In this document: positions 1 to 6,270 of the stretch, one piece after another
Layout of the letters: each line of letters opens with the position of its first letter
Position numbering within the stretch: position 1 is the stretch's first letter
Program-made: the position numbers and the translations under genes
Virus record (IMG/VR): IMGVR_UViG_2778261462_000002
Coordinates: 1-6,270 of that record
Direction: 5' to 3' (one strand)
Source of the DNA: a virus
Taxonomy: Duplodnaviria > Heunggongvirae > Uroviricota > Caudoviricetes
DNA length: 6,270 nucleotides
The notes under the pieces: model-generated
What the model was told of the DNA's origin: nothing
What the model saw: only the letters and a program-made list of their open reading frames with translations
The model's database searches: none

Positions 1-251
1 GCTTTGTTGTAGGTGGACCAGTTGGTGATTCTGAACTTTTGCTTTGCCACGGAATGGTCTGTGTTGTCGGGAGGATACGTGATCTGATCCTTCAACTCAG
101 CAAAAGTTCGATTTATTCAACAAAGCCGCAGGCAGTAGAAGAATTTTATGATGCGTTTTCTCTGGAAAGCATGGAGCCAGGTAGCACCATCCGCATTGCT
201 ACAAAGGGCGACCTGGTAATCATGATGTATCGGAAAGAGGAAGCCAAATGA
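1..251 (+). CDS. Hypothetical protein, 5'-partial. The frame is open from the window start, so the real start may lie upstream; the first in-window start candidate is TTG at 39.
   Basis: Frame 3 has no stop from position 3 to the TGA at 249-251. Its stop overlaps the ATG of the next gene (ATGA), suggesting translational coupling. No recognisable motif. Confidence 0.35.
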   Translation, partial: FVVGGPVGDSELLLCHGMVCVVGRIRDLILQLSKSSIYSTKPQAVEEFYDAFSLESMEPGSTIRIATKGDLVIMMYRKEEAK

Positions 252-439
252 ATAAAGCCTCCCCAGTAGAGTTAAGAGTGAGCATCGAAATGGCGCATAG
301 CCTCGCTCAAATTGGAGTCAGGTTTGTACCAATTCCAGTAGAAACAGATGAAGAATTTCAAAGGTTAGCGGCATCGGCAGCACAAAAGCTGGAAATCATG
401 GCGGAGAAAGCAGAGAAAGCGGAAGGAGACGGACAGTGA
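248..439 (+). CDS. Small conserved prophage protein, 63 aa, which I recall as DUF1382-like from lambdoid prophage early regions.
   Basis: ATG at 248 preceded by GAGGAAG; 4-nt ATGA overlap with the upstream ORF; its TGA overlaps the GTG of the downstream gene (GTGA). The N-terminal sequence MNKASPVELRVSIEMAHSLAQIG resembles small lambdoid proteins from memory. Confidence 0.5.
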   Translation: MNKASPVELRVSIEMAHSLAQIGVRFVPIPVETDEEFQRLAASAAQKLEIMAEKAEKAEGDGQ

Positions 440-1299
440 GTGAAACTAACTATCAGGAGTTGCGTGAAGCGGCAGAGAAAGCAACGTGGGGAGACTGGGA
501 CTCATATAAACCACACCGTGGCGCACGTGGTTATGAGGTCCGACTAAGTAGTCAGGCCATTGCGCAACACGTTCTGAAAAACAACGCTGAATTTATTGCT
601 GCCTTTAATCCAAAGGTTGCTTTGGCACTACTGGATGAACGGGAAAGGAACCAGCAATACATCAAATCCCGCGACCAGGAGAACGAGGAAATTGCGCTAA
701 CGGTAGGGAAGCTGCGCGTTGAGCTGGAAGCAGCAAAAAAGCGCATAGCAGAACTGAAAGCCGAACCTGTAAGCCAAACTTACAAGTTGCCTCCCCTGTC
801 ATCCAACGAAGTAAACGACGCGGCATGGAAATTACACAACATGCTGACTGAACACGGCCCGCTAAATGGGCGTCAGTTCAACAATCTGAAAGGTTGCTTC
901 TATGAGGCATTAAAGGTCGCAATGCGCAACTATCCGGTTACTCCGGATAGTTCGGCGCAAGCACCAGGGAAGGGGGGCTTCCCCGGAGAGCGGATCCGAA
1001 TTAAGCCGCATGTTTACCGTGAACTGGTTAACCGCCTCCACGATACAGCGATCAAGTGTGCTGGCACCCAGCAATTACGGGAAAGAATTAGCCGCGTTTT
1101 GGGCGAAGTTATTACACCAGATCGTCATAAACAAGCCGAGAAAAGCGGCCTGGAAAGGAGTCATCTTGAGGCGGCATTAAACATTAAACCGGGGCATACG
1201 CTAGGTGTCATTGATGCCATGTTGGTCCATGAAATGGCAAGGGCTTTATTGCCGCTGGTGGCTGAAAAGCATGAGGCGGACCATGCCAACGAAAGCTGA
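436..1299 (+). CDS. ead/Ea22-like family protein, 287 aa.
   Basis: GTG start with AAGGAG about 9 nt upstream. N-terminal ELREAAEKATWGDW, then NPKVALALLDERE and a coiled-coil KRIAELKAEP, which is the typical N-terminal signature I recall for Ea22-like proteins; the C-terminal half is variable and unassigned. Confidence 0.65.
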   Translation: MSETNYQELREAAEKATWGDWDSYKPHRGARGYEVRLSSQAIAQHVLKNNAEFIAAFNPKVALALLDERERNQQYIKSRDQENEEIALTVGKLRVELEAAKKRIAELKAEPVSQTYKLPPLSSNEVNDAAWKLHNMLTEHGPLNGRQFNNLKGCFYEALKVAMRNYPVTPDSSAQAPGKGGFPGERIRIKPHVYRELVNRLHDTAIKCAGTQQLRERISRVLGEVITPDRHKQAEKSGLERSHLEAALNIKPGHTLGVIDAMLVHEMARALLPLVAEKHEADHANES

Positions 1300-1469
1300 G
1301 TTACAGGCGCGCATAGAGATTCTTGAAAAAGAGAATGCGAGTCTAACTCCTGGAGGTTTCTTGTGTCAGATCGAAATATAGCAGCTAAAAGCCAGGAAGA
1401 GCGAGACAAGGTGAACGTAGCGGCGTTGCTTACAAACCCCGCTTTCACAAACTATGCCTTTTCAATGTA

Positions 1470-1489
1470 TACTGTATGAATAAACAGTA
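1470..1489. promoter_or_regulatory. LexA (SOS) box TACTGTATGAATAAACAGTA upstream of humD.
   Basis: Perfect CTGT-N8-ACAG core with AT-rich spacer and TA flanks (consensus TACTGTATATATATACAGTA). It overlaps a TATACT -10-like hexamer at 1468-1473 and sits 19 bp upstream of the humD ATG. Confidence 0.75.
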
Positions 1490-1507
1490 TCATTGAGGTA
1501 AAACGCT

Positions 1508-1897
1508 ATGGGCTTCCCTTCTCCTGCGGCGGATTATGTTGAAAGCCGAATTTCTCTTGATCAGCAACTAATCAGGCATCCATCAGCAACCTACTTCATG
1601 CGGGCGGCAGACAGCCATCACCGTGAGGGAATATTGCAGGGTGCTTTGCTGGTGGTTGATTCCTCGCTTACTCCGGTTGATGGTTCGCTGCTTGTCTGCG
1701 CTATGGAGGGTGAATATCGCATAAAGAGATACCGAAAGTATCCGCGCCAGCACCTGGAGGATTTAAGCACCGGGAAGAAAGAGGCGTTACCAGTAGATGA
1801 CGATGGTTACACGGGGAGTAATGCTGTTTTTGGTGTGATCACTCATGTCATCAATGATGTCCGAAGTGGGGAATTTGATGATTGTCCAGTGATTTAA
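1508..1897 (+). CDS. humD: HumD-like UmuD' analogue (S24 peptidase, LexA-like C-terminal domain) lacking the cleavable N-terminal arm.
   Basis: GAGG 9 nt upstream of the ATG, and an in-frame TAA at 1499-1501 prevents any N-terminal extension. The protein starts MGFPSPAADYVE, matching UmuD from Gly25 onward (UmuD ...QCGFPSPAADYVE...). A Ser (AADSHH) and a Lys (RIKRYRK) are retained at dyad-equivalent positions; VFGVITHV matches UmuD VFGVVIHV. Confidence 0.85.
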   Translation: MGFPSPAADYVESRISLDQQLIRHPSATYFMRAADSHHREGILQGALLVVDSSLTPVDGSLLVCAMEGEYRIKRYRKYPRQHLEDLSTGKKEALPVDDDGYTGSNAVFGVITHVINDVRSGEFDDCPVI

Positions 1898-1940
1898 GCT
1901 GCAAAGTGCTGGTGCTTTATGCCTGTGAAGTTTACAATTG

Positions 1941-1960
1941 TGTGCACATAACGAGTACAC
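1941..1960. promoter_or_regulatory. Candidate Phd/Doc operator: perfect palindrome TGTGCACA (1941-1948) plus GTACAC half-site (1955-1960), just upstream of phd.
   Basis: Palindromic elements lie between a TTTACA -35-like hexamer (1931-1936) and the phd SD GAGG (1961-1964). Phd-family antitoxins autoregulate through palindromic operators. Confidence 0.4.
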
Positions 1961-1969
1961 GAGGTGTTT

Positions 1970-2191
1970 ATGCAATCCATTAACTTCCGTACCGCGCGTG
2001 GCAACCTTTCTGAAGTGCTCAACAATGTTGAGGCCGGGGAAGAGGTTGAAATCACCCGCAGAGGCCGTGAGCCAGCAGTAATTGTCAGCAAGGCTACTTT
2101 CGAAGCCTACAAAAAAGCGGCGCTGGATGCTGAATTTGCATCCCTGTTTGACACCCTGGACTCCACCAACAAGGAACTGGTTAACCGATAA
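1970..2191 (+). CDS. phd: Phd antitoxin (Phd/YefM family), 73 aa.
   Basis: ATG at 1970 with GAGG 5 nt upstream; the ORF-track GTG at 1964 is probably not the real start. [73 protein letters not shown] matches P1 Phd as I recall it. Its TAA overlaps the doc ATG (TAATG). Confidence 0.9.
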
Positions 2192-2571
2192 TGAGGCATA
2201 TATCACCGGAAGAACTGATAGCGCTTCATGATGCGAATATAAGCCGCTACGGCGGCCTGCCGGGAATGTCAGATCCGGGCAGGGCAGAGGCCATTATCGG
2301 GAGAGTCCAGGCCAGAGTTGTGTACGAAGAGATCACCGACCTTTTCGAAGTCTCCGCCACCTACCTGGTGGCTACGGCGAGAGGGCATATATTCAATGAT
2401 GCCAATAAGCGTACCGCGCTAAACAGTGCGCTGCTATTTCTACGCCGTAACGGTATACAGGTATATGATTCTCCCGTGCTGGTGGAACTTGCGGTGGGGG
2501 CCGCAACTGGTGAAATCCCCGTATCTTCAGTAGCGGAAAAACTACGTGAATTATTTGGTCCCAATATTTGA
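2191..2571 (+). CDS. doc: Doc toxin (Fic-fold kinase, death-on-curing), 126 aa.
   Basis: Fic/Doc motif HIFNDANKR (HxFx[DN][AG]NKR) is present; the N-terminus [22 protein letters not shown] matches P1 Doc from memory; translationally coupled to phd. Confidence 0.92.
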
Positions 2572-2574
2572 AAA

Positions 2575-2600
2575 GAAGCCCGCTCAACCAGGCGGGCTTC
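2575..2600. terminator. Hairpin terminator between convergent operons: 9-bp perfect stem GAAGCCCGC / GCGGGCTTC with 8-nt loop.
   Basis: On the minus strand the stem is followed directly by UUUUCAAAUAUU, a good intrinsic terminator for the dre operon. On the plus strand the U-tract is about 15 nt away, so it is weaker for doc. Confidence 0.6.
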
Positions 2601-2654
2601 CTACTATCACTCAATGATTTTTTCTGCTGTCAGCCAGCTAATTCGGTGATGTTT

Positions 2655-3455
2655 TTAGGCGTCAGCATCAGCATCTGCTTCCACATCAGCCACGGCTTCA
2701 TCGGACGGTTCTTCTTTGGCCTGCTCTGCAATCGCCGCACGGCATTTGGCCCTTGCTGTGGCGATTGCTTCAGCACGCACATCATCAGGAATCGTTGACG
2801 TGATATACATATCCAGTTCTTCGGCGCGGAACACTGTTTGGTCCAGATATTCGCGTAGCATCCAGGTAAATTCGAAATCACACGCGATAATCTCTGCGCT
2901 ACCTTCCGCACCATTAGGGAAGTGGATAAACGCTTGTTTGGCTAAACCAATAACACGACATGCAGTAGCATATACAGCAAGCAATAAATTTTCGTTTTCG
3001 CATGAAACGGGCTGGTTTACGCCAGTAATAATGCCATTAATGGCCCGGTCGAACGGCTTGTAGTTCGATATGCGCTCTACACGCCATATCCCCAAAAGAG
3101 AGCCATTACGGAATATGACAGGAGTAACAGCTAATTGAAGCTCACCGATCAGCCGCTGCGCAAATGAATAATTATCAAACAAGCCAATCGGCGGGCAATG
3201 ATATGTCTGCGCCAGTTTGATCAGTTCGTCCTGTGAATACTCTTTATCACGAACAGTGAAGAACATACGTTTGCCTGTCTCACCATTACGCCAGATAGCA
3301 ATCCCTTCCTCTAACAGAAGTTCTTCGTCAAAGCCAAAATAGGCCATAACAGTGCGTTCAATAGTGACTAATGGCAGTGACATATCTGGTTCGATTTCAA
3401 CAACCAGACCGTTACGCAGGCGGTATAAAATACGTTTTGCGTTTTCCGTGCTCAT
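2655..3455 (-). CDS. Hypothetical protein X, 266 aa, with a poly-acidic C-terminal tail (EEPSDEAVADVEADADADA).
   Basis: Start chosen at the ATG at 3455 (MSTENAKRILYRL), 13 nt after the dut stop with AAAGGA upstream. The longer 332-aa ORF-track version would overlap dut by about 200 nt and is rejected. No motif I can assign. Confidence 0.55.
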   Translation of the reverse strand: MSTENAKRILYRLRNGLVVEIEPDMSLPLVTIERTVMAYFGFDEELLLEEGIAIWRNGETGKRMFFTVRDKEYSQDELIKLAQTYHCPPIGLFDNYSFAQRLIGELQLAVTPVIFRNGSLLGIWRVERISNYKPFDRAINGIITGVNQPVSCENENLLLAVYATACRVIGLAKQAFIHFPNGAEGSAEIIACDFEFTWMLREYLDQTVFRAEELDMYITSTIPDDVRAEAIATARAKCRAAIAEQAKEEPSDEAVADVEADADADA

Positions 3456-3468
3456 ATCCTTTCTCTGC

Positions 3469-3963
3469 TTATAACTTTTCGTACTTAAGCTGTGAACGCT
3501 TAATTTCAAAGCGACCTTCCGATGTGCTACCAAAGCCACCAGCACCTCGTTCTGTTTCATCGAGTTCATCAACTTCGACCAGCGAGACTTGTTCCACACG
3601 CTCAAAAATGCCTTGCATGACAGCCATTCCAGGCTTGAGGCAAACGCCTTCACCGCCGGGATCAGTAATCAATTTTGCCATGATTTCACCGCGATAATCG
3701 GAGTCGATAATTCCTACGCAGTTAGCCAGGCGCGTATGTTTTTTGCAGCCCAATCCGGATCGCGGATAGAGTTTCAGACACCAGCCGGGCGGGATCTCCA
3801 TAGCCAGTCCGGTATACACCCACCAGCTTGAGGAAATTGCACCATTGCTATCGACGCATGGTGTTATTTCAACAGCCTCAAAATCCATTGCTGCCGATCC
3901 TGCGGTGGCATAGAACGGCAGTTTTGCACCAGGATGCAGGCGCTTCACTTTTACGTTAATCAT
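3469..3963 (-). CDS. dut: dUTP diphosphatase (trimeric dUTPase), 164 aa.
   Basis: Start at the ATG at 3963 (MINVKVKRLHPGAKLPFYATAGS). dUTPase motifs present: PRSGLG, GIIDSDYRGE, RGAGGFGSTS. The N-terminus aligns with E. coli Dut (..KEFPLPTYATSGSAGLDL..). The start overlaps the upstream gene's stop by 8 nt (ATGATTAA). Confidence 0.85.
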   Translation of the reverse strand: MINVKVKRLHPGAKLPFYATAGSAAMDFEAVEITPCVDSNGAISSSWWVYTGLAMEIPPGWCLKLYPRSGLGCKKHTRLANCVGIIDSDYRGEIMAKLITDPGGEGVCLKPGMAVMQGIFERVEQVSLVEVDELDETERGAGGFGSTSEGRFEIKRSQLKYEKL

Positions 3964-4447
3964 GCTTCTTTGCTCTTTTGGTGAAGGTGTAAATTCGACG
4001 TTTAATATGCGGGGCAGTCGGTACGGATACGTTTGTGGATTCGATAATGCCTTGCTCTTCAAGAGAGCGAACGGCACGCAGGAACTGAGACGCATCGCCG
4101 CCACCGGACAGCCAGAATTTACGGGCGTAAATGCTGCCGTTACGGATAATTTCAGCAACGACACGAGACTGGGTTTGTGTTTCACGATAGGCAAACAGTT
4201 GCCGGGCTTCTTCCGGCGTAATAGCCAGTTGATAGCCTTTCCCCTTATGGGCGCGAATAAAACCAAACGACACCAGGTGTTTTAGTTCCCTGCGCGTAGT
4301 CTCATAACCGTATTCCTGTATCTGGAGATTGAGATCGGCGGGCTTTAGCCATGCTTCCGGCGACTCAGTAAGAAGCGCCAGCAACTTACCGGATAGCTCA
4401 GGGGAGGAAGACGGGTAACAGTTAAGAGATGGGTAATAGTGTTTCAT
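3956..4447 (-). CDS. Hypothetical protein Y, 163 aa, possible tandem winged-helix DNA-binding protein.
   Basis: ATG at 4447 with AAGGGGG SD 6-7 nt upstream; 4-nt ATGA overlap with Z's stop. Segments ETTRRELKHLVSFGFIRAHKGKGYQLA and SQFLRAVRSLEEQGIIES look like wHTH recognition regions; this is a composition-level call only. Confidence 0.55.
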   Translation of the reverse strand: MKHYYPSLNCYPSSSPELSGKLLALLTESPEAWLKPADLNLQIQEYGYETTRRELKHLVSFGFIRAHKGKGYQLAITPEEARQLFAYRETQTQSRVVAEIIRNGSIYARKFWLSGGGDASQFLRAVRSLEEQGIIESTNVSVPTAPHIKRRIYTFTKRAKKHD

Positions 4448-4788
4448 TTGCGCCCCCTTACTGGATAATGAGAGCGGGCATCAACCGGAGCAATGAATCC
4501 GGTTGTAGGGCGGGAAAATACGAGATCAATCTTCTCGGTCATGGCGCGATAGTTTTCCTGATAGTGGGCCAGGAGTTTTTCAGCAGCAATGACGGTTACT
4601 CGCCGGACGTAGCTTTCAGCTTCGCCCAGGTTTGACCATTTCTTTTCGAGGGTAAGTACAGGTACGGTCTCAAGCCCTGTCATGATTCCGAACACCACGA
4701 CAGCCTCGCCGCGCTTAACGCCAGCAGCAAAGGTTACGGTGTAACCGTCAACCGTGAAACGCCTTGATTCCGTGATACGACTCTGCAA
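4444..4788 (-). CDS. Hypothetical protein Z, 114 aa, with a putative TTG start.
   Basis: The first start codon after the in-frame stop at 4816-4818 is TTG at 4788, with GGGGG 4 nt upstream. The first internal ATG is codon 36, so the start is uncertain. No recognisable motif. Confidence 0.45.
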   Translation of the reverse strand: MQSRITESRRFTVDGYTVTFAAGVKRGEAVVVFGIMTGLETVPVLTLEKKWSNLGEAESYVRRVTVIAAEKLLAHYQENYRAMTEKIDLVFSRPTTGFIAPVDARSHYPVRGRK

Positions 4789-4860
4789 AGTACCCCCAGA
4801 AAAAACAGGCGTACTTTACAGTAAAATGCAGTGTTAAAAAAGGGTGTTAGAAATTTAATC

Positions 4861-5889
4861 TCATGAATCCATGAGGCGGCTATTGGCACCTGCTGTCACA
4901 CCGCCACGACGAAGATAACGCATCAGTGTTTCGGGCTTCTTCCATGTACCTTCCTGCATAATTTCAACCAAAGACACCTGTTTTTCAGCCATATCTATGG
5001 CGGCACCAACACGCGCACTGTGGCCTGTCCACGTCCGGTAACGGCCTTTATTGGGGGTGGCATCACTCTTACCCAGCAGCGCCCAGGCGTCACTGAAAAT
5101 CTTCTCCATCGCGGGCGCGGTTAATGGCGTGGTGGTGATCCGCGCTTTGTTGCTCCGGTGTACTGGCGGGAAAAGTATCGCATCCGGGTGATCACGTAGT
5201 CCGGACGCGTCCAGCCAGTCATTGAGAACCGCAGTTGTCCGGCGGGAGAGCACCTTATCAAGTCCGGCGGCGGTCGTGATGGTTTTGGTGTGGGATACGT
5301 GAAGCGTTACAGTGTCACCAGTCTGTTCCAGATCGCGAACACGCACGCGGGACATTTCAGCCATACGCAACAGGGTATTGTAGGCCAGGAACAGAAAAGC
5401 CCGGTTGCGCAGATCCACCAGCCTGTCAGAGCGGGAGAGCAGCACGTCGAGCAGTTTCAGGTCATCCCAGCGCAGGGGCACTGCCTGGCCTGTGCGTTCG
5501 CCTTTTTCGGTTGCAGCTTCGCGCCGGATGCGCCGCATCGCCAGGGATACGCTTTTGTCATCAGAGAGTTGCGGCAGTCCGCATTGTGACAACAGCATAT
5601 TGAGCATGGCGTAATGCTTTTCAATGGTGGTTGAAGCCAGATCCGCATCATGCAGTTGAAGCAGGTATTCGCGGGCAGCTTCCGGGGAGATCGGAAACCA
5701 CGCAAGACCACGAGCGTGGCACCATCGCGCCCAGGAGTGAAAGACCAGGCGCAGATCGCGCAGTGTATTAGGTGAGTAAGCGCCCTGGTCATTAAGGAAC
5801 TGCATGAAATTTTTGGCGGCTTCCTGGTACTCAGCACCAATATCACGAAGAAACATGCCAGAATTACCGGAGATAATAAGTTTACTCAT
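4861..5889 (-). CDS. dre: Cre-family tyrosine site-specific recombinase, Dre-like, 342 aa, with the catalytic set intact.
   Basis: ATG at 5889 with AGGTGA SD. Aligns along its length with P1 Cre as I recall it: SVSLAMRRIRRE vs AVSLVMRRIRKE; DLRNRAFLFLAYNTLLRMAE vs DIRNLAFLGIAYNTLLRIAE; HTKT vs RTKT; WTGHSARVGAAIDMA vs WSGHSARVGAARDMA; and the C-terminal W...MRYLR carrying the Tyr nucleophile. A rox-like site lies 152 bp upstream. Confidence 0.88.
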   Translation of the reverse strand: MSKLIISGNSGMFLRDIGAEYQEAAKNFMQFLNDQGAYSPNTLRDLRLVFHSWARWCHARGLAWFPISPEAAREYLLQLHDADLASTTIEKHYAMLNMLLSQCGLPQLSDDKSVSLAMRRIRREAATEKGERTGQAVPLRWDDLKLLDVLLSRSDRLVDLRNRAFLFLAYNTLLRMAEMSRVRVRDLEQTGDTVTLHVSHTKTITTAAGLDKVLSRRTTAVLNDWLDASGLRDHPDAILFPPVHRSNKARITTTPLTAPAMEKIFSDAWALLGKSDATPNKGRYRTWTGHSARVGAAIDMAEKQVSLVEIMQEGTWKKPETLMRYLRRGGVTAGANSRLMDS

Positions 5890-6041
5890 GTAATCATTTC
5901 ACCTCTATAAATTGGTGTCGCTACGCGAAAAAACAAAAAATGACAGGCTAGTTATCCGTGAGAATTTAAAATTTAAGCCCTTGATTCGAACCATGACTTT
6001 TTGAGCCTGTCAATACTGATCGTTTGATCATTATTATATAC

Positions 6042-6073
6042 TAACTTTAAATAATGCCAATTATCTAAAGTTA
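6042..6073. other. rox-like recombination target: TAACTTTAAATAAT-GCCA-ATTATCTAAAGTTA (14-bp inverted arms, 4-bp asymmetric spacer).
   Basis: Arms match as inverted repeats at 13 of 14 positions (A vs G at arm position 9). The sequence differs from rox as I remember it (TAACTTTAAATAATGCCAATTATTTAAAGTTA) only at 6065, C for T. Flanking C6041/G6074 extend the palindrome. It sits upstream of the Cre-family gene, as loxP does for cre. Confidence 0.7.
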
Positions 6074-6143
6074 GAAGGGGAAAAATTTTTTTTTGATACA
6101 ACGGATCAAGTGAACAAAAAAGAAACCGTTTGATAAGCGGGAT

Positions 6144-6157
6144 GGCACTGTTGCAAA
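6144..6157 (+). repeat. IS26 left terminal inverted repeat, GGCACTGTTGCAAA.
   Basis: Exact 14-bp IS26/IS6-family terminal IR as I recall it, located 63 bp before the transposase ATG. Confidence 0.85.
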
Positions 6158-6206
6158 TAGTCGGTGGTGATAAACTTATCATCCCCTTTTGCTGATGGAG
6201 CTGCAC

Positions 6207-6270
6207 ATGAACCCATTCAAAGGCCGGCATTTTCAGCGTGACATCATTCTGTGGGCCGTACGCTGGTACT
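6207..6270 (+). CDS. tnpA: IS26 transposase Tnp26 (DDE transposase, IS6 family), N-terminal 21 codons only (3'-partial).
   Basis: Translation MNPFKGRHFQRDIILWAVRWY is the IS26 Tnp N-terminus as I recall it. Confidence 0.9.
   Translation, partial: MNPFKGRHFQRDIILWAVRWY

Follow-up and report, generated by a model that had tools for sequence, protein, structure and literature searches.

An intact P1-type humD gene with its own LexA operator, encoding a predicted pre-truncated UmuD′ analogue, in an IS-bounded D6/P1-like segment

The question raised by this locus is whether a tailed-phage sequence carries, under the control of the host SOS response, a mutagenesis subunit of the UmuD′ type that is made in its truncated form from the outset. 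The window, i.e. the whole stretch of DNA that was analysed, comprises positions 1 to 6,270 (6,270 nucleotides) of the IMG/VR virus record IMGVR_UViG_2778261462_000002 (Caudoviricetes). An initial annotation had described positions 1470–1897 as an SOS-controlled, pre-activated UmuD′ analogue, and this interval coincides exactly with the span from the first base of the LexA box to the end of the humD stop codon. The feature is an ordinary intact P1-type humD and is already known: a curated model exists for the family, and the operator has been annotated. Comparison with known sequences makes it highly probable that the window holds an intact P1-family humD allele with its own LexA operator, the product being a LexA-gated, pre-truncated analogue of UmuD′. 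The coordinates of this gene, its control region and its neighbours are given in Table 1.

Table 1. Features of the window (positions of the 6,270-nucleotide stretch)
Feature	Position	Strand	Basis or remark
IS903-like (IS5-family) element end	1-127		P7 IS903 matches left end
DUF1382 gene	248-439		Domain match; typical lambdoid/P1 accessory gene
Ead/Ea22-like gene	436-1299		Domain match; typical lambdoid/P1 accessory gene
hot remnant (Pol III theta homologue), 38 codons	1363..1479	+	TGA stop inside LexA box
Predicted −35 of proximal humD promoter, TTCACA	1444..1449	+	Consensus scan
Predicted −10, TATACT, overlapped by LexA box	1468..1473	+	Consensus scan
LexA (SOS) box, TACTGTATGAATAAACAGTA	1470..1489	(.)	Core match, shuffle test, umuDC operator arms, annotated P1 site
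Shine-Dalgarno, GAGG, 9 nt ahead of ATG	1495..1498	+	Read from sequence; conserved in P1-like alignment
In-frame TAA, two codons before start codon	1499..1501	+	Read from sequence
humD CDS, 129 aa, predicted pre-truncated UmuD′ analogue	1508..1897	+	ORF, P1 HumD identity, NF051876, UmuD′ structures, Peptidase_S24, dN/dS
HumD-family C-terminal tail, NDVRSGEFDDCPVI, aa 116-129	1853..1894	+	Alignments; not in UmuD/UmuD′
Pphd promoter (−10 TACAAT at 1933-1938)	1910..1938	+	Alignment to P1 annotation
phd antitoxin	1970..2191	+	PhdYeFM_antitox; canonical neighbour
doc toxin	2191..2571	+	Fic/DOC; canonical neighbour
Dre-type (phage D6 Cre-like) tyrosine recombinase	4861-5889	-	
rox-like site, TAACTTTAAATAATGCCAATTATCTAAAGTTA	6042-6073		One mismatch to D6 rox, right arm
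IS26 left end, GGCACTGTTGCAAA	6144-6270		tnp26 ATG at 6207

The encoded protein is identical to P1 HumD (GenBank AF234172; McLenigan et al., 1999; Lobocka et al., 2004) at 127 of 129 residues (98%), and the two genes share the same start context. The NCBIfam equivalog model NF051876 ("HumD family translesion DNA polymerase") matches the window protein end to end (residues 1–129 on model positions 1–129 of 129) with a score of 217.2 bits against a cutoff of 120, whereas E. coli UmuD reaches 98.7 bits on the same model and stays under the cutoff. The opposite pattern is observed with the UmuD subfamily model NF007621, on which the window HumD scores 87.9 bits, under the cutoff of 110. On these scores, HumD is best regarded as a sister family and not as UmuD proper. 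The Peptidase_S24 domain (PF00717) is matched with 36.1 bits against a cutoff of 23.3, and the best solved relatives are UmuD′ chains (1umu and 1i4v) and full-length UmuD (8gmt_B), with E values of about 1e-22 to 1e-23 (4e-23 for UmuD′). The sequence identity to these solved UmuD′ structures and to P1 HumD settles both the fold and the family.

The S24 fold is thus shared with E. coli UmuD and UmuD′, and the N-terminal 115 residues of HumD align to UmuD′ without rearrangement at 45% identity. The columns of the UmuD Ser60/Lys97 dyad are kept, being occupied by Ser36 and Lys73 of the window HumD (1613–1615 and 1724–1726, respectively). Unlike UmuD, HumD lacks the 24-residue N-terminal arm with its Cys/Ala-Gly self-cleavage site (Cys24-Gly25 in E. 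coli) and has a four-residue insertion before the last strands as well as a 14-residue C-terminal extension. HumD Gly2 falls on residue 25 of full-length UmuD (8gmt_B) and on residue 1 of 1umu_A, a UmuD′ chain; a global alignment with MG1655 UmuD likewise places Met1 opposite Cys24 and Gly2 opposite Gly25. HumD therefore starts exactly where cleavage generates UmuD′, and the proposal that the product begins at the equivalent of Gly25 is borne out by the alignments with P1 HumD and E. coli UmuD.

Since a TAA triplet lies just before the ATG, separated from it only by the codons AAC GCT, no longer form of HumD exists in this frame. The initial annotation had argued from this stop codon and had allowed for an overlooked upstream start or exon; no peptide resembling the UmuD N-terminal arm was found in the three upstream frames of humD, and the in-frame stop together with the three-frame translation excludes an extended product, whether read in a different frame or initiated further upstream. 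Comparison with five P1-like alleles gives dN/dS values of 0.04–0.08, indicating that humD is under strong purifying selection; relative to P1, only two amino-acid changes are present against 10.5 synonymous differences.

The LexA core CTGT-N8-ACAG occurs as a single copy in the window (1472–1487), with 0.12 copies expected per shuffled window. The full box, TACTGTATGAATAAACAGTA, agrees with the consensus TACTGTATATATATACAGTA at 17 of 20 positions, with three mismatches and a perfect core, and none of 200 dinucleotide-preserving shuffles yielded a match as good. Its 3′ end lies about 18–19 nt ahead of the ATG at 1508, in line with the 19 bp first proposed. The operator of the E. coli umuDC operon (MG1655), TACTGTATATAAAAACAGTA, ends 19 nt ahead of the umuD ATG (against 18 nt for humD), and both of its 8-bp arms recur unchanged in the humD box, the difference being confined to the central four bases. 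By these comparisons, the regulatory layout of humD is that of umuDC minus the first 24 codons.

A consensus scan predicts a sigma-70-like promoter with an 18-nt spacer and agreement at 10 of 12 consensus positions, and the LexA box covers the last four bases of its −10 hexamer, consistent with the overlap that had been claimed. The scan returns two promoter-like sites in this region against 1.6 expected. In seven aligned P1-like upstream regions the T, C and A of the predicted −35 are invariant, TATACT or TGTACT directly abuts CTGT in all seven, and the string TACTGTA...ACAGTAT is invariant while the flanks diverge. The P1 record predicts a further promoter, PhumD, approximately 480 bp upstream and inside lxr, a region that is missing from the window. 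The upstream open reading frames (248–1299 and the hot remnant) are co-directional with humD, and the stretch from 1299 to 1470 has no predicted terminator, so that LexA-independent read-through into humD could occur. The P1 late promoter LPhot, which lies upstream of humD, is not conserved in the window and was rejected as a driver of humD; the P1 homology begins only at the hot ribosome-binding site.

The P1 box, TACTGTATAAATGAACAGTA, occupies the same place, about 19–20 nt before its ATG, and differs from that of the window at two central positions. The P1 GenBank record annotates it as the 'LexA binding site in the regulatory region of lxr and humD'. In P1, humD and its divergent partner lxr have this box in common, whereas lxr is absent from the window; upstream of 1460 the window is of the RCS47/D6 type (hot side) and not of the P1 type, and the downstream genes (dut, dre and rox) are D6-like and unlike those of P1. 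According to the same P1 record, HumD "functionally complements E. coli UmuD'"; phd and doc are placed immediately downstream. A role of this kind is also stated in the title of the widely cited defining paper (McLenigan et al., 1999). Given the 98% identity to P1 HumD, the window allele can be expected to complement in the same way. Passages in the literature describe HumD as an "already activated" UmuD (PMC7092418) and humD as a LexA-regulated SOS gene (PMC9603915), and the phiKO2 record annotates a LexA site ahead of its UmuD-like gene.

Conservation of this arrangement was assessed in a curated set of 17 phage and plasmid loci including the window (40–99% protein identity) and in 80 IMG/VR loci taken from among at least 462 relatives. 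The design, consisting of an upstream LexA box, a pre-truncated start and no umuC found nearby, recurs in 96 related phage and plasmid loci. In the curated set, 15 of the 17 loci start with MG(F/Y)PSP at the beginning of the tblastn match, the exceptions being phiKO2, which starts with GTG, and pAEv1818, with MGMPKFASPA. A perfect CTGT-N8-ACAG is found upstream in 15 of the 17, within 20 bp of the start in 13 of these; the box lies at 45 bp with tandem boxes in phiKO2 and at 263 bp, before a small upstream ORF, in HK140, while the Aeromonas locus pAEv1818 has one core mismatch and APC_JM3.2 carries a mutated box. All 80 IMG/VR loci have an ATG followed by GFP, GYP or DFP. A perfect box is located 16–19 nt upstream of the start in 65 of them, and all but one of the others have a box of the type CTGG-N8-ACAG either 43–44 or approximately 285 nt upstream, bringing the loci with a LexA box to 79 of 80 when the CTGG variants are counted. 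The distance from box to start remains at 16–19 nt (IMG/VR loci) or 15–20 bp (curated loci, counted to the end of the box) in most relatives while the flanks diverge, and the alignments provide a strong phylogenetic footprint that points to a functional LexA site.

More distant members of the family include N15 gp26, phiKO2 gp23 and the genes of HK639, HK140 and others, which show 64–70% identity, have the same or an equivalent start (MGFPSPA in N15, HK639 and HK140; GTG in phiKO2) and share with it both the C-terminal tail and upstream LexA boxes. Some of these loci differ in their boxes, which are tandem or of the CTGG type, or in a small ORF that separates box and gene. As a separate observation, the humD homologue in lambdoid and N15-like relatives (IMG/VR loci L085–L099, together with phiKO2 and HK140) is either transcribed divergently from a dinI-like gene or follows closely behind it, and the two share tandem LexA boxes, one of them of the CTGG-N8-ACAG type; in one subgroup the small ORF between the LexA boxes and the humD homologue has about 80 codons.

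Unlike the E. coli umuDC operon, humD has no umuC found downstream of it. A tblastn search with E. coli UmuC found no homologue in the window or in the flanks (1.5–5 kb) of 97 family loci, and the E. coli control was matched. With no umuC linked to humD, UmuC must be supplied by the host, in which umuC is itself LexA-controlled. The mobile-element-borne MucA, ImpA and RumA of plasmids are, like HumD, LexA-controlled accessory subunits of Pol V-type polymerases, but they are full-length, need cleavage and are encoded in an operon with their own UmuC-type polymerase.

In the SOS/Pol V system LexA acts as the repressor, RecA* triggers its cleavage and UmuD′ dimers bind UmuC. For the window, the preferred reading envisages that in an undamaged cell a host LexA dimer would occupy the box and cover the −10/start region of the proximal sigma-70 promoter, this overlap keeping humD off. 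On DNA damage, RecA* would drive the self-cleavage of LexA and humD would be transcribed. The product would be made as Met-Gly-Phe-Pro..., beginning at the site of UmuD cleavage, and would therefore need no processing; it would then dimerise and join the SOS-induced UmuC of the host to give a Pol V-like translesion polymerase, possibly earlier than the host UmuD-to-UmuD′ step permits. HumD is reportedly able to dimerise and to bind UmuC and RecA filaments, and is said to be poorly expressed, with good complementation only from a high-copy plasmid.

The initial annotation had held that the element supplies the active subunit without the RecA-mediated cleavage step. This stands as far as the pre-truncated start is concerned, but the system is not RecA-independent: as is well established for Pol V, RecA* remains necessary both to inactivate LexA and to activate the UmuD′2C complex, so that HumD would remove only the UmuD-to-UmuD′ delay and not the dependence on RecA. 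HumD in this sense illustrates how mobile elements can shortcut a host checkpoint, the transcriptional SOS gate being kept and the slow post-translational gate removed, in elements that depend on the UmuC of the host. The gene is carried by phage-plasmids and by IS-bounded fragments that are also found on conjugative plasmids. That cassettes of this kind could increase mutagenesis after DNA damage in clinical Enterobacteria is an existing idea and not a new one.

The C-terminal tail is among the most conserved segments of HumD. It has the family consensus NDxRSGEFDDCPV-I/M, is retained in 80 IMG/VR loci, has near-invariant residues at N116, D117, R119, D124, D125 and P127, and is kept even in relatives of only 40–50% identity (Hafnia and Aeromonas phages). 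Its acidic end, (E/D)-F-D-D-C-P-V-(I/M)-COOH, loosely resembles the tip of E. coli SSB (MDFDDDIPF) in the pattern (E/D)FDD-x-P-x-hydrophobic. Such conservation could reflect a docking peptide with a partner-binding or targeting role of its own, standing in for the lost N-terminal arm, and SSB-interacting replisome or repair proteins could be the partners.

Downstream, the 72-bp spacer between humD and phd, a distance that is the same in P1, is 98% identical to the P1 spacer and contains Pphd. The −10 hexamer of Pphd is TATAAT in P1, and the operator region differs by one base (GTGCAC in the window, GTACAC in P1). The initial annotation had singled out the placement directly upstream of phd-doc as notable. 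However, P1, P7, RCS47, SJ46, JL22 and others have humD immediately before phd-doc as their normal arrangement, and a "humD-phd-doc cluster" is named in a passage of PMC9603915; a functional link between humD and phd-doc was accordingly rejected as something new, the adjacency being canonical in the P1 lineage. It is not general in the family: the gene lies beside tail-fibre, integrase, par or dinI genes in N15, phiKO2, HK639, HK140 and other lambdoid phages, the P1-like CMS-2020a and PhiR41_1 have no phd downstream of humD, and phd is found within 900 nt of humD in at least 42 of the 80 IMG/VR loci, some of whose contigs end early. The linkage is thus lineage-specific and not family-wide.

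No terminator was found between the humD stop and phd (1897–1970), where the fold z-score of 0.88 is no better than that of shuffles. With no terminator separating the two, SOS transcripts may read through into phd-doc, and SOS-driven transcription of humD could in this way couple the addiction module to DNA damage. That HumD is more than 'UmuD minus 24 residues', with the tail acting as a docking peptide, or alternatively that SOS transcription couples to phd-doc, is considered unlikely overall.

A rather improbable alternative is that HumD mainly modulates the SOS or replication machinery of the host, by titrating UmuC/UmuD or by acting on the replisome with phage Hot and SSB, and that the complementation of UmuD′ is a side effect of overexpression only. 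The lack of a linked umuC in the flanks covered and the conserved tail that UmuD′ does not have are compatible with such a role, as is the fact that humD travels with hot, which encodes a Pol III theta homologue, in P1-type genomes. Native expression of HumD is also reportedly poor. In distant members of the HumD family (loci L005–L016) the Ser column of the catalytic dyad changes to Thr, Gln or Tyr and the Lys column to Met, Arg or Ala, a drift that also speaks for this alternative. It fits a protease fold with nothing left to cleave, and suggests relaxed selection on the protease chemistry of a protein that is made already 'cleaved'. According to a passage in PMC10695390, P1 humD is dispensable for lytic growth, which also accords with a modulating role. 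Against this, the UmuD′-like portion of the protein aligns over its 115 residues without rearrangement, the operator geometry copies that of umuDC and, according to the P1 record, HumD can functionally complement UmuD′.

The surroundings of the gene show the window to be a mosaic segment of the D6/P1-like type, with an IS903-like end on the left and an IS26 end on the right. At the left end (1–127) a terminal inverted repeat is present, which we take to be IS903-like; the same left junction is found in S. Typhi pK91 and in E. coli C9 plasmid B, which has a partial IS5-family transposase there. An open reading frame at 39–251 runs across the IS junction and was rejected as an artefact. The stretch from the Ea22-like gene to hot is much shorter than in Shigella D6-like phage-plasmids, several genes being missing. 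Relative to RCS47, hot has suffered a 217-bp deletion between TACAAA repeats that is common to D6, and an extra 13-bp deletion, unique to the window in comparison with D6, shifts its frame. Given the IS boundaries, the mosaic character of the segment and the decay of hot, it is uncertain whether humD is expressed in its present host.

That the window humD is a passenger relic in an IS-bounded piece of a D6/P1-like phage-plasmid, intact through recent descent and no longer expressed or selected in its present replicon, is the least probable reading, since the IS ends, the truncated and frameshifted hot, the loss of lxr and of the distal PhumD annotated in P1 and the presence of the same module on non-phage conjugative IncFIB plasmids are outweighed by the intact ORF, Shine-Dalgarno sequence, box and promoter-like hexamers, all of which recur unchanged in the complete phage genomes RCS47 and D6, and by the two amino-acid changes against 10.5 synonymous differences from P1; it bears in any case on the present-day use of the element and not on what the element is.

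No full-length match to the window was found among phage, plasmid and E. coli collections. For the best matches in these collections, coverage of the window and identity are 85% and 97.6% with S. Typhi pK91 and its siblings, 83% and 97.5% with E. coli C9 plasmid B, and 85% and 97.8% with phage-plasmids of Shigella dysenteriae that measure approximately 80 kb. The same module is present in Shigella D6-like phage-plasmids and, flanked by IS elements, on conjugative plasmids of the IncFIB type, S. Typhi pK91 among them. Downstream of doc the gene order is an isaA-like gene, dut, two unknown genes, the Dre-type recombinase gene and the rox-like site, with IS26 beginning only 70 bp beyond the latter.

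Follow-up and report, generated by a model that had tools for sequence, protein, structure and literature searches.

P1-like phage-plasmids have long served as laboratory tools (transduction, Cre/lox, Dre/rox), and among Enterobacterales they are carriers of resistance genes. In bacteriophage P1, the isaA gene (for 'IS1 insertion-associated gene A'; YP_006486, phrog_2326) is located after ssb in an operon which is repressed by C1 through a C1 operator, and it borders on IS1. Phage D6 contains a counterpart, orf113 (YP_009914790), which is annotated as 'similar to P1 gene isaA' and is the terminal gene of the dre operon, beside phd-doc. The annotation of phrog_2326 is 'function unknown', every copy of the IsaA family which we examined is labelled 'hypothetical protein' or 'unknown function', and the searched literature contained no functional assignment for IsaA, for phrog_2326 or for the accession numbers. 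P1 isaA was scored as non-essential in a CRISPRi screen (PMC10695390).

We have now analysed a related locus in a stretch of 6,270 nucleotides (the window) from a tailed phage. The initial annotation had proposed a protein of 266 aa, named X, at 2655–3455. The open reading frame is real at exactly these coordinates and is located on the minus strand: it starts with ATG, its translation ends in EQAKEEPSDEAVADVEADADADA and its stop codon occupies 2655–2657. The plus-strand reading of the same segment contains many in-frame stops and was rejected. The coding sequence is backed by the ORF list and translation, a profile match, identity to relatives and dN/dS. Three observations support the start codon: a purine-rich, RBS-like tract, GAGAAAGGA (3457–3465, minus strand), read from the sequence within the 13-nt dut–X spacer, the aligned N-termini of homologues and the identical RefSeq call on plasmid pK91 (hypothetical protein WP_001743161.1). 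The dN/dS value of 0.16 against D6 orf113 indicates that X is under purifying selection overall.

Protein X is almost certainly the D6-lineage orthologue of P1 IsaA, an accessory protein of P1-like phage-plasmids. The phrog_2326 profile matches residues 4–259 of X with an E value of 2.6e-112, X is 71% identical to D6 orf113, the positional orthologue (70% by tblastn), and tblastn gave 43% identity to P1 IsaA (E 1e-60, 85% of the length), the homology extending over practically all of the body. All 28 divergent members of the family match phrog_2326 and no other PHROG. X and P1 IsaA are of similar length, both consist of an acidic body with a short C-terminal tail that is acidic as well (ELQENSTEEVESD in P1 IsaA), and both are encoded by elements of the P1 phage-plasmid family, whereas the sequence and length of the tail differ and the N-lobe of P1 IsaA contains an insertion of 8 residues. 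The common architecture, as apparent from two alignments and the tail statistics, is a folded body of ~240 aa followed by a variable C-terminal extension. The earlier statement that X lacks any recognisable motif is correct as regards Pfam, NCBIfam and PADLOC, in which no match to X was found, but not as regards PHROGs, since X is a clear member of phrog_2326. Pfam searches at E up to 1 with X and the 28 divergent relatives gave scattered single noise matches only, the best hit of a PDB sequence-profile search with X had an E value of ~1 or worse, which is noise, and the sole Foldseek match of X in BFVD was a fragment of P1 IsaA itself. Judging from these comparisons, X is not an orphan but a further member of a known, uncharacterised family.

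The IsaA family was found almost only in P1-like phage-plasmids. Its genes occur in 474 PLSDB plasmids, and the carriers of the homologues are plasmids of 80–100 kb, mostly non-mobilizable, together with contigs containing pacAB-c1-cre. A genome-wide scan of species representatives detected only two loci, both of the P1 type in the E. coli group.

A predicted leftward operon, dre-o114-Y-dut-X, all genes of which are on the minus strand, ends with X. The first gene (4861–5889) encodes a Dre-like tyrosine recombinase of the Cre family (Pfam Phage_integrase; 90% identity to D6 Dre). It is followed by o114 (4444–4788; 114 aa, D6 orf117, phrog_1968), which lies beside the recombinase also in distant P1-like elements, by Y (3956–4447; 163 aa, D6 orf116, phrog_6669) and by the dUTPase gene dut (3469–3963; PF00692 and NCBIfam dut, with RefSeq coordinates taken from pK91), which is directly upstream of X and co-oriented with it. 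A σ70-like sequence TTGGCA-16-TATAAT upstream of dre (6033–6060, minus strand), a consensus match only (11/12), is a candidate promoter of the dre-to-X operon, and an intrinsic-terminator-like hairpin with a T-run, found by terminator scan and in the sequence ~60 nt past the X stop codon (2578–2593, minus strand), is the predicted end of this operon. A rox-like recombination site without assigned strand (6042–6073) agrees with D6 rox in 31 of 32 positions. The window shows synteny to phage D6, as seen for humD, phd, doc, dut, dre and rox; hot and humD are near X, and in relatives also ref. In contrast to isaA, X comes after dut as the terminal gene of the dre operon, and a search around X and dre for a C1 operator of the P1 type gave no match at up to 3 mismatches.

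In four distant P1-like elements (Pantoea, Rosenbergiella and two metagenomic ones), an X homologue is located 0.3–2.2 kb downstream of a Cre-like recombinase gene on the same strand. Homologues of o114 (E 1e-13 to 1e-22) are present in three of the four. One element, L003, yielded a homologue of Y (E 3.7e-5), and two more contain positional equivalents of similar size. In L006, X adjoins the recombinase gene without o114 or Y, and in the Pantoea element the X homologue is also directly after dut. In most D6-like relatives, X is preceded, at a distance of 6 nt, by a genuine Tad2-like anti-Thoeris gene (PF11195, 81–82 bits; E 2e-20 to solved Tad2 chains). It was found in 6/6 sampled D6-like plasmids outside the lineage of the window and in D6 itself, where this gene (DUF2829) lies between dut and orf113; the window and the Pantoea, Rosenbergiella and metagenomic relatives lack it.

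According to the AlphaFold2 model, the body of X is confidently folded into two α/β lobes, both with a predicted dsRBD-like topology. The N-terminal lobe (residues 1–105; 3141–3455, minus strand) consists of a β-hairpin and an α-β-β-β-α module in the AF2 secondary structure. At least two N-lobe alleles, ~53% identical, recombine independently of the flanking genes; D6 orf113 carries a different allele, 52% identical to that of X, as well as a shorter tail without the DADADA motif. Since dS between these N-lobes is saturated and dN/dS is 0.17, the divergence reflects old alleles and recombination, with no demonstrable positive selection.

The C-terminal lobe with a long helix (residues 106–243; 2727–3140, minus strand) is the conserved core, as seen in the alignment of 28 members and in the comparison with D6, to which it is 87% identical in total, rising to 100% in residues 201–243. 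The model of this domain has a pLDDT of 84, and the long helix spans residues 224–248. The conserved residues include G118, L120, W124, A160, G170 and the (P/E)ELDxY motif at 212–217. Only L120, W124 and G170 are invariant across the 28 members, the near-invariant positions being mostly G/A/L/Y plus one Asp, and a set of conserved polar residues suggestive of catalysis is absent. The loop GIITGVNQPV (residues 141–150; 3006–3035, minus strand) is conserved in close relatives, with G141, I143, G145, Q148, P149 and V150 invariant in alignment A1. It is modelled with low confidence (pLDDT ~61, below 50 at 141–145) and may be a binding loop.

Several structural relationships were considered for the body. 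Matches to PD-(D/E)XK nucleases (Sen34, Hjc, VRR-NUC, FAN1) were rejected because no conserved D...(D/E)xK motif occurs in the 28 members; these matches are also missing from the best 60 of the C-domain search. The idea that the two lobes, both dsRBD-like, represent an internal duplication was rejected as well (hhalign probability below 1%). Two PDB entries, 1r7l (a Bacillus cereus prophage protein) and 4pup (a Burkholderia protein), are 13–17% identical to X in sequence, with no detectable sequence homology, and are ~110 aa long versus 266 aa. Both are uncharacterised, so no function can be transferred from them to X.

The reading which we tentatively prefer, as one possibility, is that X is a non-enzymatic, acidic protein which binds or inhibits a host factor stoichiometrically. 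X would probably work without catalysis by binding its target stoichiometrically, and this target may most likely be a host protein handling nucleic acids or nucleotides; a role in anti-defence or host takeover is suggested with similar caution. The functional or scaffold core would be the C-terminal lobe with its residue W124, loop GIITGVNQPV, ELDxY motif and helix 224–248, the N-lobe with its deeply diverged, recombining alleles would tune specificity, and the acidic tail would be a dispensable, lineage-variable appendage, an electrostatic or solubility helper and not the active element. A non-enzyme is indicated by the lack of a Pfam, NCBIfam or PADLOC family and of a PDB sequence match, and by conserved residues which are mostly G/A/L/Y. 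The CRISPRi result for P1 isaA supports an accessory status. The Tad2-like neighbour in the D6 clade and the distance of only a few kb between P1 isaA and the dar anti-restriction genes point to an anti-defence setting, and purifying selection together with a variable N-lobe versus identical residues 201–243 agrees with the proposed division of tasks. On the other hand, the guilt by association with Tad2 is confined to the D6 clade, a role in DNA metabolism would agree just as well with the neighbouring genes, ssb in P1 and dut in D6-like elements, and the likeness of X to inhibitor structures is at the noise level for a small common fold. The steady position beside the recombinase gene and the number of PLSDB plasmids look more like a 'core-accessory' gene of the lineage than patchy anti-defence cargo. 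The anti-defence or partner-binding role put forward by the initial annotation is nevertheless plausible on grounds other than the tail, since profile, PDB and structure searches (BFVD included) found no confident match to a housekeeping or other enzyme, the acidic body is conserved family-wide and relatives have the Tad2-like neighbour.

A more far-reaching version, which we regard as rather unlikely, is that the IsaA family is an unrecognised anti-defence or host-takeover family near-universal in P1-like phage-plasmids. The C-lobe would then inhibit or scaffold, the N-lobe would pick the target, e.g. a nuclease of a defence system or an enzyme that depletes nucleotides, and the tail would be an electrostatic decoy; in D6-like elements, X and Tad2 would form a two-gene anti-defence cassette. 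If true, such a function would matter for the host range of phage-plasmids and for P1-based delivery vectors; if not, the IsaA family is an ordinary conserved accessory gene. What has been gained is the placement of X in a defined family, together with a two-lobe model of high confidence, the conserved core, the operon position, the mosaic alleles and, for most D6-like relatives, a Tad2-like anti-defence gene as neighbour. The finding is modest: the original observation was correct, the family was known but uncharacterised, and the tail is not its key feature.

Rather unlikely, too, is a role of X as a DNA- or RNA-metabolism factor, whose dsRBD-like modules would bind duplex nucleic acid or a replication or repair protein, and which would act with SSB in P1 or dUTPase in D6-like elements while the phage-plasmid undergoes early replication or repair. 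The gene order speaks for it: P1 isaA is directly after ssb in the operon controlled by the C1 operator, X is directly after dut both in the window and in the distant Pantoea element, and hot, humD and, in relatives, ref are nearby. The α-β-β-β-α fold of dsRBDs (PF00035) is also present in the model, and type B dsRBDs bind proteins. However, no dsRBD HMM matched X, and the lysine-rich motif was not seen, in sequence or model, in the helices corresponding to the RNA-binding helix of dsRBDs. In place of the basic RNA-binding surface, X is strongly acidic: its pI is 4.6 for the full-length protein and 5.0 for the body, and the body net charge is negative (−3 to −16) in 28/28 members, so X is a poor fit to direct nucleic-acid binding. 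Moreover, the neighbouring DNA-metabolism gene differs by lineage and is missing in L004–L006, and P1 isaA is non-essential for lytic growth.

We consider it quite improbable that X belongs to a recombinase-linked module (dre-o114-Y-X), in which it would act as a modulator of Y or of the Cre-like recombinase in the maintenance, cyclisation or regulation of the plasmid-prophage. The earlier idea of X as an antagonist of a regulator, with Y as the candidate partner, falls under this reading. The recurrent location of X homologues downstream of the recombinase gene in the four distant elements, three of them with o114, is in line with such a module. Y is a probable tandem winged-helix protein, as suggested by sub-threshold MarR, PadR, Rrf2 and TrmB matches recurring in 4/4 positional equivalents, and the basic surface of a DNA-binding protein might serve as a docking site for an acidic one. 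The alleles, however, do not support co-evolution: in the plasmids L011 and L013, Y is 99% identical, yet the N-terminal half of X is only 53–54% identical. Co-variation was therefore rejected, the N-lobe alleles of X and the alleles of Y assorting independently. P1, P7, RCS47 and SJ46 contain IsaA, but Y and o114 were not detected there and isaA is ~20 kb from cre. P1 IsaB did not match Y or o114 and was rejected as a homologue of either. Given the independent assortment and the P1-type phages with IsaA and without detectable Y, it is unlikely that X requires Y as an obligate partner, and co-evolution of the two is not supported. The arrangement in L006, with X beside the recombinase gene and neither o114 nor Y, also weakens the module, as does the expression of Dre, Cre and Panto alone as recombination tools in heterologous hosts (PMC4957104).

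The leading idea of the initial annotation, a DNA-mimic anti-restriction protein acting via its poly-acidic tail, is highly improbable. The low-complexity tail EQAKEEPSDEAVADVEADADADA (residues 244–266; 2658–2726, minus strand) has a net charge of −9 and contains 10 D/E in the last 23 residues versus 43 D/E in all 266 (hypergeometric p = 0.001 for a fixed 23-residue window), while 6% of shuffled X sequences reach 10 D/E in some 23-residue window. The acidity is real, yet only modestly above chance. In favour of a working tail, homologue tails of at least 13 aa are net-acidic or neutral, and relatives carry an anti-defence gene in the same slot. Acidic-tail loss in orthologues is nevertheless partly seen: tail length ranges from 1 to 82 aa across the 28 homologues, with 3 aa or fewer in 4/28, where the tail is essentially absent, and 12 aa or fewer in 9/28. 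It varies even between near-identical alleles (four more residues in P0001), no tail sequence is conserved among the 28, and the tail evolves under relaxed constraint. Residues 252–266 are predicted to be disordered (pLDDT below 50) and not to form a rigid charge array. The tail is a variable, disordered add-on and not a conserved working part, and the argument for anti-restriction drawn from it does not stand. X was compared with the acidic phage-encoded inhibitors T7 Ocr, ArdA, T7 Gp1.2 and the Acb4/Tad2 sponges. It has neither a sequence-profile match to the DNA mimics Ocr and ArdA (Pfam E up to 1, X and 28 relatives) nor a structured conserved acidic array or a fold likeness to a known mimic, and P1, according to its annotation, already counters restriction with the Dar system.

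It is just as doubtful that X is a nucleotide-signal sponge, a functional analogue of Tad2 or Acb4 holding a second messenger of a defence system in a pocket of W124 and the conserved loop: X adjoins Tad2-like genes in D6-like plasmids and possesses a conserved aromatic residue and a conserved flexible loop, but it has no profile or fold match to Tad2 (PF11195) or Acb4, its likeness to Acb4 is that of a generic small α/β fold, the basic residues R128, R167 and K173, invariant in the close alignment, are not conserved in the 28-member alignment, and the nucleotide sponges known to us are small (~90–150 aa) oligomers, unlike the 266-aa X. Apart from the Tad2-like genes and one gene for a Tlde1-domain protein, the cargo genes that flank X in relatives gave no Pfam or PADLOC identity.

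The X gene was confirmed at 2655-3455 and lies on the minus strand, where the reverse complement gives an ATG start, 266 amino acids and an end in ...AIAEQAKEEPSDEAVADVEADADADA before the stop. A plus-strand reading of this interval was ruled out, since many stops break the frame. A 13-nt spacer with a purine-rich GAGAAAGGA tract separates the ATG from the stop of the dUTPase gene upstream; roughly 60 nt past the X stop, a terminator scan of the sequence found a GC-rich hairpin with a T-run behind it. In the Salmonella Typhi plasmid pK91, RefSeq annotates the identical ORF (hypothetical protein WP_001743161.1). The dN/dS of X (0.16) indicates purifying selection and hence a functional gene.

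By sequence comparison, X can be assigned as a new allelic member of the known, uncharacterised P1 IsaA/phrog_2326 family. It matches phrog_2326 (E 2.6e-112, residues 4-259), shares 70-71% identity with phage D6 orf113, labelled 'similar to P1 gene isaA' in the D6 record, and 43% with P1 IsaA, and all testable features of the family were found in it. The initial annotation of X as having no recognisable motif thus holds for Pfam, NCBIfam and PADLOC, none of which gave a match, but not for phrog_2326. P1 IsaA is itself annotated as 'unknown protein function', and a literature search found no published function for the family. Among 1.84 billion cluster representatives, only 41 proteins matched the family profile at E up to 1e-3, and a scan of one genome per species (185,579 species) gave 2 loci. 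Homologues occur in 16 phage records and in 474 PLSDB plasmids, which are nearly all from Escherichia or Salmonella, were typed as non-mobilizable in 455 cases and, among the records listed, are mostly 75-105 kb in size. The divergent relatives named come from Klebsiella, Raoultella, Enterobacter, Pantoea, Rosenbergiella, Serratia and Atlantibacter (contigs of 84-91 kb). All 28 divergent members tested matched phrog_2326, and no Pfam match recurred among them. The family is common across an important group of mobile elements and has no close structural relative in the PDB and BFVD libraries searched; nothing in our findings on X would surprise a specialist.

The window comes from a phage-plasmid of the P1 family that resembles phage D6. 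On its plus strand, DUF1382 and Ead/Ea22 lambda-type genes (248-1299; E 3e-29 and 1e-27, respectively) are followed by humD (1508-1897), phd and doc. The presence of lambda-type genes upstream of humD in a P1-like backbone explains the many Stx-converting and lambdoid phage matches in the DNA search. The closest records are Salmonella Typhi plasmids of about 92 kb and an E. coli plasmid, with 99.8% identity over 2400-4900. HumD is 95-99% identical to its counterparts in D6 and the D6-like plasmid L011 but shares only 75% identity with that of pK91, a plasmid that matches the window at 99.8% over 2400-4900; this places a recombination breakpoint between humD and doc, and the region is a mosaic. 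The window ends in an IS26 terminus (6144-6270), which consists of the inverted repeat GGCACTGTTGCAAA (6144-6157) and the first part of the transposase gene and matches the IS26 of pK91 at 100% identity. About 2 kb present in pK91 is absent between rox and IS26 (junction 6143/6144), including the gene at the c1 repressor position, which is annotated as 'phage repressor protein' in L011 and L012. The element from which the window derives has thus probably been truncated by IS26 and lost its repressor, leaving a defective phage-plasmid.

X closes a minus-strand block of co-oriented genes, in which it is preceded by dre (Dre-like tyrosine recombinase, 4861-5889), o114 (4444-4788; phrog_1968, no Pfam match), Y (3956-4447; phrog_6669) and dut (3469-3963). 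The junctions overlap or are very short, and we infer co-transcription from dre to X. A rox-like site upstream of dre (6042-6073, TAACTTTAAATAATGCCAATTATCTAAAGTTA) matches D6 rox at 31 of 32 positions, with one mismatch in one arm. It is overlapped by a strong minus-strand match to a sigma-70 promoter (6033-6060, TTGGCA-16-TATAAT, 11/12) which points into dre, so the recombinase could control its own operon by binding at rox. The four divergent homologues inspected (Pantoea, Rosenbergiella and two metagenome contigs) all lie in P1-like contexts with a Cre-like recombinase 0.3-2.2 kb upstream on the same strand; in three of them, this recombinase comes after pacAB- and c1-like genes, and in the Pantoea element a dUTPase lies directly upstream of the X homologue. 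Homologues of o114 were found in three of the four contexts and a detectable Y homologue in one. The gene o114, conserved directly after the Cre-like recombinase in P1-like elements from Pantoea, Rosenbergiella and metagenomes (E 1e-13 to 1e-22), is an uncharacterised recombinase-linked gene. P1 differs in that isaA is located directly 3' of ssb, downstream of the C1-controlled operator Ossb, and abuts IS1, a few kb from the dar anti-restriction genes.

In D6 (L001, 6823-7283) and in all six D6-like plasmids sampled outside the window's own lineage (L011-L016), dut and X are separated by a DUF2829 gene whose end is 6 nt from the start of X. Its product matches PF11195 at 81-82 bits (cut-off 25 bits) and the solved Tad2/ModTad2 chains at E 2e-20, which solidly supports its prediction as a Tad2-like (anti-Thoeris) protein. 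These proteins occur in forms of 146 and 216-225 aa, and Pfam gave no match to the N-terminal part. The window lineage (pK91-type) lacks the gene and has only a 13-nt dut-X spacer (3456-3468). The slot between X and doc also accepts cargo: the Salmonella Concord plasmid L016 carries an extra 364-aa ORF (5255-6349) which overlaps the end of the X orthologue and matched nothing in Pfam or PADLOC.

The AlphaFold2 model of X (22-sequence alignment) is confident (mean pLDDT 85.4, pTM 0.81). An N-terminal lobe (about residues 9-85) consists of a beta-hairpin and an alpha-beta-beta-beta-alpha unit; the second lobe (about residues 96-217) has another such unit followed by two more strands and short helices, and a long helix spans residues 224-248. 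Residues 1-5, 141-145 and 252-266 (the tail) are of low confidence. No evidence for an origin of the two lobes by duplication was obtained with hhalign, and neither PDB sequence-profile search nor Foldseek on predicted viral structures found relatives other than P1 IsaA itself. The bare topology is common to X and dsRBD proteins, whose other testable defining features were not found in X. A PD-(D/E)XK nuclease identity was rejected on the same kind of comparison. Close relatives share 37 invariant columns, including the loop G141-I-I-T-G-V-N-Q-P-V150. Across the 28 divergent members only L120, W124 and G170 are invariant and Y11, G41, G118, A160, L214 and D215 nearly so; the conserved residues are mostly glycine, alanine, leucine and aromatics, plus one Asp. 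Since this alignment contains no conserved polar constellation and no enzyme family was matched, we infer that X is a binding or scaffold protein, not an enzyme.

X is a mosaic with an allelic N-terminal part. Against D6, residues 1-105 show 52% identity and saturated synonymous divergence, whereas residues 201-243 are 100% identical (dS 0.36). This points to old N-lobe alleles shuffled by intragenic recombination; positive selection was not demonstrated. The likeliest reading, still a tentative one, is that X, made from the accessory end of the recombinase operon, would be a non-catalytic, acidic binder of a host factor that acts on nucleic acids or nucleotides, neutralising or redirecting that factor. 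It draws on the missing catalytic signatures, the conserved acidity, the non-essentiality of isaA in a P1 CRISPRi screen (PMC10695390), the presence of a Tad2-like neighbour in D6-like elements and the existence of N-lobe alleles. Against it speak a synteny of unusual stability and a distribution among P1-like elements close to that of a core gene. The DNA-metabolism neighbours ssb and dut suit a role as a replication or repair accessory factor almost as well; this second reading seems less likely.

That X acts inside a dre-o114-Y-X module is more doubtful. Between the window and D6, no proteins differ more than X and Y (71% and, lowest, 65% identity, vs 89-100% for those of dre, dut, humD, phd and doc). 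Recurrent sub-threshold winged-helix matches (MarR, PadR, Rrf2 and TrmB) in two regions were obtained for Y as well as for its positional equivalents in distant elements, and thus Y is plausibly a tandem winged-helix DNA-binding protein, as would suit the regulator-antagonist role proposed for X with Y as its obvious partner. However, in L011 and L013 a Y with 99% identity to that of the window occurs together with an X N-lobe of only 53-54% identity, so the X and Y alleles assort independently. By tblastn of 50,697 phage records, Y and o114 were found only in D6 and not in P1-type phages, although a very remote P1 homologue of the fast-diverging Y could be missed; IsaA is present in P1, P7, RCS47, SJ46 and others. 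Both results argue against Y as an obligate or co-evolving partner of X. According to PMC4957104, Dre, Cre and Panto are used as recombination tools expressed alone in heterologous hosts, which argues against X as a required recombinase cofactor.

The strongly acidic C-terminus noted in the initial annotation is real, with 10 D/E among the last 23 residues (hypergeometric p = 0.001 for that fixed window), and statistically not dramatic, as an equally acidic 23-residue window occurs somewhere in 6% of shuffled X sequences. X as a whole has 43 D/E vs 26 K/R and a pI of 4.6, or 5.0 without the tail. Counted from the alignment column after X residue 243, the tail of the 28 members is 1-82 residues long (3 or fewer in four members, 12 or fewer in nine), with unrelated, low-complexity sequences rich in D/E/A/P/Q and a net charge from -14 to +3; all tails of at least 13 residues are net-acidic or neutral. 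Even near-identical alleles differ: P0001 is four residues longer, so the DADADA tract of X follows a 4-codon gap in the alignment. Against D6, dN/dS is about 0.57 for the tail (only 16 aligned codons) vs 0.09 for residues 106-243. The net charge of the body is negative in 28/28 members (-3 to -16). Members of the family thus repeatedly carry a dispensable C-terminal extension that is disordered and usually acidic; the DADADA tail itself is particular to a subclade, and what is conserved is an acidic folded body. Reasoning about function from the tail is thereby undermined, although the wider proposal of an anti-defence or partner-docking role may still hold for reasons other than the tail. 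A tail-based DNA mimic is very improbable, given a tail so variable, so short in four members and of low confidence in the model; the testable defining features of DNA mimics were not found in X. A nucleotide sponge is scarcely to be expected either, the testable defining features of Tad2/Acb4 sponges being absent from X.

In the Pantoea element L003 (6696-7346), the dUTPase adjoining the X homologue carries a low-complexity C-terminal extension too, some 70-85 residues long and rich in A/T/S/E/D. Disordered tails may thus be a habit of the operon or element and not specific to X.

Follow-up and report, generated by a model that had tools for sequence, protein, structure and literature searches.

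A predicted tandem winged-helix protein and a canonical dUTPase as likely co-expressed members of a probable early operon in D6-like phage-plasmids

The gene for a basic, predicted winged-helix protein (called Y here) and the dUTPase gene (dut) that overlaps it are best explained, with a probability of roughly 0.65, as ordinary co-expressed members of a compact, probably C1-repressed early operon with a housekeeping dUTPase. The whole stretch of DNA analysed (6270 bp, called the window) originated from a D6-like phage-plasmid of the P1 family. Positions 2600-4900 were 99.9% identical to about eight plasmids, Salmonella Typhi pK91 among them, and Escherichia phage D6 matched the window at 84.5% identity across 72% of its length. 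P1-type genes (DUF1382, Ead/Ea22, humD and phd/doc) were found on the plus strand in the left part of the window. The right part held a minus-strand block made up of a Dre/Cre-like recombinase gene, an ORF of 114 amino acids, Y, dut and an isaA-like ORF.

All features described below lie on the minus strand. The tyrosine recombinase gene (4861-5889, 342 aa, with Pfam matches to Phage_integrase and Phage_int_SAM_1) is located upstream of the operon and is equivalent to D6 dre/orf118. It is followed by a c8-like gene with a TTG start (4444-4788, 114 aa; D6 orf117/orf2), Y (3956-4447, 163 aa; D6 orf116/orf3), dut (3469-3963, 164 aa; D6 orf115) and, as the final operon gene, the isaA-like gene (2655-3455, 266 aa from the ATG at 3455; phrog_2326, E 2.6e-112), which equals D6 orf113, annotated as 'similar to P1 isaA'. 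Within this conserved operon, which comprises four to six genes and lies directly 3' of dre, Y and dut take second and third place. The NCBI annotation pipeline (PGAP) placed identical gene boundaries in pK91, with 495 nt for dut and 492 nt for Y. A terminator-like stem-loop with a T-run (2578-2593, from a consensus scan only) was located approximately 60 nt past the isaA-like stop. No Rfam families were detected in the window, and the isaA-like protein, considered as a relative of P1 Mat, showed no similarity to it.

The gene series of phage D6 (AY753669, MF356679/NC_050154), namely dre, orf2/orf117, orf3/orf116 and dut, matches that of the window in content and order, and the Y/dut pair has therefore been in GenBank since 2004 as D6 orf3-dut. 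D6 Y is 65% identical to the window Y and is annotated there as a hypothetical protein with no fold or function assigned. D6 also differs in its 4-nt Y-dut overlap (ATGA) and in a further Tad2-like (DUF2829) gene 3' of dut, which the window lacks.

The 3' end of Y reads ...AAG AAG CAT GAT TAA, and the 5' end of dut reads ATG ATT AAC GTA AAA. Direct reading of the sequence thus bore out the 8-nt overlap named in the original prediction, in which the TAA of Y falls 8 nt inside the dut ATG and the common stretch is ATGATTAA (3956-3963). Support for the dut start is good, because the N-terminus M-x-x-V-K-V/I-K-R was kept in 11 lineages and the PGAP call in pK91 was identical. Since the sequence ahead of the dut ATG, AAAGAGCAAAGAAGC, contained weak purine runs only, the description of its Shine-Dalgarno (SD) sequence as weak is fair for the window lineage. 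Overlap and weak SD together make the layout of a coupled pair, and translation of dut is probably coupled to that of Y in this lineage. When the junctions of relatives were compared, the 8-nt overlap was found in the window and in two further loci (L004 and L005), and a 4-nt junction in D6 and L014. L006 and L008 had a 3-nt gap with a good GGAG, and L010, L050, L054 and L059 had 14 nt with GGAG. Dependence of dut on Y translation is not universal, because in the second clade a 3-nt gap separates dut from Y and a GGAG of its own precedes dut.

Close packing was also seen elsewhere in the operon and in the D6 genome. The stop of the c8-like gene overlaps the Y start through ATGA (4444-4447), and the isaA-like start, preceded by AGAAAGGA, lies 13 nt after the dut stop. 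A count over the D6 annotation gave about 35 same-strand neighbour pairs overlapping by 1-17 nt, and at least four pairs other than Y-dut overlapped by exactly 8 nt (30096/30103, 59369/59376, 62533/62540 and 70652/70659). The Y-dut overlap is no more than chance would give in such a genome and represents normal operon compaction. It would provide for co-expression of Y and dut, not for signalling.

The assignment of the downstream gene as a dUTPase was upheld by Pfam PF00692 (52.6 bits, cutoff 22) and by the NCBIfam dut equivalogs NF001862 (120.1 bits, cutoff 103) and TIGR00576 (117.3 bits, cutoff 102.55). The closest PDB matches were bacterial Duts (E about 1e-23 to 2e-23), and D6 Dut shared 93% identity with the window protein. 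When the window protein was aligned with PDB Duts and an E. coli Dut sequence, motifs I-V proved complete (GSAAMD, PRSG, IDSDYRGEI, GMAVMQ and RGAGGFGST), the last forming a C-terminal RGxxGFGST arm. The segment from motif III to motif IV was within one residue of the E. coli length and contained no insert. A lineage-specific, variable insert was present between motifs I and II, and the tail past motif V measured 14 residues in the window and about 60 (~45-65) in the second clade, where it is acidic and Ser/Thr/Pro-rich. The protein is a true, catalytically complete trimeric dUTPase of the canonical, housekeeping kind, which would keep dUTP low while phage DNA is made.

Y belongs to phrog_6669, a PHROG of unknown function, and scans of the window Y with Pfam and NCBIfam returned no families. 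The family is small: a single-sequence search gave 11 clusters at 90% identity, a profile search of 1.84 billion proteins gave seven representatives, and a broader profile gave 27 clusters. Among 50,697 phage records, Y was found in phage D6 alone, and a scan of genome contigs produced no confirmed relative. A 152-aa gene of the second clade, considered as a Y paralogue, was rejected at an hhalign probability of 0.1%. For Y, the c8-like and the isaA-like proteins, searches of Pfam, NCBIfam and PADLOC found nothing beyond PHROGs of unknown function.

The first AF2 model of Y, built from 11 close sequences, resolved only an N-terminal winged helix and left the C-terminal half poor (pLDDT 64.5). 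It was replaced by an AlphaFold model from a 22-sequence alignment reaching down to 24% identity, with pLDDT 90.8 and pTM 0.82. In this confident model Y is two tandem winged-helix domains, WH1 (residues ~16-74) and WH2 (~91-155), with the topology H1-S1-H2-H3-S2-wing-S3 and a structural likeness to winged helix-turn-helix (wHTH) regulators. The best fold matches were DNA-binding regulators, and neither PDB nor BFVD yielded a structural analogue over the full length (TM ≤0.42). The Y-family profile matched nothing significantly among PDB sequences, the top entries being HflK and the EutK wHTH domain (E ~0.4-0.6).

Charge and conservation were examined along the chain. The pI of the family was 8.8-10.4 throughout, and that of WH2 in the window was 10.6. 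Among D6-type relatives, invariant residues gather on a helix (QFLRA.R) and the wing (HIKRR.Y) of WH2; family-wide, only P16, L58, F122 and Y153 are invariant. Distant members match Pfam MarR_2 (27.5 bits, cutoff 27) and TrmB on WH2, the MarR_2 match coming from P0024, a relative with 28% identity to Y. Membership of the MarR family proper (PF01047/PF12802) was rejected, as the window Y matched no Pfam family and its tandem wHTH lacks the MarR dimerisation helices, in which it also differs from MarR/IscR/ArsR winged-helix regulators. SarU is, with SarS, a single-chain two-domain SarA homologue, and chains of this type offer a comparison; the two domains of Y have no detectable sequence similarity to each other, and BLASTP of WH1 against WH2 revealed no internal duplication. 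The winged-helix fold proposed at the outset holds up, given the confident tandem model, the basic character of Y and the conserved HIKRR wing. Y probably binds DNA, a well-grounded reading; winged helices can also bind protein or RNA.

The protein encoded between the recombinase and Y is, by profile comparison, a homologue of P1 C8. Both proteins fall in phrog_1968 (E 6.4e-53 for P1 C8 and 5.8e-40 for the c8-like protein), and hhalign of the c8-like family against P1 C8 gave a probability of 84% (E 7.7e-6). BLASTP between the two proteins was insignificant, the homology being seen by profile methods, and a profile search of the c8-like family against PDB found nothing. The gene lies directly 3' of a Cre-type recombinase gene in P1 as in the window. 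P1 C8 is annotated as 'establishment of lysogeny, putative'. P1 differs in having neither Y nor dut, its c8 being followed by ref, mat and res-mod (the EcoPI restriction-modification system).

The constant synteny of recombinase, c8-like gene and Y would also suit a protein that is not a transcription factor. Y could then be a winged-helix adaptor that works with the recombinase or the C8 homologue, for example as an accessory or architectural factor at Dre/rox, in plasmid-dimer resolution or by binding protein. Single winged-helix matches did include protein binders (the RPA32 C-terminal domain, cullin and JetA), and WH1 was near-neutral in several lineages (pI 4.9-7.9). The strongly basic WH2 with its conserved wing, the DNA-binding regulators among the top fold matches and the matches of distant members to the MarR_2 and TrmB DNA-binding models argue the other way. 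P1 Cre is not known to need an accessory factor, and P1 has no Y. We regard an adaptor role as unlikely. Under the preferred reading, Y most likely would bind DNA as a single-chain 'pseudo-dimer' and may take part, with the C8 homologue, in the early programme or in the establishment of lysogeny, either regulating it or acting as an accessory DNA-binding factor.

Synteny was compared in 60 loci with Y relatives (24-100% Y identity), annotated by profiles made from the window proteins. The gene order was invariant: recombinase, c8-like gene, the 152-aa gene in one deep clade, Y, a slot of variable content and, after the slot in all loci, the isaA-like gene. The slot was occupied by dut alone in the window, in L004 and L005 and throughout the second clade, by dut together with a Tad2-like gene (PF11195/DUF2829; E 1e-21 to 1e-25) in D6 and most E. 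coli elements, and by the Tad2-like gene alone in L003 and L044. In L012 the slot was empty and Y still present. Where dut was absent in L003 and L044, Y overlapped the Tad2-like gene in the same 8-nt manner (CATGCTTAA and AATGGTTAA, respectively).

In the reverse direction, 80 loci were retrieved with the Dut profile. All 24 loci with Dut of at least 50% identity were D6-like and had Y directly upstream, and all 56 below 50% identity were from unrelated phages in which neither Y nor a recombinase, c8-like or isaA-like gene lay close to dut. Of the GenBank phage records, 1426 had a Dut homologue and a single phage, D6, had Y, so at the level of the family dut is found without Y in most relatives. 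The question whether Y and dut always occur together therefore received a divided answer: close Dut relatives invariably follow Y, and Y exists without dut (L003, L044 and L012) and Dut mostly without Y. The presence of dut directly after Y in about 8 of 11 lineages of the D6-like clade and at both deep branches counts against the best explanation, in that it would also fit a functional link between the two. Adjacency of Y and dut in this clade is conserved synteny, which is distinct from evidence of interaction.

Pairwise identity matrices showed that the five genes of the module co-diverge (r 0.93-0.98). In this mirror-tree style test Y-dut stood at the bottom of the range (r 0.93), with no special co-divergence. 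Between clades, identity was 24-35% for the fast-evolving Y, c8-like and isaA-like proteins and ~52% for the slowly evolving Dut and recombinase. We read dut from these comparisons as a long-standing occupant of the slot, inherited vertically yet dispensable, and Y as part of the backbone. The dut gene would have been inherited vertically behind Y and, in some lineages, lost or swapped for a Tad2-like gene.

The alternation of dut, dut with a Tad2-like gene and a Tad2-like gene alone could instead mark the slot as a site for anti-defence cargo, with Y just the regulator that precedes it. Dut would then act in counter-defence, by removing dUTP from host dCTP-deaminase defences or by limiting uracil-based restriction. 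Tad2/DUF2829 proteins are Thoeris sponges (bioRxiv 10.1101/2023.05.01.538930), dut also precedes a Tad2-like gene in a viral contig unrelated to these elements (L096), and the equivalent P1 region carries a restriction-modification system. A counter-defence role of Dut is hypothetical; PADLOC gave no matches, and Dut is enzymatically canonical, for which nucleotide hygiene is explanation enough. As dut also co-diverges with the backbone, unlike mobile cargo, we find this account of dut quite improbable.

Evidence on the control of the operon came from a motif 8 nt past the recombinase stop (4845-4853), with the core TTTCTAACA in the context GATTAAATTTCTAACAC. In the complete D6 genome, TT[TG]CTAA[CT]A occurred at 21 sites versus 3.4 ± 1.9 in shuffles. 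The sites are mostly intergenic, adjoining c1, lpa, repL (both sides), ref (both sides), hrdC and pdcB, and one lies just upstream of orf117. In seven D6-type loci extending to the c1 side, the motif was nearly confined to the c1 promoter region and the site ahead of the operon, and every D6-type lineage had one copy upstream of the operon. The C1-controlled early operons of P1 likewise have an operator-like motif upstream of early genes, and several of the genes in question, ref and mat included, are under C1 operators in P1. The D6-type operator, AAATTnnTTTCTAACA, differs from the P1 consensus, ATTGCTCTAATAAATTT, which was absent from D6 at up to 3 mismatches; the 5' half of the D6-type motif (AAATTnATT) resembles the P1 consensus in reverse complement. 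From its position and enrichment and from P1 biology, we infer that the D6-type motif is the C1 operator. The interval from the motif to the c8-like start yielded neither a convincing -35/-10 pair for sigma-70 nor a consensus -35.

Immediately 3' of the motif, a conserved RNA hairpin (4783-4821, an inverted repeat) covers the SD and start of the c8-like gene. It pairs CUGUAAAGUAC with GUACUUUGCAG, and its 3' arm holds the GGGGG SD and the TTG, which as a start codon is also conserved. The minimum free energy was -20.2 kcal/mol (z = -3.67). Equivalent hairpins (-16 to -25 kcal/mol) were present in 8 of 8 D6-type lineages with differing stem sequences, and two pairs showed compensatory changes (GC/UA and UA/CG). 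The 5' arm contains a conserved TGTAAAGT.

Given the C1-operator motif and the hairpin hiding the ribosome-binding site and TTG, the operon is probably silent in the plasmid-prophage and turned on early after infection or induction, C1 control and timing both being inferred. Speculatively, RNA reading through from dre would fold the hairpin, so that neither the c8-like gene nor its coupled downstream genes could be translated, and transcripts from a C1-controlled start near TGTAAAGT would lack the 5' arm and have a free SD.

The Y-dut pairing had also been taken as a hint of signalling of the kind known from staphylococcal pathogenicity islands. In such a scheme acting in cis, Y would be a repressor, apo-Dut would bind it and lift the repression, and the dUTP pool or Dut level would control the operon or the rox/dre region. 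Y is a probable DNA binder by its model, it neighbours dut at both deep branches and stands before all D6-clade Duts with 50% identity or more, and Dut surface features vary by lineage (the insert between motifs I and II; tails of 14 to ~60 residues). The likeness to SaPIbov1 Stl and 80alpha/phi11 Dut ends at the combination of a DNA-binding protein, predicted here, with a phage trimeric dUTPase.

Stl of SaPIbov1 is satellite-encoded and all-alpha; its XRE-type HTH is followed by a middle domain that binds Dut and by a C-terminal domain for dimerisation (PMC6695447). Y is instead a predicted tandem wHTH protein lacking this three-domain architecture, and no Stl appeared among its sequence or fold matches. 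Staphylococcal inducing Duts need motif VI plus motifs IV and V, motif VI of 80alpha Dut comprising residues 95-127 between motifs III and IV (PMC5593958). The 80alpha/phi11 inducing Duts carry it and the window Dut does not. In the staphylococcal system, repressor and Dut reside on competing elements, satellite and helper phage; here both genes are in one operon of one phage-plasmid, so the logic of a parasite sensing its helper phage is absent. Y also persists without Dut in some lineages, unlike the Stl-Dut pairing: it is coupled in the same way to the Tad2-like gene in L003 and L044 and stands alone in L012. Co-divergence of Y and dut is not raised, and overlaps like theirs are routine in D6. 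The proposal of Stl-like signalling was not sustained; we consider a derepressing Dut very unlikely, as we do a Stl-like Dut-Y interaction of any kind. Very unlikely, too, is the related idea that Dut moonlights in cis by binding Y and makes expression of the early c8-Y-dut operon, or the choice between lysis and lysogeny, depend on the cellular dUTP/dUMP state. If true, this would be a Gram-negative, within-element counterpart of Stl-Dut, with the lineage-variable Dut insert and C-terminal tails as interaction surfaces.

The comparative data argue against a special signalling role of Dut, and the proposal as it was made matters little. Modest gains are the confident tandem winged-helix model for phrog_6669, a small family of hypothetical proteins confined to D6-like phage-plasmids, and a picture of its operon as an early unit, probably under C1 control, whose variable slot is also home to Tad2-like anti-defence genes. 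The conserved hairpin sequestering the ribosome-binding site suggests a way in which recombinase read-through may be silenced. These leads bear on how early genes are organised in phage-plasmids of the P1 family, vehicles for the spread of antibiotic-resistance genes in Salmonella and E. coli.

The promoter-like site TTGGCA-16-TATAAT (6060-6033, minus strand) is near-consensus, matching at 11/12 positions, and is directed toward the recombinase gene dre. It lies within a rox-like recombination site (window 6041-6074, TAACTTTAAATAAT-GCCA-ATTATCTAAAGTTA), whose two arms are 15 nt each with a complementarity of 93%. About 70 bp past the rox-like site, the end of the window (~6143-6270) resembles the left terminus of an IS26 copy, with GGCACTGTTGCAAA followed by an apparent transposase ORF from 6207 (MNPFKGRHFQRDIILWAVRWY...). 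The counterpart of this insertion position in Escherichia phage D6 is the c1 promoter region. IS26 is also present in the Salmonella Typhi plasmid pK91, located elsewhere than the IS26-like end of the window.

Downstream of dre, a hairpin on the minus strand (window 4783-4821) sequesters the Shine-Dalgarno sequence and the TTG start of the c8-like gene. Among the loci carrying relatives of Y or Dut (L-numbers), the hairpin was kept at the equivalent position in L001, L003, L004, L005, L012, L014 and L044, with energies of -16 to -25 kcal/mol (z = -3.67 for the window copy) and with compensatory pairs in part. The TTG start itself was conserved. A possible role for the hairpin is that of a gate, blocking translation of dre read-through transcripts.

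The motif TT[TG]CTAA[CT]A, with the extended form AAATTnnTTTCTAACA, occurs at 4845-4853 in the window and at 21 sites in the D6 genome (L143 and L144), a six-fold enrichment. Because these sites adjoin c1, lpa, repL, ref, hrdC, pdcB and orf117, the motif is probably the D6-type C1 operator; the annotation of the D6 record contains no operator.

Identity between the window and D6 was uneven along the module, at 93-95% for Dut, 90% for the recombinase, 79% for the c8-like protein, 71% for the isaA-like protein and 65-66% for Y. Either the small proteins have evolved rapidly or the module is a mosaic. Individual records also showed irregularities. In L045 (4001-4478) Y was found in two ORFs, with an apparent frameshift on a single contig and an intact dut, while in L042 (464-957) dut was split by an apparent frameshift, again on a single contig. 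At L002 7009-7643, the dut 3' end of the 2004 D6 immC record (AY753669) diverges from that of the 2017 genome (72.6% identity over 143 aa). The apparent frameshifts at these three loci may be sequencing errors or pseudogenes.

The second, deep-branching clade has features of its own. Its dUTPases (L006 5481-6125, L008, L010, L050, L054 and L059) are 193-214 aa in full length and carry, directly behind catalytic motif V, a low-complexity tail of 45-65 residues, which is acidic, rich in Ser/Thr/Pro/Ala and ends in a C-terminal KKTTSK. An extra 152-aa gene (phrog_8101) stands between the c8-like gene and Y (L006 4436-4894; equivalents in L007-L011 and L047-L060), and its product showed no relation to Y.

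In most D6-like elements, the slot behind Y or behind dut holds a Tad2-like gene (PF11195/DUF2829, the Thoeris anti-defence sponge family), as at L003 6410-6940, L044 ~4470-5111, L001 5329-5769 (D6 orf114) and L014 4995-5681. The encoded proteins are 146-228 aa with variable N-terminal extensions, and the window lineage has no Tad2-like gene. On an unrelated 102-kb viral contig (L096 3001-3857), dut is followed directly by a Tad2-like gene; the adjacency of dut and Tad2-like genes therefore recurs beyond the D6 family.

Follow-up and report, generated by a model that had tools for sequence, protein, structure and literature searches.

The dre gene, the rox site and their genomic context

The window (the whole 6,270-nt stretch of DNA analysed here) carries a tyrosine recombinase gene, a recombination site upstream of it, and the left end of an insertion sequence. 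The features are as follows.

4861..5889, minus strand: dre, a 342-aa Cre-type tyrosine recombinase ORF with an ATG start, the 'W' clade ortholog of D6 Dre
6042..6073: rox, 14-4-14, 32 bp, 31/32 positions as in D6 rox, single copy in the window
6042..6055: dre-proximal rox arm, same as the canonical arm
6056..6059: asymmetric 4-bp rox spacer, GCCA on the plus strand and TGGC in the orientation of dre, canonical
6060..6073: dre-distal rox arm with the sole substitution, C6065 on the plus strand
6033..6060, minus strand: putative sigma-70-like promoter match TTGGCA-16-TATAAT directed toward dre, 11/12 in a consensus scan
6144..6270, plus strand: left end of IS26, with the terminal inverted repeat GGCACTGTTGCAAA at 6144-6157 and the tnpA start at 6207

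The Dre/rox system of Escherichia phage D6 was reportedly described by Sauer and McDermott in 2004. The tblastn search of phage records showed that D6 Dre has 89.8% identity to the window Dre, with all 342 residues covered, and that the Cre proteins of P1 and P7 have approximately 42%. Pfam annotated Phage_integrase (PF00589, 59.5 bits, cut-off 27.1) and an N-terminal SAM-like domain, Phage_int_SAM_1 (PF02899, 28.2 bits, cut-off 22.3). Cre structures matched residues 16-341 with an E-value of 1.6e-73; a search for a solved Dre structure in which to place the base contact found only Cre and an engineered Cre (Tre). The catalytic set R175, E178, K202, H290, R293, W316, and Y325 was complete, and in a three-way alignment these residues corresponded to R173, E176, K201, H289, R292, W315, and Y324 of Cre. 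The initial annotation had described a 342-aa recombinase with all the catalytic landmarks of Cre and had assigned it to a Dre/rox system, not to Cre/loxP. Both statements hold, the seven catalytic residues being aligned to Cre and both the protein and the site being far nearer to those of D6.

According to two sources (PMC4957104; PMC7438526), Cre residues K43, R259, and G263 discriminate rox from loxP. The window Dre has R44, P259, and K263 at the equivalent positions, identical to D6 Dre. A total of 35 substitutions separate the two Dre proteins, and 0/35 lie at the checked positions aligned to Cre DNA-contact or specificity residues (K43, M44, Q90, R259, E262, G263, and E266). At the nucleotide level, the window dre is 79.8% identical to D6 dre (dS 1.33, dN 0.069, dN/dS 0.05), and the two genes are old orthologs under strong constraint. 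When the phage collection was searched by megablast with the dre-rox region, no match was obtained; D6 is only approximately 80% identical as DNA, and the search in protein mode did recover it.

The rox site reads TAACTTTAAATAAT GCCA ATTATcTAAAGTTA on the plus strand, with C at 6065, and TAACTTTAgATAAT TGGC ATTATTTAAAGTTA in the orientation of dre. In this orientation, C6065 corresponds to G in place of A at arm position 9 on the dre-distal side (hereafter G9; the canonical allele is A9). In GenBank AY753669, which holds the immC region of phage D6, the misc_recomb feature at 4909-4940 is TAACTTTAAATAATTGGCATTATTTAAAGTTA, annotated as "region of crossover (rox) site for Dre recombinase". The canonical rox sequence is also present in published primers (PMC4957104 supplement; PMC4777119). 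The rox sequence used in the initial annotation, from which the figure of 31/32 came, agrees with the site annotated in AY753669. The 14-4-14 palindrome that it placed 152 bp upstream is present at 6042-6073, and the single change at 6065 that it took to make the arms unequal is the only difference from the annotated rox. The same allele was found in relatives.

The repeat finder placed a pair of 15-nt inverted arms at 6041-6055 and 6060-6074, with 93% complementarity and a 4-nt gap, that is, the 14-4-14 site plus one further complementary C/G pair outside it. The site lies upstream of dre, at 152 bp (5890-6041) from the start codon. This spacing was kept in nearly all relatives whose Dre has at least 86% identity; the few exceptions have 151 bp. 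When up to 3 mismatches were allowed, rox occurred once in the window and in 0/200 dinucleotide-preserving shuffles. The flanks are only approximately 70% identical, whereas the rox arms differ at position 9 alone; the other arm positions were invariant among the 33 loci ascertained via protein.

P1 Cre/loxP resembles the window system in fold family, catalytic set, genomic role, and outer arm bases (TAACTT), and in the placement of the site just upstream of the recombinase gene, beside the plasmid-prophage immunity region. The two systems differ in the recombinase (42% identity), in the arm triplet (CGT in loxP and TAA in rox, TAG in the G9 arm of the window), in the residues at Cre positions 43, 259, and 263 (K, R, and G in Cre; R, P, and K in the window Dre), and in the spacer, which is asymmetric in both, with 8 bp in loxP and 4 bp in the window.

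The ORFs of the window included members of the Ead/Ea22-like protein, S24 peptidase, Phd, Doc, and dUTPase families. The genes follow the D6 arrangement (phd-doc, dut, two small ORFs, dre, rox), and the order doc, isaA-like, dut, orf116, orf117, dre, rox is common to the window, MF356679, and pK91. The window and D6 (AY753669, MF356679) thus share the recombinase length of 342 aa, the catalytic residues, the 14-4-14 site with TGGC, the 152-bp spacing, and the gene order downstream of dre, whereas the 35 amino-acid substitutions, the nucleotide divergence of dre, and G9 set the window apart. Beyond rox, D6 and the complete D6-like plasmids carry the gene of a 345-aa c1 repressor, followed by the pac genes. 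Where D6 has c1, the distal flank of the window is of a different haplotype and is cut by IS26.

The homology between the window and its relatives ended at 6143 for every relative. IS26 directly adjoins the distal flank and lies 70 bp from rox. The transposase from 6207 translates to MNPFKGRHFQRDIILWAVRWY, and matching records annotate it as an IS26 family transposase. The exact rox-IS26 junction was sought in PLSDB plasmids and complete E. coli genomes, and no record contained it. Near relatives of the window dre clade are often found in D6-like prophage fragments within resistance plasmids (IncFIB or IncHI1B), such as pK91 of Salmonella Typhi (IncFIB, qnrS1) and pQnrS1_005237 of E. coli. In pFUJ80155-1, dre and rox are flanked by two IS26 copies, one of which truncates c1 at 234 bp from rox. 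Since IS26 lies so close to rox, the window module may be a remnant in a resistance plasmid and not part of a working phage-plasmid. Origin from a laboratory construct was also considered, and it was ruled out by the native D6-like backbone and the 10% divergence from laboratory Dre.

Distribution of the G9 allele

The rox sites were collected from IMG/VR via protein, from IMG/VR via a degenerate rox pattern, and from metagenome contigs via a degenerate rox pattern. The IMG/VR pattern matches all lay on contigs also encoding Dre (31/31); approximately 10 metagenome pattern matches that had no Dre homolog in the sequence examined were excluded from the counts. All loci were oriented by tblastn, and 49 distinct ones had a Dre with at least 86% identity to that of the window. 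G9 was present in 14 of them.

Larger collections were searched by allele-specific megablast, validated locally, with two queries that both carry the TGGC spacer. The alignment cannot seed across the variant base, and each query therefore recovers its own allele only. Among sites with the TGGC spacer, G9 and canonical A9 were found 28 and 110 times in PLSDB plasmids and 28 and 94 times in complete E. coli genomes, so that G9 makes up approximately 20–23% of such sites in the two collections. The E. coli genomes had one copy per genome for either allele. The PLSDB plasmids with G9 came from Escherichia (24), Shigella (2), and Salmonella (2), and 26/28 were typed as non-mobilizable. Those listed were mostly 78–97 kb, and some were apparently complete D6-like plasmids of approximately 92 kb. 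The plasmid pTB423 (91.8 kb) carries pacA, terminase, a c1-like gene, rox(G9), and a dre whose product is 100% identical to D6 Dre.

With so many carriers, the exact G9 allele is a widespread standing polymorphism and can be taken neither for a private mutation nor for an error of sequencing. A natural polymorphism tolerated by the recombinase was one of three meanings proposed for the change in the initial annotation, and it is the best supported of them, with 28 PLSDB plasmids and 28 E. coli genomes carrying the allele.

The second proposal took the change as the marker of a distinct Dre subtype with altered specificity; in the form considered here, recognition of DNA by this subtype would have co-evolved with its site. 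The window Dre is in a separate clade, differing from D6 Dre by 35 substitutions (89.8% identity), and the altered base is within the triplet that separates rox from loxP, as this proposal would have it. The alleles were distributed over the Dre clades as follows.

Window-type Dre clade (at least 97% identical to the window): G9 6, A9 5
D6-type Dre clade (at least 96% identical to D6 Dre): G9 8, A9 21
94%-type Dre clade: G9 0, A9 6

G9 adjoins a Dre 100% identical to D6 Dre in several loci (L010, L017, L084, L107, and L112). Conversely, the Dre of pQnrS1_005237 (L111) is 100% identical to that of the window, yet its site has A9. From rox through dre, L111 and the window had 0 differences over 1,181 bp; the rox of L111 carries A9 plus two central changes. 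Only one arm of the window site is changed, and the same Dre must therefore bind the canonical arm too. The substitutions between the window and D6 proteins also miss all checked positions aligned to Cre contacts. Within the reach of sequence comparison, altered specificity is excluded, and we regard a co-evolved subtype as extremely improbable. The window Dre belongs to a separate clade approximately 10% diverged from D6 Dre, and the mismatch does not mark this clade.

The DNA beside the distal arm sorted into four haplotypes (A–D), with the following counts.

Distal-flank haplotype A (D6 type): G9 0, A9 21
Distal-flank haplotype B: G9 9, A9 1
Distal-flank haplotype C: G9 0, A9 8
Distal-flank haplotype D (that of the window): G9 5, A9 5

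G9 is inherited with the distal flanking DNA, and it is best read as linked to the c1-side module.

Possible effects of the base at arm position 9

The triplet that distinguishes the arms is TAA in rox and CGT in loxP, and position 9 is its third base in the loxP frame (PMC4957104). An effect on affinity is therefore plausible. In a molecular dynamics model of Dre on rox, as given in the available text of PMC7438526, the bases neighbouring position 9 contact R43 and P259, and that text reports no direct hydrogen bond for the A12/T64 pair. The correspondence of position 9 to A12/T64 was mapped in this analysis and not by that source.

More distant relatives also vary at this position. Loci with recombinases of 43–57% identity had symmetric T9/T9 or C9/C9 sites; these sites were matches to a degenerate pattern that fixes every other outer-arm base. 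The rox-pattern scan of one genome per species returned two loci only. The first was a Rosenbergiella locus with C9 and T9 arms and a distant Dre relative (43.6% identity). The second, in a Clostridia MAG, was an AT-rich palindrome with no Dre homolog nearby and was taken as a chance match. The Panto/pox system of Pantoea sp. aB (Karimova et al. 2016) has arms nearly identical to those of rox, and the two systems cross-recombine; Panto is approximately 52% identical to Dre (published), and the pox spacer and outermost arm base differ. Like the window rox, native pox has a natural asymmetry at the arm position homologous to G9, A vs. T, which was symmetrised before testing (PMC4957104). Asymmetry and variability at position 9 recur naturally in this family, and the symmetric T9/T9 and C9/C9 sites hint that the base is read to some extent.

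The third proposal for the change was that it weakens dimer resolution. In a mild form, G9 would reduce Dre binding at the distal arm and lower the efficiency of multimer resolution, and it would persist if RecA-independent resolution were only partly needed or if phd-doc or partition compensated. The location in the specificity triplet and the symmetric changes in distant relatives, which suggest that the base is read, are in keeping with such a cost, and phd-doc is present in the same window. Against it stand the share of G9 among TGGC-spacer sites in two large collections, its association with two flank haplotypes and two Dre clades, and its presence in full-size plasmids of E. coli, E. fergusonii, Shigella, and Salmonella. 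Dre is also experimentally tolerant of half-site mismatches: it recombines pox and also lox8 and lox11, with 2 and 4 half-site mismatches, respectively (PMC10250229), and rox and pox are each recombined by both Dre and Panto (PMC4957104). We consider a mildly deleterious effect unlikely on balance. A strong weakening of resolution is unlikely because the allele is so widespread. A literature search for tests of Dre activity on G9 arms found none; published rox mutagenesis covered the spacer and adjacent bases only, and clones in which the repeats had mutated were not kept (PMC4777119).

The asymmetry of the arms could also be functional in itself, by biasing the order of cleavage or by tuning the occupancy of Dre over a promoter embedded in rox and thereby the autoregulation of dre. 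The TTGGCA-16-TATAAT match shares sequence with both the spacer and the proximal arm. Its -35 hexamer consists of the rox spacer plus one base on either side, and the TATAAT beside the proximal arm is conserved across all Dre clades. This element may act as a promoter of dre. In 55 loci, G9 occurred in the distal arm only, with 0 cases in the proximal arm. The element is a consensus match only, however, and the scan gave 2 promoter-like matches in the region vs. 1.7 expected. The spacer variants TAGT and TGGA, which would damage the -35 hexamer, are also common, and both A9 and G9 occur on haplotype D in a neutral-looking way. A functional asymmetry therefore seems a remote prospect, less probable than a mild cost of G9.

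The best explanation, which we hold with good though not full confidence, is a natural Dre/rox module on the backbone of a D6-like (P1-related) phage-plasmid, in which G9 is a tolerated polymorphism. A Dre that uses canonical rox appears to tolerate G9.

Possible module exchange at rox and the predicted role of the system

Haplotype B is joined to D6-type dre (e.g., L010) and to window-type dre (L006). When B or non-B flanks were combined with window-type or D6-type dre, all four combinations were seen, so the sequences left and right of rox have been reassorted by recombination. L006 and L010 were 93% identical to the left of rox (1 kb) and 79% identical to the right (1.2 kb). L006 and L005 showed the opposite pattern, with 71% identity to the left and 97% to the right. 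The haplotype change falls between the base immediately left and the base immediately right of rox.

A switch inside rox fits a crossover in the spacer, which predicts the observed mosaic, since neither arm is parted from its flank. The loxP site of P1 is a classical recombination hot spot, and the mosaic at rox matches this behaviour. Indirectly, the mosaic suggests that sites with G9 engage in exchange. It may also have arisen by homologous recombination inside the conserved 32 bp, instead of by a crossover made by Dre.

By homology to Cre/loxP and to the characterised Dre of D6, each 14-bp rox arm would be bound by one Dre monomer, and two rox sites with four monomers would form the synapse. 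Tyr325 would cleave in or beside the TGGC central region, and strand exchange would proceed via a Holliday junction. With a single rox in each replicon, plasmid multimers would be resolved to monomers, and terminally redundant phage DNA would be circularised after infection. D6-like plasmids in Salmonella have been annotated with a role in multimer resolution and cyclization (PMC6799933). By analogy with P1 Cre/loxP, multimer resolution and cyclization of phage DNA are most likely the function of the window module as well, and its G9 site would probably be active in recombination.

The locus itself is ordinary. It is an approximately 90%-identical ortholog of the well-characterised Dre/rox system with an essentially canonical site, and it has little consequence for basic biology. 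The population-level diversity of rox centres and the position of rox as a module junction are leads of more interest. In the Dre clade of the window, the central-region variants were TGGC, TAGT, TAGC, and TGGA together with G19; GGGG was found once, in the D6 clade. G9 and the central variants beside intact Dre genes are candidates for studies of half-site tolerance and for heterospecific rox sites of use in genome engineering.

The Dre/rox remnants beside IS26 in resistance plasmids indicate that multidrug-resistance plasmids are incorporating parts of D6-like prophages, and there Dre/rox could act as a multimer-resolution system. We tentatively speculate, as a possibility that we rate below even, that natural rox is a structured polymorphic system in which the site is a junction of module exchange, G9 marks the distal module, and the centres form heterospecific classes. 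If this is true, modules on the immunity side (c1/pac) and on the dre side would be exchanged between D6-like elements at rox, and the centre classes would limit which co-resident elements co-integrate or exchange.

Rox-like sites beside dre and its relatives

The centre of rox varies naturally beside intact Dre genes, and TGGC, the canonical centre, occurs alongside TAGT, TAGC, TGGA, and GGGG. The region concerned is as follows (L numbers denote loci collected for the comparison of rox sites; L111 is pQnrS1_005237 of E. coli).

6054–6061: central region of rox, with variation among L005, L075, L082, L088, L104, L109, L111, L027, and L036.

The majority of these variants lie within the Dre clade of the window, and in the TGGA variant the proximal arm also has G as its first base. 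Published changes to the rox centre can abolish compatibility with the wild-type site (PMC4777119), and for this reason the natural variants may represent heterospecific classes.

Dre relatives with only 43–57% identity were found at L003 (Rosenbergiella collisarenosi), L085, L093, L096, L097, L092, and L038/L039/L083. The arms of their sites equal those of rox except at arm position 9 (T or C), an agreement that is partly by construction because the search pattern fixed the remaining outer-arm positions; their centre also differs. The degenerate rox pattern also matched AT-rich palindromes at L004 (a Clostridia MAG), L071, L078, L103, and L108, and no Dre homolog was found in the DNA examined at these five loci. 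Chance resemblance within AT-rich sequence probably accounts for them.

Promoter-like sequence overlapping rox

The elements concerned are as follows.

6033–6060 (−): promoter-like TTGGCA-16-TATAAT directed toward dre, score 11/12.
6013–6008 (−): second TTGACA.
6018–6021 and 6026–6029: two GATC sites.

The −35 hexamer of the promoter-like sequence is made up of the rox spacer and the single bases that flank it, and the TATAAT immediately beyond the proximal arm is kept in every Dre clade. This suggests that dre could be autoregulated through binding of Dre. The second TTGACA and the two GATC sites are reminiscent of the regulatory region of P1 cre, in which Dam sites are annotated.

Other genes in the window

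1508–2571 (+): humD/umuD-like S24 peptidase gene and, after it, a phd-doc toxin–antitoxin pair.
3469–4266 (−): ORF with a dUTPase domain (residues 146–248 of 265), called mechanically.

The phd-doc pair is likewise present in P1 and D6. The dUTPase ORF is much extended at its N terminus, and the extension runs into the ORF at 3956–4447; dut is annotated as 164 aa in relatives, and the true start is therefore probably internal.

Flanks of rox and the c1 side

Unrelated left-flank and right-flank lineages switch at the 32-bp rox (window 6042–6073 and flanks; L006, L010, L005, and L111), and all four pairings are present. Between the window and pQnrS1_005237 there are 0 differences across 1,181 bp right of rox, on the dre side; rox itself holds 3, and the 70 bp on its left hold several others.

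6144–6270 (+): left end of IS26, 70 bp from rox.

This IS26 is placed between rox and the position occupied by the c1 repressor gene in relatives. The breakpoints in the rox–c1 stretch differ among other relatives: IS26 lies 234 bp from rox in pFUJ80155-1, where it truncates c1, and pQnrS1_005237 has a different junction at approximately 155 bp. The c1 side of rox seems to be recurrently disrupted in resistance plasmids.

Follow-up and report, generated by a model that had tools for sequence, protein, structure and literature searches.

An IS26 left end 70 bp from a rox site: a probable rearrangement breakpoint on a D6-like phage-plasmid relic

A D6-like segment between two insertion-sequence ends

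The window, the whole stretch of 6,270 bases that was analysed, consists of 127 nt of an IS903-group end, 6,016 bp of unique DNA and 127 nt of IS26. The unique segment (128..6143) comes from a D6-like phage-plasmid and carries, in order, a truncated DUF4752 gene (DUF4752′), a DUF1382 gene, an Ead/Ea22 gene, humD, phd-doc, hypothetical genes, dut, two small ORFs, dre, rox and a 70-bp spacer. The humD gene, for a UmuD-like S24 peptidase, lies at 1508..1897 on the plus strand and was assigned by PF00717 and by the annotation of relatives. The phd-doc addiction module (1970..2571, plus strand) comprises phd (1970..2191) and doc (2191..2571); doc matches PF02661, and the module was placed by the annotation of the plasmid L001 at an offset of 9001. 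The dUTPase gene dut (3469..3963, minus strand) was mapped by alignment from the annotation of L001 (12470..12964).

The unique segment has 84.5% identity to phage D6. Identity reaches 99.6–99.8% over window positions ~125..6143 with L010, a phage-plasmid contig of ~77 kb, and 99.67% over 1899..6143 with L001. The window is a mosaic when set against its relatives: it pairs a left junction of the pK91 type (see below) with an interior of the L010 type. Positions 300..1028, which hold the Ead/Ea22 gene, are missing from the pK91-type relics, and mosaicism extends across 300..1507. All phage-plasmid contigs lose similarity to the window at 2644..2708, which lies between doc and the gene that follows. 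These sequence comparisons suggest that recombination between relics and phage-plasmids lies behind the mosaic.

The left end of the window (1..127, minus strand) is a terminus of an IS903-group element of the IS5 family, whose inverted repeat (reverse complement GGCTTTGTTGAATAAATCG) ends at position 127. The 127 nt match more than 5000 plasmid records annotated as 'IS5 family / IS903B transposase' with 91–97% identity; the assignment, made from the terminal inverted repeat and the similarity to annotated copies, holds for the group and not for the isoform. A DDE_Tnp_1 (IS5-family) transposase gene adjoins the same left junction in L019 and L020. BLAST matches starting at 125–130 had first suggested that 1..124 was a piece of phage mosaic, and this was ruled out by the end of the IS903 inverted repeat at 127.

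The DUF4752′ ORF (54..251, plus strand) takes its 5′ part from the IS903-like end and is a fusion made by the IS insertion. Judged by the records that share it, the fusion is a marker of the relic lineage. The IS903–DUF4752′ junction was found in only 10 PLSDB records. Some belong to the S. Typhi pK91 family, whose plasmids are conjugative, of type IncFIB and carry qnrS1; the others are three E. coli plasmids, two of which (56 and 90 kb) are typed IncY. These E. coli carriers are rich in IS and have non-phage cargo such as a polysaccharide locus. The exact 65-aa fusion product is encoded in 158 blocks of public assemblies, and all nine of the fusion-protein matches listed are on Rep3/SopAB- or IncY-type plasmid backbones or on short contigs, not on phage-plasmids. 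Phage-plasmids, among them those of E. fergusonii and the ~80-kb ones of Shigella dysenteriae, are uninterrupted at this point.

At the right end, an IS26 left end occupies 6144..6270 on the plus strand. The exact 14-bp IS26 IRL GGCACTGTTGCAAA was found at 6144..6157, the ATG of tnp26 stands at 6207, and the element is cut by the end of the window at 127 nt. All of these positions (127/127) are identical to IS26 in L001, L002, L005 and L012, in which the copies are annotated as 'IS6-like element IS26 family transposase' (WP_001067855.1); the identity of the element rests on the 127 of 820 bp visible in the window. Translation of 6207..6269 gives 21 codons, MNPFKGRHFQRDIILWAVRWY, the N-terminus of Tnp26. 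The gene reads away from rox, and the left (IRL) end faces rox. The preliminary description was correct in placing an IS26 left end beside rox. Its interval of 6042–6270 does contain the IS26 end, but 6042 is the start of rox and IS26 begins only at 6144. The spacing that it gave as about 70 bp is exactly 70 bp, and these retained base pairs of the rox–c1 spacer run from 6074 to 6143. Their last 8 bp, AGCGGGAT (6136..6143), adjoin IS26 and would be the target-site duplication (TSD) under a simple insertion.

Two candidate features across this junction were rejected. A consensus scan for an outward hybrid promoter, directed from IRL toward rox and dre, was empty, and the best −10 element found manually matched at 3/6 positions. 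An 85-aa ORF (5973..6230, minus strand) that spans rox and the IS26 junction is a product of the juxtaposition and is unsupported as a gene.

The multicopy insertion sequences at the two window ends are each exactly 127 nt long (1..127 and 6144..6270). A de Bruijn assembler with k=127 leaves 127 nt where a unique contig joins a collapsed repeat. Given the equal stubs, the 6,270-base window is probably an entire k=127 short-read contig with both ends in collapsed repeats. This would account for the stop inside IS26, and short reads cannot extend a contig that seemingly ends at a collapsed repeat. The coincidence of the two lengths suggests a contig end without proving it, and this weighs against the explanation preferred below.

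The rox site and its recombinase

The rox site (TAACTTTAAATAATGCCAATTATCTAAAGTTA, 6042..6073, without strand) is built of a 14-bp arm, a GCCA spacer and a second 14-bp arm. It agrees with D6 rox at 31 of 32 positions, and the sole difference, T→C at 6065 in an arm, is also present in other members of the window's lineage. No such match occurred in 200 shuffled sequences (0/200), and the claim of a rox-like site is thereby upheld. A rox site is defined as 32 bp of 14-4-14 architecture with inverted 14-bp arms and an asymmetric 4-bp spacer (PMC4777119). For the D6 Dre/rox system, the source is Sauer & McDermott 2004, as cited in PMC4777119, with GenBank entries AY753669 and MF356679.

The adjacent dre gene (4861..5889, minus strand) encodes a full-length Cre-like tyrosine recombinase of 342 aa with the Pfam domains PF00589 and PF02899. 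The protein is 90% identical to D6 Dre, with 342/342 residues aligned and no gaps, and its start codon is 152 bp away from rox. The identical Dre protein is encoded in 303 blocks of public assemblies. Both the architecture of the site and the full-length orthologue of the recombinase next to it are those of the Dre/rox system. Among the contigs that encode either the exact Dre or the exact DUF4752′ fusion, none has the right junction of the window, and none joins the arrangement containing Ead/Ea22 to the IS903 junction.

A putative sigma-70-like promoter, a consensus match only (TTGGCA, 16 nt, TATAAT; 11/12), was found at 6033..6060 on the minus strand and points at dre. It overlaps rox in such a way that the GCCA spacer provides the −35 hexamer. 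The natural spacers ACTA and CCCC would weaken this hexamer, so dre expression might vary with the rox spacer.

Variation in rox was seen at window positions 6056..6059 and 6065 and in the rox sites of L001–L027. At least seven central 4-mers (ACTA, TCCA, CCCC, GCCA, CCCA, ACCA and TACA) stand beside identical or near-identical Dre. Arm variants comprise the T→C at 6065, an A→G in L006, L007, L014 and L015, and a T→C that accompanies TCCA, while the rox of L025 has a 2-bp insertion. Among the fetched relatives of 97–99% identity, dre differs by 0–5 SNPs, except for 12 in L005. In laboratory screens, changes of the central 4 bp affected rox compatibility far less than changes at flanking positions (PMC4777119). 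From their sequences, the natural rox variants may be heterospecific sites.

The Cre/lox system of P1 has an established role in plasmid maintenance through the resolution of multimers. By analogy, the Dre/rox of the window would probably still be capable of resolving multimers. As dre, the promoter-like site and the 32-bp rox are all untouched, the relic could still serve as a site-specific multimer-resolution cassette, and together with phd-doc this would make it a stability cassette.

The uninterrupted locus and the fate of c1

In phage D6 the order of genes is dut, orf3, orf2, dre, rox, c1, pacB, pacA and lpa (MF356679, AY753669). The c1 gene, of 345 aa, starts 211 bp from rox on the side opposite to dre and reads away from rox; its start is also ~211 bp from rox in L006–L015. 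Many contigs of ~78 kb with the exact Dre have the full D6-like layout with c1 (PF27008), pacB, pacA, lpa and tciA/B. In uninterrupted relatives, GATAAGCGGGAT continues into TTAGCAGCGTAAATCC, and c1 starts ~140 bp later. Since the spacer continues to c1 in these relatives, the IS26 end of the window falls between rox and c1, within their intergenic spacer and on the immunity side. The preliminary description had proposed, by reference to P1, that the insertion lay on the far side of the site, toward the immunity region, and had called for a comparison with uninterrupted relatives. The D6 geometry agrees with this proposal, and the comparison leaves IS26 ~140 bp short of c1. Of the features of a functional P1/D6-like phage-plasmid, the one open to comparison here is c1 next to rox, followed by pacB, pacA and lpa; the window lacks it, with IS26 at rox+70 and no c1 sequence. 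In L010, where the rox–c1 spacer is intact, scanning it for promoters gave nothing convincing for c1.

The window thus resembles the D6 Dre/rox locus in the order of dut, two small ORFs, dre, rox and the c1 side, in the same 14-4-14 site with GCCA and in a Dre of 342 aa. It differs from D6 in that the dre DNA is only ~79% identical, the rox arm carries the change at 6065, the rox–c1 spacer cannot be aligned and IS26 stands in place of c1.

A second comparison is with the pK91 plasmids (NZ_CP029912 and relatives) and the IncY relics NZ_CP010131 and NZ_CP091840. These share the left junction of the window with 100% identity over 1..299, the gene order through dre-rox and the orientation of IS26 on the c1 side. 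However, in pK91 the IS26 comes only after c1 and 275 codons of pacB, 300..1028 is missing, identity over 1508..6143 is only 97.4% and the rox spacer is ACTA against GCCA in the window. The pK91 copy of IS26 (L002 15839..16620) departs from the IS26 sequence after ~782 bp, and the IRR is missing where it should stand; the right end of this copy is thus also truncated or rearranged.

Retention of c1 in databases was assessed with a query from the intact L010 that covered the 5′ end of dre, rox, c1 and the 3′ end of pacB. It was found that c1 is retained in 18 of the 83 PLSDB records that carry the rox lineage of the window, and in 8/62 of such records among the E. coli complete genomes. Most truncated copies have a common cut 154 bp beyond rox, at an IS1 end, and further matches end ~117 and ~170 bp beyond rox, each beside an annotated IS1. 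Dozens of complete plasmids, 50–220 kb in size, carry the IS1-cut relic (L001 from 15228, L012, L018 and L019), as do a few chromosomes; its hosts are Escherichia, Salmonella, Klebsiella, Enterobacter, Citrobacter and Shigella. A single ancestral truncation at this point appears to have spread widely with dre and rox intact.

Boundaries formed by IS26 are also present on the c1 side. In pFUJ80155-1 the element stands at rox+234, which is 34 nt inside c1; in pPRO_A-1370-6W-A_2 it stands at about rox+520, and in pK91 it lies within pacB. The IRL faces rox in all four IS26 boundaries on this side, the window counted, and the breakpoint of the window at rox+70 is the nearest to rox among the breakpoints seen.

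Origin and meaning of the junction

Boundaries of IS26 in enterobacterial resistance plasmids have been explained by replicative transposition, adjacent deletion or inversion, and cointegration (He et al. 2015, PMC4471558; Varani et al. 2021, PMC7986276). The present boundary resembles them in its 127 identical nt, the 14-bp IRL, the start of Tnp26 and an end that abuts a truncated foreign module, and also in the neighbouring copies of its relatives, which are without TSD and have single-sided shared flanks ('tracers'). It is unlike them only in position, as IS26 at rox+70, in the rox–c1 spacer, was not in any collection searched (PLSDB, the E. coli complete genomes, one genome per species, viral contigs and metagenomes).

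With a probability of roughly 0.7, we regard the junction as an IS26 rearrangement breakpoint on a D6-like relic that keeps dre-rox and phd-doc intact. In this explanation a 6.0-kb relic, from DUF4752′ to rox, would be bounded by an IS903-group element on the left and by IS26 on the right, and the right junction would have been formed by replicative transposition catalysed by Tnp26. The likeliest routes would be an intramolecular adjacent deletion or inversion, or a cointegrate with an IS26 already nearby, while a clean neutral insertion would be less likely. The genes c1-pacB-pacA would then no longer be contiguous with rox in this molecule. The host replicon is probably no functional phage, and c1 probably does not lie immediately past IS26.

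In relatives, five complete IS26 copies adjoin the module, and an 8-bp TSD was found on none of them. L001 and L005 have an identical junction of the IS26 IRR with phsA (AGCTGCTCTATATTC...), and their IRL sides are on different D6-derived points and orientations. The shared IRR flank with differing IRL flanks indicates, for these two sequences, a history of IS26-mediated inversion or deletion. He et al. 2015 observed no TSD on ~70 IS26 copies of clinical plasmids, and described deletion in cis and inversion in trans, with single-sided 'tracers' that reveal replicative intra- and intermolecular transposition (PMC4471558). As most carriers are without c1, none of the five neighbouring copies has a TSD and the observations of He et al. 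point in the same direction, the comparative evidence makes it likelier that c1 was lost or separated than that IS26 inserted simply and neutrally. In L001 (6354..10899) and L005 (10460..15005), which are otherwise different plasmids, an IS26-associated phsABC operon for thiosulfate reductase adjoins the relic.

A strict single series of nested deletions from a pK91-like ancestor was considered and rejected. The IRR-side flanks of the four IS26 copies of this orientation differ among the relatives (pRiA4b-ORF3/ISKpn19, phsA and a Tn3 fragment), and hence they do not belong to one simple nested-deletion series. Such an ancestor is also disfavoured by the 2.6% divergence of pK91 from the window and by its missing 729-bp block.

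The strongest argument against a relic is the interior of the window. L010 is closer to it (99.6–99.8%) than pK91 is (97.4%), and the Ead/Ea22 block is present in the window and absent from pK91. The host could therefore still be a phage-plasmid, intact for the most part, into which two IS have inserted. The L010-like interior could have come from recombination of a relic with an incoming phage-plasmid or, equally, from a phage-plasmid with two such insertions.

The IS26 end might also be one arm of an IS26-bounded resistance region (a pseudo-compound transposon or translocatable unit) beside rox, for which we would give somewhat less than an even chance. In pK91, IS26 on the c1 side is followed by ISKpn19 and qnrS1; in pFUJ80155-1 the dre-rox fragment lies between two IS26 copies, beside mef(B)-sul3-aadA1-cmlA1; in pPRO_A-1370 a Tn3 fragment comes after IS26. 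Members of the IS6 family, and IS26 especially, are the commonest IS beside resistance genes in P1-like phage-plasmids (PMC9600943). Against this, the window holds only 127 nt of IS26 and nothing further, and the IS26 of L001 and L005 adjoins phsABC, not resistance genes. With resistance regions and phsABC past IS26 in relatives, the idea of cargo is plausible; it is compatible with the relic breakpoint and adds only the claim of cargo to it.

A simple neutral insertion of IS26 into an intact, inducible D6-like phage-plasmid is unlikely. The layout would be a complete 820-bp IS26, then AGCGGGAT-TTAGCAGCG...c1, with an 8-bp duplication of AGCGGGAT, c1 and its proximal promoter intact, and no cargo. 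The window itself is compatible with a simple insertion with TSD that leaves c1 intact 820 bp away, and to this extent it speaks against the relic breakpoint. The unique DNA is nearly identical (99.6–99.8%) to the complete-looking L010, and P1-like phage-plasmids tolerate IS26. Moreover, the insertion point is upstream of a conserved TTGACA-containing stretch of the c1 leader, so c1 need not be inactivated. Nevertheless, the left IS903 junction is common only to relic plasmids. A pattern search of genomes and metagenomes for the reciprocal junction (IS26 IRR, 0–10 nt, c1 leader) found none, and in PLSDB no match to the rox–c1 query has its start at the junction point. The lack of a TSD on all five neighbouring IS26 copies, and the rarity of TSD-flanked IS26 in clinical plasmids, also stand against it.

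A chimeric rox–IS26 junction made by the assembly and absent from the cell is hardly credible: the window does end in a multicopy repeat and its junction is unique across the collections searched, but a de Bruijn contig ordinarily stops k nt inside a genuine neighbouring repeat, the junction falls on the exact first base of the IRL, as for a real transposition end, and analogous junctions are present at other positions in complete long-read plasmids.

The preliminary description had implied that IS26 was inserted into a P1-like phage-plasmid. The evidence does not support this, as the other end of the segment is IS903 and the left junction is found on relic or degenerate plasmids only. P1-like phage-plasmids with IS26-associated resistance genes, such as RCS47 and SJ46 (Pfeifer et al. 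2022, PMC9600943), share IS26 and the P1-family backbone with the window. They are, however, complete and often inducible, with cargo at a few hot spots, whereas of the present replicon only a 6-kb fragment is seen, without visible cargo and with a left junction that ties it to relic carriers of non-phage type.

The finding is real but ordinary. All its components come from known families, and IS26 beside resistance genes in P1-family phage-plasmids is documented (PMC9600943). Few features are as common in enterobacterial plasmids as an IS26 end beside a truncated phage or plasmid module, and the finding itself is minor. Two cautions follow from it. The presence of dre/rox and P1 genes on a contig does not make it a phage-plasmid, as this rox lineage is represented in the databases mostly by relics that ordinary plasmids carry; and the end of the window is probably a limit of the assembly, not biology.

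A wider proposal is put forward tentatively, and we consider it rather doubtful. Resistance plasmids would have selectively kept dre-rox and phd-doc as a 'stability cassette', IS26 and IS1 would have trimmed off the immunity and packaging side again and again, as far as rox, and the substitutions in the rox spacer would reflect selection against Dre-mediated fusion of co-resident carriers. If this were true, rox+70 would be the tightest trim so far, and the spacer variants, at least seven beside a nearly invariant dre, would be mutually incompatible rox sites. A relic distributed across six genera, with natural spacer variation, may be of interest to those who study plasmid stability and to users of Dre/rox as a tool.
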